A stretch of DNA of 64,000 bases from Myxococcota bacterium. Lineage in GTDB: Bacteria > Myxococcota > Myxococcia > Myxococcales > Myxococcaceae. The notes below the pieces were generated by a model. The model was not told the DNA's origin. It was given only the letters and a program-made list of their open reading frames with translations, and searched no databases. Below, in pieces: positions 1-64,000 of the stretch; position 1 is the first letter of the stretch, and each line of letters opens with the position of its first letter. Location of the stretch: assembly GCA_049322255.1 (NCBI GenBank), contig JBMORE010000135.1, positions 1-64,000 on the forward strand, in the 5' to 3' direction. A program made the position numbers and the translations under genes.

Positions 1-1
1 A

Positions 2-77
2 TGGCTCCCCGACGTGGACTCGAACCACGGACATGGTGATTAACAGTCACCCGCTCTACCAGCTGAGCTATCGGGGA
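2..77 (-). tRNA. tRNA-Asn (GTT)
   Basis: Reverse complement TCCCCGATAGCTCAGCTGGTAGAGCGGGTGACT-GTT-AATCACC...GGTTCGAGTCC...TCGGGGAGCCA: cloverleaf with encoded CCA. Confidence 0.95.
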
Positions 78-105
78 ATATGTGGGCGCGGGTATTTAGG
101 GGAGG

Positions 106-1263
106 GTGCCTACGGAGTCAACAAAGAGGTCGGCGGCTTTGTTGCGGCTGCGGGGAGTGCCGTGGCACGCCTTGGACCATGCGGCGGCGCTCGAGGGCAT
201 CGCTGCGGCGCTCGCGGGTCGGCCTGCCGAGCGCGTCGTCGACCGGGTGCTGCGCCAACACAGAGGGCTGTCGTCACAAGCTCGAACTGCGGTGGTCGAG
301 GCGGTCTACGGTGTGGCTCTCTGGCGTCGACGGCTCGACCCGGCGGGCGCGAAAGGCCCTCGGGAGCTGCTCTCGTCACTCCTCGGGCTCGCTGACGGCG
401 GCGAAGCGCCCGAAGACTTCGGGGTGCGCCACTCGCTCCCACCTTGGCTGGCCGAGCTGACGCTTCGAGAATTCGGCCGTGACGCCGATGCCTTTGCCGA
501 CGCGCTCAACCTGCCCGGCCCCATTTGCCTGCGCGCCAACGGTCTGAAGACTTCGCGCGACAGGCTCGCCACCCGTCTGCGTGACGAGGGAGTGACGACC
601 CGACCGGGCCTGATGGCTCCCCACTGCCTCGTGGTCGAGGGTCCTCGGCCCAACCTCCTGCCGCTCGCGTCCTTCCGCGACGGCTGGTTCGAGGTGCAGG
701 ACGAGGGGAGTCAGCTCTTGGGCACGCTCGTCGAGGCGCGCCCGGGCGATTCGGTGCTCGACCTGTGCGCTGGCGCAGGCGGAAAGTCGCTGCTCCTCGC
801 GGCGGACATGAAAAATCGCGGCGAGCTCCATGTCTTCGACGTCGACCACGAACGGCTCGAGCGTTTGCGCCAACGCGCGTTTCGCGCGGGGGTCTTATGC
901 CTGCGAATTCACCACGCGCTCCCCGAAGAGCTCCTCGTCGACAGAGTGCTGGTCGACTCGCCGTGCTCCGAGCTGGGAGCTCTCCGCCGCGGTCCTGACG
1001 CGCGCTTCCGCATCCATCCCGGGGGTTTCGCTACCTTGCCAGCCCTCCAGCGCCAGCTGCTCGAGACGGCGCTGCGTCACCTGCGCCCTGGCGGCCGTCT
1101 GGTCTACGCGACCTGCACCTTTCGCCGCGAAGAGAACGAAGAGGTTGCCCAAGACTTCGAGCGTGCGCACCCAGAGGTACGGCGCGCGCAAGACTTCTTT
1201 CGCTGCGCTCCGCACTCCCACGGCACCGACGCCTTTTTCGCGGCGGTGTACGAACGAGCTTGA
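106..1263 (+). CDS. RsmB/NOP (Fmu/Sun) family RNA m5C methyltransferase
   Basis: FEVQDEGSQL, VLDLCAGAGGKS SAM motif, DSPCS and YATCT cysteine motifs. Confidence 0.9.
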   Translation: MPTESTKRSAALLRLRGVPWHALDHAAALEGIAAALAGRPAERVVDRVLRQHRGLSSQARTAVVEAVYGVALWRRRLDPAGAKGPRELLSSLLGLADGGEAPEDFGVRHSLPPWLAELTLREFGRDADAFADALNLPGPICLRANGLKTSRDRLATRLRDEGVTTRPGLMAPHCLVVEGPRPNLLPLASFRDGWFEVQDEGSQLLGTLVEARPGDSVLDLCAGAGGKSLLLAADMKNRGELHVFDVDHERLERLRQRAFRAGVLCLRIHHALPEELLVDRVLVDSPCSELGALRRGPDARFRIHPGGFATLPALQRQLLETALRHLRPGGRLVYATCTFRREENEEVAQDFERAHPEVRRAQDFFRCAPHSHGTDAFFAAVYERA

Positions 1264-1265
1264 CT

Positions 1266-1877
1266 TCAACGGGAAGGGTACTGGCGCCGAAGCTCCTCGA
1301 TGTCGCGCGCGGCCCGGTCGATCGTTTCCTGGCGCGTCCGCTGCTGCATTCGCCTGGCGTTGAAGCATCCGTACAGCCAGACGAGCACGATGGCGAGGAC
1401 GCCCAGGCTCGAGTACGCCAGCGTGCGCAAGGGACCATTCTTCAACTGCTCGGGCGACCAGCCCCGGTCGCGCGCCCCGACCACCAGAATGGGTTGCCGC
1501 TCATCCTGAATCCGGCGCCAGGTCATCGCCACCGCCTCGGCACGGCGGCGCAGCTCCGTGGGCTGTCGTAGGCGCCGTCCCTCATACCGCCAGTTCAGCT
1601 GCTCGAGCTGCTCATGAAGCTCTTTCACCTGCGGCATCAAGCGCGCGGCTTCGAGCAGCTCGGTGTACGCGAGGTCGAGCTCCTCCTTCGGAACGGACAC
1701 GTCCCGGTCGGGGCCGAGCAACTCCCAGGCGGCTTCGTAGTGCTGCGCGGCCTGGTACTCCGGAGAGCGCCAGTAAGCGATGGCGATGTACCCGAAGACC
1801 CCGAGCCCGTAGACGCCGAGGGCGACGCCCAGTCCCAATACCCCCGGCAGGCGGACGATGTCCACGTGCGTCAGCAT
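1266..1877 (-). CDS. Hypothetical membrane protein (two hydrophobic segments flanking a helical domain)
   Basis: 203-aa ORF filling the gap; N- and C-terminal TM-like stretches. Confidence 0.6.
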   Translation of the reverse strand: MLTHVDIVRLPGVLGLGVALGVYGLGVFGYIAIAYWRSPEYQAAQHYEAAWELLGPDRDVSVPKEELDLAYTELLEAARLMPQVKELHEQLEQLNWRYEGRRLRQPTELRRRAEAVAMTWRRIQDERQPILVVGARDRGWSPEQLKNGPLRTLAYSSLGVLAIVLVWLYGCFNARRMQQRTRQETIDRAARDIEELRRQYPSR

Positions 1878-1911
1878 AGGGCGCTCTTCGGCCCGGTGCT
1901 ATGAAGCCCAG

Positions 1912-2805
1912 GTGTCCTTTGCCCGGCCCCCAGCGCTTCGCCCCGGCGACACGGTAGCGGTCATCGCTCCTGCGGGTCCGTTCGACCGCGCCAGCTTCGA
2001 TGCCGGTCTGGGGCTGCTCTCCGCGCGTTACCGGCCCGTCTACGATGAAGGGCTCTTCTCCCAGGAGCGCTACCTCGCCGGGGACGACGACCGGCGCCTA
2101 CGCGAGCTTCACCGCGCGCTCACCGATGATTCGACACGGGGCATCTTCGTCGCCCGCGGTGGTTACGGGAGCATGCGGCTTCTGCGCAAGCTCTCGCTCC
2201 CGGCGCGGCCGAGGGTGCTGGTGGGGTTCTCGGACATCACCGCGCTGCACGGCGCTCTGCAGACCAGCGGGTGGATGAGCGTTCACGGGCCGGTGCTCAC
2301 CCAGCTGGGTAAACAACCTCCAGAGGTCGCGCAGCGTCTCTTCTCCCTCGTGGAGTCCGGGCAGGCGCCCGTGCTCTTGGGTGGCCGCTCGCTCATCGCC
2401 GGCATCGCCGAGGGACCGCTCGTGGGTGGGAACCTCTCGGTCCTCACCCGGCTGGTGGGAACTCCGTTCATGCCCCCGCTTCAGGGCGCGGTGTTGCTCC
2501 TCGAAGACGTCGGCGAGCGGCCCTACCGGCTGGACCGGATGTGGACCCACCTGGCGCTTGCGGGGGTCTTCGACCAGGTGGCCGGCATCGCCCTCGGCGA
2601 TTTCACCGGCTGCGAAGAGCAGGGCGCCGACTACCGGTCCGACGACGTGCTACGCGCGCTGGCTGAACAGACCGGCTTGCCCTGCGCCGCCGGGTTTGGC
2701 ATCGGCCACGGCGAGGTGAACCAACCGGTGCCGCTCGGCTGCCGCGTTCGGCTCGACGCCCGCGCGGGCACCCTCGAGCCCCTCGAGCCAGCGGTGGAGG
2801 TTTAG
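1912..2805 (+). CDS. ldcA: LD-carboxypeptidase (peptidase S66)
   Basis: RPGDTVAVIAPAG, ARGGYGS, VGFSDIT, GGNLS, LLLEDVGE, GIGH motifs; GTG 1912 chosen over the ORF-track start 1858. Confidence 0.88.
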   Translation: MSFARPPALRPGDTVAVIAPAGPFDRASFDAGLGLLSARYRPVYDEGLFSQERYLAGDDDRRLRELHRALTDDSTRGIFVARGGYGSMRLLRKLSLPARPRVLVGFSDITALHGALQTSGWMSVHGPVLTQLGKQPPEVAQRLFSLVESGQAPVLLGGRSLIAGIAEGPLVGGNLSVLTRLVGTPFMPPLQGAVLLLEDVGERPYRLDRMWTHLALAGVFDQVAGIALGDFTGCEEQGADYRSDDVLRALAEQTGLPCAAGFGIGHGEVNQPVPLGCRVRLDARAGTLEPLEPAVEV

Positions 2806-3903
2806 GTGAGCCGGCTGCAAGCGCTCCTCGACGAGGGAGTGGCCCAAGGGGCTTTCCCGATGGCGCGCGCGGTGGTGTTGCTTCGCGGCGAGAAGGTCTT
2901 CGACGGCGGAGCGGGAGGCGCCGGTGTGGACACGGTGTTCGACCTCGCCTCGCTCACCAAGGTGATGGCGACCACCGCTGTGTTCCTCTCGTTGTGGGCG
3001 CAAGGCCGCCTCACCCCGGAGACGCCGGGCACGCCGACGTCGGCGACGCTGGCCGATTTCCTCTTCCATCGCTCCGGGCTTCCCGCCTTCCGCCCGTTCT
3101 TCGCGCCGGTGATGGAGCGCTTTCCCCGCCTCTTCGAAGACACCTGTCCTCCCACCGTGCGGGAGGAAGCGCGGCGCGAGGTGGTGCGGCAGGCGTGGGC
3201 AACCGCTCCGGAGCTCCCGCCCGGTGCCGCCGCGGTCTACAGCGACGTGGGCTTCATTCTCTTGGGGGACGTGCTCGAGCGCACCGCGAGCTGCGCGCTC
3301 GATGAGCTCTTCGCACAGCGAGTGGCCGGGCCGTTGGAGCTCTCGGCGCGGTTTCGCCGGCTCTCCACCCAGCCTGCACTCCCTACGAGCTTGGCGCCCT
3401 CGGGCACGACGCGGCCCCGCGAACCGGCTCCCGGGCAAGAGGGTCTGTGGGACATCGAGGCTCGTCCCTCGCACCCGGGTGAGGTGGACGACGACAACGC
3501 TTGGGCGATGGACGGAGTGGCCGGCCACGCGGGTCTGTTCGGCACCGCCGCTGACGTGGCGCGCTTTGGTCAAGCGGTGCTCGCCGACACCTCCATCGCT
3601 CCGCGCGCCAAGTGGGAGGCGCTTTTCCGCCGCGACCCCACCACGCCGGGGAGCACACGAGCGATGGGCTTCGATACGCCCTCCGACGAGGGTTCCTCCG
3701 CCGGCCACCGCCTGGGCCGCCGCGCACCGGGAGCGGTCGGTCACTTGGGCTTCACCGGCACCAGCCTGTGGGTCGACCGGGCGCGCGAGCTGGTGGTGGC
3801 GCTCCTCACCAACCGCACCGCGCTCGGCCGGCACCGACTTCTCATTCGCGAATTTCGCCCTCGCTTCCACGACGCTGTCTTCGACGAGTTTTCCCTCGAC
3901 TAA
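2806..3903 (+). CDS. Serine hydrolase, beta-lactamase/AmpC-like family
   Basis: FDLASLTK (SxxK), YSDVGF, GHAGLFGT, GHLGFTG motifs. Confidence 0.88.
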   Translation: MSRLQALLDEGVAQGAFPMARAVVLLRGEKVFDGGAGGAGVDTVFDLASLTKVMATTAVFLSLWAQGRLTPETPGTPTSATLADFLFHRSGLPAFRPFFAPVMERFPRLFEDTCPPTVREEARREVVRQAWATAPELPPGAAAVYSDVGFILLGDVLERTASCALDELFAQRVAGPLELSARFRRLSTQPALPTSLAPSGTTRPREPAPGQEGLWDIEARPSHPGEVDDDNAWAMDGVAGHAGLFGTAADVARFGQAVLADTSIAPRAKWEALFRRDPTTPGSTRAMGFDTPSDEGSSAGHRLGRRAPGAVGHLGFTGTSLWVDRARELVVALLTNRTALGRHRLLIREFRPRFHDAVFDEFSLD

Positions 3904-3908
3904 AAACC

Positions 3909-5375
3909 ATGGCCGACGACCACGGAAACGTCCTTTCCACCCTTGACCCCGCATCTGTTCGCCGCATCCACCTGGTGGGCGTGGCAGGCACCGGGATGGG
4001 CTCCTTCGCCGGCATGCTCAAGGCGGCCGGCTACGAGGTGACCGGCAGCGACGAGAACGTCTACCCGCCGATGAGCGACATGCTGAAGGCGTGGGGAATT
4101 TCGGCGCTCACCCCGTACCGGCCGGAGAACCTCGACGCCGCCCGCCCTGACCTGGTCATCACCGGCAACGTCATTCGGCGGGTGAACCCCGAGGCTGCCG
4201 CGGTGCGCGAGCGGGGCCTTCGGCAGATGAGCTTCCCCGCTGCGCTGGGCACGTTCTTCCTCGAGCAACGGCACTCGGTGGTGGTGGCGGGCACCCACGG
4301 AAAGACCACCACCTCGGCGCTGATGGGCCACGTGCTCGTGAGCGCGGGAAGGGACCCGAGCTTTCTCGTCGGGGGCGTGACGTTGAACTACTCCGGCAAC
4401 TACCGGCTGGGAAACGGGCCACACTTCGTCGTCGAAGGTGACGAGTACGACACCGCCTACTTCGACAAGGGGCCCAAGTTCCTCCACTACCGGCCGAAGA
4501 CGGTCATCCTCACCAGCGTCGAATTCGACCACGCCGACATCTACCGGGACCTGGCGCACTACGAGTCGGCGTTCGAGAAGCTCATCGGCTTGGTGCCTTC
4601 CGAGGGCTTGCTGGCGGTGAGCGCGGCATACCCCAACGCGGTGACGGCGGCGAAGCGGGGAGCGGGGCGCGTGATGACCTATTCAGGTGCGGAAGGAGCG
4701 GCGGACTACGCTCCGCGCCGCTTGCGCTTCGGCCCCAAGGGCGCCCGCTTCGAGGTGCTGGAAACGGGGCGCTCGCTGGGAGAGGTGCTCTTGCCGCTGG
4801 GCGGAGCGCACAACGTGGAGAACGCGCTCGGGGTGTACGCGGCGGCGCGCGGGCTGGGGTTGACGCCGGACGAGCTGTCCGCCGGCTTCGCGTCGTTTCG
4901 GGGCGTCAAACGGCGGCAAGAGCCTCGCGCCGAGGTGGGCGGAGTGCTGGTCATCGACGACTTCGCCCACCACCCGACCGCGGTGCGCGAAACCATCGCC
5001 GCCATTCGAGGCCGCTACCCCTCGCGCCGGCTGTGGGCGGTGTTCGAGCCGAGATCGAACACCAGCCGCCGCAACATCCATCAACAGGAGTACGCGCGCG
5101 CTTTCACCGGCGCCGCGCTGGCGAGCCTCAAGATTCCCGAGCGCCACGACAAAGTGCCTGCGGGAGAAGAGCTCGACGTGGGCAAAGTGGCCGAGGCTTT
5201 GCGCAGCCAGGGAATTGAAGCGCACGCCGAAAGCGAGGTGCGCGCACTGGTGGAGCAGGTGGCGAAGGGTGCCCGGGCCGACGACGTCGTCCTGGTGATG
5301 AGCAACGGCGCCTTCGGTGGTTTCATCGACAAGCTCATCGAGGCGCTTCGACGCCGCGCTGGAGAGTCGACATGA
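3909..5375 (+). CDS. mpl: Murein peptide ligase (Mpl)
   Basis: IHLVGVAGTGMG, GSDENVYPPMS, AGTHGKTTT, EGDEYDTAYFDK, DDFAHHPTA, FEPRSNT; ATG at 3909. Confidence 0.92.
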   Translation: MADDHGNVLSTLDPASVRRIHLVGVAGTGMGSFAGMLKAAGYEVTGSDENVYPPMSDMLKAWGISALTPYRPENLDAARPDLVITGNVIRRVNPEAAAVRERGLRQMSFPAALGTFFLEQRHSVVVAGTHGKTTTSALMGHVLVSAGRDPSFLVGGVTLNYSGNYRLGNGPHFVVEGDEYDTAYFDKGPKFLHYRPKTVILTSVEFDHADIYRDLAHYESAFEKLIGLVPSEGLLAVSAAYPNAVTAAKRGAGRVMTYSGAEGAADYAPRRLRFGPKGARFEVLETGRSLGEVLLPLGGAHNVENALGVYAAARGLGLTPDELSAGFASFRGVKRRQEPRAEVGGVLVIDDFAHHPTAVRETIAAIRGRYPSRRLWAVFEPRSNTSRRNIHQQEYARAFTGAALASLKIPERHDKVPAGEELDVGKVAEALRSQGIEAHAESEVRALVEQVAKGARADDVVLVMSNGAFGGFIDKLIEALRRRAGEST

Positions 5376-5896
5376 CCCGTATCGCCAAGCTGCTCGTCCT
5401 GCTCCTCGCGGCCTCCTGTGTGCGCCGCGAGCCGTTGCCGCCCTTGACCGGCCCGGCGATGCCCGCCGCGCCCTTGATCTTCCAGCTCCCCACCTACCCG
5501 GGCGGAGAGCTGCACGACCTCACCGCCGATCGCGGACAGGTGGTGTTGCTCGACGTGTGGGCGACGTGGTGTGAGCCGTGCAGAGATTCGCTGCCCCTCT
5601 ACGAACAGTTACTCAAGCACTACGGCGATCGCGGCTTTCGGGTGTACACCCTCAACGTCGATGAAGACCCGAGGCAGATCGCTCCCTTCGTCGAACAGAC
5701 CAAGCTCTCCCTCCCCATTCTCCTCGACCAGCGGGCCGCGGTCTCCGAGAGGATGTTGCGGGTGCGGGTGATGCCCAGCTCCTTCCTTCTCGACAAGAAG
5801 GGCGTGGTGCGCTTCGTCCATGAGGGCTTTGCGGAAGAGTTCCTCGCCCGATACCAGACGGAGATTGAAGAGCTGCTCGCCGAGCCGGCAGAGTAG
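5372..5896 (+). CDS. TlpA/ResA-like thiol-disulfide oxidoreductase lipoprotein
   Basis: Lipobox-like AASC; WATWCEPC active site. Confidence 0.88.
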   Translation: MTRIAKLLVLLLAASCVRREPLPPLTGPAMPAAPLIFQLPTYPGGELHDLTADRGQVVLLDVWATWCEPCRDSLPLYEQLLKHYGDRGFRVYTLNVDEDPRQIAPFVEQTKLSLPILLDQRAAVSERMLRVRVMPSSFLLDKKGVVRFVHEGFAEEFLARYQTEIEELLAEPAE

Positions 5897-5908
5897 TTTA
5901 TTTCGGCG

Positions 5909-6769
5909 ATGCCCAAGCCCACGCCCGCCGAGCTTTTGGCCGCCGTCACCGAGGCCGCGCGCCTTGCGGGTCGCATTCTTTCCGAGCGCTTCACCCAAGC
6001 GCGCACCATCGAGCTCAAGGGGGAGATCGATCTGGTCACCGACGCCGACAAGGCGAGCGAGGAGGTGCTTTTACGCTTCATTCACGCGCGCTATCCCGAC
6101 CACGGGGTGCTCGCCGAGGAGAGCGGTCTATCCGTTGCCGCGGGGCCTTACCGCTGGCTCGTCGACCCGCTGGATGGCACCACCAACTATGCGCACCGGG
6201 TGCCCCATTTTTGTGTGAGCGTGGCGGTGGAGGGGCCCTCGGGGTTGGTCGCCGCCGCGGTGCTCGACCCGCTCCGCGACGAGCTCTTCGCCGCCGGCCG
6301 AGGGCTGGGCGCCACCTTGAACGGCCAGCCGATTCGGCCCAGCGGTGCAGCGGGCCTCGACCGGGCGCTCTTGTGCACCGGGTTTCCCTACGACATCCAG
6401 GTGCGTCCCGAGGCGCCGTTGGGGTTGTTCAACCACTTCATTCGCCGGGCGCAGGGAGTTCGGCGCATGGGCAGCGCGGCGCTCGACTTGGCTTACGTCG
6501 CCAGCGGCCGCTTCGACGGGTTTTTCGAGTTCGGGCTCCAAGCGTGGGACATCGCTGCGGGAGCGCTCCTGGTCGAGGAGGCGGGCGGGGTGATGCGGCA
6601 GATTGACGGCGCCGTGCTCGATCTGCGCAGAGGCGACGTGCTGGCTGCCGCGCCTGGGCTCTCCGAGGAGCTGATCGACGAGTGCCGGGAATTCTTGAAG
6701 GAGATCGGGTGGAGATTGCGCCCCTCACCCCAACCCTCTCCCAGAGGGAGAGGGGGTACGTCGTCCTAA
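5909..6769 (+). CDS. suhB: Inositol monophosphatase family protein
   Basis: [41 protein letters not shown]-terminus reads through a REP-like repeat. Confidence 0.92.
6721..6756 (+). repeat. REP-like palindromic repeat copy 1 (inside suhB 3' end)
   Basis: CCCCTCACCCCAACCCTCTCCC-AGA-GGGAGAGGGGG; related copies at 27147, 28547, 31974. Confidence 0.85.
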
Positions 6770-7383
6770 AAGAAGCTCTCGGGGACGTAGACGATGTCCC
6801 CCGGCTGCAGGGTGAAGTTTTTCTCTCGTCCGACGCCGATGTCCTGGGCGGCGATGCGAATCTTCTGCTCCACCCCGTCGATGATCCGCGTCACATTGAG
6901 GTTGTTCTTCGACGCCAGCTTGGTGAAACCGCCGGCCAGGGTCACCGCCTGGATGATGGTCATGTTCTCTTCGTAGGGGAAGGTGCCCGGCTTTTGCACC
7001 TCTCCGAAGATGAAGACTTTCTTCGAGTTGTACTCGCGGATCAGCACCGACACCTGCGGCCGCTTCAAAAAGCCGTTGGCCAGGCAGTGGGTGAGCGCAT
7101 CCGCCGCCTGGCTGGAGGTCATGCCGCTGATGGGCACCTTGCCGCACAAGGGGAAGTCGATCGTCCCTTCCGGTGAGACGCGGTAGGCGTTGGAGAGGTC
7201 CGGCTCCTGAAAGACGCGCACCTCCACCAGGTCGCCGGTGCCCAAGGTGCTCGCCTGGATGGTGGCGGTCCGCTTGGCGGCCTCTTCCGCCGACAGCGTG
7301 GCCCCGCTTTCGTTGGGCTTGGGGTGCACGCAAGCGCCGGAAAGAGAAAGGAGCACGACGACGTGGGCGAGAGGCTTCTTCAT
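6766..7383 (-). CDS. wza: Short Wza/OPX polysaccharide export lipoprotein (WzaB-like)
   Basis: Lipobox [54 protein letters not shown]; only 205 aa, no C-terminal OM helix. Confidence 0.88.
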
Positions 7384-7395
7384 CGGCCAAGAAGG

Positions 7396-8646
7396 CTAGT
7401 ACGTCAGGGTGACCCGAGCGTAGCCCTCATGGCGAACGAAGTTGATCGCCTGGTTCGGGTCGCTCGAATCCCTATACGACAGCACGTACCCCAAGGCGCC
7501 AATCAGCCAAGGGGTGAACTGGTAGTCGGGCCCGACGTTGAGGGTGAGCAGCGTGTCGTTGCGCCCGGAGTTTCCGTAGAAGCTCAGGTAGTCGAACCCG
7601 GCGTAAGCGTGCAAGGTGAGCCGCCCGCCAAGCAGCGCGCGCGCGTCGAGGTACACGCGGTCGTCGCCAAACGTCCCGAAGACCGGCACCGGCTCCAAGG
7701 TGCGAAGGTAGCCGCCCTTGATGTTGGTGGTGTCCGAGAGCAAATAAGCGATTTCCAGATGGCCAATGGCCGTTCGCGCGCCGGAGGAGACGACGAAGTC
7801 GTGTGCATAGCCGGCGTTGGCCACCACCGCCACCTTGGCCGAGATGAGCCCGGAGAGGCCCGCGACCGCTTTGAGCAGCTGCACCGGAAGGTTGGAGCTC
7901 CCGGTGAAGGTCCGGGTGTCGAAGGTGGCGTTCACGTTCACTGCCGTCTTGGGCAAGAAGCGCCAGCGGGCGGCGAGGGCGAAGTTGAAGTTGTTGTAGT
8001 TCATCGCCGCGAGCGCGGCCGGATCGCAGCTGATGTCGCCCGGAGTGCACTGCGGAGTGGCCAAGGGGGAGATGGGCTCGAACAGCTCCAGGCCCCAGGC
8101 AGCGGAAGGGGAAATCTCCAACGCACCTCCCCCGGGGCGAATGGGGACGCCTACCCGCGCCTCGTTGTAGAGCGAGAGCACCCCGATGCCCGCCACCGGG
8201 TTGGTGGTCTGGTCGGAGCGTGTGAAGCGGTCGGCGAGGTCGAAGCCCACCGTCCCGTCCTTGTTGAACTGGGCGGACAAATCGCCGTAGCCCTGGAAGC
8301 GGGAGGCTCCGCTGGAGCTCTCGTTGACCAGCCCGGTGTACCAAACGTATTCGGCGGCGCCAGAGAGGTTGAAGGTGGTGGAGGGGGTGGAAAGCTCCAG
8401 CCGAAGTCCGGGCCGAGCGTAGAGAAGCCACTCCGGCGCAAGCACGGGGAAACCGCCGGGAACAGGAGGCGGACCATAGAAGCCGGCCGCGCTGTCGTAG
8501 CGCCACTCCAGCTCGACGAAGGGGTGCAGCCTTCCTTCGCCCACCTTGATGCCGTTGGGGCCGGCGGTCTGTGCGGAAGCGGGGCTCGAGGCGAGCGCCA
8601 CCCCTAGGAGCACGAGCCCCGCGGCGTTTTGAACGACCCACCTCAT
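7396..8646 (-). CDS. Outer-membrane beta-barrel partner of short OPX (Wzp/EpsX-like)
   Basis: Signal peptide, GIKVGEGRLHP start, amphipathic beta-strands, ends VTLTY; adjacent to wza. Confidence 0.75.
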   Translation of the reverse strand: MRWVVQNAAGLVLLGVALASSPASAQTAGPNGIKVGEGRLHPFVELEWRYDSAAGFYGPPPVPGGFPVLAPEWLLYARPGLRLELSTPSTTFNLSGAAEYVWYTGLVNESSSGASRFQGYGDLSAQFNKDGTVGFDLADRFTRSDQTTNPVAGIGVLSLYNEARVGVPIRPGGGALEISPSAAWGLELFEPISPLATPQCTPGDISCDPAALAAMNYNNFNFALAARWRFLPKTAVNVNATFDTRTFTGSSNLPVQLLKAVAGLSGLISAKVAVVANAGYAHDFVVSSGARTAIGHLEIAYLLSDTTNIKGGYLRTLEPVPVFGTFGDDRVYLDARALLGGRLTLHAYAGFDYLSFYGNSGRNDTLLTLNVGPDYQFTPWLIGALGYVLSYRDSSDPNQAINFVRHEGYARVTLTY

Positions 8647-8755
8647 ACTCGAGCGCTAGGGCCCCTCTCCCGCGTCGTGAATGCCGCGCCTCTTAGCACG
8701 CGACCGGCGACCACCTGAAGAAATTGATGAATTCACCGAAAATCAAAAAAGCATC

Positions 8756-9307
8756 TCAGAGAGTCGGGCTCGCCGGCGGCGGGCGGGTGCTCAGTTCGGG
8801 CGGAGGCGCGGGCCGGCTGGGGTCTCCCGCGGGCAGGCCCTCGGGAATCTCCACCTCCACCGAGACGGCCTCGTCGGTGCGGAAGGCGAGCTGGCCGATG
8901 CACTCCTCGGCCTCGGCGCGCAGCTGCTCCACCTTCTGCCGGGCGATGGTCACCTTGGTGTACTCATGCTCTGCGGAAGAAGACTCGCGCTTGGCGATTG
9001 ACTCCTGCATCGTCACGTCGGCCTGCTCCGAGATGCGCAGCAGGCCCTTGATTTGCGTGAGCTTCTCGTTCACGCAGTTGAGCTTGACCACGTCCTTGGT
9101 GTTGCGCGCCTCCTCCAGTTTCTGGAGCACTTCCTTGAGCACCTGGCGCATGCGAGCCAGGGCCTCGGCGGAGCGGCGAATCTTCTCCGGGTCGGAAACC
9201 TCGGCGGCCTTTTCCAGGGTCGGGGAGGGCCCGGGCGCCAGCGGCAAAGGCTCCTGCGCCCAACCGAGGGTGGACGCCAAAACGGCGATGAGACAACCAA
9301 TACGCAT
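8756..9307 (-). CDS. Secreted helical hypothetical protein
   Basis: Signal peptide MRIGCLIAVLASTLGWAQ, helical core with two Cys, Pro-rich tail. Confidence 0.75.
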   Translation of the reverse strand: MRIGCLIAVLASTLGWAQEPLPLAPGPSPTLEKAAEVSDPEKIRRSAEALARMRQVLKEVLQKLEEARNTKDVVKLNCVNEKLTQIKGLLRISEQADVTMQESIAKRESSSAEHEYTKVTIARQKVEQLRAEAEECIGQLAFRTDEAVSVEVEIPEGLPAGDPSRPAPPPELSTRPPPASPTL

Positions 9308-9401
9308 AGGCGTCCCTTTCAACCCCCGGCCCTTGTTGGAGTTTTTAGGACAAAAAGCACTGTAGGGGCGCGGCGTGGGACCTGTCAACGAAGCCCACGG
9401 C

Positions 9402-9848
9402 TCACAGCCGCGCGGCCAGCCGGGTATTGGCCTCCCGCAGCCGGGCGGAGAGCACCCGGGCGATGTTGATGACCACGAAAGTAAAGCCGTCGCGGTGCTG
9501 CTTGCGGAAGGTGGTGAGGTTCTCGGCGGTCAGGTGGAGCAGCTCGGCGTCGGAGCGGGCCCGTACGGTGGCCGAGCGGTACTCCTTGTCGATGAGGCTC
9601 ATCTCCCCGAAGAACTCGGGGGGGCCGAGGACGGCGATCACCTTTTGCTCCCCGGTGGCGTCGCGCCGCAGCACCTCCACTTCGCCCTGGGCGATGACGA
9701 ACAGGCTGTCGCCCAGCTCGCCCTCTTCGAAGACCAGCTGGCCGGAGCCGTAGCGGCGGGGGCGGGAGAGATCGGCGACGTACTCCAGCTCTTGGTTGGA
9801 GAGCATCTCGAACAAGGGCGACGTGGACAGGACCGCGACTTTCTCCAT
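9402..9848 (-). CDS. Stand-alone cyclic nucleotide-binding domain protein
   Basis: VFEEGELGDSLFVIAQGEV, FFGEMSLID, RSATVRA; no HTH. Confidence 0.88.
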   Translation of the reverse strand: MEKVAVLSTSPLFEMLSNQELEYVADLSRPRRYGSGQLVFEEGELGDSLFVIAQGEVEVLRRDATGEQKVIAVLGPPEFFGEMSLIDKEYRSATVRARSDAELLHLTAENLTTFRKQHRDGFTFVVINIARVLSARLREANTRLAARL

Positions 9849-9857
9849 GACCTCTCC

Positions 9858-10829
9858 TTACGACCGTGCCGGGTGCGCCTCGCCCTTGCGCCCGGTGAGG
9901 AAGTACTCCTCGAAGCGGCGGTCGCCTTCCTCCACCGATGGGGCCTCGGCCCGCGCCGGCTCGAGAAAAGCCACCCCCCGCTGCCGCTCCACCGAGTAGA
10001 CCGCCAAGGGCTTCACCTCGATGTTGTACCCCTCGCGATCCTCGACCAGGCTGACGCAGTACGCCAACTTCTGACTCTCCTTCTGGCGGAAGTAGAGAAA
10101 GTCGGTGCCCACCGCGCAGCCGAAACGCTCGCGGGCCTCTTGGTGCAAGTGACGAATCTTCGCCTCCGCCGCCTCCACCGCGCCGTTGGCCACGTCCGCC
10201 TCGGTATGCAGCTCCTTGGTGCGCAGCTTTCGCTCTTCGGCCAGGGCAAAGAGCTTTTCTGCTTCCTTGCGAACCTTCTGCCCGCGCGAGCGCTGCTCGC
10301 TCACCAGGAGATTCACCTCAGCGCTCTTGGCCCACAAACGTTCGACCTCGTCCCAGAGCCGGTTTTTCTTGGCCGTCTCGCGTTCGTACTCCTCGGTGGC
10401 GATTCGTAAGGCGCGCTCGGCGCTGCGCACGTTCTCCTCGGCCTTCTTCGCCTTGGCCGTCACGGCCGCCCGGTCGTCCTCGAGGTTCTTCTCCGCCGCC
10501 CCCAGCCGGTACCACAGCTCCGACACCTTGAAGCGTTGCTCCTCGAAGTCGGACACCGCCTGGAAGGACTGGTTCTCCAGCACGGTGGCCTCGAAGAGCA
10601 AGGTGGCCGCCGAGTCTTCGCACTCGCCGGCGCGGTGCAGGGTGTCGATGGCGTTCTTTTGGGTGAGCTCGGCGCGGAACTCGGTCAAGATGGTCTGCGA
10701 AAGCAGCTCGTCGTAGCGCTCCTTGGCCACCCGGGCTTCTTCGCGGGCAGCCAAAAGCTTGGCCCACCAGTCTTGGAGCTCGGGCTGGGCGACGAGGGCG
10801 CGGACCTCAGCGAGGCGCTTTTGCTTCAT
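9858..10829 (-). CDS. Coiled-coil hypothetical protein
   Basis: E/A/K/R-rich heptad pattern with small C-terminal beta domain; tightly packed between neighbours. Confidence 0.75.
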   Translation of the reverse strand: MKQKRLAEVRALVAQPELQDWWAKLLAAREEARVAKERYDELLSQTILTEFRAELTQKNAIDTLHRAGECEDSAATLLFEATVLENQSFQAVSDFEEQRFKVSELWYRLGAAEKNLEDDRAAVTAKAKKAEENVRSAERALRIATEEYERETAKKNRLWDEVERLWAKSAEVNLLVSEQRSRGQKVRKEAEKLFALAEERKLRTKELHTEADVANGAVEAAEAKIRHLHQEARERFGCAVGTDFLYFRQKESQKLAYCVSLVEDREGYNIEVKPLAVYSVERQRGVAFLEPARAEAPSVEEGDRRFEEYFLTGRKGEAHPARS

Positions 10830-10876
10830 GTCGGTGGGTGAGTGTAGCAGATGGGTGCTCGGCCACTTCCTCGACT

Positions 10877-12202
10877 TCAGCCAGCCGGAGCGAAGACGAA
10901 CGGGTAGGCGACCGGTACCTCGCTGGGCGGTTTGAAGGGGAAGACCCAGCCTCGAATCACGGTGCGAATGCAGTTGGCCACCGCGTCGTTGCCCAGGGAG
11001 TTCTCTTCGATTTCGATGTCTGCCGAGCGGCCCGCGGGGGTGATGGAGAAACGCACCACCACCTTGCCCTTGAGGCTGGGGTTTCGTTTGAGCTCGCGCT
11101 CATAGCAGTTCTTGATGGCGCTCATGCGCGAGCGCACGTAGCGAGTCATCGCATCGCGGTCGATGTCCGCGCTGTCGACCTCGGGGGCCTGGTCCTGCAC
11201 CCGGCCGGAGACTTTCACGTCACCCTTGGTGCCCAGGTTGACGTTGCCCCCGCCGGAGGTGCCCAAATCGCCGATGCTCGCCGCGGTGCCGGTGCCGCCC
11301 CCCTTGGGTCCGCCGGCGCCGATCGAATCGGAGGTAGCCACCCCCACGCCGCCCGCGCCCGCCAGCGCCGCCGCGATGTCTCCCGCGCCGGTGCCTCCTC
11401 CGAGCACGTCTTCGAAGGCCCCGCCGCCCGCTCCCGCCGAGCCGAGGATTTTCAAGAGGCCCTTGGAGGCGACCGCTTTTTGCATCGCCGCTTTCTTCGC
11501 CGCCGGGTCGCCGCCGCCCGCGGGCGTCTTGGACGCCTTTTTGGGGCTGTCGTCCTTTTTGGCGTCCTCGGTGCTGCCTTGAGCGCTCTCCTCCACTTTG
11601 GGCGGCTCGATCTTCATCGGCATCATCACCTTGGCGAACCGGTCGGGCAGCTCGTCGAGGGCCAGCTCCTGCTCCACGGGCAGCGGCTGGCAGATGATGA
11701 AGGTGACGCCGGAGAAGTGGAGGAAGAGCGAGCTGGCCAGGACCAAGAGAAACATCTGGTCCATCGACTGCCAAAAGCTGCCCTTCACCGCGGCGGGCAG
11801 CTCGGGCTTGGGTGGCTCGGGCGGGGGGGTGACGAACTGGAAGAGGAGGGTGACTTCGCCCAAGGAAACCTTCCCCTTGGCCGCGTCGGTCAAGGGAAGG
11901 ACGTAGACGTCACCCCTTTTCTTGGCCAAGCCTTGCGCGCGCAGGCCGGAGAAGTCGACGTCGGCGCTGCCCACCCGCACCCGCCCCTCCATGTGCTCGG
12001 TGAAGAGCAAGGAGTACTGGCCGGCCTTGAGCTCGAAGACCGGGAAGGAAGGGGGCAAGTTCGAGGCGGGGACCACGAAGGTATTCTTCGCGTCGTGGCC
12101 GACGGTCACGTTCTCGCGCTTCTTGAGGTGGCGTTCCTCGATGATCTTGCCGCCCTGAATGACGCCGACGCGCAGAATCTTTTGGGTGGGGGCTGGGGCC
12201 AT
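10877..12202 (-). CDS. GltG/PglI-like protein (FHA-like N-terminus, TM, Gly-rich linker, AgmX/PglI TonB-C-like domain)
   Basis: TM ending SLFLHF; C-terminal IKNCYERELKRNPSLKGKVVVRFSI...CI...WVFP...YPFVF. Confidence 0.8.
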   Translation of the reverse strand: MAPAPTQKILRVGVIQGGKIIEERHLKKRENVTVGHDAKNTFVVPASNLPPSFPVFELKAGQYSLLFTEHMEGRVRVGSADVDFSGLRAQGLAKKRGDVYVLPLTDAAKGKVSLGEVTLLFQFVTPPPEPPKPELPAAVKGSFWQSMDQMFLLVLASSLFLHFSGVTFIICQPLPVEQELALDELPDRFAKVMMPMKIEPPKVEESAQGSTEDAKKDDSPKKASKTPAGGGDPAAKKAAMQKAVASKGLLKILGSAGAGGGAFEDVLGGGTGAGDIAAALAGAGGVGVATSDSIGAGGPKGGGTGTAASIGDLGTSGGGNVNLGTKGDVKVSGRVQDQAPEVDSADIDRDAMTRYVRSRMSAIKNCYERELKRNPSLKGKVVVRFSITPAGRSADIEIEENSLGNDAVANCIRTVIRGWVFPFKPPSEVPVAYPFVFAPAG

Positions 12203-12247
12203 GGCAGTGGGTCGAAGCTTTGGACCACCGAAGGGTCCGGCGGGTTC

Positions 12248-12481
12248 CTAGAAGGGGTCTTTCTCGACGCTTTTCTCGACCTTGGGGACGAAGCTCTCGG
12301 TGCGGTTGAGATCCTCGAAGTTCAGGTTCGAGCGCTGGAGGATGTAGAAGGCCTGCGGTTTTTGGATACGGCCCTCGACGGTGATGGCGTCGAGGCGAAT
12401 GACCTTCTTCTTCTTGGGTGTGCTCTGGGCCGCGGCGGCGAGCGGAAAGAGCAGCAGGGCGAGGGCGAAAAAGGGTCGCAT
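12248..12481 (-). CDS. GltF/CglF-like small secreted protein
   Basis: Signal peptide then VIRLDAITVEGRIQKP...SFVPKVEKSVEKDPF; ATG at 12481. Confidence 0.75.
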   Translation of the reverse strand: MRPFFALALLLFPLAAAAQSTPKKKKVIRLDAITVEGRIQKPQAFYILQRSNLNFEDLNRTESFVPKVEKSVEKDPF

Positions 12482-12491
12482 CGTCGAAAAC

Positions 12492-13994
12492 CTACTTGTC
12501 GTCCTGCCCCAGCTTACCTGAGGCGGGGGCGGGAGGTAGCTCCTCATCATTGCCCAGCTTGCTGGCCGGGGTCGTCTTTTTCTTCTTCGCCGCCTCGGCG
12601 GCCCGCTTGGCCTCTTCAGCAGCCTTCTTCTCCGCCTCTGCTTTTTGACGCAGCGCCTCCTCTTCGGCCTTCTTTTTCTCGGCCGCCTCGCGCTCGACGC
12701 GCTTGAGGGCGTCGCGCTTTTCGCGCTCCCGGCGGCGCTCCTCCTTGTCGATTCCCCGTTGCGCGTCCTTGACGTACTGCTCCACACGCTCGTCGCGCCC
12801 GCCCTTCTTTTGGTACTGCTCGAAGTATTGAATGGAAGTCTTGTAGCGCTCGAGGGTGTCGAGGTTGGGAATCTCGGAGTCGAGGTGGAGGATGGCGAGG
12901 TTGAAGTAGGTGTCGGGGAGGTTGGGCGAAAGCCGCTCCACCCTGCTGTATTGGGCGAGGGCCTTGGCGAAGTCCTGCTTGCCCCGGTAGGCGTTGCCCA
13001 AATTCATCCGGGCGGAGACGAAGTCAGGAGCGGCGGTGACCGCGGCCTCCAGCTCGCGCACGGCGCTCTCATAGTCCTGCGCTTCGTTGAGGAGGGCGCC
13101 GAAGTTGTTACGCGCCTCGGCGAAGTCGGGCTTGAGCGAGGCGGCGAGGCGAAAGCTCTCCAGCGCCGCGGGGCGCGCCTTGAGCGAAAGCTGCACCAAC
13201 CCGAGCGCGTTGTGGGTGGCGGCATCGTTGGGGTCGATGGCCTTGGCGTTCTCCAACACCATCTTGGCCAGCTCGTTCTTGCCCTCGCGCACGTAGACCT
13301 GGGCCAAAAGCTGCATCGCCCGCACGTTGCGCTCGTCGGCCTTGAGCACCTTCTTCGCCTCCGCCGCGGCGGCGCTCGTCTTGCTCTGGTGGAGCAGCAC
13401 GAAGACCAGCGCGGTGCGAAGCCCCAGCGCGGCGGGCAGCTCTTGAATCTTCGCTCGCAGCTCCTCCTCCGCCCGCGTGGCGCGGCCGCTGCGGCAGTAC
13501 AGGCGGACCAAGTAGTCCCACGCCATGTCCTGGTCGGGCCGAAGTGTGAGGGCGCGTTGGTAAGCCCGCTCCGCCTTGTCGGGGAGCGCCTGACGCTCGT
13601 AGAGCACCCCCAGGTTGGTCCACGCGTAGTCCAGCTTGTCGTCGCGGTCGACCACGTACTCCAGCTCGCGCTGCGCGGCGGCCACGTCGCCCCGGTTGGA
13701 GGCCTCGATGGCGCGCTGGAAGGCGGCGAGGGCGCCCGGGTCGTTGGTCGCCTTCTTCTGAGGAGGCGGGGGCGGCGAGGGCTTTTGCGTGCTCGCTGGG
13801 GCCTCGTCCCCCAGCTTGCTCGCCGACGGAGATGTCGACGCGGCGGTGGGGGGCTCGACCGGCCGGGGCTGATAGGGAACCTCGGGAGTGTCGCTGGCGG
13901 AGGCGTCTTCCAGCGGCTTTTTTTCCGGCGTGGTGGCGCAGGCCCAAAGGAGAAGGCCACTGGCGAAGACCAGCGCGCGCACAAGAGAGGTCAT
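12492..13994 (-). CDS. GltE/AglT-like TPR lipoprotein
   Basis: ATG at 13994 overlapping the upstream stop; lipobox LWAC; multiple TPRs, charged tail. Confidence 0.8.
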   Translation of the reverse strand: MTSLVRALVFASGLLLWACATTPEKKPLEDASASDTPEVPYQPRPVEPPTAASTSPSASKLGDEAPASTQKPSPPPPPQKKATNDPGALAAFQRAIEASNRGDVAAAQRELEYVVDRDDKLDYAWTNLGVLYERQALPDKAERAYQRALTLRPDQDMAWDYLVRLYCRSGRATRAEEELRAKIQELPAALGLRTALVFVLLHQSKTSAAAAEAKKVLKADERNVRAMQLLAQVYVREGKNELAKMVLENAKAIDPNDAATHNALGLVQLSLKARPAALESFRLAASLKPDFAEARNNFGALLNEAQDYESAVRELEAAVTAAPDFVSARMNLGNAYRGKQDFAKALAQYSRVERLSPNLPDTYFNLAILHLDSEIPNLDTLERYKTSIQYFEQYQKKGGRDERVEQYVKDAQRGIDKEERRREREKRDALKRVEREAAEKKKAEEEALRQKAEAEKKAAEEAKRAAEAAKKKKTTPASKLGNDEELPPAPASGKLGQDDK

Positions 13995-16900
13995 TTGTCG
14001 TCCCCTTGCAGCTTCTGAGGAACGACCTGCTCGCGCACCACCCCCTCCAGGGTGGGCACCAGCCCGTCGGGGTAGACCGGTTCTTTGGCCAAGGCGTGCT
14101 TGGGCTCTTTGAGCACCGGGTACTCGTTGGGGCGGAAGCGGTTGAGCGCCTCCAGCGTCTTCTTGGTCCACTCGTTGGAGATGCGGTTCTTGCGCGCCTC
14201 GGCCAGGGTGGCGGCGTAGGCTTCCACCGCCTTGTCCTCCAGCACCACCGTCTGCTGGGCGAGCGCGTCTTGGTAGAGCACCACCGCCTCCTCGCCCAGA
14301 CGCTTGACCTCCGGGGGAACCGGCGTCTCCAGAATGGTTTGCCCGAAGCGCTCCAACGCAAAGCCGCGGCGGTAGAGCGAAGCCAGGGTCATTTCCAGGT
14401 TCTTGTATTTGAAGCAGGCGCCGTAGGCGTCGTTCACCTTCTTCACGGCGTTGCGCTTGGCGGTGAAGGACTTCTCCAGCGCCTTCTTCGAGCCGCCGAT
14501 CTTCAAGCGGTCGAAGGCGGCGAACTCGTACTCGGCGAGCTTGAAGCACGACTGGGCGGAGGCGGCGGCCCCCAGTACCGCGCCTTCCGGCTTGAGATTG
14601 CGGCGGTCGAAGTCGCTCATCGCCGCCTGGTACGCCTTCTTCGCGTCGGCGTCCTTGTTCAGCTTCTGGTAGGCGTCGCCGATGCGGCGTTTGGCGTCGA
14701 CGATCAGCTCGGCCTGCGCGCTCTTGCCGGAGAATTTGGTCACGAACTCGCTCAAGGCGCGAATCTCCTTCGCCCAGTCTTCTTGCTTCTCGTAGATGAG
14801 CGCGGCGCGGAACTGGTTCTTGGGCGCGTCCTCGGAAGCGGGGAAGAGGTCGGCGTAGCGCAAGAAGGCGGCGGCGGCCTCGTCGTAGCGCTGCAAGCCC
14901 TCGAGCAGGTTGGCGACGTTGAAGAGCGCCGCCTCGCGGTCCTTGGAGGCCGGGTAGTCCTTCACCAGGCGCTGGTAATTCTCCACCGCCTTGTCGAAGT
15001 CGTAGCTGTTGTAGGCGTTGCGCGCCACGCGAAACAGAGCGGCGTCGGCCAGCTTCGAGCTGGGGTACTCGCGGAAGATGCGCTCGTAGAGCTTGAGCGC
15101 CGAGTCGAAGCGGCGGTTGCTCTCGTAGGCCACCGCGGCGTTGTTGAGCGCTTTGTCGGCGAACTCGTGCTTGGGCTCCTCGTCGACCAGCTCGATGTAC
15201 TTGGCCGCGGCGGCGTCGTAGTCGCCTTTGGCCATCAGCTCCTCGGCGAGCTTGAAGCGCCCGGCGAGCTTGAACTTGACCAGCTCCTTGTAGAGGTCGC
15301 TCTTGGGGTCGATGACCTCCTTCTTCGCCGCCAGGCGCGCCGAGACCTTCTCCACCTCCGCCCAGTTCTTCTGCGTCACCAGGCTCTCCACGGTGAGGTT
15401 CATCGCGAACTGCGCCACCTCGTTCTGCGGGTAGGCGGCGATGATCTCCTCGAAGCGGCGGCGGGCCTCGGGGAAGTCGTTGTGCGCGTAGAACAGCTCG
15501 GCGGCCTTGTAGGCGATGCCGGGGGCCTTCTCGTGCGCAGGCAACCTCTTCACGAAGGCGTCGGAGGCGGTCACCAGCGCGGCTTCGGTCTCGGCGAGGG
15601 GAATGGGCTGAATGACCTCGTTCTCCGGCCGGTCCTTGGAGAGCACCGGCTTGTACTCGGGCACGGCCTTTTGGCGCACCTCCAGCTCGAGTTGCTTTTG
15701 CCACGCGAGCACCGCGGAGAAGGCGGCGTCGGCCTGGAACTTGTTGTCCTGCGTGGAGTCGCGCACCTGCGCATACTGCTTCCCCGCCTCCTTGAACTGG
15801 AAGGAGTTGTAGAGACACTCCGCATAGTAAAACTGCATCTCGTAGGCGTTCTTCGAGCGGGGGAAGCGTGACAGGTAAGAGCCGTAAGCCTTGGCGGCGA
15901 CCTCGAAGGCGCTCTTGGCCTGCTCGAACTTCTGCTCCTGCTTGAACACCAGCGCCTGCTGGTGGTGGTAGATGGCGCTGGAGTACAGGCTCTTCTCCGC
16001 CAGCTCCTGCGCGGTGGCGATGAGGTCGGGGTCGCGCTTGTGCTTCTCGTGCCAGGGAGTGCCCGGGCTGAACATGTTGGCCAGCTTGGAGGACTCGGCG
16101 AAGGCCTCTTCCAGTCGGCGGTCGCGCTCGTAGGCCTGCACGATGCGCTGCTGAATCTGGGGCGCGTCCTTGTTGAGCGGGTCTTTCTGCAACACCAGCT
16201 GGTAGGCGGCGATCGCCTCGAGGTGCTTGGTCTGGTCGAAGTACACGTCGCCCATGCGGCGGTAAATCTCCGCCTCGTAGCGCCGCCCCCCGAGCGCGGC
16301 GAACTTCTGCTGCGCTTTGTCCAGCGAGCCCCACTTCTCGTCGGCGAAGGAGATGGCGGTGTACTGCAAGGCCTCGTTGCGCAAATCGCCTCCCACCTCC
16401 TCCTCGCCCTTGGCCTTCGCCTGCGCCTCGTAGTGGTCGGCGAGCTTGAGGAACCTATCCACCGCGTCCTCGAAGCGGTCCATGCGGTAGTAGGTCCAGC
16501 CCAATTTGTAGAGCGCCTTGTCGTAGAGCGCGTGGCTGGCGTCGGTCACCGCCTGCTCGTAGGCCTCGGCGGCGCGGGCGAGCGCGTTCTCTTCGTTGTA
16601 CGCGTCGAAGTAGTACTCGCCGATGCGCACCCAGGCCTCGGTGGTGAACTTCGACTTGGGGTACTTGGCGATGAGCTCTTGGTAGGCGGCGCGGCTCTCC
16701 TCGAACTGGTTCTGCTTCTCCAGGCAGTAGCCGAGCAAGTAGTAGGCGCCGTCGTTGAGCCGGTAGGCGGGGAAGCGGTTGATGAGCTGACGGTAGAGGG
16801 CGATCGACCGGGAGAAGTCGACCACCGGCTCGGGGGGCGGAGTGACGTTCGACTCGGGGTCGATCTTCTTCAGCTGCTCCTCGTACTCGCGCATGGCCAC

Positions 16901-17386
16901 GATGTGGTCGTCGCTGGAGCGCTCGTAATAGAGCTCGGCCAGGCGGAACATCACGTCGGGGGTGTACTTGGGGTCGTCAGGGTAGCGCTGGAGGAACTCC
17001 TCGAACTGGGCGATGGCGTCGAGGCGCTCCTTGCGCTCGATCACCTCCAGGTCGCGAATCGCCTTCTCGTAGCTGTTGGCCAGGGTGTTGCGCTTCTCCT
17101 CGTACTTCTTCTCGATGAGCAGCTGCACCTCGCGGCGAAACTCCTTCGACTCCTCCTCGTAGGTCTGGAGGGCGCGCGAGAGCTCCTCCAGCACCCGCTC
17201 CTCCTCGGGGGTGCGGCCCATGCCCTCGAAGTAGCGGGTCTGAGGCTTCTCGGTGGGGGCGACGTCCTTCTTCTCTTCGCTGGCGGGCGCTTCGCCGCCG
17301 TCGGCGACCCCGCCGTCCTGCGCGAAGGCTGGGAAGGCGGCGAGCCCCCACGCGGAAAGAAGCGTCTGGAAGAGGGCCGTGCGCAT
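13991..17386 (-). CDS. GltD/AgmU-like large periplasmic TPR protein
   Basis: Signal peptide, PDVMFRLAELYYE, many TPR-like repeats, C-terminal NEWTKKTLEALNRFRPNEYP. Confidence 0.82.
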   Translation of the reverse strand: MRTALFQTLLSAWGLAAFPAFAQDGGVADGGEAPASEEKKDVAPTEKPQTRYFEGMGRTPEEERVLEELSRALQTYEEESKEFRREVQLLIEKKYEEKRNTLANSYEKAIRDLEVIERKERLDAIAQFEEFLQRYPDDPKYTPDVMFRLAELYYERSSDDHIVAMREYEEQLKKIDPESNVTPPPEPVVDFSRSIALYRQLINRFPAYRLNDGAYYLLGYCLEKQNQFEESRAAYQELIAKYPKSKFTTEAWVRIGEYYFDAYNEENALARAAEAYEQAVTDASHALYDKALYKLGWTYYRMDRFEDAVDRFLKLADHYEAQAKAKGEEEVGGDLRNEALQYTAISFADEKWGSLDKAQQKFAALGGRRYEAEIYRRMGDVYFDQTKHLEAIAAYQLVLQKDPLNKDAPQIQQRIVQAYERDRRLEEAFAESSKLANMFSPGTPWHEKHKRDPDLIATAQELAEKSLYSSAIYHHQQALVFKQEQKFEQAKSAFEVAAKAYGSYLSRFPRSKNAYEMQFYYAECLYNSFQFKEAGKQYAQVRDSTQDNKFQADAAFSAVLAWQKQLELEVRQKAVPEYKPVLSKDRPENEVIQPIPLAETEAALVTASDAFVKRLPAHEKAPGIAYKAAELFYAHNDFPEARRRFEEIIAAYPQNEVAQFAMNLTVESLVTQKNWAEVEKVSARLAAKKEVIDPKSDLYKELVKFKLAGRFKLAEELMAKGDYDAAAAKYIELVDEEPKHEFADKALNNAAVAYESNRRFDSALKLYERIFREYPSSKLADAALFRVARNAYNSYDFDKAVENYQRLVKDYPASKDREAALFNVANLLEGLQRYDEAAAAFLRYADLFPASEDAPKNQFRAALIYEKQEDWAKEIRALSEFVTKFSGKSAQAELIVDAKRRIGDAYQKLNKDADAKKAYQAAMSDFDRRNLKPEGAVLGAAASAQSCFKLAEYEFAAFDRLKIGGSKKALEKSFTAKRNAVKKVNDAYGACFKYKNLEMTLASLYRRGFALERFGQTILETPVPPEVKRLGEEAVVLYQDALAQQTVVLEDKAVEAYAATLAEARKNRISNEWTKKTLEALNRFRPNEYPVLKEPKHALAKEPVYPDGLVPTLEGVVREQVVPQKLQGDDK

Positions 17387-19726
17387 TTAGTCGACGTCCT
17401 GCAGCACCTCGCGAAACTCCTCGTCCAGCGAGCGCAGCTCGCGGTCTTTCTGCGAGGAGAGCTTCTGAATCTGCGCCGTCTTGTCCTGCTTGCGGGTGAA
17501 GGCGACGTCCACCACTCCCACGTCGGCCTTGAGCACCAGCTCGTAGAACTGCCTGCGCACGCGGCCGAAGCTATCGACCACGATGCGGCCCACCAGGTCG
17601 CGCGCGTGCCCGGAAACTTGGCCCACCTCGGTGTCGTAGCTGCCCAGCAGCGTTTGCTCGGCGCGCACGGTGTCGCGAATGACCTTGCCCCGGCGTGCCA
17701 CCTGGTCGCGCAAAGTCTTCTTCGCCGTCTCCACCCGCGCGCGCAAGCCTTCCGCCTGGCGCCGCACCTGTGCCGCCCGGTCGTAGACCGCGCGGGCGTC
17801 CGGCCCCAAGCGCCCTTCCGCCGCGGCGATGATCTGCTGCAGCTCCTTGAGCGCGTCGGCGTACTGGCGGCGGATGATTTCCTCTCCTCCCAGCACGGCG
17901 TCGGCCGAGGCCTTCTCTTCGGAGAGCTTCTGGCGTAGCTCGTCGAGCTCGCGCTGCAGCACGTTCAAGGCCGCGGTCTCGTGGTGCAGCCGCTCGAGGA
18001 AGACCTTCTCGTCCTCCGGGGTGTTCTTGCGCTGGGTGCGCGTGTCCTCCACCCACTTCTCCACCGCGGTGAGCACGGCGAACATGCTCTGAATCTCGTA
18101 GCCCAGCTTGAAGGCGCTCTTGTCCACCTCGTCGACCCGCTCCTGCATGCGCTGCTTGCGCGACTCCACCTCGCGCTCGTTGGTGGGCAGGGCGTGGAAG
18201 CGTTCCTGGAGGCTGGCCTGCTCGCCCTTGAGCCGATCGAGCCGGGCGCGCTCCTCGGGGGAGAGCTTGTCGGCCACCAGGGCCCCCTCGATGCGCACCA
18301 GCCCCTCGTCGATCTGGGTGAGCGCCGAGTCCACCGCGTCGGCGCGGGTGTAACCCTCTTGCAGCGCGGGGAAGGTTTCGAGCCCGCGCTCGTCGAGCGC
18401 CTTCAAGATGCGGTTGGCGATCTCCCCCGACTCCTGCACCCCGCGGCGGCCCGCCTCCAGGTCGCTCACCATCTGCACCGCGTCGGCGACCTCCTTTTGG
18501 GTGGTGGCCCACTTGAGCGCCACCGGGGGCAAGAGCGAGGCGACGTCGAGGTTCTTCTCGTTCTTCGCCAAAAGGTCGTCGAAGTAGCGCACCGGGTCTT
18601 TGTGAATCTTGAGCAGCGCCTCGATCTCGTCACGCACCGGCGCATAGGTGTTGATCACCTGGTTGTAGGTGTCGGTGGCGTCGCCATAGCGCTTGAGCTT
18701 GAGGAGCAGGTGCCCCTGGAGAATCTGCGCCTCGGGGGCGATGGTCGACTCCGGCGCCACCAAGAGGAGGATGTCGGTGGCGTTCTTCGCCCGCTCGTAC
18801 TCGTTCTTCTTCACCTGCGCCCAGGCGATCTCGTAGAGCGAGTCGACGAAGTACTCGCTCTCGCGGGGAATTTCCTGGTAGCGGTCGAGCGCGGCGTCGA
18901 ACTGCCCGGTCTCGTAGAGCAGCCTCCCCAAGGAGAGATTGGCCAGCTCCTTCACCTTCACCTCTCGCTCACCGTTGGCGCTGGCGATGGTGATTTTCCG
19001 AAACTGCTCGATCGCCAGGTCGAGCTGGCCCAGCTTCACGTAGCCCACACCGATGAAGTACGCCGACTGCAGCCGCGTCGAGCCGTAGGCAGCGCTGGCC
19101 AGCGGAGTGAAGATTTCCATCGCGCGCTTCATCCGCTGTTGCAGCGGCAGGTCGGCGCGCTTGAACATCCACTTGCCGTAGACGTACGCCAGCTCCGGCG
19201 GCAGCTCGCCCGAAAGGCCCTTGGCCTGCTGAATGTATTCGTCGATGCCGGCAAACTCGTTGAGCCGCCCGGCGATCTCCAGATAACGCCCCAGCGCTTC
19301 CTTGTAGTGGCCGGCCTGGAGGCCCAAAAGCTCGCGCAGGTACAGCTTGGCCCCCACGTAGTTCTTCTGCTGGTAGAGGGAGTCGGACAGGTAGAAGAGG
19401 GCGTCGGGGTACTTGGGGTGATGGCGGAAGCGGTTGTCCGCCACCAGGTCGTAGAAGAGCACCGAGGCGTTGGGGTAATCGCCCAAGAGGTACTGAATCT
19501 CTCCGTCGGAGAAGCGGCGCAGCCGCGCCTCGTCGTCGGTGGGCTCGGGGCGCTCGGTGTACTGGGTCTCCACGAAGCGCAGGTTCTCTTCGGTGGTCTT
19601 GAGCTGGGAGGCGATCTGATCGAGCTGCGATGCCAGCTCGGGGGCCGCGGTGCCGCCCTGCGCGATGCCGACCGCGGGCACGACGACGGCGGCGAAGCAC
19701 ACCACCTTGTGGAACACGCGGCTCAC
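17387..19726 (-). CDS. Periplasmic TPR/coiled-coil protein of the Glt-like cluster
   Basis: Signal peptide, TPRs (ALFYLSDSLY, SLYEIAW), long coiled coil, KADVGVVDVAF. Confidence 0.8.
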   Translation of the reverse strand: MSRVFHKVVCFAAVVVPAVGIAQGGTAAPELASQLDQIASQLKTTEENLRFVETQYTERPEPTDDEARLRRFSDGEIQYLLGDYPNASVLFYDLVADNRFRHHPKYPDALFYLSDSLYQQKNYVGAKLYLRELLGLQAGHYKEALGRYLEIAGRLNEFAGIDEYIQQAKGLSGELPPELAYVYGKWMFKRADLPLQQRMKRAMEIFTPLASAAYGSTRLQSAYFIGVGYVKLGQLDLAIEQFRKITIASANGEREVKVKELANLSLGRLLYETGQFDAALDRYQEIPRESEYFVDSLYEIAWAQVKKNEYERAKNATDILLLVAPESTIAPEAQILQGHLLLKLKRYGDATDTYNQVINTYAPVRDEIEALLKIHKDPVRYFDDLLAKNEKNLDVASLLPPVALKWATTQKEVADAVQMVSDLEAGRRGVQESGEIANRILKALDERGLETFPALQEGYTRADAVDSALTQIDEGLVRIEGALVADKLSPEERARLDRLKGEQASLQERFHALPTNEREVESRKQRMQERVDEVDKSAFKLGYEIQSMFAVLTAVEKWVEDTRTQRKNTPEDEKVFLERLHHETAALNVLQRELDELRQKLSEEKASADAVLGGEEIIRRQYADALKELQQIIAAAEGRLGPDARAVYDRAAQVRRQAEGLRARVETAKKTLRDQVARRGKVIRDTVRAEQTLLGSYDTEVGQVSGHARDLVGRIVVDSFGRVRRQFYELVLKADVGVVDVAFTRKQDKTAQIQKLSSQKDRELRSLDEEFREVLQDVD

Positions 19727-20463
19727 TGGCCCTCGGGCGTCACCGGCGCCGGTGCGGCTTCCTTCTTCTTCATCCCCGCGTCCTTGGCGACCTCGGTGCG
19801 GTAGTCGACCGCGGGGCGGTCTTTCAAGTCGGTGGTGAGCCCGCCCTTTTCGTAGCCGACGATCTTCACCGTGGTCACCTTGCCGGCCTCGGCGTTGAAG
19901 GTGTAGCTCGACTGCACCTTGAACTTGTAACCCTCGAGGTAGCTGAATACCCCGAAGCCGTGCCCGCGGTAGACGAAGCGCACCGCAATCTGGTGCTGCC
20001 CGGGGACGATGCGCCCGTTGAAGATCTCCAGCTCCTCGCGCTTGTCCAAATCGCCGTTCGGGTCGACCTTGGTGAAGATGGGAGCGCCGTCGAGCGCGTA
20101 GGCGACCGACTCGAGGACGAAGGATGACCCCATCTCGTTCTTGTGGATGAGCACCGCGCGGGCGCCGGTGGAGAGGTCGCCGCCCAGCACCGTCTCTTGC
20201 AGCAGGAGCAAGCGCGCCTTGGTGCGAAAAATCTTCTCCTTCAAGTCGACCACCTGCTCCTCGAGGGTCTTCACCCGGGTGTTGAAGGCCTCGTCGGCGG
20301 TGAGCGGCGGCGGTGCGGCCTCCCCCGGTGTGGCAGGAGCGGTGGGCGCAGGCCCAGGAGCGGGAGCTTCGGCGGCGCCAGAGGGCGAGCCCTGCGCCAG
20401 GCCGGCGATCGACGAAAACAGCGCCGCGGCAATGAGAGGAGCGTAACGCACGTGGTACCTCAA
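19723..20463 (-). CDS. Secreted hypothetical protein (coiled coil plus beta-sandwich)
   Basis: Signal peptide, LEEQVVDLKEKIFRTKARL, YRGHGFGVFSYLEGYKF; start uncertain. Confidence 0.75.
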   Translation of the reverse strand: MRYHVRYAPLIAAALFSSIAGLAQGSPSGAAEAPAPGPAPTAPATPGEAAPPPLTADEAFNTRVKTLEEQVVDLKEKIFRTKARLLLLQETVLGGDLSTGARAVLIHKNEMGSSFVLESVAYALDGAPIFTKVDPNGDLDKREELEIFNGRIVPGQHQIAVRFVYRGHGFGVFSYLEGYKFKVQSSYTFNAEAGKVTTVKIVGYEKGGLTTDLKDRPAVDYRTEVAKDAGMKKKEAAPAPVTPEGQ

Positions 20464-20496
20464 ACCCGGCCTCGTGAAACGGTTTCGGTCGGCCCG

Positions 20497-21084
20497 TCAG
20501 CCGCCCTTTTTCAACTCGGTCAACACCAATTTCGCCACCGACTTGAGCGTGTCGAACACCCCCACCCCGGTGGGCGCCACCGCCTGGAACTCGGGGACGT
20601 TGCGCGGGTTCAACACCTTGCGCATTTCCTCGAGCGAGACGGCGTTGGGAAGGTCACGCTTGTTGTATTGGACGACGTACGGAATCTTGTTCAGGTCGTA
20701 GCCCTGTTCGGCCAGGTTGACCCGCAAGTTCTCCACCGACTCCATGTTGGCCTCCATGCGCTCCACCTGCGAGTCGGCCACGAACACCACCCCGTCGACC
20801 CCCTTCAAGATGAGCTTGCGGCTGGCGTCGTAGAAGACCTGCCCTGGCACCGTGTAGAGGTGAAAGCGCGTCTTGAAGCCGCGGATTTCCCCCAAAGACA
20901 GCGGCAAGAAGTCGAAGAAGAGGGTGCGGTCGGTCTCCGTGGAAAGCGAGATCAGCTTGCCCTTCGTCTCGGGGTTGGTCTTGTTGTAGATGTACTGCAG
21001 ATTGGTCGTCTTCCCGCACAGACCGGGGCCGTAGTAGACGATCTTGCAGTTGATCTCGCGGGATGAGTAGTTGATGAAGGACAT
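20497..21084 (-). CDS. mglA: MglA small Ras-like GTPase (polarity/motility)
   Basis: [41 protein letters not shown]. Confidence 0.98.
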
Positions 21085-21099
21085 GGCTTCGTCGCGGCC

Positions 21100-21579
21100 T
21101 TACTCGCTGAAGAGGTTGTCGATGTCGTCGTCGGAGATCTCGGCGAACGGCGAGCCGGCTCCCGGGCTGTCCGTCTTCTTCACCAGCGCGTCGAAGATGC
21201 GCGTCAACTCGTCCGACGCCTTCTTGATGCGCAGGCGTACCAGGCCCAGGCTGGTACGGTTGTCGAAAATCACCACCAGCACCACCCGGCTTCCCACGAT
21301 GGTCATGTAGAGCGAGTCTTTCGCTCCTTCGTGGAACTGGTTGGGAAATTCGTTTTCTCCAATGAGCTTGGCCAACCCTCCCATGGCGGCCACGTTGCCT
21401 GCGGTGAGCGAGGCCAGCGAGGTGGTGTCGATGTGCTGCGTCTGCCCAGCGGCGGAGATCAGCTGGCCGTTCTTGTCGACGAGGAACACGACCTTCGCGT
21501 TCGCGTCCTTGGTGAGCCGGTCGCAAACCGCGTTGATCTTGTGAAACTCCTCTTCATACATCACCAACTGCTGAGCCAT
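21100..21579 (-). CDS. mglB: MglB roadblock/LC7 GAP
   Basis: LVMYEEEF...DTTSLASLTAGNVAAMGGLAKLIGE...EISDDDIDNLFSE; directly upstream of mglA. Confidence 0.97.
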   Translation of the reverse strand: MAQQLVMYEEEFHKINAVCDRLTKDANAKVVFLVDKNGQLISAAGQTQHIDTTSLASLTAGNVAAMGGLAKLIGENEFPNQFHEGAKDSLYMTIVGSRVVLVVIFDNRTSLGLVRLRIKKASDELTRIFDALVKKTDSPGAGSPFAEISDDDIDNLFSE

Positions 21580-21787
21580 TGGCTAGACGCTCCCCTCCGC
21601 CCGAGCTTTCCAAAAGAATTTCCGAGGGTTAGGTGCCACTTCCAGGAGTGGGCGATCCTTAGCAGACGGCAACGGCCTAGAGCAAGAACGGCATCGAATG
21701 CTCGTGGAGGAGGCAACCGGCGGCGAAAAAAGCAAGTGGAACTTTGTTTAGGCGGTCGGCTCGGGCCTCTCTATAATCCAGTTCGCT

Positions 21788-23338
21788 TTGCGCCCATCGA
21801 CCCGAGTCCGTGGAGCGACGGTGGTGATGGCTGCGGCTTTGGCCGCGCACGCCGCCGTTGCATTTGCGCAGTCCAACCTCGAGGTGAGCGCCTCCGCTCC
21901 GGCGGTGGGAGAGCTCGCCGGCGCCCGCCTGCGCTGGGGCGTCTCCTTGCGCTCCGGCGGCCAGCAGGACCTAGGCCCCGGGCTCACCTACAGCGGGATG
22001 ACGCCCAACGACGTGGCGCTGACGGGGTGGTACTTCGGAGCGGGGCACTTCGGAGGGGCGCTCCACCTGCAACGCGAGGGATTCGGCCTCTTCTCCGATA
22101 CCGCGCGGGTGACCCAAGGCAGCCTCTTTCGCGCCCACCTGGGCCCCAGCGCGCGCATCGCCTTGGGGGCGGTGCGGCTGGAGGCGCTCGTTGGCTACGG
22201 CTTCGCCCAGCTGCCACTGTTCGGGGTCTCCGTCGATCCCCAGTTCGCGCTGGCCCAGCGCCACGCAGTGCTGCTCGCCAGCCGGGCATTGGTCGACCTA
22301 GGGCCGCTGAGCATCGAGGGGCGGGGAGAGTTCCCGGTGCCCATCGCCTCGCGCGACTCCGCGGGCCAAGCGGCGAGCACCCGTGGCTTCGCCGCCGGTG
22401 GAGGCGTTGGCGTCAACCTCTTCGAGAGCGGCCAGCTCGCTTATGGTGCGCTGGCCGAGTACCAGCTGGTGCAAGACAGCCTCACCGCCGCCGACGGCAC
22501 GGTGTCGTCGCAGACCATGCAACGGGTGGGCCTTTCTCTCGAGGCCAGGTGGGTGCAGCCCAAGGGGCCGCCGCCTCCGCGGGTGGGCGCGCTTCTCATC
22601 AGTATCGTCGACGCCGACACCGGAGCGGCCTTGGCGGGGGCGCAGGTGCAGCTTTCCCGCGGCAGCGACCAACGCCGGCTCACGGCGGACGAGGCGGGCA
22701 AAGTCGCCGCGCTCACGCTCGAGCCAGGAGAGGTGGTGGTGCGGGCCAGCGTGGGCGGCTACCTCCCGGCGGAGGCCACCGGCACCATCGTCGCCGGAGT
22801 GGATGGCACCCTCGAGCTGCGCGCCAAGAAGGAGCCGCCCAAAGTGGGCTCCCTGGTCATCACCGTGGTCGACCGTGAGTCGGGCACGCCGCTTTCGAAC
22901 GCAGTGGTGACGGTGAAGGACGTCGAGCACACCACCAGTGAAGCGGGGGTGGTCGATGTCGCCGACCTGCCGCCCGGCCCAGTGCAGATTGCCGCCAGGC
23001 TCGAGGGCTACCAAGCTGGCCAAGAGGTCGCCTCGGTGGTGGTGGGCAAGCGCTCCGAGGTGAAGGTGCAGCTGCTCCAGGAGAAGAAGCGGGCGTTGGC
23101 CACCATCACCGGCCTGGTGCGCAGCGCGCGGGGCGGCGCGCCGGTGAACGCCGACCTCGAGATTCCTCAGCTCAAGCTCAAGACCAAGGCCAGCGCGCAG
23201 GGCGCCTTCACCTTCAAGCTGTTGGGAGGCACCTACAGCGTCAACATCTCGGCGCCTGGTTACGTGAGCCAATCGAAGAACGTCACCGTGAAGGACGGTG
23301 ATCAGGCCATCTTCAACGTCGACCTGCACCCGAAGTGA
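21788..23338 (+). CDS. Exported protein: probable small beta-barrel N-domain plus three carboxypeptidase-regulatory-like beta-sandwich domains
   Basis: Signal peptide (AFAQ), amphipathic strands, repeats such as VVDRESGTPLSNAVV and GTYSVNISAPGY. Confidence 0.7.
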   Translation: MRPSTRVRGATVVMAAALAAHAAVAFAQSNLEVSASAPAVGELAGARLRWGVSLRSGGQQDLGPGLTYSGMTPNDVALTGWYFGAGHFGGALHLQREGFGLFSDTARVTQGSLFRAHLGPSARIALGAVRLEALVGYGFAQLPLFGVSVDPQFALAQRHAVLLASRALVDLGPLSIEGRGEFPVPIASRDSAGQAASTRGFAAGGGVGVNLFESGQLAYGALAEYQLVQDSLTAADGTVSSQTMQRVGLSLEARWVQPKGPPPPRVGALLISIVDADTGAALAGAQVQLSRGSDQRRLTADEAGKVAALTLEPGEVVVRASVGGYLPAEATGTIVAGVDGTLELRAKKEPPKVGSLVITVVDRESGTPLSNAVVTVKDVEHTTSEAGVVDVADLPPGPVQIAARLEGYQAGQEVASVVVGKRSEVKVQLLQEKKRALATITGLVRSARGGAPVNADLEIPQLKLKTKASAQGAFTFKLLGGTYSVNISAPGYVSQSKNVTVKDGDQAIFNVDLHPK

Positions 23339-25461
23339 GCGATCGGCGAAATGGAAGCACCGCGAACGAAACCGGGAGCGGGACCGGGAGCGGGAGCGTT
23401 TGCGGGCATCGGGGACGCGTTCGGCCCACGGCGGCGGGTCACGTGCCCGGTCGCGTGGAACGTGATCCGACCCCGACCCCCGTCCCCGGAAACGCTCCCG
23501 CTCCCGGCTGTTGGACTTCACGCATCGCCTACGGCGCAATGGCCGCGCTCCTGGCGGCCTGCCCCGGCGACGACAAACCCATCGAGCCTGATGCGGGTCC
23601 CCTTCTCCAGGCGGTGGCGCACCTCGAATCGAAGAAGGGAACGGTGCTCGTCGAGCGCGAGGGAAAGAAGAGCCCCGCCGAGCTGGGTTACCTCTACGTG
23701 GGCGACGCCTTGGAGACCGGCCCACAGAGCGAAGCGCGGGTGCGCTTCCACGGCGGCCGCATCGTAGAACTGGGGAACGATGCCCGTTTCGTGGTCAGCC
23801 GCGACGAGTCGGGGCTGTTGCTGGAGGTCGCTCGCGGCCTGGTGCTCTCCCGGGTGCCCAAGGACGAGGGCAAGCCCGGTGAGCCGCTGGTGGCTCTCTC
23901 CATCGCCACCCCCTTCGGCATCACCCGGGTGGGCCGCGGGCAGAACGAGGTGTCGATCGACGTCGGCGCCGAAGGGGCCAAGGTCGAGGTGCTGGTGGGG
24001 CAGGTCGAGCTTTTGACGCGCAACGGCCAAGCGCTGAACGCGAGCTCCGGCCAGAGCGTGTCGATGTCGCTGGGACAGCTTCAGCTCCTTGGACGCGACG
24101 GGCCCATCACCCTCGAGCCCATCTCGGTCACCTTACGCGCCTCGGGCGGCAAGGCGGAGCTGCGCAAGAAGGACTCGAAGAAGTGGAAGACAGTGGGCAA
24201 AGCCGGCGAGGCCCTGAGCGAAGGTGACGGGGTGCGGGTGAAGTCGGGCAACTCGACGATGGAGCTTGCAGGCTCACCCTCGCGCTTCACCTTCTCCAAG
24301 GGCGCCGAGCTCGTCTTCGCCGCCTCCGGGCGTGGCGAGGGCCTGGAGCGCGCGGCGATGGAGCTCAAGAGGGGGCAGCTCGCCGCCAGCCTGGCCCAAG
24401 GAAAGAAGACCCAGGTGCTCTTGGGCGGGCTCGAGCTCACCAGCGACCTGGGCGGGCAGTTCACCCTGGCCAAGACGGGCGACGGTTACGAAGTGAGCGC
24501 CGCCACCGGAGATCTTCTGCTCAAGTCCGATGGAACCGAGCAGCTGGTGCGTGCCGGGCAGAGCGCGCGGCTGGGAAAGAAGGGAGCGAAGGTGCAGGAC
24601 ATCGGCCGCGAGGCGTTCACCCTGCCTTCGCGCGGTGGCCTCAAGGTCTTCCACACCGGGGTCGACCAGGCGAGCATCACCTGGAATGGCGGCGCGGAGA
24701 AAGACTTCCAGGTCCAGGTGGCCACCGACTCCGAGCTCAAGAACGTCCTCCTTTCCGGCCTGGTGCATGAGCCGTTCCTCAACGTGCCGGTGCAACGGCG
24801 CGGGGCGCTGTATTGGAAGGTGACGTCGGCCGACGGGGCAAAAGAGATCGACCGCGGAAGCGCCACCTTCGCCCCCGAGCCCAAAGTCGACGACTTGAGT
24901 CACCTGCGCAACGAGGTGGCCGAGGGCAGCGACACCGCCACCATCTACTACCAAGACCAAGACAAACCACCCGCGGTGACATTCACCTACAAGCCCGAAG
25001 AGGGCGCGGCCAAGTACCGCATTCTCGTCTACAAGGAGAACGCGCTGGACAAGCCGGTGGCCGAGCGGACGGTGACCGAGGAGCGCGCGAAGCTGGAAAA
25101 GGGTGAGCTCGGCGAGGGCGCTTACCGCTGGTCGGTGACCCCCATCTCCGCCACCGGGGAGGAGCTGCGCGGGGGGAACATGAGCCGGCTGGAGATTGTC
25201 TACGACAACGCGGTGACGCGGCTGGTGGTTCTGACGCCCAAGAATGGAGACTTCGTTCGACGGGGCTCGGTCGACGTTGCTGGCATTGCACCGGTTGGCT
25301 CCAGGGTCTTCGTCAATGGCAAGAGCGTGGCGCTCGATGACAAGTCGCGCTTCCGTACATCGGTGATTCCTGTGGGAACGCCACCTGCTGTTATCTTTCG
25401 TCTGTCGCAGCCATCGGGTGCCGAGGTCTATACGGTCCGAACCCTGCGGCGAGGAAAGTAA
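23335..25461 (+). CDS. FecR-domain lipoprotein (two FecR-like units plus Ig-like C-domains)
   Basis: LAAC lipobox, GDALETGPQSEARVRF, IATPFGITRV, VEVLVGQV, second LSEGDGVRV unit; start uncertain because of an inverted-repeat element in the 5' end. Confidence 0.72.
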   Translation: MSDRRNGSTANETGSGTGSGSVCGHRGRVRPTAAGHVPGRVERDPTPTPVPGNAPAPGCWTSRIAYGAMAALLAACPGDDKPIEPDAGPLLQAVAHLESKKGTVLVEREGKKSPAELGYLYVGDALETGPQSEARVRFHGGRIVELGNDARFVVSRDESGLLLEVARGLVLSRVPKDEGKPGEPLVALSIATPFGITRVGRGQNEVSIDVGAEGAKVEVLVGQVELLTRNGQALNASSGQSVSMSLGQLQLLGRDGPITLEPISVTLRASGGKAELRKKDSKKWKTVGKAGEALSEGDGVRVKSGNSTMELAGSPSRFTFSKGAELVFAASGRGEGLERAAMELKRGQLAASLAQGKKTQVLLGGLELTSDLGGQFTLAKTGDGYEVSAATGDLLLKSDGTEQLVRAGQSARLGKKGAKVQDIGREAFTLPSRGGLKVFHTGVDQASITWNGGAEKDFQVQVATDSELKNVLLSGLVHEPFLNVPVQRRGALYWKVTSADGAKEIDRGSATFAPEPKVDDLSHLRNEVAEGSDTATIYYQDQDKPPAVTFTYKPEEGAAKYRILVYKENALDKPVAERTVTEERAKLEKGELGEGAYRWSVTPISATGEELRGGNMSRLEIVYDNAVTRLVVLTPKNGDFVRRGSVDVAGIAPVGSRVFVNGKSVALDDKSRFRTSVIPVGTPPAVIFRLSQPSGAEVYTVRTLRRGK
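23384..23507. repeat. ~124-bp element with 18-bp perfect terminal inverted repeats (MITE/REP-like)
   Basis: CCGGGAGCGGGAGCGTTT (23384-23401) and AAACGCTCCCGCTCCCGG (23490-23507); inner CGGGGACG/CGTCCCCG pair. Confidence 0.75.
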
Positions 25462-27146
25462 TGGCTGCTCCCGCGAGCGGACAGGCGGATACGGCTGGAG
25501 AACACCCGCTGGCGGTGCGCCCTTTTGGCAAGTACTTCCTGGTGCGGAAGATCGCCGAGGGAGGCATGGCCGAGATTTTTTTGGCCAAGCAGGTCGGCGC
25601 GGAGGGGTTCGAGCGCAACGTGGTCATCAAGCGCATGCTCCAGCACATCTCCTCGGTGCCCGACTTCGTGGGCATGTTCCTCGACGAGGCGCGGCTGGCA
25701 GCGCGGCTGGCGCACCCGAACATCATTGGAATCAACGACCTCGGCCTGGCCGACGGCTGTTACTACATTTGCATGGAGTACCTGGCGGGAGAGGACTTCT
25801 CCACCGTCCTGCGCACTGCCCGGCGCCGCCGCGAGTACGTGCCGCTGCAAGTGGTGATGCGGGTGATCGCCGACGCCGCCCACGGCCTGCACTTCGCGCA
25901 CGACTTCGCTGACGACCAGGGCAAGCCGCTCAACATCGTGCACCGCGACATCTCGCCCTCCAACATCTACGTGACCTACCAGGGGCAGGTGAAGTTGCTC
26001 GACTTCGGCATCGCCAAGGCCGAGTCGCGGGTGACCAACACCACCGCCGGTGTGGTGAAGGGCAAGTACATGTACATGTCCCCTGAGCAGGCGCGCTCGG
26101 GCGCCGTCGACCGGCGCTCCGACGTCTTTTCCTTGGGGTTGAGCCTTTACGAGGCGGTGACCAACATTCGCCCCTTTGCGCGGGACAACGACCTGGCCAT
26201 TCTCAACGCGGTGCTGCAGTGCGACTACGTGCCGCCGCGCAAGATGCGCTCCGACCTGCCGCCGGAGGTCGAGACGATCATCGTCAAGGCGCTCGCCCCC
26301 AAGGTGGAAGACCGCTACCAGACGGCGGGCGCGATGGCCGCCGACATCGAACGCTTTCTGGGGGCGACGACCTCCGCCTCGGGAGGCGCCATGGTGGCGA
26401 CCTACCTTTGCTCGCTGTTCGGTGAGGAGCGCCTGGCCAACAAGACCCGCATCCCCACCCTCGCCAGTCTGGCGCAGAGCGGAGTGGACGTGCCGGGGTT
26501 CTCCAACCCGTATTCGCCCAAGACCGACCCGGAAGTCGACGAAGCCGCCAAGGACGCCGCCACCCGCGCGGTGGGGCAGCCTCCGACGGTGCAGAGGGCG
26601 CTGCGCCGGCGCAGAGGGGTGGGGGCGCTGGGGTTACTCGCGGTGCTCGCGGTGGCCGGGGTGACGTGGGGAGTGTTCCGGCCCGGTTGGACTCCTTCGG
26701 GTGGAGGCGGCGGCAAACCGGTGGGGAGCGACGACGCCGGAGCCGAGGCCCCGGTAACGAAGGACCTCGACGCAGGGAAGGTTGCCGAGGTGGTCGATGC
26801 CGGCGAAGTGGCGGAGCGCGTCGAGGTGCCGCCCAAGCCGCCGCCAAAGGGTGTCAAGCCCATCTCCCTGACGCTTCCCATCATCCAAGGCGTGGTGAAG
26901 AAGCGCTCCGGGGCCATCATGAAGTGCATGGAGCAGCACAAGGCCGACTTGCCCGCAGACATCGGTCAGCTCAACGTCAACTTCACCATCGTCAGCTCGG
27001 GCAAGGTGAGCCAGGCGAAGAGCGATTTGAGCGACAAGGCGGTAGGCCGTTGCGTGGAGGGGCAGATTCGGGCCTTGCGTTTCCCTCTCCACACCGACCG
27101 GGAAGTCAGCCTCACCTTGCCCTTCCGGTACACCATCAAGCGCTAA
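25461..27146 (+). CDS. Membrane Ser/Thr protein kinase with C-terminal AgmX/PglI (TonB-C-like) domain
   Basis: IAEGGMAEIF, VVIK, HRDISPSN, DFGIAK, YMSPEQ; TM; IMKCMEQ...GQLNVNFTI...CVEGQIRALRFP. Confidence 0.9.
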   Translation: MAAPASGQADTAGEHPLAVRPFGKYFLVRKIAEGGMAEIFLAKQVGAEGFERNVVIKRMLQHISSVPDFVGMFLDEARLAARLAHPNIIGINDLGLADGCYYICMEYLAGEDFSTVLRTARRRREYVPLQVVMRVIADAAHGLHFAHDFADDQGKPLNIVHRDISPSNIYVTYQGQVKLLDFGIAKAESRVTNTTAGVVKGKYMYMSPEQARSGAVDRRSDVFSLGLSLYEAVTNIRPFARDNDLAILNAVLQCDYVPPRKMRSDLPPEVETIIVKALAPKVEDRYQTAGAMAADIERFLGATTSASGGAMVATYLCSLFGEERLANKTRIPTLASLAQSGVDVPGFSNPYSPKTDPEVDEAAKDAATRAVGQPPTVQRALRRRRGVGALGLLAVLAVAGVTWGVFRPGWTPSGGGGGKPVGSDDAGAEAPVTKDLDAGKVAEVVDAGEVAERVEVPPKPPPKGVKPISLTLPIIQGVVKKRSGAIMKCMEQHKADLPADIGQLNVNFTIVSSGKVSQAKSDLSDKAVGRCVEGQIRALRFPLHTDREVSLTLPFRYTIKR

Positions 27147-27182
27147 CCCCCACTCCCCCTAGGAAAGGGTTGGGGTGAGGGG
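27147..27182 (-). repeat. REP-like repeat copy 2 (between convergent kinase and recR)
   Basis: Reverse complement CCCCTCACCCCAACCCTTTCCTAGGGGGAGTGGGGG. Confidence 0.75.
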
Positions 27183-27187
27183 TGCAG

Positions 27188-27781
27188 CTACAGCTCCCGC
27201 CGAGCGGACAGCGCGCGCGCCAGCGTCGCCTGGTCGGCGTACTCCAAATCTCCTCCCATCGGCAGTCCCTGGGCGAGCCGGCTGATGCGCAAGCCCAGCG
27301 GTTTGAGCAGGCGGGTGAGGTAGAGGGCGGTGGCCTCGCCCTCGACGTCCGGGTTGGTGGCGACGATCACCTCCGTCACCTGGCCGCCGTGCAGCCGCGT
27401 GAGCAGCTCTTTGATGCGCAGTTGGTCGGGGCCGATGCCTTCCAGCGGCGAGAGGACGCCGTGCAGCACGTGGTAGCGGCCTTTGAACTCGCGGGTGCGC
27501 TCGAGGGCGAGCAGGTCGGCCACCCCCTCCACCACACACAAGACGCGGTCGTCGCGGCGGCCGTCGCGGCAGAAATGACACAGCGCCTCGTCGGTGAGCG
27601 CGTAGCACTGCTCGCACAGGCGCACCTTGTCCACCACCTCCGTCAGCGCCGTCGCCAGCTCGCGGGCATACTCCTTGGGCGCGCGCAGCACGTGGAAGGC
27701 CAGCCGCTGCGCCGTCTTCTCGCCGATGCCCGGCAGCTTCGCCAGCTGCGCCACCAGCCGGTTGAGCGGGTCGGGGGTCAT
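27188..27781 (-). CDS. recR: Recombination mediator RecR
   Basis: LPGIGEKTAQRLAF, C4 zinc finger, YHVLHGVLSPLEGIGP, ATNPDVEGEATA. Confidence 0.97.
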   Translation of the reverse strand: MTPDPLNRLVAQLAKLPGIGEKTAQRLAFHVLRAPKEYARELATALTEVVDKVRLCEQCYALTDEALCHFCRDGRRDDRVLCVVEGVADLLALERTREFKGRYHVLHGVLSPLEGIGPDQLRIKELLTRLHGGQVTEVIVATNPDVEGEATALYLTRLLKPLGLRISRLAQGLPMGGDLEYADQATLARALSARREL

Positions 27782-28099
27782 CTACATCAGCCCGGGAATC
27801 TTCACCCCGCCGGAGATTTTCCCCAGCTCGGCGTTCATCCGGTCGCGGCTGGCGGTGAGCGCGGCGTTCACCGCGGCGGTGACCAAGTCTTCGAGCAGGG
27901 AAGGGTCGGAGGCGTCGACCGCCTTGGGGTCGATTTTCACCGCGCGAATCTCCTGCACGCAGTTGGCGGTGACCGTCACCAGCCCGTCGCCCGACTTGCC
28001 CTCGACGGTCTCCTCGGCGAGCTCTCTTTTTCGCTGCTCGATTTTCTCGGTCAGTTTGTTCGCCTGGCGAATGAAGTAGTTGAGGTCGATGCCTGGCAT
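27782..28099 (-). CDS. ybaB: YbaB/EbfC nucleoid-associated protein
   Basis: VEGKSGDGLVTV, LEDLVTAAVNAA; between dnaX and recR. Confidence 0.93.
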   Translation of the reverse strand: MPGIDLNYFIRQANKLTEKIEQRKRELAEETVEGKSGDGLVTVTANCVQEIRAVKIDPKAVDASDPSLLEDLVTAAVNAALTASRDRMNAELGKISGGVKIPGLM

Positions 28100-28118
28100 G
28101 CCACGCAATCTACCTCAA

Positions 28119-28631
28119 TCAACCCTCTTCGGGGGGAGGAGCTTCGCCGCCGTCGACCGGTTGCTCCTCCTCCAACACGCGCACGAATTCAATCTCCCCG
28201 CCCAGGCGGCGTAAGGTGGCCTGCACCGCCGGGTGCGCGCGCACCTTGCCCTCGAGGTCCTTCTCCCGCACCGCCTTCGCCCGTGCTTCCTCCTCGGCCA
28301 GGGAGCTGGGGGCCGGGGTGTCGGCGGGTGCCTCGATGATGCGGGTCGGGCAGCGAAAGTGGTCGGAGAGCGCCTTTTCGACGAGTGGGCGCGCGGTGCC
28401 GGTGACGGTGGCGCGGTGAAAGGCGGCGTCGCGGGGGAAGGCGAGGGTGACCGCGCCCGGTTCGAGCTTCACCAGCCGGCCGAAGCCGAGCGATTTACCG
28501 TGGCGTGCCGAAACCGCCTTCACCGCATTCACCGCCGCGCGCCACTCCCCCTCTCCTTTTGGGAGCGGGTCGGGGTGAGGGGCGCCCACCCAAGGAGCAC
28601 CCGCCAAAGGCGTCTCACGCTCAGGCGCGAA
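28119..28631 (-). CDS. DnaX tau-like C-terminal segment in the +1 frame relative to dnaX (frameshift extension or separate gene)
   Basis: WRAAVNAVK...HGKSLGFGRLVKLEPGAVTLAF...VRAHPAVQATLRRLGGEIEFVRV; no strong own start; left boundary set at the candidate shift site. Confidence 0.65.
   Translation of the reverse strand, partial: FAPERETPLAGAPWVGAPHPDPLPKGEGEWRAAVNAVKAVSARHGKSLGFGRLVKLEPGAVTLAFPRDAAFHRATVTGTARPLVEKALSDHFRCPTRIIEAPADTPAPSSLAEEEARAKAVREKDLEGKVRAHPAVQATLRRLGGEIEFVRVLEEEQPVDGGEAPPPEEG
28547..28582 (-). repeat. REP-like repeat copy 3 (inside the dnaX C-terminal reading frame)
   Basis: Reverse complement CCCCTCACCCCGACCCGCTCCCAAAAGGAGAGGGGG; translated as PHPDPLPKGEG. Confidence 0.75.
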
Positions 28632-29829
28632 AGCTCGGCGCCGCGGAGCGACCTCCGGGCGCTCCGGCAGATGGCTTGGTGTCGGTGGCGCTTTGGCCTT
28701 GGGCGAGCCGTTCGACCTTGGCAACCAACTCGGGAATAGAGGCGGCCGGGGCCAGCTGCACCGCCTTGAGCAGGGCCATCTCCAGGGTGAGCTTGGGCTG
28801 GGCAGCGCGGGAAATCTCCCAGACGACGCCATGCACCACGTCGAAGATGCGCGCGAGCTGAGCGGGATTTGCCTCTTGGGCAAGGGTGGCCACCGCCTTC
28901 TTGTCGCTGTCGGCGAGCTCGGCGGGAGGCTCGCCCACCGCCTGGGCGACGAAGACGTGGCGTATCTGGAAGGCAATCTCCTCGGCCAGCCGGCGCAGGT
29001 CCACCCCGCGGTTGAACACTTCGTCGACGGTAGAAAGAATGGTCTTGGCGTCGCGCCGCACCAGCGCTTCGGCGAAGGCGTGTACCACCGTGCGGTCGAT
29101 CGCTCCCAACGCCTCGGCCACCGCCTCGTCGGAGGGGTTGGGCCCGCACGCGGAGAGGATTTGGTCCATCAAGGAGAGCGCGTCGCGCATGCCTCCCTCG
29201 GACTGACGCACCACCATGGAGAGCGCGCGGTCGGACAAGCCCGCATCTTCGGCGGCGGAGATTTCTTTCAACCGCGTGAGCATGCGCGCACCCGAGATGC
29301 GGCGGAAGTTGTGCCGCTGGCAACGGGAGAGAATGGTGTCGGGCAGCTTGTGGGGCTCGGTGGTGGCAAAGATGAACTTCACGTGCCCCGGGGGCTCCTC
29401 GAGCGTCTTGAGCAGCGCGTTGAACGCCGCCCCCGAGAGCATGTGCACCTCGTCGATGATGTAAATCTTGTGCCGGTCGCGCTGGGGCAGGTACTTGGCG
29501 TTTTCGCGAATCTCGCGCACGTTCTCCACGCCGTTGTTGGAGGCGCCGTCGATCTCCGCCACGTCCACGCAAGTGCCGGCGGCGATCTCGGTGCAGGCCT
29601 GGCACTTTCCGCACGGCTCGACGGTGGGCCCCTTTTCGCAGTTGAGCGCCTTGGCCAAAAGCCTCGCCGCCGTCGTCTTGCCCACGCCCCGCGGGCCGCT
29701 GAACAAATAGGCGTGCGCCACCCGGTCGAGCTTGAGGGCGTTCTCGATGGTGCGGACCACGTGCTCCTGGCCGGTCATGTCCTGAAACGTCTGGGGCCGC
29801 CACTTGCGCGCGAGGACGAGGTAGCTCAT
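28621..29829 (-). CDS. dnaX: DNA polymerase III subunit gamma/tau (zero-frame product ~402 aa)
   Basis: MSYLVLARKWRPQTF, GPRGVGKTT, C4 zinc motif, IIDEVHML, SRC, GGMRDALS. Confidence 0.96.
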   Translation of the reverse strand: MSYLVLARKWRPQTFQDMTGQEHVVRTIENALKLDRVAHAYLFSGPRGVGKTTAARLLAKALNCEKGPTVEPCGKCQACTEIAAGTCVDVAEIDGASNNGVENVREIRENAKYLPQRDRHKIYIIDEVHMLSGAAFNALLKTLEEPPGHVKFIFATTEPHKLPDTILSRCQRHNFRRISGARMLTRLKEISAAEDAGLSDRALSMVVRQSEGGMRDALSLMDQILSACGPNPSDEAVAEALGAIDRTVVHAFAEALVRRDAKTILSTVDEVFNRGVDLRRLAEEIAFQIRHVFVAQAVGEPPAELADSDKKAVATLAQEANPAQLARIFDVVHGVVWEISRAAQPKLTLEMALLKAVQLAPAASIPELVAKVERLAQGQSATDTKPSAGAPGGRSAAPSFRA

Positions 29830-29872
29830 AGGAGGTCGCCAAGCTAACGGATGGCTTCCGCCCCGTCCACGA

Positions 29873-30262
29873 TCAGCGTGCGACGAGTTGGCAGGAGGAG
29901 CCACCGGTGAGACTTGATGCAGGCACGCTGTCGTCTCCCCCGTCGACGTCAGAGAAAGATACCCTCAACAGACCGCCATCCTCGACGAATTGAACGCTCC
30001 CGCATTCAAATGAGCCTGCGGCGAAGCCGCAGGTGATTTCGGAGGTCATGAAGCCGAACGATCCCGTGCTGTCGGTTATCGCGCCTGCATCCGAGGCAGT
30101 GCACTTCGCCACCACACCGATGGCGGCTCCCCCATCGTTGCGAACGAGGCTGCAGCGAATCTCTCTCGGGAGGCGATGATCACCCGGCGGGCAGCAGTCG
30201 GGGCAATCCCAACAACCCGTCAGGAGCACGACGCTGAACGCCAGCAGACGGGTGTGGTTCAT
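29873..30262 (-). CDS. Small Cys-rich lipoprotein, hypothetical
   Basis: MNHTRLLAFSVVLLTGC lipobox followed by WDCPDCCPP; visibly less GC-rich than flanks. Confidence 0.55.
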   Translation of the reverse strand: MNHTRLLAFSVVLLTGCWDCPDCCPPGDHRLPREIRCSLVRNDGGAAIGVVAKCTASDAGAITDSTGSFGFMTSEITCGFAAGSFECGSVQFVEDGGLLRVSFSDVDGGDDSVPASSLTGGSSCQLVAR

Positions 30263-30508
30263 AAAGGAGCGCGAGGCAAGTTCCGTGCCGCCAACCCAAG
30301 TTGCGATACCGACATCGCGGGTGGCGCCCGCCCCACGCCGGCCAGGACGCGGCAGCCCCGGCGCCTCAGTTTCTTGAGGGAGCATGGCAAATCCTCGAGT
30401 TGCTGGCACCGCCCATTGCCAGCGGGATAGGTTGCTCGGAACAACGATGTTCCCCCTCATCCTCATGCTCGGCGGTCGCACGCTCTACCGATTGGAGCCC
30501 ACCCGCCC

Positions 30509-31876
30509 ATGACCAAGCCGCCCGGCTCGCCCTGGGTCTGGGCGCTGGTCACCGCCGCGGTGCCCGCTCTACTCGCGGTGACGCAGTTGGGCCGCATTCA
30601 CCCTGACGAGGTGTACCAAACGCTCGAGCCGGCCTACCACCGCGCCTTCGGCTACGGAATCTTGGCCTGGGAGTGGCAGTCGGGCCTGCGCAACTGGGCC
30701 ATCCCGCTTTTGTTCTCCTGGCTTTTGCGTCTGTGCGGCGCGCTGGGCATCGACCACCCGGTGACGTACCGCACGGTGCTCGAGGTTCCGCAGTACCTGC
30801 TCCATGCGTGGGCGTTGCTCGCGATATACCGCTACACCGCGCGCAAGGTGGACGAGCGATGGGCGCTCCTCTCGGTTCCGCTCGTCGGGCTGTACGCCCC
30901 GGTGCTCACCTTCGCCGGGCGCACCCTGGGCGAGTCGTTCTCCACCGCCTTCCTGCTCATTGCCCTGGAGGCGTTGGATCGCGAAGGAGGGCGCGCGCGC
31001 GACGGTCTTCTTGGTGGAGCGATGCTCGGGCTTTCGGTGGTCGCCCGCTACCCGTCGGCGGTGGTGGTGCTGGCAGCGATGGGGTGGCTCTTGGCCACGC
31101 GGCGTTGGCGCATGTTCAGCTTCGCCGCTGTCGGCGGGCTCGGAGTCGCTCTCGCCTTGGGTGCGCTCGACTGGGCGACCTGGGGCAAGCCCTTTCACTC
31201 CCTGGAGGCGTACTTGAAGTTCAACGTCTTTTCCGACGAAGCCGCGCAGCGCTTCGGGCGCGACCCCGCGAGCTACTACCTGGGGCCGCTGCTTGGGCTG
31301 GCGGCGCTGTGGAGTTGGCCCGGGTTGGTGCTCGCGGCGCAGAAGCTTCGCCCGCGTCTGTCGCTGCCGCTGATCTGCGCCCTCGTCTACGTGGGGGCCA
31401 TCACACTCACTTCGCACAAGGAGCATCGCTTCCTTTATCCAGCGCTGGTGCTCCTCGCGTTGGCAGCGGCGCCGGGGCTGTTGGTGGGGCTCGAACGGCT
31501 ACACCGGATCGATGTGCGAAGCGCGCTCGCCGCGCTGGCGGTGGCCGCCTCCGTCGCTCCCTTTTTCTTCGAGACTGCCTTGAGCGTGCAGCGGTCGGAT
31601 CAGTTCCGCGCCATCGTGCGTGCCACCCGCGGCGATGCCACCGGGTTTCTCTTGGTGGGAGACGGCATATGGGGCGCCGGTGGGCACTTCTATCTCGGCA
31701 AGCACATTCCCTGGACGGTGGCGGATGCGCCGCATGACCCCGGCTTCCGCTTGGCGATGAGCGACCGCCGCTTCAACCGGGTGGTGACCTACGACGGGCT
31801 CACGCTCGAAGAGCTCAAAGCCCACGGCTTTACCGAAACCGGGCGCATCGGGCGCGCGACGATGCTCGCACGCTAA
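30509..31876 (+). CDS. GT-C membrane glycosyltransferase, Alg9/PIG-B (GT22)-like mannosyltransferase
   Basis: HPDEVYQTLEPA, WEW..GLR, RTLGES, HKEHRFLYP motifs; many TMs. Confidence 0.85.
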   Translation: MTKPPGSPWVWALVTAAVPALLAVTQLGRIHPDEVYQTLEPAYHRAFGYGILAWEWQSGLRNWAIPLLFSWLLRLCGALGIDHPVTYRTVLEVPQYLLHAWALLAIYRYTARKVDERWALLSVPLVGLYAPVLTFAGRTLGESFSTAFLLIALEALDREGGRARDGLLGGAMLGLSVVARYPSAVVVLAAMGWLLATRRWRMFSFAAVGGLGVALALGALDWATWGKPFHSLEAYLKFNVFSDEAAQRFGRDPASYYLGPLLGLAALWSWPGLVLAAQKLRPRLSLPLICALVYVGAITLTSHKEHRFLYPALVLLALAAAPGLLVGLERLHRIDVRSALAALAVAASVAPFFFETALSVQRSDQFRAIVRATRGDATGFLLVGDGIWGAGGHFYLGKHIPWTVADAPHDPGFRLAMSDRRFNRVVTYDGLTLEELKAHGFTETGRIGRATMLAR

Positions 31877-31881
31877 AAAAA

Positions 31882-31963
31882 CGGCCGGGACACACGCGAA
31901 GGTTCGCTACCGTTGCTTCCTTCCGGACCTGGCGGGGTTCACGTCCCCGCGTTGTCCCGACCA
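31882..31963 (-). ncRNA. ffs: Signal recognition particle 4.5S RNA
   Basis: Reverse complement contains GCCAGGTCCGGAAGGAAGCAACGG, closing stem GGTCGGGAC/GTCCCGGCC, then a T-tract. Confidence 0.93.
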
Positions 31964-31973
31964 TAAATTTTCG

Positions 31974-32008
31974 CCCCTCACCCTAACCCTCTCCCAGAGG
32001 GAGAGGGG
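31974..32008 (+). repeat. REP-like repeat copy 4 (between tRNA-Ser and ffs)
   Basis: CCCCTCACCCTAACCCTCTCCC-AGA-GGGAGAGGGG. Confidence 0.85.
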
Positions 32009-32014
32009 ATTCTA

Positions 32015-32101
32015 CGGAGAGGGTGGGATTCGAACCCACGATACCCGTGAAGGTATACACGCGTTCCAGGCGTGCGCCTTCAACCACTCGGCCACCTCTC
32101 C
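32015..32101 (-). tRNA. tRNA-Ser (GGA)
   Basis: GGAGAGGTGGCCGAGTGG...CACGCCT-GGA-ACGCGTG, long variable arm, GGTTCGAATCC; CCA not encoded. Confidence 0.94.
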
Positions 32102-32104
32102 TAA

Positions 32105-32191
32105 CGGAGAGCGTAGGATTCGAACCTACGATACCGTTCCCGGTATACCTGATTTCGAGTCAGGCGCCTTCGACCACTCGGCCAGCTCTCC
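32105..32191 (-). tRNA. tRNA-Ser (CGA)
   Basis: GGAGAGCTGGCCGAGTGG...CCTGACT-CGA-AATCAGG, long variable arm; CCA not encoded. Confidence 0.94.
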
Positions 32192-32213
32192 ACTCCTATT
32201 CAGTTGTCAGCTT

Positions 32214-32675
32214 CTAGGCGCTTCGAAGCGCCCGGAAGAAATCTTTGAGCACCGCCCCGCAAGCGTCGGCGAGCACTCCTGCTTCCACCTGCACCCGGTG
32301 GTTGTGCCGCGGCTCCTCCGCCAAGTTGTACAGCGAGCCCACCGCTCCCGCTTTGGGGTCCATCGCCCCGAACACCAGCCGCGTCAGCCGCGCCTGCACC
32401 ATCGCCCCGGCGCACATCGCGCAGGGCTCCAAGGTCACGTACAACGTCACCCCCGACAGCCGCCAGGCATTCAGCGCCTCGGCCGCCTGTTCGAGCGCGA
32501 GCATCTCGGCGTGGGCGAAGGGACGGCGATCGACCTCCCGGCGGTTGTAGCCACGGCCGATCACCCGGCCCTCGTACACCGCCACCGCGCCCACCGGCAC
32601 CTCCCCGAGCGCGGCGCCTTCACGCGCCAGCCCGAGTGCTTGCTCGAGGAAGGCGATGTCTTCGGACGTGGGCAT
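32214..32675 (-). CDS. tadA: tRNA adenosine(34) deaminase
   Basis: GEVPVGAV, HAE, LYVTLEPCAMC, DPKAGAVGS, NH; ATG at 32675. Confidence 0.95.
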   Translation of the reverse strand: MPTSEDIAFLEQALGLAREGAALGEVPVGAVAVYEGRVIGRGYNRREVDRRPFAHAEMLALEQAAEALNAWRLSGVTLYVTLEPCAMCAGAMVQARLTRLVFGAMDPKAGAVGSLYNLAEEPRHNHRVQVEAGVLADACGAVLKDFFRALRSA

Positions 32676-32685
32676 GGAAGAAAAG

Positions 32686-32762
32686 TGGCGCGCCCTAGAG
32701 GATTTGAACCTCTGGCCTTCGGATTCGTAGTCCGACGCTCTATCCAACTGAGCTAAGGGCGC
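32686..32762 (-). tRNA. tRNA-Arg (ACG)
   Basis: GCGCCCTTAGCTCAGTTGGATAGAGCGTCGGACT-ACG-AATCCGA...GGTTCAAATCC...GCGCCA. Confidence 0.95.
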
Positions 32763-32784
32763 GTATTCCCTCTGCAAAAAGATG

Positions 32785-32874
32785 TGGCGGAGAGAGAGGG
32801 ATTCGAACCCTCGATACCCTTGCGAGTATACAGGTTTAGCAAACCTGCGCCTTCAGCCTCTCGGCCATCTCTCC
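32785..32874 (-). tRNA. tRNA-Ser (GCT)
   Basis: GGAGAGATGGCCGAG...CAGGTTT-GCT-AAACCTG, long variable arm, CCA encoded. Confidence 0.94.
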
Positions 32875-32902
32875 AGTCAAAACCTGTCAAAGAACAGCAT
32901 TA

Positions 32903-32989
32903 CGGAGGAGGTAGGATTCGAACCTACGAAGGGCTTTCACCCTTGGCGGTTTTCAAGACCGCTGCCTTCAGCCGCTCGGCCACTCCTCC
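32903..32989 (-). tRNA. tRNA-Ser (TGA)
   Basis: GGAGGAGTGGCCGAGCGG...GCGGTCT-TGA-AAACCGC, long variable arm; CCA not encoded. Confidence 0.94.
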
Positions 32990-33103
32990 TTACTTTTCGC
33001 TGACCGATGGGCCTCGCAGGGTAACCCCAACGAGGGGCGCTCTGCTACCACGACCCCTTTTGCTTTGCCAAGCCAATCAACCGCCTGCTTGGGGGCACGT
33101 CGC

Positions 33104-34384
33104 TCACAGCGGGCGCAGCTCGGTGAGGCCGCCCATGTACGGCACCAACACCGGAGGAATGGCCACCGTGCCGTCTTCTCGCTGGTAGCTCTCCAGCAAG
33201 GCGACCACGGTGCGGCCGATCGCCAACCCGGAGCCGTTCAAGGTGTGTAACAGCTGCGGCTTGTCGCCCTTCTCCCGGCGATAGCGAATCTTCGCCCGTC
33301 GCGCCTGGTAGTCGCCGAAGTTGGAGCAGGAGCTGATCTCCCGGTACGCGTTCTGTCCTGGCAGCCACACCTCGATGTCGTAGGTCTTGCTGGCGGAAAA
33401 CCCCATGTCGCCGGTGCACAGGGTGACGACCCGGTGGTGCAGCGCCAGCTTCTCCAGAATCTCGCAGGCGTCGCGGGTGAGCGATTCGAGCTCGGCCATG
33501 CTCGTTTCGGGGGTGGCGAACTTCACCAACTCGACTTTGTGAAACTGGTGCATGCGAATGAGCCCCCGCGTGTCCTTACCCGCGCTGCCCGCCTCGGCGC
33601 GAAAGCACGGCGAGTAGGCGCAGTACTTCAAGGGCAAGTGCGCGACGTCGAGAATCTCGTCTTGGTGGAAGTTGGTGACCGGCACCTCCGCGGTGGGAAT
33701 GAGGAAGTACTCGCTTTGCCCCGCGGTCTTGAAGGCGTCCTCTTCGAACTTGGGCAGCTGCCCGGTGCCGGTCATCGCTGCCCGGTTGACCAGGTAGGGC
33801 GGCAAAAGCTCCAGGTAACCCTTGGCCGTGTGCTGGTCGATCATGAACGCCACCAAGGCGCGCTCGAGCCTGGCCAAAGGGCCCTTGTAGAAGACGAAGC
33901 GGCTGCCGGCCACCTTGGCGGCGCGCTCGAAGTCGAGCATGCCCAGCCGCTCACCCAGCTCGAAGTGCTGCCGGGGGGTGAAGAGGAAGTTGGGCTTTTC
34001 ACCGTAAGTACGCTCGACTCGGTTGTCCTCCGCGGAGGCCCCGGTGGGCACCGAAGGGTCGGGCAGGTTGGGAATGTAGAGAAGAATCTTCTCCAGCTCG
34101 CTCTCCACCTCGGCGAGGCGGGCCTCCTTCTCCTTTATCTGCTGGGAGACCGCGCGCATCTGCCCGCGAATGGCGTCGATCGCTTTCGGGTCTTCCTTCG
34201 CCTTCTTCTTGATCTCCTCGTTGGCGGTGTTGCGCTGGAAAGAGAGCGCCTCCATTCCCACGATGAGCTCCTTGCGCTCCTGCACCAAGGAAAGGAAGGG
34301 GCCCAAATCGAGGCTCCCCCCGCGGGACTTCAGGCGGGCGACCACCGCGTCGAAGTTCTTGGCGACCTCTCGTAGATCCAGCAC
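33104..34384 (-). CDS. serS: Serine--tRNA ligase
   Basis: [53 protein letters not shown]. Confidence 0.97.
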
Positions 34385-34387
34385 GGG

Positions 34388-37300
34388 TCACAGCTCCTGC
34401 TTCAAGTCGAAGATTTCGTCTTCGATCTCCCGCTTGTCCTCGGCGTCGGGCTTCTTCTCCAGATATTTTTGGAAAGCGGCGATCGCCTCGTTCTTCTGGC
34501 GCCGCTCCTTGTAGGCGAAGCCCAGGTAGTACCAGGGCATGGGGTTGTCCTTGTCCTCGGAGGTGGCGCGCCGGTACCAGTTGATGGCTTCAGTGTGCTT
34601 GCCTTGCTCGGCGTAGGCGCGCGCCATCCGGTAATACACCTGGGTGAGCGAGGGGTCGGCACCGAGCGCTTTGCGGTAGTGGGTGATGGCCTCGTTCCAC
34701 TTGGTCGCCTGGTAGTGGCAGTCACCGACCAGCGCCATCACCCGGGCGCGCCCAGGAGCGGCCTCGAGCGCCGCTTCGAACTGTGCCACCGCGAGGTCGA
34801 GCTCGCCCCGGTCCAGGTGCGCCTGGCCCAGCGCCTCGAGCGCGTCGGCGTGGTTGGGCGAAAGCTCCACCGTTTGCCGCCACTCTTCCATCGCTTCGTT
34901 GGGCTTGCGGGCGTCGCGGTAGATGAGGCCCAGCTGGTAGTGATAGGCGGGCCGCTTGGGCGCGTATTCGAGAGCGCGCTTCATGTTGTCGATGGCTTGC
35001 GTGTGCTCGGCGCGCTTGTTCTTCACCTTGGCCACGTAGAAGTAGGCTTCCGCGTTGGAGGGGTCTTGCGCCTGAGCGGCGAGCAGGCTCGCCTCGGCGC
35101 CGGCCAGGTCGCCCTTGTCGAGCTTCACCGCGCCCAGGGTGATGAGGATGTTCGCCGCCTTGGGGTCTTCGGACTTGGCTTTTTCCAGCTCGGCGATCGC
35201 CTCGTCGAGCTTGCCCAGCCGCCACAAGACCAAGCCCTTTTGCAGCCGGCCATCCTTGAGGCGCGCGTCGAGGGAAAGAGCCTTCTCCACGTGCTCTTGG
35301 GCCTCGGCTGGCCGGCCCTGGACGAGCGCCACCCGGGACAGGCCGAGGTAGGCGTCGGCGAGGTTGGGGTCGGAGGCGCGCGCCGCCTCGAACTGGGTCT
35401 TGGCCTCCTCGGCGTCTTCCTGGGTGAGCGCCAGCTCGCCCAAGCCCACCTGCACCCCGGCGTGGGTGGGCGCCTTCTTGCGCGCTTCCTCCAGCTGCAC
35501 TTTGGCTTCCTCGAGCCGGCGGAAGCGCAGGTACATGCGCGCCAGGTAGAGGTTGGCTTCCACCAGCTCGGGGTCGGCGTTGGCCGCGCGGGTGTAGTTG
35601 CTGGCCGCCTCGGTGGGCTGGTCGAGCGCGTCGGCGACCCGCCCGTAGAGAAAAGCGATGCGCGCGTTCCCGGGGAAGCGGATGTTGGCGCCTTCCACCT
35701 GCTTGAGGGCGTCGCTCATCTTGCCGGTGGCGATGAGCGCGGAGAGCAAGCCGTCGGTGTACTCGAGGTTGTGCGGCTCCTTGGTGCTTGCTTCCTCCAA
35801 GAGGGGGAGCGCTTTTTCGTACTGCCGTTGGGACAGGTACACCTTGGCCAGGCCGGCCTTGGCAAAGACGGAAGCGGGGTCGAGCTGGAGCGCCGCCTCG
35901 AACTGGGTGATGGCTTCTTCGGGTTTGAATTGCATCGCCAGCGCTTCGGCCTTGAGCGCGGCCGCGCGGGCCAGCTCGGCCGGGCCCAACAGCGCGCGGC
36001 GCTCCTCGGCCAGGGCGCGGTCCACCGCCCCCACCCCCGCCTCGACGTCTTTTTGAATGAGCAGCTGCAGCGCCGCCAGCTCGACGGCGCTCACCACGTG
36101 ATCGGGGTCGGCCTTCAGCGCGTCTTCGTAGGCCTGGGCGGCGGCCTGGGCGTCTTTGTTCAGCTGGTGGAGGTTGCCCAGCGCGTGCAGCGCCTTCGCC
36201 GAGTCGGGCTTTTGCTCCAGCACCGCCTCGAGGGCGTTGGCGGCGAGCTTGCTCTGGCCCTTGGCGGCGTAGGCTTCGGCCCGCAAGAAAGCGAGCTCGA
36301 GGTCTTTTTGGTTCTCGGTGCGGGCCAGCGCGTCTTCGAGAAGCAACAGCGCGCCATCGACGTCGCGGGTGGTCAGCGCCCGCCCGGCGAGCGCCTTCAC
36401 TACCTCGGGGTGCTTTTCACCCAGCAGTTTGATGTTGGCGATGGCCGCCTCGGCCTTGGCCTGCTCGCTGGGGTTGGCGGCGGCGTAGCGGCGCTGCAGG
36501 TAGTAGATGGCTTGGCACCACACCGCGCGGACCTCGGGGTACTCCTTCACGGTGAGCGCCGAAGCCGCCGCGTCTCGAGCTTCCTGATAGCTCTTGAAGG
36601 TGTCGGCCAGGAGCGCCTTCTGCGACCGTTGCAGGTCGGCGAACTCCCGGGTGCCCGCGGTGACCTTGGCGGGGAAGAGCAGCTTGAGGGCGAAGAACCC
36701 ATACGGGGTGGTGACGCCCAACGTGACTCCGGCACCGGCGAAAAGCAGCACGAGCACGGCCGCGGCGATGAGGGGAATGCGCCTTTTCCACTGCGCGGCG
36801 GCGGCCGACCCGTCGACCACCGCCACCGCCGCCATGCGTCCCTCGTAGAGCTGCTTGAGGCGCTCCATCGAGGCCTGCGACTGCGCAGGAGAGCTGCTCT
36901 GGCTGCCGCCCTGGGCGGGCACCTGGGAAGTGGGCGCGTGCGAGGGCGTCTCCATCAGCCGCTCGATGGTCGCCTGAAAAGCCGGCAAGGCGCCGATGGG
37001 TTCCCATTTCTCTCCATCGGTGGAGACGTCCTCGTTGCCGAGCAACTGCCCGTCCTCGAGCATCTTCACCACCACGCCCTCGTCGAAGGGGCCGAACACC
37101 TTCCCGGTGCGGCGTCGCACCTGGTAGCGCGGGCCCTTGGGCTTGGCGGTCGCGGTCTTGTTTTCCTTGGCGGCGCTGTCGATGAAGTCGAGCATCTCCA
37201 GCCCGTCGGCGGTCTGCGGCTGCGCGGGGGGAGGGATGGGCGCCGAGAGGTCGACCTCGAGATCGTCCTGCGGTTTGGGGCGGGCGGTGGGGTCGAACTC

Positions 37301-38617
37301 CAACGCGTCGGAGGAGCGGGTGGGGGCGACTTCCGAGAAGTCGACTTCGCCGAAGCTGGCCGTGGGGTTCGCCGAGGGCACCGGCTCCTGAACCTCCACT
37401 CCGAAGTCCGCGATCGCCGGCGCGGGGGCGGGTGGGGGCAGGTCGGTGAGCTCGAAGCCACCGGGCTTTGCAGGCGCCTCTTCGACGGCGGGCACGTTGG
37501 GAAGGGTGGTCGAACCGGAAGGAGCGGGCAGGTCGCTGAAGTCGAAGCCGTCGGTGGGGGGAAGCGGCGCGGCGGACGGCGGCGGGCGGACGCCGGAGGG
37601 CACTTCGCTGAAATCGGCCGCCTCGGCCTCGGGCACGTCGTCGACTCCCGCTCCCGGCAGCGGCACCGAAGGCATCTGTGCGGTGGGCGGAGCAGGAAAG
37701 TCGCTGAAGTCCACCGCTCCAGGCAGGGGGATGGCCGACGACGGCGAAGCTTCCGCGGTGAAGAAGTCGTGGCTCGCCGGAGGAGGGGGAGGCACGTCAG
37801 CCATCACCCGGGTGGATTCTCGGTCCCACCGCGCGGGCGCAGGCTCGGCCGCGCTGATGCCAGGTAGGGGGACTGCGTCCGACGGCGGCGAAGCCTCTGC
37901 GACGAAGAAGTCGTGGCTCGCTTGCGGAGGGGGAGGTACGTCAGCCATTACTCGGGTGGACTCTTGGTCCCACCGTGGGCTGGCGGGCTCGGCCGCGGTG
38001 ATGCCGGGCAGGGGAACCGCGTCGTCCGACGGCGGCGAAGCCTCTGCGACGAAGAAGTCGTGGCTCGCCAGCGGAGGGGGAGGCACGTCAACCATCACCC
38101 GGGTGGACTCTTGGTCCCACCGTGGGTTGGCAGGCTTGGCCGCGGTGATGCCGGGCAGGGGAATCGCGTCCGCTGGCGGCGGGGGAAAAGGAGGCGGAGG
38201 CGGCAGGCCCACCCCGGGGAGGGGAATCGCTCCCGCGCGTGACGGGAAGGCCACCGCCCCGGGCAGCGGAATGGAAGGAGGCGGGGGCGGCGGAACGAAT
38301 GGGGAGGCGGCGCTCATCCCCGGCAGCGGAACGGCCTCGGGGGAGGAACGGTGCGCCTGGGGAGGGAGCGCAGAGAAGTCACCGACGCGCGTCTGCTCCT
38401 CTTCCCAGTCGGGCTCGGGAGGAGTGGGCGGCGCGGGGGTGGCTCCCGGCAGCGGCACCGCGGCGTCGCCATTGAACAGGGAAGGGGCGGGGCCGGCGGC
38501 GAGCTTGATGGGGAAGGTGGTCTGACAGCGCGCGCACTTGAGCTTGGCGCCTCCAGCGGGAATCCGCTTGTCGTCGATGTTGTAGTTGGTCTGGCAAGAG
38601 GGGCAGGAGACTTTCAT
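34388..38617 (-). CDS. Zinc-ribbon / Pro-rich / GYF-like / TM / multi-TPR protein (~1409 aa)
   Basis: MKVSCPSC...KCARC zinc ribbon; RRTGKVFGPF...LEDGQL...W GYF_2-like; TM; many TPRs. Confidence 0.88.
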   Translation of the reverse strand: MKVSCPSCQTNYNIDDKRIPAGGAKLKCARCQTTFPIKLAAGPAPSLFNGDAAVPLPGATPAPPTPPEPDWEEEQTRVGDFSALPPQAHRSSPEAVPLPGMSAASPFVPPPPPPSIPLPGAVAFPSRAGAIPLPGVGLPPPPPFPPPPADAIPLPGITAAKPANPRWDQESTRVMVDVPPPPLASHDFFVAEASPPSDDAVPLPGITAAEPASPRWDQESTRVMADVPPPPQASHDFFVAEASPPSDAVPLPGISAAEPAPARWDRESTRVMADVPPPPPASHDFFTAEASPSSAIPLPGAVDFSDFPAPPTAQMPSVPLPGAGVDDVPEAEAADFSEVPSGVRPPPSAAPLPPTDGFDFSDLPAPSGSTTLPNVPAVEEAPAKPGGFELTDLPPPAPAPAIADFGVEVQEPVPSANPTASFGEVDFSEVAPTRSSDALEFDPTARPKPQDDLEVDLSAPIPPPAQPQTADGLEMLDFIDSAAKENKTATAKPKGPRYQVRRRTGKVFGPFDEGVVVKMLEDGQLLGNEDVSTDGEKWEPIGALPAFQATIERLMETPSHAPTSQVPAQGGSQSSSPAQSQASMERLKQLYEGRMAAVAVVDGSAAAAQWKRRIPLIAAAVLVLLFAGAGVTLGVTTPYGFFALKLLFPAKVTAGTREFADLQRSQKALLADTFKSYQEARDAAASALTVKEYPEVRAVWCQAIYYLQRRYAAANPSEQAKAEAAIANIKLLGEKHPEVVKALAGRALTTRDVDGALLLLEDALARTENQKDLELAFLRAEAYAAKGQSKLAANALEAVLEQKPDSAKALHALGNLHQLNKDAQAAAQAYEDALKADPDHVVSAVELAALQLLIQKDVEAGVGAVDRALAEERRALLGPAELARAAALKAEALAMQFKPEEAITQFEAALQLDPASVFAKAGLAKVYLSQRQYEKALPLLEEASTKEPHNLEYTDGLLSALIATGKMSDALKQVEGANIRFPGNARIAFLYGRVADALDQPTEAASNYTRAANADPELVEANLYLARMYLRFRRLEEAKVQLEEARKKAPTHAGVQVGLGELALTQEDAEEAKTQFEAARASDPNLADAYLGLSRVALVQGRPAEAQEHVEKALSLDARLKDGRLQKGLVLWRLGKLDEAIAELEKAKSEDPKAANILITLGAVKLDKGDLAGAEASLLAAQAQDPSNAEAYFYVAKVKNKRAEHTQAIDNMKRALEYAPKRPAYHYQLGLIYRDARKPNEAMEEWRQTVELSPNHADALEALGQAHLDRGELDLAVAQFEAALEAAPGRARVMALVGDCHYQATKWNEAITHYRKALGADPSLTQVYYRMARAYAEQGKHTEAINWYRRATSEDKDNPMPWYYLGFAYKERRQKNEAIAAFQKYLEKKPDAEDKREIEDEIFDLKQEL
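37736..38170 (-). repeat. Intragenic tandem repeat, 3 x 144-147 bp (48-49 aa)
   Basis: DA(I/V)PLPGI(T/S)AA.PA..RWD.ESTRVM.DVPPPP.ASHDFF.AEASP starting at 38170, 38023 and 37879. Confidence 0.9.
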
Positions 38618-38732
38618 GACGCTCCCGAAGCATGGGCGAGGGCGGGCATCAAGCAGGCGCACGTTAGCACGGGGAAGTCCGGTGGTTGTCGACGGTCGCG
38701 CTGGCTCATGCTAGGTCGGCCGTCCTTCGCTC

Positions 38733-39446
38733 ATGGCCGCCCCCGAGCTGTCGATCGTCATTCCGGTCTACAACGAGGCGTCGATCGTCGCTTCGGCGGC
38801 GGAGGAGCTCGTGCAGGGTCTGCAAGCGCGGGGGCTGGACTACGAGGTCGTCTTCGCCGAGAACGGCTCGACCGACTCCACCCCGCAGATTCTCGAAGGG
38901 TTGTGCGCGAAGAACCCGCGCCTGCGTTGGTTTCACAGTCAGACGCCCAACTACGGCAGCGCGCTCAAGCGGGGCATTCTCGAGGCGCGCGGCACCTGGG
39001 TGGTGTGCGACGAAATCGACCTGTGCGACCTGGTGTTCTACGACGCGGCGTTGCCGATTCTGCGCCGCGGCGAGGCCGATCTGGTGGTGGGCTCGAAGGC
39101 CGCCAAGGGCGCCAGCGACCGGCGCCCTTACGTCCGGCGGCTGGCGACGCGGTTGCACAACAAGCTGCTCAAGGTGACGCTCGGCTTTCGCGGCACCGAC
39201 ACCCACGGCCTCAAGGCTTTTCACCGCGAGCGGCTGTTGCCGGTGGTCGACAAGTGCGTGGTGGATATGGATGTGTTCGCCAGCGAATTCGTGGTGCGCG
39301 CTTGGCGCGATGGGCTTCGGGTGGTGGAGATTCCCATTCAGCTCCACGAGAAGCGCCAGCCCTCGATTCATCTCTTTCGCCGCGTGCCCAACGTGCTCAA
39401 GAACGTGGGCAAGTTGGTGTACGTGATTCGCATTCGCGGGGAGTAG
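38733..39446 (+). CDS. Glycosyltransferase family 2 (DPM1-like)
   Basis: LSIVIPVYNE, ENGSTD, NYGSALKRG, DLVVGS, DTHGLKAF. Confidence 0.85.
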   Translation: MAAPELSIVIPVYNEASIVASAAEELVQGLQARGLDYEVVFAENGSTDSTPQILEGLCAKNPRLRWFHSQTPNYGSALKRGILEARGTWVVCDEIDLCDLVFYDAALPILRRGEADLVVGSKAAKGASDRRPYVRRLATRLHNKLLKVTLGFRGTDTHGLKAFHRERLLPVVDKCVVDMDVFASEFVVRAWRDGLRVVEIPIQLHEKRQPSIHLFRRVPNVLKNVGKLVYVIRIRGE

Positions 39447-39448
39447 GA

Positions 39449-40429
39449 ATGCGCCTGGCGGCGATCTCGGTCGACCTCGATTCGCTGCCGCACTACTGCC
39501 GCATCCACGGCCTGCCCGAGGGCTTGCTCGACGAGCGCGCCCGGAGGTTGGTGTATTCGGTCGCGCTGGAGCGCTACGGCGAGCTTTTTTCCCAGCTCTC
39601 CGCCCCCGCCACCTACTTCGCCATCGGAGAGGACTTGGAGGACGAAGCGGCCTTTTCCGCTCTTCGTGCGGCGAGCGCGGCCGGGGTGGAAATCGCCAGC
39701 CACAGCTACCACCACGATTACGCGCTCTCGCGGCGGCCAGAGGCAGAGATCTCCACCGATCTTCGTCGGGCGCATGAAGCCATTGTTCGCGCGGTGGGGA
39801 AAGCGCCGGTGGGGTTTCGCGCCCCCGGGTACACGCTCTCGAGGGAGCTGCTCTCGGCGGTGCGCAAGCGGGGCTACCGCTACGACTCCTCGGTCTTTCC
39901 TGCCGCGCCCTATTACTTGGCCAAGGCGGCGGTGATGGGCCTGTTGCGGGCGGCCGGTCGCCCTTCACGGGCGATTCTCGACAGCCCGAGGGTGCTGGGA
40001 GCGCCGCGGCGACCCTACTTTCCCGACGAGACCAACCCCTACCGTGAGGGGCAGGGGCAGGGGCTCCTCGAGCTGCCGGTGGCCGTCACCCCGGGGGTGC
40101 GCTTCCCTTTCATCGGCACCTTCGCGGTGTCACTGCCGCGTGCGGCGGTGCGCACGTTCTACCGGCAGCTGCGGGGCGAGCCCTTCTTCAACTTCGAGCT
40201 GCACGCCATCGACGTGCTCGATGCTGGCGACGGCGTGCCCCCGGCGCTGGCGCGGCATCAGCGCGACCTGAACGTGCCTTGGGCGCGAAAGATGACCCGG
40301 TTACGCGAGGTGTTTTCTTGGCTCTCCGACGACTTCGAGCTGGTGACGTTGTCGGCGGCGGCCGAGCGGCTGGTGTCCCGCGCCACCCTTGGGGATTTTC
40401 GGGGCGGCTCCTACAATCCCGCAGGATAG
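39449..40429 (+). CDS. Polysaccharide deacetylase family protein (CE4-like)
   Basis: ISVDLD, ATYF, EIASHSYHH, GFRAPGY, YDSS, ELPV; ATG at 39449. Confidence 0.85.
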   Translation: MRLAAISVDLDSLPHYCRIHGLPEGLLDERARRLVYSVALERYGELFSQLSAPATYFAIGEDLEDEAAFSALRAASAAGVEIASHSYHHDYALSRRPEAEISTDLRRAHEAIVRAVGKAPVGFRAPGYTLSRELLSAVRKRGYRYDSSVFPAAPYYLAKAAVMGLLRAAGRPSRAILDSPRVLGAPRRPYFPDETNPYREGQGQGLLELPVAVTPGVRFPFIGTFAVSLPRAAVRTFYRQLRGEPFFNFELHAIDVLDAGDGVPPALARHQRDLNVPWARKMTRLREVFSWLSDDFELVTLSAAAERLVSRATLGDFRGGSYNPAG

Positions 40430-42049
40430 ATGGCTCAAGGCTCCAGGCTGGGGAAGTACCGCGTCGTCAGCCTCCTGGCCAGCGGAGGAATGGGAGAGGT
40501 CTTCCTCGCGCGCCAGGAGGGGCCTGCCGGGTTCGCCAAGACGGTGGTGGTGAAAAAAATCCTCCGCCACCTGGCCTCGGATCAGAGCTTCATCGACATG
40601 TTCGTGAACGAGGCGCGGCTCGCGGCGCTGCTCACGCACCACAACATCGCGCAGATTTTCGAGCTGGGGCAAGAGGACGACACCTGGTTCATCGCCATGG
40701 AGTACGTCCACGGCAAAAGCCTGAGGGCGATTCGACAGCGGCTGTCCGAGAAGGGGCAGCGCATGCCGGCGAACCTGGCGGCCAGGCTGTGCGCACAGGC
40801 CCTCACCGGGCTGCACCACGCGCACGGGCTCGCCGACGAGCACGGACAGCCGTTGGGCATCGTCCACCGCGACATCAGCCCCGACAACCTGTTGGTCAGC
40901 TTCGCGGGGGTGGTGAAGGTGGTGGACTTCGGCATCGCCAAGGCGATGGCGCGCTCGAAGACCACGCACGCGGGCACGCTCAAGGGCAAGTACCTCTACA
41001 TGGCACCCGAGCAGCTGCTCGCCTCGGGCCGGGCCGACCCGCGCACCGATGTCTATGCCGTCGGGGTGCTGCTCTACGAGCTCGTCACCGGGCTGCTCCC
41101 CTTCGACTCGGGCTCGGTGCAGGAGAAACTCGACAGTCTGCACCGGGGCGTCGCCGAGGCGCCCATCGCGCGCGACCCCAGCGTGCCCCAAACGCTCAGC
41201 GACATCGTGATGCGCGCCTTGGCCAGCGAGCAGGACCAGCGCTTTGCCTCCGCGGAGGAGATGGCCAACGCGCTGGAGTCCTTCCTTCAGGCCTCGGCGC
41301 AGCCCACCCCGGCTTCTCGGGTGGCGCAGTTCTTAAAAGAGCTGTTCCCCGAAGACGCGCAGGTCAGCCCGATGGTGGCGGGCGAGCCGCTGGGAGGAGA
41401 GTCCCCGGGCCCGATGGGCACCGCGGTCATCGAGCCAAACGCTCCTGTATCTGATGCGCAGACGCAGCTCATCGCCCGCGACGCCTCCTTCCGTTCGCGC
41501 TCCCCGCAGCCAATGACCCACGAAGAGCCACCGGCTGCACCACGGTCTTCGCGCTGGCCCACGTGGGTGGTTGCCTTCGCCGCCGTCGGCGTGCTCGTGG
41601 TCGCTGCCGGCGGGTGGTTGATGCGGCCCAGAAAGCCTGTGCCCCCCGCCAAGGTGGAGCTTGCTCCCCTGACGCTCCTCGTGGAACAGACCGACGCGGG
41701 CGCGGCGTTGCCGGTGGCCGTTCCACCGGTCGACCTCACCGTCGCCTCCCCCCCCGCAGATGCGGGCGCTTCTCCCGTCGAAGTGCGCGCCACTCCGGTG
41801 AGGGTGCGAAAGAAGCCCAAGCCGGGGAGGGTGACGGTGCGGGTCAACCCCTGGGCGGAGGTGTTCTACGAGGGAAAAAGGCTGGGCATCACCCCGATGC
41901 CGGCGGTGGAGGTGCCCGCGGGAGTGGCCACCTTCACCTTGCGCAACAAGGAGCTCAAGGTCACGCGGAAGGTGAGCGTGCGGGTGCCCGCCGGGGGCGT
42001 GGTGGTGCTCAAGGCCGACCTCTTCGACAAGAAGAAGAAGTCGATGTAG
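40430..42049 (+). CDS. Membrane Ser/Thr protein kinase with PEGA-like C-terminus
   Basis: LASGGMGEVF, HRDISPDN, DFGIAK, YMAPEQ; TM; VNPWAEVFYEGKRLGITP. Confidence 0.92.
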   Translation: MAQGSRLGKYRVVSLLASGGMGEVFLARQEGPAGFAKTVVVKKILRHLASDQSFIDMFVNEARLAALLTHHNIAQIFELGQEDDTWFIAMEYVHGKSLRAIRQRLSEKGQRMPANLAARLCAQALTGLHHAHGLADEHGQPLGIVHRDISPDNLLVSFAGVVKVVDFGIAKAMARSKTTHAGTLKGKYLYMAPEQLLASGRADPRTDVYAVGVLLYELVTGLLPFDSGSVQEKLDSLHRGVAEAPIARDPSVPQTLSDIVMRALASEQDQRFASAEEMANALESFLQASAQPTPASRVAQFLKELFPEDAQVSPMVAGEPLGGESPGPMGTAVIEPNAPVSDAQTQLIARDASFRSRSPQPMTHEEPPAAPRSSRWPTWVVAFAAVGVLVVAAGGWLMRPRKPVPPAKVELAPLTLLVEQTDAGAALPVAVPPVDLTVASPPADAGASPVEVRATPVRVRKKPKPGRVTVRVNPWAEVFYEGKRLGITPMPAVEVPAGVATFTLRNKELKVTRKVSVRVPAGGVVVLKADLFDKKKKSM

Positions 42050-42052
42050 CCG

Positions 42053-42742
42053 CTATTCGAATACCAGCGTCAGCACGGTAGCGGCGGCGGCGGTGAGGGC
42101 GACGCCGTAGGCGACGTTGGCCCAGGTGGCGTAGGCGCGGGCGCGGTCTGACAGCACCACCCCGTCGGATTCGAAGTGGGCGGCGTTGGCCAGCTGCTCG
42201 AAGGTTTGGGCGCGAAGCCCGAGCAACACTCCCGCTCCGACACCCGCGACCGCCACGCTGCCGAAGGCGATCGGTGCCACGCGGCGCTTCGACGGCGGCG
42301 AGGCCACCACCTCAGGCGGGATGTCTTGCGGTACCAGGGTGGGCTCCTCGGGCTTCAGTGGCGCGTCGGCCGTTTTCGCCAGGTCGGGCTTGGGCACCCG
42401 TCTTCGCACCCGGCGAAACATCTCCACGATTTTCGGGCTGGTGTAGGGGGGCAGCTGGGCGTGGTAGTCGATTTGCAGCGCGACCTGGAAGCGGTCTTCG
42501 GCGTCTTTGGGGCGACCGAGGTTGAACAGGCACAAGCCGGCGTACAGCTCGATCTCCAACAGCTCCTCGGGGGTGCTCTTCCACTGGGGCGCCAGCTCCA
42601 GGCGGGCGACGCACTTTTCGAACTCGAGGTTTTTGAACAGAAGCTTGGCCTGCGTAAGGAAGGGGTTGGGGCCCTCCTGGGCGAGCGCTGACGTCGCCAG
42701 CAAGAAAACGACCGCCACGGGTGCCCACCGCCACTTCGTCAT
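42053..42742 (-). CDS. Secreted TPR-like protein with hydrophobic C-terminus
   Basis: Signal peptide MTKWRW...ALAQ, one TPR-like unit, SPKI motif, C-terminal hydrophobic segments; start uncertain. Confidence 0.65.
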   Translation of the reverse strand: MTKWRWAPVAVVFLLATSALAQEGPNPFLTQAKLLFKNLEFEKCVARLELAPQWKSTPEELLEIELYAGLCLFNLGRPKDAEDRFQVALQIDYHAQLPPYTSPKIVEMFRRVRRRVPKPDLAKTADAPLKPEEPTLVPQDIPPEVVASPPSKRRVAPIAFGSVAVAGVGAGVLLGLRAQTFEQLANAAHFESDGVVLSDRARAYATWANVAYGVALTAAAATVLTLVFE

Positions 42743-42828
42743 TCGCGCCAAAGCATAGAGGATGCGGCGCACGCGCGTCAGTGGGCGGTGCGCGAGGACT
42801 GTCCTCCTCGTCATTCGTGGTCGCGTGC

Positions 42829-44337
42829 TCACTCTTCCGGCAGCCGCCAGGTCAGCGGGCTGGTGCTCGTATGCAGCGAGGTGATGACCACGGTCTTCTT
42901 GCGCCGTTCGCCTGAGGGAGTGGTCAGCTCGATGGTGTGCGAGCCCACCGGGAGCTCGAGGGTCATGGGCGCGTGCCCGCGGCTGGAACCATCGACGAAT
43001 ACCTCACGTCGGTGGGCCCCCACGCCGCCGACCACCAGCACTCCCGTCGCGGTGCGCGTGCGCGAGCGTTCGCGTCGCTTCTTCGGCGCCGCTGGTTCGG
43101 CCACCGGGGTGACTTCGAGCGCGCCGGAGACGTCGCTTGGGGTGGTTGGCTCGTCCACCTCTGGCGTGCTTCGTTCCGCCCCCGGCGAGGAGCCGGCCAT
43201 CGGCGGCGAGCTCGACGACCCGGCCACCCGAGCCACCACCGCAAAGGCGAGCAGGGCGAGAGCGCCGACAGCGACCGACGCTTTCTTTCGCCATCTTCGA
43301 GGGGCGAGCTCCGTCGCGACTTCCTCGGCCCGCGGGCTCCGCTCAGCCGCGGTCGAGCGGGCGGGTGGTTGTTCCTCGGAAAGGAGGCGCGTTGGCTGGT
43401 TGGCAGCATTCGGAGCCGCCGCCGGGACGGGTGGCTTGGTCGCGGCGCGCAGGTCAAGCATGTATTGCTGCAGCAACGTCTTCGCGTCGAGCTCCACGCG
43501 CGCGTACAGGGCCCGGCCGCAGGCCTGGGCGAACGCGGCAGCGCTCTCGAAGCGGTCGTGCTTGGAGCGCCGCACCGCCCGGCGGACGATGTCTCGCACG
43601 TCTGGCTCGAGCGAAGGGTCGAGGGGAAGCTCGATGCCGGCGAGCAGGTCGGTGAGGCGATTCTCTCCCGCGAGCGGGCTGTGGCCTTCTGAGACGAGGG
43701 TGTGCAGCACGCAGCCCAGCGCGAAGACGTCGGTGCGCGGGTCGATGTCGCCTGCCACCGCTTGCTCGGGGGCCATGTACGCCGGCTTGCCCTTGGCGAC
43801 CCCCGTCACGGTGCGCTCGAGCCGCCCGTGGGCGAAGGCGATGCCGAAGTCCGAGAGCTTTACGTCGCCCGCCCACGACACGAGGATGTTGGCGGGCGTG
43901 ACGTCGCGGTGAACGATGGAGAGCTTCTCACCACCCTTTCCGCGCGCCTGGTGGGCATGGTGGAGCGCGTGCGCGACCTCGGTGCAGATGTGCAAAGCAA
44001 GGCCCACCGGCAAGGGCTTAGACGCCTCGAGGGACAGGCTGAGTAGATCATGCGCGTCGAGGCCGTCGACGTACTCCAACACCTGAAAGGGAGCTCCATC
44101 GGCGAGGCCGAAGTCGAGCACCGCCACGATGTTGGCATGGTGGAGCTGGCTGGCGATTTTCGCCTCGTCGAGGAACATGCGCGCGAAAGACGCTCCTCGC
44201 CCTTCGGCGTCGACCATCCGCTTGATGGCCACCCGGCGATGAAAGCCCTGTTCCCCCGTCACCTCCGCTTCCCACACTTCGCCCATGCCGCCTGACGCGA
44301 CGCGGCGGAGGAGGCGGTAGCGGCCCAGCGAATGCAC
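42829..44337 (-). CDS. Membrane Ser/Thr protein kinase with PEGA-like C-terminus
   Basis: VASGGMGEVW, VAIK, HRDVTPAN, DFGIA, YMAPEQ; TM; VFVDG..RGHAP...LPVGSH. Confidence 0.9.
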   Translation of the reverse strand: MHSLGRYRLLRRVASGGMGEVWEAEVTGEQGFHRRVAIKRMVDAEGRGASFARMFLDEAKIASQLHHANIVAVLDFGLADGAPFQVLEYVDGLDAHDLLSLSLEASKPLPVGLALHICTEVAHALHHAHQARGKGGEKLSIVHRDVTPANILVSWAGDVKLSDFGIAFAHGRLERTVTGVAKGKPAYMAPEQAVAGDIDPRTDVFALGCVLHTLVSEGHSPLAGENRLTDLLAGIELPLDPSLEPDVRDIVRRAVRRSKHDRFESAAAFAQACGRALYARVELDAKTLLQQYMLDLRAATKPPVPAAAPNAANQPTRLLSEEQPPARSTAAERSPRAEEVATELAPRRWRKKASVAVGALALLAFAVVARVAGSSSSPPMAGSSPGAERSTPEVDEPTTPSDVSGALEVTPVAEPAAPKKRRERSRTRTATGVLVVGGVGAHRREVFVDGSSRGHAPMTLELPVGSHTIELTTPSGERRKKTVVITSLHTSTSPLTWRLPEE

Positions 44338-44409
44338 GCTGGGAAACTATACAGCTCAGGGCGTGCTTGGTCCTAAGGTGCGCCCAGCCAAAAGAGTGCG
44401 GAGGAAACG

Positions 44410-45522
44410 ATGGCTCGACGAGTGGCGCTGGGGGTGCTGGTCGTCTCGCTGTGCGCTCAGGCTCAGCCCCTTGCGGTCACCGTCGTGGTTCAAGGCGATT
44501 CCCAAGGGGCGGCACGGGAGGCCATCGCTCGCACCAGCCTGCCTGTCGAGCTGCGGTTCGCGGACGCGCCTAACGAGCTTGCGCCGCCCCGCGCGGTCTC
44601 TGACGCCGACGTACGATTGGCCCTGGCGCGCGCGGCCTACGTCGACGCGGAGTTCACCCGCTGCCTGTCCCAGCTCGAGCCCGATTCGCTGATTTCCGAC
44701 GCCTTGGGCCAGTGGCAAAGGACGCAGGCAGCGCGGGTGCTCCTGTGGAGGTCAGCCTGCTACGTGGGCGCTGGGCGTAGGGAAGCGGCGCAGAAGGCGG
44801 CGCGCGAGATGGGGGCGCTCTCCTTGGAGATGCCGCCCGACGCCGGGGCGGTGACGCCTGAAGTCGAAGCCGTCGTGGCGCGGGCGCTCAAGGCGGCGGC
44901 CGGTGCCGAAGGCGCGTCGATTCGCATCGAGAGTAAAGTCGCGGCGACGGTCTCGCTCGACGGGCGGCGTGACGTTTGCAGCACACCCTGCACTTTGCGC
45001 GTAGTGGCTGGCATGCACGTGGTGCGGATCGACGCCGACGGGTTCGAGCCCGACGTGCGCATGGTGCGGGTCGCCCGCGAAGACGCGGCCGTCGAATTTC
45101 AGCTGGCGCTCGCGCCTCCCGAGCTGGCCGCGTCGCAGTGGGCCGAGCGGTATGCTCGGTCGCGTGAGGTCGACTCGGCACGGTCGGTGCGCCTGTTGGC
45201 CACCGCGCTCAGGGCTCCCCGCCTCCTCTTGGTGACGGCGGAGCGCGAATCGAGCGGGGCGAGGTTGCGCGGCGTCCTGTCGGTCGACGGCGAGGTGGCC
45301 GTGCGCAGCGAGCGATCGGGCGAGGTCGACCCCGAGACGGAGGCGCTGGTGCGTGACCTCTTGGTGCGTGGCCAGGTGGTCGAGCCTGCGCCGCCCCTGT
45401 ACCGGCGGGCGGGCTTTTGGATCTCGGTAGGCGTCGCAGCAGCCGCGGCCGCCGCGGGTACTGCGGCGGTGCTGAACCGACGCGTCGTCACTCAAGTGAC
45501 GCTCGCCAAGGAGGGCCCGTGA
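44410..45522 (+). CDS. PEGA domain-containing exported protein
   Basis: Signal peptide, VSLDG..VCSTP..LRVVAGMHVVRI..DGF, C-terminal PPLYRRAGFW plus hydrophobic segment. Confidence 0.75.
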   Translation: MARRVALGVLVVSLCAQAQPLAVTVVVQGDSQGAAREAIARTSLPVELRFADAPNELAPPRAVSDADVRLALARAAYVDAEFTRCLSQLEPDSLISDALGQWQRTQAARVLLWRSACYVGAGRREAAQKAAREMGALSLEMPPDAGAVTPEVEAVVARALKAAAGAEGASIRIESKVAATVSLDGRRDVCSTPCTLRVVAGMHVVRIDADGFEPDVRMVRVAREDAAVEFQLALAPPELAASQWAERYARSREVDSARSVRLLATALRAPRLLLVTAERESSGARLRGVLSVDGEVAVRSERSGEVDPETEALVRDLLVRGQVVEPAPPLYRRAGFWISVGVAAAAAAAGTAAVLNRRVVTQVTLAKEGP

Positions 45523-46154
45523 GACGAATGGTGCTGGCCGTGGTGATGTGCCTTTGGGGTTGTGTCGAGACGCGGTCGGTGGGCTTGAATTTCGGCGAAG
45601 CAGGCGAGGGGCTCGACGGCTTTTTGTGCAAGGACGGTTCGGGGAAGTTGCTCCTCGAGCGCCTCGGGGATGGCGGCTCCGCTCGGCCGGCCAGCCTGGT
45701 GTTCGACTTCGTCCGCCTCGGCGGTGTGCCCGGGTGTCGTTCGGGCCAGCTCATTCGTTGGTGCGCGGCCCACGAGTGCGTTCCCATCGCACAGGCACGA
45801 GCCTGCCTCACCGTCGAGCTGCCCTCCGGGGGCGACGAGCGATCAAGCCTCAGAGCAGCGCTCAGCGAGGGCCTGCGCTCGCTCGAGGGCCAAAGCGTCA
45901 TCGGCGACGCTCCCGACGAGTTCGTCATCGTGCGTATGGTGGGCACCACCCAGAGCTGCGAGGCGCTCACACCGTCGGCTGGCGGAGCTCTCCCGTCCTT
46001 CGAGCGTTCAGCGCTCGTGGGCTGCGCCTACAGCTGTCCGGTGTTGCTCGATCGGGCCGAGCAGGAGGTTTACCTGGGCTTTGAAACACTCACCGAACAG
46101 TGCGAGCAGGGCGTGAACATCTGTGCCGACGACCAGCTTCATTGGCAACCGTAG
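45519..46154 (+). CDS. Cys-rich lipoprotein, hypothetical
   Basis: GTG at 45519 overlapping the upstream stop; lipobox LWGC; many Cys. Confidence 0.65.
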   Translation: MRRMVLAVVMCLWGCVETRSVGLNFGEAGEGLDGFLCKDGSGKLLLERLGDGGSARPASLVFDFVRLGGVPGCRSGQLIRWCAAHECVPIAQARACLTVELPSGGDERSSLRAALSEGLRSLEGQSVIGDAPDEFVIVRMVGTTQSCEALTPSAGGALPSFERSALVGCAYSCPVLLDRAEQEVYLGFETLTEQCEQGVNICADDQLHWQP

Positions 46155-46162
46155 CCTGTGCG

Positions 46163-47458
46163 TCACTTCAAGCCGTGGCGGGCGAGCAGCTCGATGAGGT
46201 GGGAGCGGTCCATGCGGGCCAGGCGCGCGGCGTGAGAAACGTTGCCTTTTGCGCGCTTCATCAGCTGACGCAAAAAGCTCGATTCGAAATCCTGGAGCAC
46301 CGCCGCGCGCGCCTGGCGGTAGGTCAGCTCGGTGGCGGGTGATGAGCCAGCTTTGCGTACGGGCGTGTCCTGCTCCAATTCAGGCGGCCCGCCCATGGCC
46401 AGCACCGACTCGACCACGTTTCTGAGCTCGCGCACGTTCCCCGGCCAATGGTGGGCGCGGAGCTGGTCCATCGCGTCTTTGGAGACGACCGCCGCCACTT
46501 CTCCGTCGTGACCTGCTTCGCGGAGGAAGTGCTCCACCAGAGTGGGAATGTCGTCGGTCCGCTCGCGCAGCGCAGGGACCTCGATCTTCACTACCGCCAG
46601 GCGGTAGTACAGGTCGAGGCGGAAGGAGCCCGCGTTGACCTCGGCGCGCAAATCGCGGTGCGTGGCCGATACCACCCGCACGTCGACCGAAAGCTCGTCG
46701 GTGCCCCCGACGCGGCGAAAACGACGGCGCTCGAGCACACCCAAAAGCACCGCTTGGAGCGCGCCCGGTAGCTCGCCAATCTCGTCGAGGAAGACGGTGC
46801 CTGAGTGCGCCCGCTCGAAGGCTCCGGCATGACGCCGGTCGGCTCCGGTGAACGCCCCTTTCTCGTGGCCGAACAGCTCGCTGGCGACCACCCCCGGCGC
46901 CAGGGAACCACAGTCGACGGTGATGAACGGGCGGCCCGAGCGCGGGCCCTGCTCGTGCAGCGCTTTGGCGATCAGCTCCTTGCCGGTGCCCGACTCGCCG
47001 ACGAGCAGCACCGGGGCGTCGGCGCGCGAGGCCTTGCGCACCCTGGCCATCAAGTGGCGCATCGCCGGCGTCCTGCCCTTGAGCTCACCCAAGGAATCAC
47101 CCTCGATGAGCTCGAGGCTCGCGGTGCCGCCCTCGCCAATCTTCAGGGAGGTGTGGCCGAGCTGAACCACCGTGCCCGGTGTCACTGAGGCGCGTTCGAG
47201 GCGCACCTGACCCATGGCGGTGCCGTTGGTCGAACCCAGGTCGCGCACCATCACCCGGTCGCCCCGGCAGCACAGCTCGAGGTGGTAGCGCGACACGGTG
47301 GGGTCGCTCAGCTCGACATCGTTGTCCGAGGCCGAGCCCACGGTGAGCCGGTCGGTCTTCGAGGTGAAGGAGCGGCCCTGGTCGGGGCCGGCGACGACCT
47401 CCACCGAGAGGGTGCGAACCGGAAGGCCGGCGGTTTTCACATCGAGGGTCGAAGTCAT
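46163..47458 (-). CDS. FHA-domain sigma54-dependent enhancer-binding protein
   Basis: FHA (VGS..DND..L.DPTVSRYH...DLGSTNGT), GESGTGKE, GAFTGA, FLDEIGE, WPGNVRELRN, Fis-type HTH; ATG at 47458. Confidence 0.94.
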   Translation of the reverse strand: MTSTLDVKTAGLPVRTLSVEVVAGPDQGRSFTSKTDRLTVGSASDNDVELSDPTVSRYHLELCCRGDRVMVRDLGSTNGTAMGQVRLERASVTPGTVVQLGHTSLKIGEGGTASLELIEGDSLGELKGRTPAMRHLMARVRKASRADAPVLLVGESGTGKELIAKALHEQGPRSGRPFITVDCGSLAPGVVASELFGHEKGAFTGADRRHAGAFERAHSGTVFLDEIGELPGALQAVLLGVLERRRFRRVGGTDELSVDVRVVSATHRDLRAEVNAGSFRLDLYYRLAVVKIEVPALRERTDDIPTLVEHFLREAGHDGEVAAVVSKDAMDQLRAHHWPGNVRELRNVVESVLAMGGPPELEQDTPVRKAGSSPATELTYRQARAAVLQDFESSFLRQLMKRAKGNVSHAARLARMDRSHLIELLARHGLK

Positions 47459-47484
47459 CGGACTTTCTCGCCTGGTCTTTTCGG

Positions 47485-47526
47485 TTGTCGGCTGGAGCCG
47501 ACAGATTGTCGGGGGGAGCCGACGAC
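47485..47526. promoter_or_regulatory. Candidate EBP upstream activating sequence: two 21-bp tandem palindromic units
   Basis: TTGTCGGCTGGAGCCGACAGA / TTGTCGGGGGGAGCCGACGAC; junction palindrome CCGACA-GAT-TGTCGG (47498-47512). Confidence 0.6.
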
Positions 47527-47577
47527 GGGGCGTCGCCGCAGCGCCCTCTGCCCCCGCGCCTCCTGTTCGAATCCTTT

Positions 47578-47592
47578 CGGTACGCATCTTGC
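47578..47592 (+). promoter_or_regulatory. sigma54 (-24/-12) promoter for the diheme lipoprotein gene
   Basis: CGGTACG-CATC-TTGC, exact GG-N10-GC spacing, ~40 bp before a GGAGG-preceded ATG at 47631. Confidence 0.72.
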
Positions 47593-47630
47593 CAAGCGCA
47601 AGGAGGGCCCACCACCCCTTCGGAGGACAC

Positions 47631-50123
47631 ATGAAAAGCTTTCTCTGGCTCCCCCTTGGCGCCGTCAGCCTCGCGCTCGCCGCCTGCCCCCAATTTCAAA
47701 CGCCTTGCGAGGGCGAATCGTGCGGCGATGCCGATGCCGGCCAAGGAGGAGGGACCGACGGAGGAGACGACGGCGGTGGCATCGCCCAGCCGGTATTGCC
47801 CAGGCCGAGCCGGTCGACGGCGATCAACCTCACTTCGGACGACGCCGTGCTCCTGGCGGTCAACCCCGACCACGGCTCCCTCTCGGTGTTCAACGCCGAA
47901 GCGCGGACCAAGGTGTCGTCGGTCGCGCTGGGCGTGGGCTCGATGCCGGTGTCGGTGGCCGTTCACCCCGATGACGCCACCGCCTTCGTGGTGCTCCGCA
48001 AGGCGCAGAAGCTGGTCAAGGTGAGTGGCATCGACAAAGTCAACCCACAGGTCGTCGCCGAGGTGGCGGTCGGCTCAGAGCCCACCGGGGTGGCGCTCTC
48101 GCCCACCGGCAAGCTGGCGGTGGTCGCAAACTTCGGCGAGTCCACGGTAACCCTCGTCGATACCCAAGCGATGTCGGTGGCGGCGACGGTGGAGGTGGGC
48201 ACCAACCCGCGCGCGGTGGCGGTGACCAATGACCTCGACCCAGAGGACGGCGACGAGCGGGCCTATGTGACGCTGTTCTACGGGGAGTTGACGGCCGAGA
48301 CCACCGACGACGGCCGCGTGGGCAAGGTGGTCGAGGTCGACCTGGGGTCGATGACCAAGGGCCGTACCATCGACCTGGCGCCGATTGCCGACACTGGTTT
48401 CGGCACGTCGCTGGCCGACGGAGGAACCTCGCCGGCGGTGGGTTGCGCTCCCAACCAGCTCTACGGCATCGCCATCAACGCAGGCAAAGCGTACGTCTCG
48501 CACGTGTGTGCCTCGCCCAAGGGGCCGGTGTTCAAGCTCACCAACCTGTTTTCCGCCATTTCGGTGATCGATCTGGCGACCGGGGCCGAAGACCGCGGGC
48601 CCACCGGCACCGGGGCACTCTCGAAGCTGATCGCGTCGCAGGGCACCGCCACCTCCAACCTTCTGGGGGTACCCGTGGAGCTCGACTTCAAGCCCGGCAC
48701 CAACGTGGCCTACTTGGTCTCCCAGGCGGGCGACGCGGTGCAGCGAATTCATTACAAGGGCTCCGACCCGCGTGGCCCGATTGTCCTCGGGCCCGACTCG
48801 AACTTCGCGCAAATCGACCTTCGTGGCCAAACCGGCATCAAGGTGCCCATCGGCATCGTCACCGCCCGCACCCGGGCGCTGGCCTTCGTCAACAACTGGG
48901 TCGATCGGAGCGTCACGGTGATCGACCTGGCGGTACAGGCGGCGTCGGATGCGCCGATCGCATCCGAACCAAAGCCCACCGCCGGCACCGCCGAGGCGAG
49001 GGTGCTCAACGGCAAGAAGTTCTTTTTCACCGGCGTGGGCCGCTGGAGCGATCGCGCGGTCAACTCCTGCGGGAGCTGCCACCCCGACGGAAACTCGGAC
49101 AACCTCACCTGGGTGTTCGCCGCCGGTCCGCGGCAGACCACGCCGCTCGATGGCACCTTTTCCAAGACCGATCCATCCGACCAACGGGTGCTCAACTGGA
49201 CGGGCATCTTCGACGAAATTCACGACTTCGAGCTGAACACCCGCGGGACCGCTGGCGGCAAAGGAGCGATCGTCACCGGCGCTTCGCCCAACGACGTACC
49301 CTTCAACCTTGCGCTGGGCCTGTCCCTCGATGGGGGCAGTGTGGTGACGCGCAACGACTTCCTCTCCGGCTCCACCAAACACGTGGTAACGCTGGCCAGC
49401 TCCGTCAAGGACTGGGACGACATCGAAGCCTTCGTGCAAACCGTGGCCGCCAACCGGGCTCCGACCAGGCTCGATGGCCAACAGGTCGCACGCGGCCGCG
49501 CCCTCTTTCAGAACGCCAACTGTCATTTCTGTCACGGCGGCTCGAAGTGGACGGTGAGCCGCCAGCCGTTCGCTCCATCCCCGGAGAAGAACGGAAGTCT
49601 TCCCGGCGCCAACGGGCAGCCCTCCTTGCCCACCGGCTTGCGCACCCAGGGTCTCGACGGAGGAACGCTGCCGCTCCCCAACCCGAGCATCAACACTGAC
49701 ACCCGGAAGGTGGACATCGAACGGCTGACGCTGGCCGACGGCGGCACCTTGAACGTCGGGCCCGAGCGCATCACCTGCGTGTTACGCAACGTCGGTACCT
49801 TCGCCGCCTCGAATCTCATCGAGCGCAAGGCCGATGGCTCACAAGCGCAAGGGGCCAAGGGTTTCAATCCGCCCTCGCTCTTGGGTATGGCCACCTCGGC
49901 GCCGTACTTTCACCATGGCGAAGCGCGAACGCTGGCCGAAGTGTTCCAGGCCAAGTACGCCACCCACCATCAGGCCGGCAACGCCCTCTTCCTGGCCAAC
50001 GGCGGCGGCACCCCGCAGGAGCAAGCGGAGATCGCCGATCTGGTGGCCTTCCTCGAGTCGATCGACGAACGCACGCCGCCATTTTCGGTGCCCGCGGGGT
50101 ACGACATCTGCGGAGGTTACTAA
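47631..50123 (+). CDS. YVTN/YncE beta-propeller plus diheme cytochrome c (bCcP/MauG-like) lipoprotein
   Basis: Lipobox LAAC, propeller repeats (VGSEPTGVALSP, VGTNPRAVAV), CGSCH and CHFCH heme motifs, FNPPSLLG...APYFHHG. Confidence 0.85.
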   Translation: MKSFLWLPLGAVSLALAACPQFQTPCEGESCGDADAGQGGGTDGGDDGGGIAQPVLPRPSRSTAINLTSDDAVLLAVNPDHGSLSVFNAEARTKVSSVALGVGSMPVSVAVHPDDATAFVVLRKAQKLVKVSGIDKVNPQVVAEVAVGSEPTGVALSPTGKLAVVANFGESTVTLVDTQAMSVAATVEVGTNPRAVAVTNDLDPEDGDERAYVTLFYGELTAETTDDGRVGKVVEVDLGSMTKGRTIDLAPIADTGFGTSLADGGTSPAVGCAPNQLYGIAINAGKAYVSHVCASPKGPVFKLTNLFSAISVIDLATGAEDRGPTGTGALSKLIASQGTATSNLLGVPVELDFKPGTNVAYLVSQAGDAVQRIHYKGSDPRGPIVLGPDSNFAQIDLRGQTGIKVPIGIVTARTRALAFVNNWVDRSVTVIDLAVQAASDAPIASEPKPTAGTAEARVLNGKKFFFTGVGRWSDRAVNSCGSCHPDGNSDNLTWVFAAGPRQTTPLDGTFSKTDPSDQRVLNWTGIFDEIHDFELNTRGTAGGKGAIVTGASPNDVPFNLALGLSLDGGSVVTRNDFLSGSTKHVVTLASSVKDWDDIEAFVQTVAANRAPTRLDGQQVARGRALFQNANCHFCHGGSKWTVSRQPFAPSPEKNGSLPGANGQPSLPTGLRTQGLDGGTLPLPNPSINTDTRKVDIERLTLADGGTLNVGPERITCVLRNVGTFAASNLIERKADGSQAQGAKGFNPPSLLGMATSAPYFHHGEARTLAEVFQAKYATHHQAGNALFLANGGGTPQEQAEIADLVAFLESIDERTPPFSVPAGYDICGGY

Positions 50124-50286
50124 GCGAAGTGTCCCAACGGTGGGGGCCTTTGGGAACGACATCCGCGCAGCGGGTACTGCCAGAGAACCCTAAGCTGGCG
50201 GGTGGGTACGCGCTCTCCCTTGTGGAGGGCGCGTGCTTTTTTCGAAGCTACCGCTCGCCGCCGCCGACTTGGTGTAGAAGCGCTCC

Positions 50287-51141
50287 ATGTCGCAGGGCGT
50301 GACGGGCAAGCTTAGGCGCGGGCTGAAGGCGTGGACCGAGAAGATGGCGGGCCCGGAGCTTTTGCCGCGGGTGGCTGCGATTCGCCGCACCGAGAACGAG
50401 TACGGCGTCGACCCGTTCGGCTTCGACCTCGACTACACCCTGGCCGCGGTGGCGCCGCTCTTGTGGCTCTACCGCCACTACTTTCGCGTCGAGACCCACG
50501 GCATCCAGAAAGTTCCCCAGGGGCGGGTCTTGCTGGTGGCCAACCACTCCGGGCAGCTTCCTTTCGACGCGGCGATGATTGGCTTGGCGATGCTGGTCGA
50601 GAGCTCTCCGGCGCGCGCCATTCGCAGCATGGTGGAGAAGTGGGTGCCCTCCTTGCCCTACGTGTCGATGTTCATGGCGCGGGTGGGCCAAATCGTCGGC
50701 ACCCCGGAGAACTGCCGGCGCCTGCTGGAGGCAGGGGAGGCGATTCTCGTCTTTCCCGAAGGGATGCGGGGCATCACCAAGCTCTTCCCCCAGCGCTACC
50801 AACTTCAAGAATTCGGCCTGGGCTTCATGCGGCTGGCGCTGGAGACTCAAACCCCCATCGTCCCGGTGGCGGTGGTGGGCGCCGAAGAGCAGGCGCCAGC
50901 ACTGTTCAACCTAAAGCCGGTGGCCAAGCTGCTCGGCTTTCCCGCCTTTCCCCTCACCCCCACCGGGTTGCCGATTCCTTTGCCCAGCAAGTACCGCCTC
51001 TACTTCGGAGACCCGCTCTATTTCACCGGGCGCGCCGACGACGAGGACGCCGAGCTGGACAAGAAGGTTCACGTGGTGAAGGCGGCGATTCAGTCGATGC
51101 TCGAGCAGGGCCTGCGCGAGCGCAAGCACGTGTTCTGGTAG
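50287..51141 (+). CDS. Lysophospholipid/DGAT-like acyltransferase
   Basis: VANHSGQLPFD, LVFPEG, GFMRLAL, PIVPVAVVGAEE. Confidence 0.88.
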   Translation: MSQGVTGKLRRGLKAWTEKMAGPELLPRVAAIRRTENEYGVDPFGFDLDYTLAAVAPLLWLYRHYFRVETHGIQKVPQGRVLLVANHSGQLPFDAAMIGLAMLVESSPARAIRSMVEKWVPSLPYVSMFMARVGQIVGTPENCRRLLEAGEAILVFPEGMRGITKLFPQRYQLQEFGLGFMRLALETQTPIVPVAVVGAEEQAPALFNLKPVAKLLGFPAFPLTPTGLPIPLPSKYRLYFGDPLYFTGRADDEDAELDKKVHVVKAAIQSMLEQGLRERKHVFW

Positions 51142-51154
51142 GAAAAAGGCGAAC

Positions 51155-52090
51155 GTGGCGAACGAATCGAAGCCCGCGGTGGTGGTCACCGGCATCAGCG
51201 GCAACTTAGGGCGCGCGCTGGCCAAGCTGCTCCACAAGGAAGAGCGCATCATCGGCGTCGATCGCCGCCCCTTCGTGGGCAAGCCCAAAGACATCGAGAT
51301 GTACCAGCTCGATTTGCGCAAAAAGAAGGCGGAGGACGTCTTCCGCCGCAACCCGGTCAAAGCGGTCATTCACATGGGCATCATGCACGACCCCCGCTTA
51401 AGCCCGGAGGACCATCACTCCTTCAACGTCATCGGCACCACCCGCATTCTCGACTTCTGCGCCAAGTACGCGGTGAAAAAGGTGGTGTTCCTCTCCTCGG
51501 CCAACGTCTACGGCCCCTCGCCCGACAACTCCAACTTCCTCACCGAGGAGGCTCCCCTGATGGCGGCCTCCCGCTTCCCTGGGGTGCGCGACTTGGTGGA
51601 AGTCGACATGCTCGCGCACGGCTTTTTCTGGCGTCACCCGGAGTGCAAGACGGTCATCTTGCGCCCGGTGCACATCGTCGGGCCCACCATCAAGAACGCG
51701 CCCTCGAATTACCTGCGCCTGCGCCGCCCGTGGATGCTCGCCGGCTTCGACCCGATGGTGCAGCTCATTCACGTCGAGGACGCCGCCCGCGCCATGGTCG
51801 CCGCGCTCCAGCCCCAGGCCAACGGGGTCTACAACGTGGTCGGCCCGGGAGAGGTGCCGCTCTCCGCCATCTTCCGCGAGCTGGGGCGCCAGGTGGTGCA
51901 CGTGCCGCACCCCCTGGCCCGCTTCTTCTTGGCCCGCGCCTTCCGCTACCGATTGGCGAGCTTTCCTCCCGAAGAGCTCGACCACATCCAATTCCTCTGC
52001 GCAGTCGATGGCTCGCGCTGGGTCAAAGACATTGGTTGGAAACCCCGCTACACCATGCGCGAAACCATTCGCTCGGTGCTGGGGGAATAG
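51155..52090 (+). CDS. Extended SDR / NAD-dependent epimerase-like protein
   Basis: VVVTGISGNLG, NVIGT, SSANVYG, QLIHVED; canonical YxxxK not evident. Confidence 0.85.
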   Translation: MANESKPAVVVTGISGNLGRALAKLLHKEERIIGVDRRPFVGKPKDIEMYQLDLRKKKAEDVFRRNPVKAVIHMGIMHDPRLSPEDHHSFNVIGTTRILDFCAKYAVKKVVFLSSANVYGPSPDNSNFLTEEAPLMAASRFPGVRDLVEVDMLAHGFFWRHPECKTVILRPVHIVGPTIKNAPSNYLRLRRPWMLAGFDPMVQLIHVEDAARAMVAALQPQANGVYNVVGPGEVPLSAIFRELGRQVVHVPHPLARFFLARAFRYRLASFPPEELDHIQFLCAVDGSRWVKDIGWKPRYTMRETIRSVLGE

Positions 52091-52215
52091 CGCACCCTGT
52101 GGGTATGAGGCGTGCCTGACAGCGATGTCGCGCGCGACGCCGCTTTGCACGGTGGTTTCTTCCCCAGGCGAGGCCAAGTCAGCGGAACTCAAGGCGACCG
52201 GTTCACTGGCGGGGG

Positions 52216-52230
52216 TGGCACCTCGATTGC
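52216..52230 (+). promoter_or_regulatory. sigma54 (-24/-12) promoter with no downstream CDS
   Basis: TGGCAC-CTCGA-TTGC, exact match to TGGCAC-N5-TTGC. Confidence 0.75.
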
Positions 52231-52241
52231 TCATCGAAGGG

Positions 52242-52369
52242 CGTAGATAGGGTTTTCGGAGCCTGAATCGCGACATCTAAAGGCTCCGCGCGAGTGGTAG
52301 GGGGTCCCATTGGGGGACGCCCGACGCCCGCCGCCTCGGCCGGCCCCGAGACGGCGGGCGGTTTTTTTT
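52242..52369 (+). ncRNA. Candidate sigma54-dependent small RNA (three stem-loops)
   Basis: Between promoter and terminator; SL1 CGGAGCCT/AGGCTCCG, SL2 GTCCC/GGGAC, SL3 terminator; no ATG; 5' end inferred. Confidence 0.6.
52325..52369 (+). terminator. Rho-independent terminator
   Basis: CGCCCGCCG-C-CTCGG...CCGAG-A-CGGCGGGCG hairpin followed by T8. Confidence 0.88.
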
Positions 52370-52385
52370 GCGGGCGGCGTCGCTC

Positions 52386-52835
52386 TTAACCGGCGTCGGG
52401 GGCGTCGAGGAGGAAGGGCGCCGCCAGCTCGGGTGAAAAAGGGCCTGTGTCTTGCCGGGCCAGCCACCAGGTGCCGTCGCGGTAGACGAACTCTGAAACC
52501 ACCAGGTCGCTGTGCTCGCTCGCCGAGGGCAGGCGCACCCAGGAAATGCGCGAGGTGACCGTGGCCCGAAGGCCGTTGGTGCTCAGCTTGGCGTCTTCGA
52601 GCTGGTAGTCGGAGACGGTGAGGTCGCGCTCGTCGTTCTGTTGACGGCGGGCGAGGAGGTAGGCCTCCTGTCGCTCGGGGACGATCAGCTCGGCGGCGCC
52701 GTGAAAGTCGCGCCAGCGAATGCGCTGGTGAAAGGTCTCCGCCGCGGGCTTGAGGGTCTCCAGGCTGCCGGTCTTGGGGGTGTGGACGCAGCCGACCAGC
52801 CACAGCAGTCCGAGGAGCGCAAGGAATGTCCGCAC
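52386..52835 (-). CDS. Lipoprotein, hypothetical
   Basis: GTG start, MRTFLALLGLLWLVGC lipobox; FHQRIRWRDF...W...W pattern. Confidence 0.7.
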   Translation of the reverse strand: MRTFLALLGLLWLVGCVHTPKTGSLETLKPAAETFHQRIRWRDFHGAAELIVPERQEAYLLARRQQNDERDLTVSDYQLEDAKLSTNGLRATVTSRISWVRLPSASEHSDLVVSEFVYRDGTWWLARQDTGPFSPELAAPFLLDAPDAG

Positions 52836-52935
52836 GGCGGCGGACGGTAGCACCCGAGCGTTCCGAGACAAGATATCCAGCGGCGATGTTATGTTGACCC
52901 ACCCTCGCGCTCTTGTTCCCAAGGGACCTTCGTCG

Positions 52936-55900
52936 ATGACCAAGCCGATGGTGGAAAGGTACGAGCAGATCCTCGCGCAGGATCCAGCGTCCACCGTCTT
53001 CGTCGAGCTGGCCAAGGCGCTCATCGAGAAGGGGGAGCACCACAAGGCAATCGAGGTGTGCAAGGGCGGCCTGGGCCACCACCGCGAATCGGTGGCAGCG
53101 CGGGTGCTCTGGGGAAAGGCGCTCATCAATCTGGGCCGCCCCGCCGAAGCGATGGAGCAATTCGACCTGGCCATCGCCATCGACAAGGAGAATGCCCACG
53201 CTTACAACCTCATCGGCGAGGTGCTCCTGCACAAGGGGCTGTACCGCTCGGCCCTGCCGCTGCTCAAAAAGGCGGTGGCCTTGCAGCCCAACGACGGGCG
53301 GGTGCGCCAATGGCTGGAGCAGACCCAACGGGCGCTCTCGGGCGGCCCGGCGCCGGTGCTCACCGACCTCACCCTGATCGACCCGCTCGACCCACAATCG
53401 GTGACCACCGACCCAGGGCAAGAGGCCAAGCGCAGCGACATTTCCGCCGACTCCACCGAAGTGCTCAAGGCTTTGTCCCCCGAAGTGGGCCGCGATGAGG
53501 ACCCGACGGCAGAAATCCCCCTGCCGCAGATGCCCGGCGCCACCGACCCGGCAGCGACGACGACCCCCTTGGATACGCCGGCCCAAGAGCGGCCCGCCGA
53601 CCCGTTCGACGTGGTCGCCGCACGCAGCAAGCCGGTCGAGGAAACCGTGGGCGGCATGACCGCCATGTTCGACGCGCTCTCCCAGCAGACTCAGAGCGAG
53701 CCCACCATCATCCCCGCCAGAGATTTGTACCTCGAGGGGAAGGTGGAGCGCTCCGGGCCGGTGGAAATACCCAGCGACGAGGTGGCGGTAGCGCCGACGC
53801 AGCCCGCCAAGAGCTCGGGCGGGCTACTCGATGATGTGCCGGACTACATCGACTACACCGGCCAGATGCAGGTGGTGAAGGCCGAGGTCTCGACCCAGAC
53901 CACCGAGGCGATCGCCAAGGAGTACGAGCGGGAGCTGCGGCAGAAGCTCGCCGTCAGCGCCGCGCGCAAGACTTTCTGGCAGCGGCACTGGGTGAAGCTC
54001 GCGGTGACGGTGGTGGCAGGGGTGGTGCTCGCCGCCTCCGCCGGCGCCTACTTCTACACGCGGGCGAAGAACCAGGGCAAAGACCTCGCCGACGCGCTCG
54101 CCGACGCCAAGCTGGCGATTGCCCAGGACACGGGCGCCTCCTACAAGACGGCGCTCGAGTCACTCGGGCACGCCGTGCAGATGGACGCGGACAGCCCCGA
54201 GGCCTGGAGCCTTTCCGCCTACGCTCATGCGGTGCTCTACGCCGAGCACGGTCGCGGCAAGAACGACCAGATGAAGGCGCTGGTGGCGCTCTCCAAGCCC
54301 AAGGTGCGGGAGCGCTTCCCCGGGTTGACGCTCGCCGCCGACTATTACCTCGCTGACGACTCGCAACGAGCCGAGGCGGAAAAAGCCGTGCTCTCTTCGT
54401 CTTTGGACCAGACGGAGGTGCACGAAGTCGCGGGTCGAGTTCTTTTGTCAAAAAGGAAAACAGACGACGGGCTCAAGCGGTTGGGACGGGCGCTCGAGCT
54501 GCTCCCCGCCAACGTACGGGCTCTGGTGGCGCTGGGGGACTACTACCGGGAGGCGCAAGACGACGACAACGCGCTCAAGTTCTACGCCGGACCCGCGGCG
54601 CAGGTTTCGGCCAAGCACGCCGGCCGGGTGGTGGGCGCAGCCGAGGTCCGGCTGGAGCGCCAGGTCGACTTGGCCGAGGCGCTCGAGGAGCTCGAGGCGT
54701 TGCCGAAAGACGAGCCGCTCCTTCCCGACCTGGAGGCGCGACGCACGCTGGCCCTGGGGCGCGCGCTCACCGCGAACGGGCGCCACGCCGACGCCTTGAA
54801 AACGCTCCAGCAAGGCGTCACTGCGCACAAGGCGAAGGCCTTTCCGTTCCAGATGGCCCTGGGCGAGGCCTACCGCGCCGCCGGAGACATCGCCGAGGCG
54901 CACACGGCCTTCGAGGCGGCGGTGAAGCTTTCGCCCAGGAGCGAAGATGCCCGCGAGGCGTTGGGCCGGGTCCTCTTGGCGCGCGCTCGGGAACGGGAGG
55001 TGTTGCGGATTTCCACCGAGGGCGAGGCGCGGCGGGTGCACTTGGTGCGTGGCATTGCCTACACCCGGCTGGGAGAATGGAAGCGCGCTCGCAGCGAGCT
55101 GTCGCGAACCCAGGTGAACGGGAAGTTTCCCACCGAGGCGGTGGTGCACTTGGCGCTGGTCGACGCCGCCGAGGGCGACGAGGCCAAGGCAGAGCAGGTG
55201 CTGGAGAAGGTGCTTGCCTCCGTCAAACGCGGGAAGGCCGACGTGCGGGTCGCGCTGGGGCAGGTGTATTGGCGGCAGGGGGTGCTCGCCAAGGCACGAA
55301 AACAGTTCGAGGAGGCGGCGAAAGACCCAGGTGACTTCGAGGGGTCCTGCGCGCTGGGCCGCCTCATCCTCGAGGAGCTCAAAGAACCTGAAAAAGCCAT
55401 TGGGCCGCTCACGAAGGCCATCGAAAAGAACGCTGCTCACCCGGAGGCCCGCCAGGCGCTGGGGAGGGCCTACCTCGCGGTCGGGCGGATTCAAGACGCG
55501 CTCGCCCAGGCCGAAGCGTGGCAGCTAGAAGACCCCGACTCCGCCGAGGCGCAGACCGCCTTCGCCTTCGCGCTCTACCACTCCGGCCGCTTCAAGGAAG
55601 CCGAGGCGGTGAGCGCGAAAGCCGTTCGGGTGAAAGGGTCGAGCGCCGAGGCGCACCGGGTTCGAGCCATGGTGGCCTTCGCCAACGCCGACGGGCGCGC
55701 GGGGTTCGCCTCGCTGGAGCGGGCGAACAAGCTCGACCCCAAGGACGCGGCGACCTTCTGTGAAATCGGTCAAGCCTTCATGCGCCAAGGCGCTTCCGAG
55801 ATGGCCGAGAAGGCCTACCAGGCTGCGGTTCGAGAGGACCCGGCGTCGGCCTGCGGAGCCATCGGCGCCCATTACGCACGCCTGCCGCGCGGGGGGCGCT

Positions 55901-56325
55901 CGGCGGTGAAGGAGCTGGCCGAGCTGGCCAAGAAGGCGCTTCAAAGCCACGACCGGGCCTTCGCTTGGGCCACTTTGGCGCGGGTCAGGCTGGTGACCGG
56001 GCCCCTCAAGGAGGCGAAGGCCGCCGCGGAGAAGGCCGTGGGGTTGGCGCCCTATTCGGGACTGGCGCAGCTTTCGGCGGGGCTGGTGGCGCTGCGGCAG
56101 AAAGACGGCGCGCGAGCCGTGGAGGTGCTGAGCAAGGCGGTGGAGTACGATGGCACGCTCGGCGCTGCGCAGCTTGCATTGGGTGATGCGCTGCAGCAGG
56201 CGAACGAGACGGAGCGCGCGGTGAAGGCGTACGAGAACTTTCTCAAGGTGGGAGGGAGCGAGGCGGACGTCGCTCGGGTGAAGAAGGTGCTGGCCAACCT
56301 CAAGAAAAAGTTGGCGCAGAGGTAG
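52936..56325 (+). CDS. Large membrane-anchored TPR protein (N-terminal TPRs, acidic linker, TM, many C-terminal TPRs)
   Basis: ERYEQILAQDPASTVFVELAKAL; TM WVKLAVTVVAGVVLAASAGAYFY; repeated TPRs; ATG at 52936. Confidence 0.85.
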   Translation: MTKPMVERYEQILAQDPASTVFVELAKALIEKGEHHKAIEVCKGGLGHHRESVAARVLWGKALINLGRPAEAMEQFDLAIAIDKENAHAYNLIGEVLLHKGLYRSALPLLKKAVALQPNDGRVRQWLEQTQRALSGGPAPVLTDLTLIDPLDPQSVTTDPGQEAKRSDISADSTEVLKALSPEVGRDEDPTAEIPLPQMPGATDPAATTTPLDTPAQERPADPFDVVAARSKPVEETVGGMTAMFDALSQQTQSEPTIIPARDLYLEGKVERSGPVEIPSDEVAVAPTQPAKSSGGLLDDVPDYIDYTGQMQVVKAEVSTQTTEAIAKEYERELRQKLAVSAARKTFWQRHWVKLAVTVVAGVVLAASAGAYFYTRAKNQGKDLADALADAKLAIAQDTGASYKTALESLGHAVQMDADSPEAWSLSAYAHAVLYAEHGRGKNDQMKALVALSKPKVRERFPGLTLAADYYLADDSQRAEAEKAVLSSSLDQTEVHEVAGRVLLSKRKTDDGLKRLGRALELLPANVRALVALGDYYREAQDDDNALKFYAGPAAQVSAKHAGRVVGAAEVRLERQVDLAEALEELEALPKDEPLLPDLEARRTLALGRALTANGRHADALKTLQQGVTAHKAKAFPFQMALGEAYRAAGDIAEAHTAFEAAVKLSPRSEDAREALGRVLLARAREREVLRISTEGEARRVHLVRGIAYTRLGEWKRARSELSRTQVNGKFPTEAVVHLALVDAAEGDEAKAEQVLEKVLASVKRGKADVRVALGQVYWRQGVLAKARKQFEEAAKDPGDFEGSCALGRLILEELKEPEKAIGPLTKAIEKNAAHPEARQALGRAYLAVGRIQDALAQAEAWQLEDPDSAEAQTAFAFALYHSGRFKEAEAVSAKAVRVKGSSAEAHRVRAMVAFANADGRAGFASLERANKLDPKDAATFCEIGQAFMRQGASEMAEKAYQAAVREDPASACGAIGAHYARLPRGGRSAVKELAELAKKALQSHDRAFAWATLARVRLVTGPLKEAKAAAEKAVGLAPYSGLAQLSAGLVALRQKDGARAVEVLSKAVEYDGTLGAAQLALGDALQQANETERAVKAYENFLKVGGSEADVARVKKVLANLKKKLAQR

Positions 56326-56326
56326 C

Positions 56327-56692
56327 GTGGAGCATCCGCTGCCGCGGTTTCCGCTCCTTCGCATCATGCTGGGCAACGCGACGTTGCTGACGTTCGTCTA
56401 TCTGAGCATCGCCTTGACGGTGGAGCTGGTGCGGCGACTCTTCACGCCCCGGTGGGCGGAGCGGCTCGCCCTGGCGCTGGAGAGCCTCCCGGCACGCACG
56501 CTGGAGCTTGTGGGTCTGTTTCGTCCGCTCCGGCGCGCGTACGCCTACGGCGAGTTGAGCGAGTTCTGGGTTCGAATGGCCTTCGGTGCCACCACCATCG
56601 CCATCATCTTCGCCATGGCCCTTTTGGTGGGCGCGGGCATGTGGCTTTTGCGGAGGGCCTTCGAGCTAAAGGAGCTTCGCCAGGGCAGGTGA
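56327..56692 (+). CDS. Small membrane protein, hypothetical
   Basis: Two TM segments; starts immediately after the TPR gene. Confidence 0.65.
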   Translation: MEHPLPRFPLLRIMLGNATLLTFVYLSIALTVELVRRLFTPRWAERLALALESLPARTLELVGLFRPLRRAYAYGELSEFWVRMAFGATTIAIIFAMALLVGAGMWLLRRAFELKELRQGR

Positions 56693-56956
56693 CAGCTCGG
56701 TGAAACGCACGCCCATGGCGCTGTAGGTCGAAGCTTGCGGGTTTCCCGGCTGGGCCCAGGTCACCTCTCCGGTGAAGGGGAGCTGACGTTCGCCATCCAG
56801 AACGTACCCATGCACCAAAGAGCCGGGCACGAAAACCTGCGGCATCTCGATGCGAAACCCGCGACGGGAGACGTCGACGGTCATCGCGGGCAGACGGCCA
56901 CCCAAGGAAACCGGAAGCCGGCGAAATCGTCGGGTGCTACGGCGTTGTGTTGGCAT
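56666..56956 (-). CDS. Stand-alone PilZ domain protein
   Basis: RRSTRR (RxxxR), DVSRRG (DxSxxG), GEVTW, MGVRF; ATG at 56956. Confidence 0.75.
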   Translation of the reverse strand: MPTQRRSTRRFRRLPVSLGGRLPAMTVDVSRRGFRIEMPQVFVPGSLVHGYVLDGERQLPFTGEVTWAQPGNPQASTYSAMGVRFTELSPALAKLL

Positions 56957-57027
56957 GTGGCGAGGTTGGCACGGGCGGCGGTGACCGCAAGTTTCCAGAC
57001 GCGGGGACCATGCCTGCGGCACATTTT

Positions 57028-59049
57028 TCACCGCCGGCGGCGGGCGGCGACCGCGGCAGGTTTGGGCACGTGGCCCGCCGCGCGCGCGAGTAGACAAATC
57101 TCCTTGATCTTCGCGCCGAAGCGCTCCCATCTGGTTTCACCCGTACCCTTCACCGCGAGGAACTCCTCCCGGGTGATGGGAAGGGCAGTCGCCAAGGCGA
57201 AAAGGGTCACGTCGTTGAAGATGAGGTAGGGCGGCAGCCCGAGGTCTTTGGCCAGCTCGCGCCTCCACCGACGCAGCTCCTCGGCGGCCAGCTCGCTGTG
57301 CGCGGCCGGGCCTGCGACCGCCGCCTGGGCGCTCTTGGCGGATGCCACCGGAGCAGCCAGCCGCCCGCCCGCGCAAACATCGCAGTTGTGGCACTTGCCC
57401 TGCCGGCGGGGCTCTCCGAAGTAGCTCAAAATGAAGTCTCGCCGGCACCCGCGCGCGTAGGCGTAGTCGGTCATCCTCCGAAGCAGCAGCAGCGCCTGCT
57501 TCTCTTGGCTGCGAAGCTTGGCCAGGTCGAGGCCCAGCTCCCGGAAGGGGACTTGCTCCAGCACTCGAATCGTCCGGCCGGCGAAGGGCCGGCGCACCGC
57601 CACCGCTCCGGCCTTCTCGAGCAACGTCAAGGCGTGCCGGGCCTGCTCCTCGGTCAGCTGACAGCGACGTGCCAGCACCCCAAGCTCGGTGCTCACCGGT
57701 TTGTCTACAGGACACGCGCCTCGCAGCGAGGCCAAGAGTGCCTTGGCCGCGGCCGAGTGTGGCTGGGCGTGACTCGCCTTGGGACGCAAGGTGAGCTCGT
57801 AGCTGCCCTCTCCGCGACCGCTGCGCGAAATCTTTCCTGCCCGCTCGAGCACCCGCAGCGCCGCCGACACCTCGAACTCCGACGCGCCGATTTGGGCCGC
57901 GAGCAAGTGGAGGCCGCGATGGAACGACTCCACCTCCAACAGCGCAGACCACAGGTCGGAAAAGACGGTGTCGGAGGGGTGGCTGCTTTGGATGAGGCGC
58001 TCCTGGGTGAAGACGTCGGCGTGGTTGAAAAGCAGGGCCGCGCGCGCGGGCTTGCCGTCGCGTCCGGCGCGGCCGATCTCCTGGTAGTAGGCCTCCACCG
58101 CTCGTGGAATGTTCGCGTGCACCACGAAACGAATATCGGGCTTGTCGATGCCCATCCCGAAGGCGTTGGTCGCCACCGCGACCGCATCGGGGGCGGACAT
58201 GAACTCGTCCTGGGCCCGATGCCGGTCCTCGTCGTCCATCCCCGCGTGGTAGAGCACCGCGCGCTTGCCGCGTGCTGCGAGCGCCGTCTGCATTCCCTCG
58301 GCTGATTTTCGGGTCGAGCAGTAGACGATGCCCGAGCCGCCCTCTTGAATGAGCTGAGCGCAGGCGGTGCGCTTGTCCTCTTCTCCACCCACCGGGAGCA
58401 CCTCGAGGAAGAGGTTCGGTCGATCGAACCCGGCGATGAACACCTGAGGGTCTTTCATCAACAACACCCGGACGATGTCCTCGCGTACCTCGGGGGTGGC
58501 GGTGGCAGTGAGCGCCACGGTTCGGGGGGGCCGCAGGCGTTTTCGCACTTGCCCCAAGAGCGCGTAGTCGGGGCGGAAGTCGTGCCCCCACTGAGAGATG
58601 CAGTGCGCTTCGTCCACCGCGAAGAGCTCCACCTTCACCTCGGCGAGGGCGTCGAGGAAGGCCGGGCTGCGGAAACGTTCTGGCGCCAAGTACACCAGCT
58701 TGTAGGCTCCCTCGCGCATTCGCCGCTGCCGCTCGGCGCGCTCCAGGTCCGAGAGCGTGGAGTTGATGAAGGTGGCGGAAACACCGCGCGCCGAAAGCTG
58801 CTCGACCTGATCTTTCATCAAAGCGATGAGCGGAGAGACGACCACCGTCACTCCCTCGAGCATCACCGCCGGCAGCTGATAGCAGAGGCTTTTCCCCGCC
58901 CCGGTGGGCATCACCACCACCGCGTTGCGGCCGGCGAGTACCGCGCTCACCACCTCGGCCTGGCCGGGCCGGAACTCGGCGAGCGCGAAGTGGCGTGCCA
59001 GCGCGGCGAGCGCATCGTCCACATGAGGAAGCTCCGGCATCCGGCGCAT
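57028..59049 (-). CDS. recQ: RecQ family ATP-dependent DNA helicase with HRDC
   Basis: MPTGAGKSLCYQ, DEAHCISQWGHDFRPDY, TATAT, QEIGRAGRDG, CRR...CHNCDVC, HRDC PPYLIFND. Confidence 0.93.
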   Translation of the reverse strand: MRRMPELPHVDDALAALARHFALAEFRPGQAEVVSAVLAGRNAVVVMPTGAGKSLCYQLPAVMLEGVTVVVSPLIALMKDQVEQLSARGVSATFINSTLSDLERAERQRRMREGAYKLVYLAPERFRSPAFLDALAEVKVELFAVDEAHCISQWGHDFRPDYALLGQVRKRLRPPRTVALTATATPEVREDIVRVLLMKDPQVFIAGFDRPNLFLEVLPVGGEEDKRTACAQLIQEGGSGIVYCSTRKSAEGMQTALAARGKRAVLYHAGMDDEDRHRAQDEFMSAPDAVAVATNAFGMGIDKPDIRFVVHANIPRAVEAYYQEIGRAGRDGKPARAALLFNHADVFTQERLIQSSHPSDTVFSDLWSALLEVESFHRGLHLLAAQIGASEFEVSAALRVLERAGKISRSGRGEGSYELTLRPKASHAQPHSAAAKALLASLRGACPVDKPVSTELGVLARRCQLTEEQARHALTLLEKAGAVAVRRPFAGRTIRVLEQVPFRELGLDLAKLRSQEKQALLLLRRMTDYAYARGCRRDFILSYFGEPRRQGKCHNCDVCAGGRLAAPVASAKSAQAAVAGPAAHSELAAEELRRWRRELAKDLGLPPYLIFNDVTLFALATALPITREEFLAVKGTGETRWERFGAKIKEICLLARAAGHVPKPAAVAARRRR

Positions 59050-59053
59050 CCGA

Positions 59054-59350
59054 TCACCGCTCCCTCGAGTCGGTCAACGCTGGAGTGGACTTTCCGGCAA
59101 ATGCCTTCGCCCGCACCTTGCGCACCTGTCGACGCGCCTGGGCAGTTCGTTGCCGATCCACCACCCCGTCGACCACCACGTCGCCCTCCTTGGCCGAAGG
59201 AGGGAGCGCCGAGCGGGGCAGCGACTCCACCTGCCCGGACTCCAGCCGCACCACCTGGGCGACCTCGTCCTCCAAAAGCTCTATCTGAATCACCTCGCGC
59301 GTGGTGCCGCAGGAGAGCCAAAACGTCGCTGCCAGGCCGACGTGTCTCAT
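59054..59350 (-). CDS. DUF3006-like small protein
   Basis: IELLEDEVA...LPRSALPPSAKEGDVV; ATG at 59350 overlapping the radC stop. Confidence 0.6.
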   Translation of the reverse strand: MRHVGLAATFWLSCGTTREVIQIELLEDEVAQVVRLESGQVESLPRSALPPSAKEGDVVVDGVVDRQRTAQARRQVRKVRAKAFAGKSTPALTDSRER

Positions 59351-60072
59351 CGCGCCGTCCCCGAGAGGTGGACGTGCGCCGAGGCGCCGCCGTCGACTGC
59401 CACCAGCCCCCGCGCGCGCATCGAGCAATACCCCTCGTCTCCCACGACGATGTGGTCGAGCAGGCGTACCCCCAAGATTCGCGCGCCGGCGCACAGTTGC
59501 CGGGTGAGCTGCACGTCCTCCGCCGAGGGCTCGGGGTCTCCGGAAGGGTGGTTGTGCACCAAGACGAGCGCCGAGGCCCGCGTCGCGATGGCCGCTCCGA
59601 ACACCTCTCGCGGGTCGACCAGGCAGAGGTGGGGCGTGCCCTGAGCGATTCGCGCGTCGCGCACCAGCACGTTGCGCGCGTTGAAGCAGAGCGCGTGAAA
59701 CTCCTCGTTCCGCAGGCCGCCCAGCCAGGGTCGCACGTATTGGAAAATCTCCTCGGGCGAGCGCAACCGTGGGCGCGTCTCCGCTGCGCGTTGAGCGCGC
59801 CGGCCCAGCTCCAGCGCGGCCAGCACCGCCGCCGCCTTCGCCGGCCCCAAGCCAGGGTGGGCGCTCAGCTCGTGGGGGTCGCGCTGCACCAGCGCACGCA
59901 AGCCCCCTGCGGTCGCCACCAACCCCTCGGCCAACGAGAGCACCGGGTGCCCTCGAAAGCCGGTGCCCAAGAGCACCGCGAGCAGCTCCGAGTCGGACAG
60001 CGACGACGCGCCCAAGCGCAGCAATCGCTCCCGCGGCCCCTCTGCGTCGGCTTGTCTTTCCGCCGCCTCCAT
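59347..60072 (-). CDS. radC: RadC (JAB/MPN) family protein
   Basis: PRERLLRLGASSLSDSELLAVLL, HhH GLGPAKA, HNHPSGDPEPSAED, LLDHIVVG; ATG at 60072 after GGAGG. Confidence 0.93.
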   Translation of the reverse strand: MEAAERQADAEGPRERLLRLGASSLSDSELLAVLLGTGFRGHPVLSLAEGLVATAGGLRALVQRDPHELSAHPGLGPAKAAAVLAALELGRRAQRAAETRPRLRSPEEIFQYVRPWLGGLRNEEFHALCFNARNVLVRDARIAQGTPHLCLVDPREVFGAAIATRASALVLVHNHPSGDPEPSAEDVQLTRQLCAGARILGVRLLDHIVVGDEGYCSMRARGLVAVDGGASAHVHLSGTAR

Positions 60073-60230
60073 CGACGCCTCCTTCGAACCCCCTGGCGGA
60101 CAGCAACGCCCGTGCCGAAGCGTCGCCCAAGCGCCAAGGGCACCAGTGACGTCTCGTTCATGACGCAGAGGTCGGGCGCGCGGACGAGCGCCCACGCTCC
60201 ACCCGTGCTTCTTAGCGAGTGGGAATCAGC
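60062..60230. repeat. 169-bp direct repeat, copy adjacent to radC
   Basis: Matches 61082-61250 except one base (60205 g vs 61225 a). Confidence 0.95.
60103..60117 (-). promoter_or_regulatory. sigma54-like promoter upstream of radC (duplicated at 61123-61137)
   Basis: Minus strand CGGCACG-GGCG-TTGC, GG-N10-GC, ~30 bp before the radC ATG. Confidence 0.65.
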
Positions 60231-60348
60231 CAGCCCTGGTTTTCATGGGCCCCGCCCCACCCGCCGTACCTGCGACGAGATGCGGTTCAGCGCCCACCGG
60301 GGTTCGGCTTCCACGCTCTTGTCATGGTTTGCCAGGTTGTTCTTTCCT

Positions 60349-60765
60349 TCACCATGGCGACAGCAGCGGCAACGCTTCCCGCTTATTTCGGCGGTAGATG
60401 CTGAAGTCAGAGTCGGTCGTCACCACCGTGGCTTTCGGATTTCGTTCGCTCAGACGAATGAGGCAAGCGTCGGCATATGACGCGGGAAGGTTGCGGTACT
60501 TCTTCATCAAGCCGTGAATCGCATCGGACTCGGCCTCGAGTGGCACGAGCTCGAGGCTTCCGTCCGCGAGGCGGCGAAACAACGCATCGATGACAGCGGG
60601 CCAGCGGGCCATGAGGAAGCATGCCTCCGAAATCACGGCCTCGCACGTGGCCATTCCGTCAGCCGGTAACTCCTTGAACACGCTGACGGCCCACGCATGA
60701 TGCTCTTCGTCACGCTTCAGCAACGCGACCATCGGTCCCGTGTCGACGAGGGTCTTGATGCTCAC
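60349..60765 (-). CDS. PIN-domain (VapC-like) toxin
   Basis: LVDTGPMVA, TCEAVISEA, SYADACL, VTTDSDFSIYR. Confidence 0.9.
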   Translation of the reverse strand: MSIKTLVDTGPMVALLKRDEEHHAWAVSVFKELPADGMATCEAVISEACFLMARWPAVIDALFRRLADGSLELVPLEAESDAIHGLMKKYRNLPASYADACLIRLSERNPKATVVTTDSDFSIYRRNKREALPLLSPW

Positions 60766-60989
60766 CGACCGTAGCCCTTCATGTGCTTGGGGTTCGTGGC
60801 GAGGTCTTTCGGGCCACCTTTCGCAATTCCAACAGCGTCCTTCCAGAGATCGAACGCGCTCTCTTCCCCGCTCTCCAGCGCGGCAAGCCCCAGGCGCACG
60901 ACTTCGGAGCGCGAGACCTTCTTCTTCTTCGCCAGCCGCGCTACGCGAGCGCTCTCTTCGCGCGACAATCGAATCGTCATCACCGGCAT
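60762..60989 (-). CDS. Ribbon-helix-helix (CopG-like) antitoxin
   Basis: MPVMTIRLS...VSRSEVVRLGL...GPKDLATNPKHMKGYG; GAGGTG RBS; 4-nt overlap with the toxin start. Confidence 0.85.
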   Translation of the reverse strand: MPVMTIRLSREESARVARLAKKKKVSRSEVVRLGLAALESGEESAFDLWKDAVGIAKGGPKDLATNPKHMKGYGR

Positions 60990-61081
60990 CTGTGTGTCAC
61001 CTCGCCGAAAATGTAATACCGAACGACCCGCCGCAACAACTCGGCGACGAGCAGTGCAGCACCAGAGTGCCGTTCCATCTG

Positions 61082-61250
61082 GCCGCCTCCATCGACGCCT
61101 CCTTCGAACCCCCTGGCGGACAGCAACGCCCGTGCCGAAGCGTCGCCCAAGCGCCAAGGGCACCAGTGACGTCTCGTTCATGACGCAGAGGTCGGGCGCG
61201 CGGACGAGCGCCCACGCTCCACCCATGCTTCTTAGCGAGTGGGAATCAGC
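61082..61250. repeat. 169-bp direct repeat, copy adjacent to the cNMP gene
   Basis: Matches 60062-60230 at an offset of 1020 bp; includes the upstream gene's stop codon. Confidence 0.95.
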
Positions 61251-61713
61251 GCGGGCCGAAGGAGGAGAGGGCGAAGAACGACTTGATCTTGTCGTTGGTC
61301 TCGCGCAGCCGCGAGGAGAGGGTGCGCACGAAGGTCCACAGGAGCACGTAGGCCAGCTCCTTGTCGGTGAACATCAGCTGGTCGAGCTTCTCCCGTGCAA
61401 TCTCATAGAGGGTGCACCCCACGTGGGCAATCGCGTCGGCCGAGCGAGGCTCTTCCTCGATGAGCGCCATCTCGCCGAAGTACTGCCCCTGCTCCAAGAT
61501 GGCGAGCGCTTCCTCGCCTACTCCCGGCACCATCTTGGAGATGCGCACCCGACCCTCGCCGATGACGTACATCGCCAGCCCGGGGTCGCCTTCGCGGAAG
61601 ATGTAAGCGGAAGCCGCGAAGCGCTTCTCGGCCGCGATGCCGGCGATCTTCTGCAGCTGCGACTGGGTCAGCCCTTCGAAGAGGGCGACCTTCTTGAGAA
61701 TCGAAGTGTCCAT
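61246..61713 (-). CDS. Stand-alone cyclic nucleotide-binding domain protein
   Basis: IFREGDPGLAMYVIGEGRV, YFGEMALIE, RSADAIA; ATG at 61713. Confidence 0.88.
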   Translation of the reverse strand: MDTSILKKVALFEGLTQSQLQKIAGIAAEKRFAASAYIFREGDPGLAMYVIGEGRVRISKMVPGVGEEALAILEQGQYFGEMALIEEEPRSADAIAHVGCTLYEIAREKLDQLMFTDKELAYVLLWTFVRTLSSRLRETNDKIKSFFALSSFGPR

Positions 61714-61786
61714 GGTGGTGATGACTTCGTACCACGCAGCTTCCGGCGTCTGGTACCTTCCCGCACTCCCTATCGACGTCGAAAGG

Positions 61787-62755
61787 ATGAACGCCGTGCC
61801 CGAAGTGAACAAGGTCGTCATCATCGGCAGCGGCCCTGCCGGCTACACCGCCGCCATCTACGCCGCCCGCGCGAACCTGCAACCGGTGATGTTCGCCGGA
61901 GGCCCCGCCGAGAGCGACCCTCAGCGCGTTCCCGGCGGTCAGCTGATGATCACCACCGACGTGGAGAACTACCCCGGCTTCCCCGAAGCGGTCACCGGTC
62001 CGGCGCTGATGGAGCGCTTCCAGAAGCAGGCAGAGCGCTTCGGCACCCGCATCTTCATGGAGAACGTGGTGAAGGTTGACTTCTCCCGCCGTCCTTTCCT
62101 GGTCAAGGGGGAGAGCCAGGAGGCGCTCGCGCAGACGGTGATTGTCGCCACCGGCGCCTCGGCGAAGTGGCTGCACGTCAAGGGCGAGGACCTGTACAAG
62201 AACCGCGGGGTCTCGGCCTGCGCCACCTGCGACGGGGCGTTCTTCAAGAACCAGAATGTGCTCGTGGTGGGCGGGGGCGACACGGCGATGGAAGAGGCGA
62301 CCTACCTGTCGAAGATTGCCGCGCAGGTCACCGTCATTCACCGCCGGGAAAGCTTGCGTGCCTCCAAAATCATGCAGGAGCGCGCCCTCAAAAATCCAAA
62401 GATCAAGTTCATCTGGAGCTCGGTGGTAGACGAGGTGCTCGGCAACGACCGTGGCTTCACCGGGGTGCGGCTGAAGAACCTCGAGACCGGTGAGGTGAAC
62501 GAGCTGTCGGCCAACGGCTTGTTCGTGGCCATCGGCCATCAGCCCACCACCGAGCTGTTCAAAGGGGTGCTGGAGATGCATGAGAACGGCTACCTCAAGG
62601 TGCAACCAGGCTCGACGCGCACCCACATTCCCGGGGTGTTCGCCTGTGGAGACGTGGCCGACCACTACTACCGCCAAGCGGTCACCGCGGCCGGCACCGG
62701 GTGCATGGCGGCCATCGACGCCGAGCGGTGGATGACCGAGCAGGGCCTGGGCTGA
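61787..62755 (+). CDS. trxB: Thioredoxin-disulfide reductase
   Basis: IIGSGPAGYTAAIY, GVSACATCDG, VGGGDTAMEEA, HRR, YRQAVTAAG. Confidence 0.96.
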   Translation: MNAVPEVNKVVIIGSGPAGYTAAIYAARANLQPVMFAGGPAESDPQRVPGGQLMITTDVENYPGFPEAVTGPALMERFQKQAERFGTRIFMENVVKVDFSRRPFLVKGESQEALAQTVIVATGASAKWLHVKGEDLYKNRGVSACATCDGAFFKNQNVLVVGGGDTAMEEATYLSKIAAQVTVIHRRESLRASKIMQERALKNPKIKFIWSSVVDEVLGNDRGFTGVRLKNLETGEVNELSANGLFVAIGHQPTTELFKGVLEMHENGYLKVQPGSTRTHIPGVFACGDVADHYYRQAVTAAGTGCMAAIDAERWMTEQGLG

Positions 62756-62759
62756 AGAC

Positions 62760-63224
62760 ATGAAGATGATCGACGTGGGCCAAAAGAGCGCGACCGAACG
62801 TGTCGCGGTGGCCGTCGCCCGCGTGCGCATGCGCCCCGCCACGCTCGCGCGCATTCGTGACGGCAAGGTGGAGAAGGGCGACGTGCTCGCCGCCGCCAAG
62901 CTCGCCGGGGTGATGGCCGCCAAGAAGACGCCTGACTTCGTGCCGCTGTGCCACCCCATCTCGCTCTCCGCGGTGGAGGTCGACGTGCGGCCGGTCACCA
63001 CGGGAGTGGAGATTCAGGTCGAGGTGAAGACGGTCGACCGCACCGGGGTGGAGATGGAGGCGCTCACCGCCGCCAGCGCCGCCGCGTTGACCATCTACGA
63101 CATGCTCAAGTCGGTGGACCGGGGCATGGTGGTGGAAAACCTGCAGCTGATGCACAAGAGCGGTGGACGCTCGGGCACCTGGTCGCGCACGCCGTTGCCC
63201 AAGCGCCTCAAGGGAGGACGATGA
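62760..63224 (+). CDS. moaC: Cyclic pyranopterin monophosphate synthase
   Basis: MIDVGQK, KGDVLA, PLCHP, TGVEMEAL, IYDMLKSVD, KSGGRSG. Confidence 0.95.
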   Translation: MKMIDVGQKSATERVAVAVARVRMRPATLARIRDGKVEKGDVLAAAKLAGVMAAKKTPDFVPLCHPISLSAVEVDVRPVTTGVEIQVEVKTVDRTGVEMEALTAASAAALTIYDMLKSVDRGMVVENLQLMHKSGGRSGTWSRTPLPKRLKGGR

Positions 63225-64000
63225 GCACCGACCCTTTGCTGAAGTGGCGCTCCGAGTTCCCCATTCTCGAGCGGAAGGCCGGCTACCTCATCAACAACTC
63301 GCTGGGGGCGATGCCGCGCCAGGTGTACGAGGGCTTGAAGTCGTATGCCGATCTTTGGGCGAACGAGGGCGTGGTGGCCTGGCACACCTGGCTGCCGATG
63401 GTGGAAAAGACCGCCGACCTGGTCGGCAGCCTCTTCAACGCGCCCAAGGGCACGGTGATGATGCATCAGAACGTCTCCACCCTGACGTCGGTCATCATCT
63501 CTGGGCTCGACTTCGGCGGGCGGCGCAACAAGGTCGTCACCACCGAGCTCAACTTCCCGTCAGTCGTCTACAACTGGATGGCGCAGAAGCGGCGCGGGGC
63601 GCGTATCGAAGTGGTGCGCTCACGTGACGGCGGGCTGAACATCGAAACCGAGGACTTGGTTTCCGCCATCGACGACCAGACGCTGGTGTTGGCGCTGGAC
63701 TTGGTGCTCTTTCGCTCCAGCGGGCTCATCGACATCGCACCGGTCATCGAGGCCGCGCACCGGCACGGCGCCCTGGTGGTGCTCGATTGCTATCAGGCCA
63801 CCGGAGCGGTGCCCATCGATGTCCAGGCGCTGAACGTCGACTTCCTCATCGGCGGCTCGGTGAAGTGGCTGTGCGGGGGCGCTGGCGCGTGCTACCTCTA
63901 CGCGCGCAAGGACCTCATATCCTCCTTCCGGCCGTTGATGACCGGCTGGTTCTCCGACAAGCACCCCTTCGACTTCCGCTTCGGAGAGGTGGACTACGCC
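63221..64000 (+). CDS. Class V PLP enzyme (kynureninase-like), truncated by the window end
   Basis: Translated by hand from ATG 63221: RSEFPIL..YLINNSLGAMP...LDCYQATG...GGSVKWLCGG. Confidence 0.85.
   Translation, partial: MSTDPLLKWRSEFPILERKAGYLINNSLGAMPRQVYEGLKSYADLWANEGVVAWHTWLPMVEKTADLVGSLFNAPKGTVMMHQNVSTLTSVIISGLDFGGRRNKVVTTELNFPSVVYNWMAQKRRGARIEVVRSRDGGLNIETEDLVSAIDDQTLVLALDLVLFRSSGLIDIAPVIEAAHRHGALVVLDCYQATGAVPIDVQALNVDFLIGGSVKWLCGGAGACYLYARKDLISSFRPLMTGWFSDKHPFDFRFGEVDYA

Follow-up and report, generated by a model that had tools for sequence, protein, structure and literature searches.

The window, a stretch of 64,000 nucleotides of Myxococcaceae DNA, holds a 295-bp gap (52091–52385) between the stop codons of two convergent genes. 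An NAD-dependent epimerase/SDR gene on the forward strand, orthologous to MXAN_1947 (51155..52090), precedes the gap, and a gene for a conserved probable lipoprotein with no match in Pfam or NCBIfam follows it on the reverse strand (52386..52853). A preliminary description made from the letters alone had placed a sigma54-driven small RNA here, and its main landmarks were found in the gap, all on the forward strand: a −24/−12 promoter, TGGCAC-N5-TTGC (52216..52230), a predicted RNA of about 128 nt without any ATG (52242..52369, its start taken from sigma54 spacing), a first hairpin, SL1, with a 16-nt loop (52257..52288), and a terminator hairpin, SL3 (52325..52360), followed by T8, the U-tract of an intrinsic terminator (52362..52369). 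The second hairpin, SL2 (52300..52322), was also present, but is longer than the GTCCC/GGGAC stem first proposed, having nine pairs with one G.G mismatch.

Taken singly, neither the fold of the window sequence (z = −1.60, with 12/200 shuffles equally good) nor the exact promoter pattern, which occurs 12 times in the genome, is out of the ordinary; the locus stands above chance because it is conserved. Elsewhere in the window a sigma54-like promoter stretch occurs twice upstream of a radC-like gene, 1020 nt apart (60117 and 61137), and this repetition (59054–60072 and about 61000–61140) suggests a local duplication or insertion.

Distribution of the RNA locus

Homologous loci were collected by synteny, with the SDR protein searched in 40 relatives to give 30 loci, and by a pattern scan of genome contigs, which gave at least 119 stretches; the two sets overlap, and kin within them are not independent. 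We refer to the genome's own family (Myxococcaceae) as f1 and to the other carrier families as f2 and f4. A core of two hairpins lay downstream of the SDR gene in 23 of the 30 synteny loci (22/23 in f1, this genome included, 1/1 in f2 and 0/6 in other families), and was present in 24/24 f1 relatives once three genomes missed by SDR synteny had been added. Carriers in the pattern scan, which include Myxococcus xanthus AM003, Corallococcus, Archangium, Cystobacter, Hyalangium and Pyxidicoccus, were myxobacterial or delta-proteobacterial among the matches listed, bar three with other labels and the same neighbors. The lipoprotein has a homologue in 107/119 pattern loci listed, and the SDR gene is a usual, not an obligatory, neighbor, not being adjacent to the RNA in genome G003.

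When 150 genomes of the order were searched with a model of the RNA (R1), matches were obtained in f1 (48/48), f2 (1/1), f4 (12/13) and, weakly, f7 (1/47), with none in f8 (0/30), f3 (0/6), f5 (0/3), f6 (0/1) or f9 (0/1). A broader model (R2) gave the same distribution, and a phylum-wide model search returned only three weak matches outside the order. Four of the weak matches outside the three families were inspected (L321–L324) and rejected as ordinary terminator-like hairpins without the AUNGG stem described below. Two patterns searched in viral contigs gave 0 matches.

This genome carries one copy of the RNA. In f4, one of the 12 main copies lies beside the SDR gene; 11 have the sigma54 pattern together with a strong enhancer, and the twelfth has a variant promoter with the enhancer. 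Because the f4 cassette stands away from the SDR gene with promoter and enhancer, it is an independent gene and not the terminator of the SDR operon; judged by these genomes, the RNA in f4 is relocated together with its promoter. Large f4 genomes also hold extra modules, and five of the nine that lack a canonical sigma54 promoter (L316–L320 and L227–L230) sit 7–65 nt behind a same-strand stop codon, which makes them possible 3′UTR-derived RNAs. A second, divergent RNA copy with its own promoter and enhancer was seen in one own-family genome (L225, G017:C35:375220-375298).

Promoter region and predicted regulon

The sigma54 promoter is conserved in homologous loci and was found at a fixed distance upstream of the RNA in 117/119 pattern loci listed, the other two ending at contig edges; its GG and GC are 98% conserved and its spacer varies. 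An upstream activator site (enhancer) lies at 52115..52132 on the forward strand, with its core, TGACA-N4-TGTCR, at 52117–52130, 99 nt before the −24 element. Among the loci listed, this core occurred with at most one mismatch in 97/124 and with at most two in 119/124. Spacing was 99–102 nt before the −24 element in 77 of 129 matches, and 111–112 or 145–158 nt in the others; in some lineages the site is shifted by about one helical turn, or a second copy lies about 45 nt further up. The enhancer of the RNA locus is the best-scoring such site in the genome. A different element had been suggested as the enhancer-binding protein (EBP) site, the palindrome GTCGCGCGCGAC. It is present at 52127–52138, where the conserved TGACA-N4-TGTCR overlaps it through its right half, but with an occurrence in 1/129 homologous upstream regions the palindrome itself is not supported as an EBP site. 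Likewise, the upstream 9-nt complement of the SL1 loop exists as described, but as a single case in this genome only; the mean longest complement between leader and upstream DNA is 6.8, vs 6.4 in shuffles.

Between enhancer and promoter, mostly 41–42 or 52–53 nt upstream, IHF-like sites with at most one mismatch to the IHF consensus were found in 44/114 distinct upstream regions vs 0.6% of shuffles. This genome has a degenerate version with four mismatches (52175..52187, forward strand) at the position taken by a good site in relatives. We consider it highly likely that an EBP bound at TGACA-N4-TGTCR, together with an IHF-type bend, would activate sigma54 polymerase to make an 80–200-nt RNA ending at its own terminator.

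In this genome the same enhancer also lies ahead of the sigma54-type promoter of lpxC and those of genes for small, probable lipoproteins; one of these genes is directly behind that for an FHA-GAF-AAA+-Fis activator. A conserved, enhancer-flanked operon (L233, G000:C178:3952-9310) comprises a Ser/Thr kinase, a TPR-like protein, this FHA-GAF-AAA+ activator and a lipoprotein. The lpxC gene (L234, G000:C28:3812-4924 in this genome) has a sigma54-type promoter in 24/29 loci, preceded by an enhancer of at least 11 bits in 18/29 (one locus dropped as short). At the same threshold the enhancer was found behind the activator gene in 12/27 loci (three dropped) vs 4% of random windows, and before the kinase of the activator operon in 8/40; three Myxococcus-type loci leave too little room for the site downstream of the activator gene. 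The activator gene was found in 41/41 genomes searched, and its DK1622 orthologue is MXAN_4020, according to the accessible part of the supplement of PMC11928866. A precedent for sigma54-type control of lpxC is described for Desulfovibrio in the available text of PMC3333781.

Activation of the RNA seems to go together with that of cell-envelope genes, and the enhancer shared by lpxC and the FHA-GAF activator operon suggests an envelope regulon. Because the same enhancer would control lpxC and lipoprotein genes, an envelope/lipid A regulon probably has this RNA as its non-coding arm. As activator, the best candidate is MXAN_4020, the FHA-GAF-AAA+ protein, acting with its Ser/Thr kinase, an assignment that we hold equally apt to prove right or wrong: it was made by motif position, in 15/27 EBP loci a strong site downstream of the gene is missing, and families in which the RNA was not found have the EBP too. 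HsfA, whose consensus is given in a figure of PMC9109919, was another candidate considered. The motif ties the RNA to lpxC and to an activator that is apparently unstudied. The literature searched, which excludes most subscription papers and theses, gave one irrelevant match for MXAN_4020 and none for MXAN_1946-1949.

Architecture of the RNA and its locus in M. xanthus

Comparison of homologous loci shows that what is conserved is a unit of 61 nt made of two hairpins. The first, SL2, has a 9-bp stem capped by an AUNGG pentaloop (52309–52313 here); the second, SL3, is the terminator, with a 15-bp stem, a CCGGCC loop (52340–52345) and near-invariant closing pairs. In an ungapped alignment of 61 non-redundant cores, 14/24 pairs showed two-sided changes (7/9 in SL2 and 7/15 in SL3) and 95.5% of cells pair; this covariation exceeds all 500 shuffles and all slid controls. 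With divergent copies included, in an alignment fitted to the model, the count was 18/24 pairs. Covariation, proposed at the outset as a check in syntenic intergenic regions, bore out both 3′ stems as conserved and covarying; the U-tract is conserved too. The SL2 loop read AUNGG in 58/61 cores and in 37/37 model-found copies, its third base being any of the four letters. The 12-nt apex of SL3 was kept in 35/37 model-found copies, and the other two, both extra copies, retain CCGGC or CGGC. As the pattern scan required the terminator apex, its invariance there is circular, and the unbiased sets are the synteny set and the model-found copies.

Leader length was more variable. Among the loci listed, 139 of 142 were complete enough to measure (three dropped): 84 have no SL1 and an RNA of about 80 nt, 49 have a variable 5′ insert and six lie between, while the M. 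xanthus RNA reaches about 200 nt. SL1 is an optional, lineage-specific 5′ hairpin without counterpart in most loci. The proposal that its loop acts as a seed did not survive this comparison, SL1 being absent in those 84 loci and without a close match among 49 other long leaders; the z-score of the SL1 leader is 0.4. GGCC tops the optional 5′ hairpin in 22/50 long leaders, in two clades, where 3.2 would be expected; no such loop is present in this genome or in any short form. In 12/139 loci listed, all Myxococcus/Pyxidicoccus-type, two to four tandem 71-nt units lie behind one promoter, and the internal units have changed stems, weakened U-tracts and the same loops bar one 1-nt apex deletion. 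There is no conserved ORF; an AUG can arise only through the free loop base (18/61). REP repeats have many dispersed copies and a GTAG foot; a REP-type repeat was rejected here, with a single copy in this genome, at most four elsewhere and a foot that varies.

In M. xanthus DK1622 the SDR gene is MXAN_1947 and the RNA lies between MXAN_1947 and MXAN_1948, at a predicted position of about 2,283,110 to 2,283,306 on NC_008095.1 (gene coordinates from the available supplement of PMC9548883, with offsets in the corresponding locus L089). The annotated start of MXAN_1948 (2,283,290) falls inside the last hairpin of the RNA, and its frame overlaps the opposite-strand lipoprotein ORF, which suggests that this start is mis-set. 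At L089:650-1507, the annotation of MXAN_1948 appears to begin ~560 nt too early and would mask a conserved lipoprotein gene of the opposite strand. In the DK1622 annotation the RNA is thus hidden under an over-long-looking MXAN_1948, which may explain why it was overlooked.

Of 23 runs listed, four were compared with this region: X2, X3 and X13 are Logan contigs, which span it but say nothing of expression, and only run X23 provides raw reads (150-nt paired, apparently only partly stranded). Depth in X23 was 29–41 and 37–47 over the RNA (two mate orientations), and in the main orientations 44–67 over the SDR gene and 75–127 over the lipoprotein gene. This one run, from one condition, gave no depth peak over the RNA and no read-end pile where the RNA should start. 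In it, 11 molecules have their start at L089:1747, which lies upstream of the promoter and may mark an SDR mRNA end. X23 lends no support to expression under its condition, though libraries of 150-nt paired reads tend to lose short structured RNAs. The start-site tables published with Cappable-seq data (PMC8844925) contain no entry for this locus. The predicted start site can be checked against existing public data.

Possible functions and comparison with known small RNAs

The locus is very probably a small regulatory RNA gene kept in Myxococcus and its relatives, and it is undescribed in the literature searched, from which most subscription papers, theses and bioRxiv supplements fall outside. 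Comparison supports it well as a gene of a new sRNA family, with a predicted transcript. The stand-alone sigma54-type gene other than Pxr that had been proposed agrees with what is conserved (promoter, enhancer spacing, 3′ stems and U-tract), and the cassette survives relocation. Were it a silent relic, or nothing more than the 3′UTR or terminator of the acyltransferase-SDR operon, the depth in X23 that continues from the SDR gene without a peak and the weak fold z-score would be as expected. We regard this as very improbable, as the RNA comes with a promoter, an enhancer and an IHF-like site of its own whose spacing is conserved, its cassette is retained even at loci away from the SDR gene, SL2 covaries, and invariant loops are not expected of terminators.

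How the RNA would work is a matter of more tentative argument. The working part would be the two-hairpin module, whose AUNGG and CCGGCC loops at fixed geometry would be shown to an RNA-binding protein and titrate it, with tandem units and extra GGCC-tipped hairpins adding binding sites. That the RNA is, overall, such a protein-binding decoy is the reading we prefer, at somewhat less than an even chance. Stems covary around fixed loops, the cassette is conserved and mobile as a unit, and a free third loop base suits protein recognition better than pairing. Multiplication of the module two- to four-fold behind one promoter, the excess of GGCC-tipped 5′ hairpins and the five of nine extra f4 modules behind stop codons also fit a decoy. 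Alternatively, an Hfq-independent base-pairing sRNA is quite possible: the CCGGCC apex would kiss mRNAs, perhaps of envelope genes, the top of the stem would unzip, and AUNGG would be a handle for a chaperone or nuclease. SigmaE sRNAs act on envelope genes. The apex is accessible, with an opening cost of 0.0 kcal/mol for 6 nt and 6.0 for 8–10 nt, and its closing pairs keep the same sequence above a lower stem that varies; these invariant pairs fit an unzipping seed as well as a decoy. Pxr works through a loop (PMC5684412, accessible text) and pairs near SD sequences in TRIC-seq (available part of 10.1101/2025.09.11.675593), and the repeated modules of NrsZ carry a loop motif that is essential (accessible text of PMC4253122). 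Tandem modules as such do not single out a decoy either, since RNAs for which pairing with mRNA is proposed have them as well (NrsZ, PMC4253122; Pxr paralogues, PMC5568312; both in the text available). Against pairing, none of the start regions of 4190 crude gene calls in one genome contained an apex complement of at least 9 nt in ungapped duplexes, and the best net energies, with the best 450 of 2597 seeded regions scored fully, were a modest −13.4 kcal/mol. The target prediction that had been suggested as a check therefore yielded no conserved mRNA target in start-region and energy scans of one genome. The kinase of the EBP operon, the top match of the energy scan, was considered as a feedback target and rejected; the site is in 8/27 RNA-bearing genomes, and its synonymous positions vary freely. 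No match to Hfq was found in this genome, in keeping with a decoy. Against a decoy, there was likewise no match to CsrA/RsmA (PF02599; genome 99.6% complete), the familiar protein partner, and run X23 showed no peak. We favor the decoy over loop pairing because of the free base in a fixed loop, the fixed geometry, the amplification and the reuse behind stop codons.

Two further readings involve RNA–RNA contacts. Two molecules could dimerize by a kissing contact of the self-complementary GGCCGGCC apex, or the apex could bind the GGCC-tipped 5′ hairpin of its own molecule, an internal lock to be released by processing. The 8-bp self duplex (−18.3 kcal/mol vs about 6 per partner to open) and complementary GGCC loops in two clades speak for such self-association, but the energies ignore loop strain, GGCC is palindromic so that repeat and complement are indistinguishable, and the 5′ loop is missing from this genome and all short forms; we think it unlikely. 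A sponge for Pxr, with the G-run after the SL2 loop pairing with the C7 loop of Pxr, draws on the co-occurrence of both RNAs in the own family, where many copies have an SL2 3′ arm whose sequence complements the Pxr loop. It was rejected as hardly credible: copies in f2 and f4 have retained the loops but not the G-run, the G-run is enclosed in a covarying stem, and the RNA occurs in families that gave no Pxr match. Returning to the decoy, a wider and speculative version, rather unlikely as a whole, would make the AUNGG-plus-CCGGC module the site of a new RNA-binding regulator in Hfq-/CsrA-less bacteria, with the sigma54 RNA a decoy tuned by tandem copy number, promoterless copies behind stops serving as mRNA-borne sites, and the circuit setting lipid A/envelope output with the Ser/Thr-kinase-controlled EBP. 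The partner of the RNA would reveal how bacteria without Hfq or CsrA use sRNAs.

Decoys of the CsrB/RsmZ and CrcZ kind resemble this RNA in their repeated hairpin loops with a free position and in a scaling by copy number; the loops of CsrB/RsmZ are ANGGA. The RNA described here differs from CsrB/RsmZ in its AUNGG loop with a variable stem base and in having only one to four units. CrcZ has an RpoN site (PMC4253122, accessible text). NrsZ of Pseudomonas is RpoN/EBP-driven, as predicted for our RNA, and resembles it in lying between tail-to-tail genes and in its repeated stem-loop modules with a conserved loop motif, as far as the available text of PMC4253122 describes it; modules of this type occur only in the Myxococcus/Pyxidicoccus-type loci (12/139 listed). 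In NrsZ-type RNAs, processing sets the modules free to pair with the leader of an mRNA. There is no sequence match to NrsZ, the unit here is a two-hairpin module that includes the terminator, and the predicted regulon is lpxC/envelope, not nitrogen.

The TRIC-seq preprint, in the part available (10.1101/2025.09.11.675593), reports MXnc1 and a second candidate as intergenic M. xanthus sRNA candidates. These lie near MXAN_RS24205 (MXAN_4984) and MXAN_RS10995 (MXAN_2275), and were set aside as identities for an RNA between MXAN_1947 and MXAN_1948; the supplementary interaction tables of the preprint may hold reads from the RNA locus. Pxr, the only myxobacterial sRNA with a worked-out function in the literature found, was rejected as a homologue. 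An Rfam search, suggested from the start with Pxr in mind, placed no family near its gathering score and gave no Pxr (RF01812) match up to E 10, and the Pxr model (cut-off 80 bits) had no match up to E 0.5 on five homologous loci, whereas it matches another contig of this genome. That divergent Pxr-like gene (G000:C31:21234-21335, L031:1501-1602; 50.9 bits, below the 80-bit cut-off) has its own sigma54 site and a C7 loop, and sits behind a nuoN-like gene, facing an NtrC-type gene, which is not the published pxrR context. Tandem arrays of Pxr paralogues, with copies about 300–330 nt apart, were observed at G007:C595, G015:C37 and G021:C1:8811591-8812986. The Pxr model matched 23/24 f1 relatives, mostly below the Rfam cut-off, and 0/16 genomes of other families (0/4 in f2 and f4).

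The two RNAs share a myxobacterial host range, a predicted sigma54 promoter with an enhancer region, stem-loops followed by a terminator, and tandem copies in some lineages (PMC5684412 and PMC5568312, accessible text). Pxr is processed from XL through L to S by RNase D, according to the available text of PMC10217877. They differ in their loops (a C-run in all 24 Pxr matches listed, AUNGG and CCGGCC here), in their enhancers, in their setting (downstream of the pxrR/pxrK two-component genes, as against between SDR and lipoprotein) and in the unit repeated, whole genes for Pxr and 71-nt units behind one promoter here. The RNA was found in every own-family genome searched, the model M. xanthus included. 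Because it also occurs in a family that yielded no Pxr match, it may be more ancient than Pxr.
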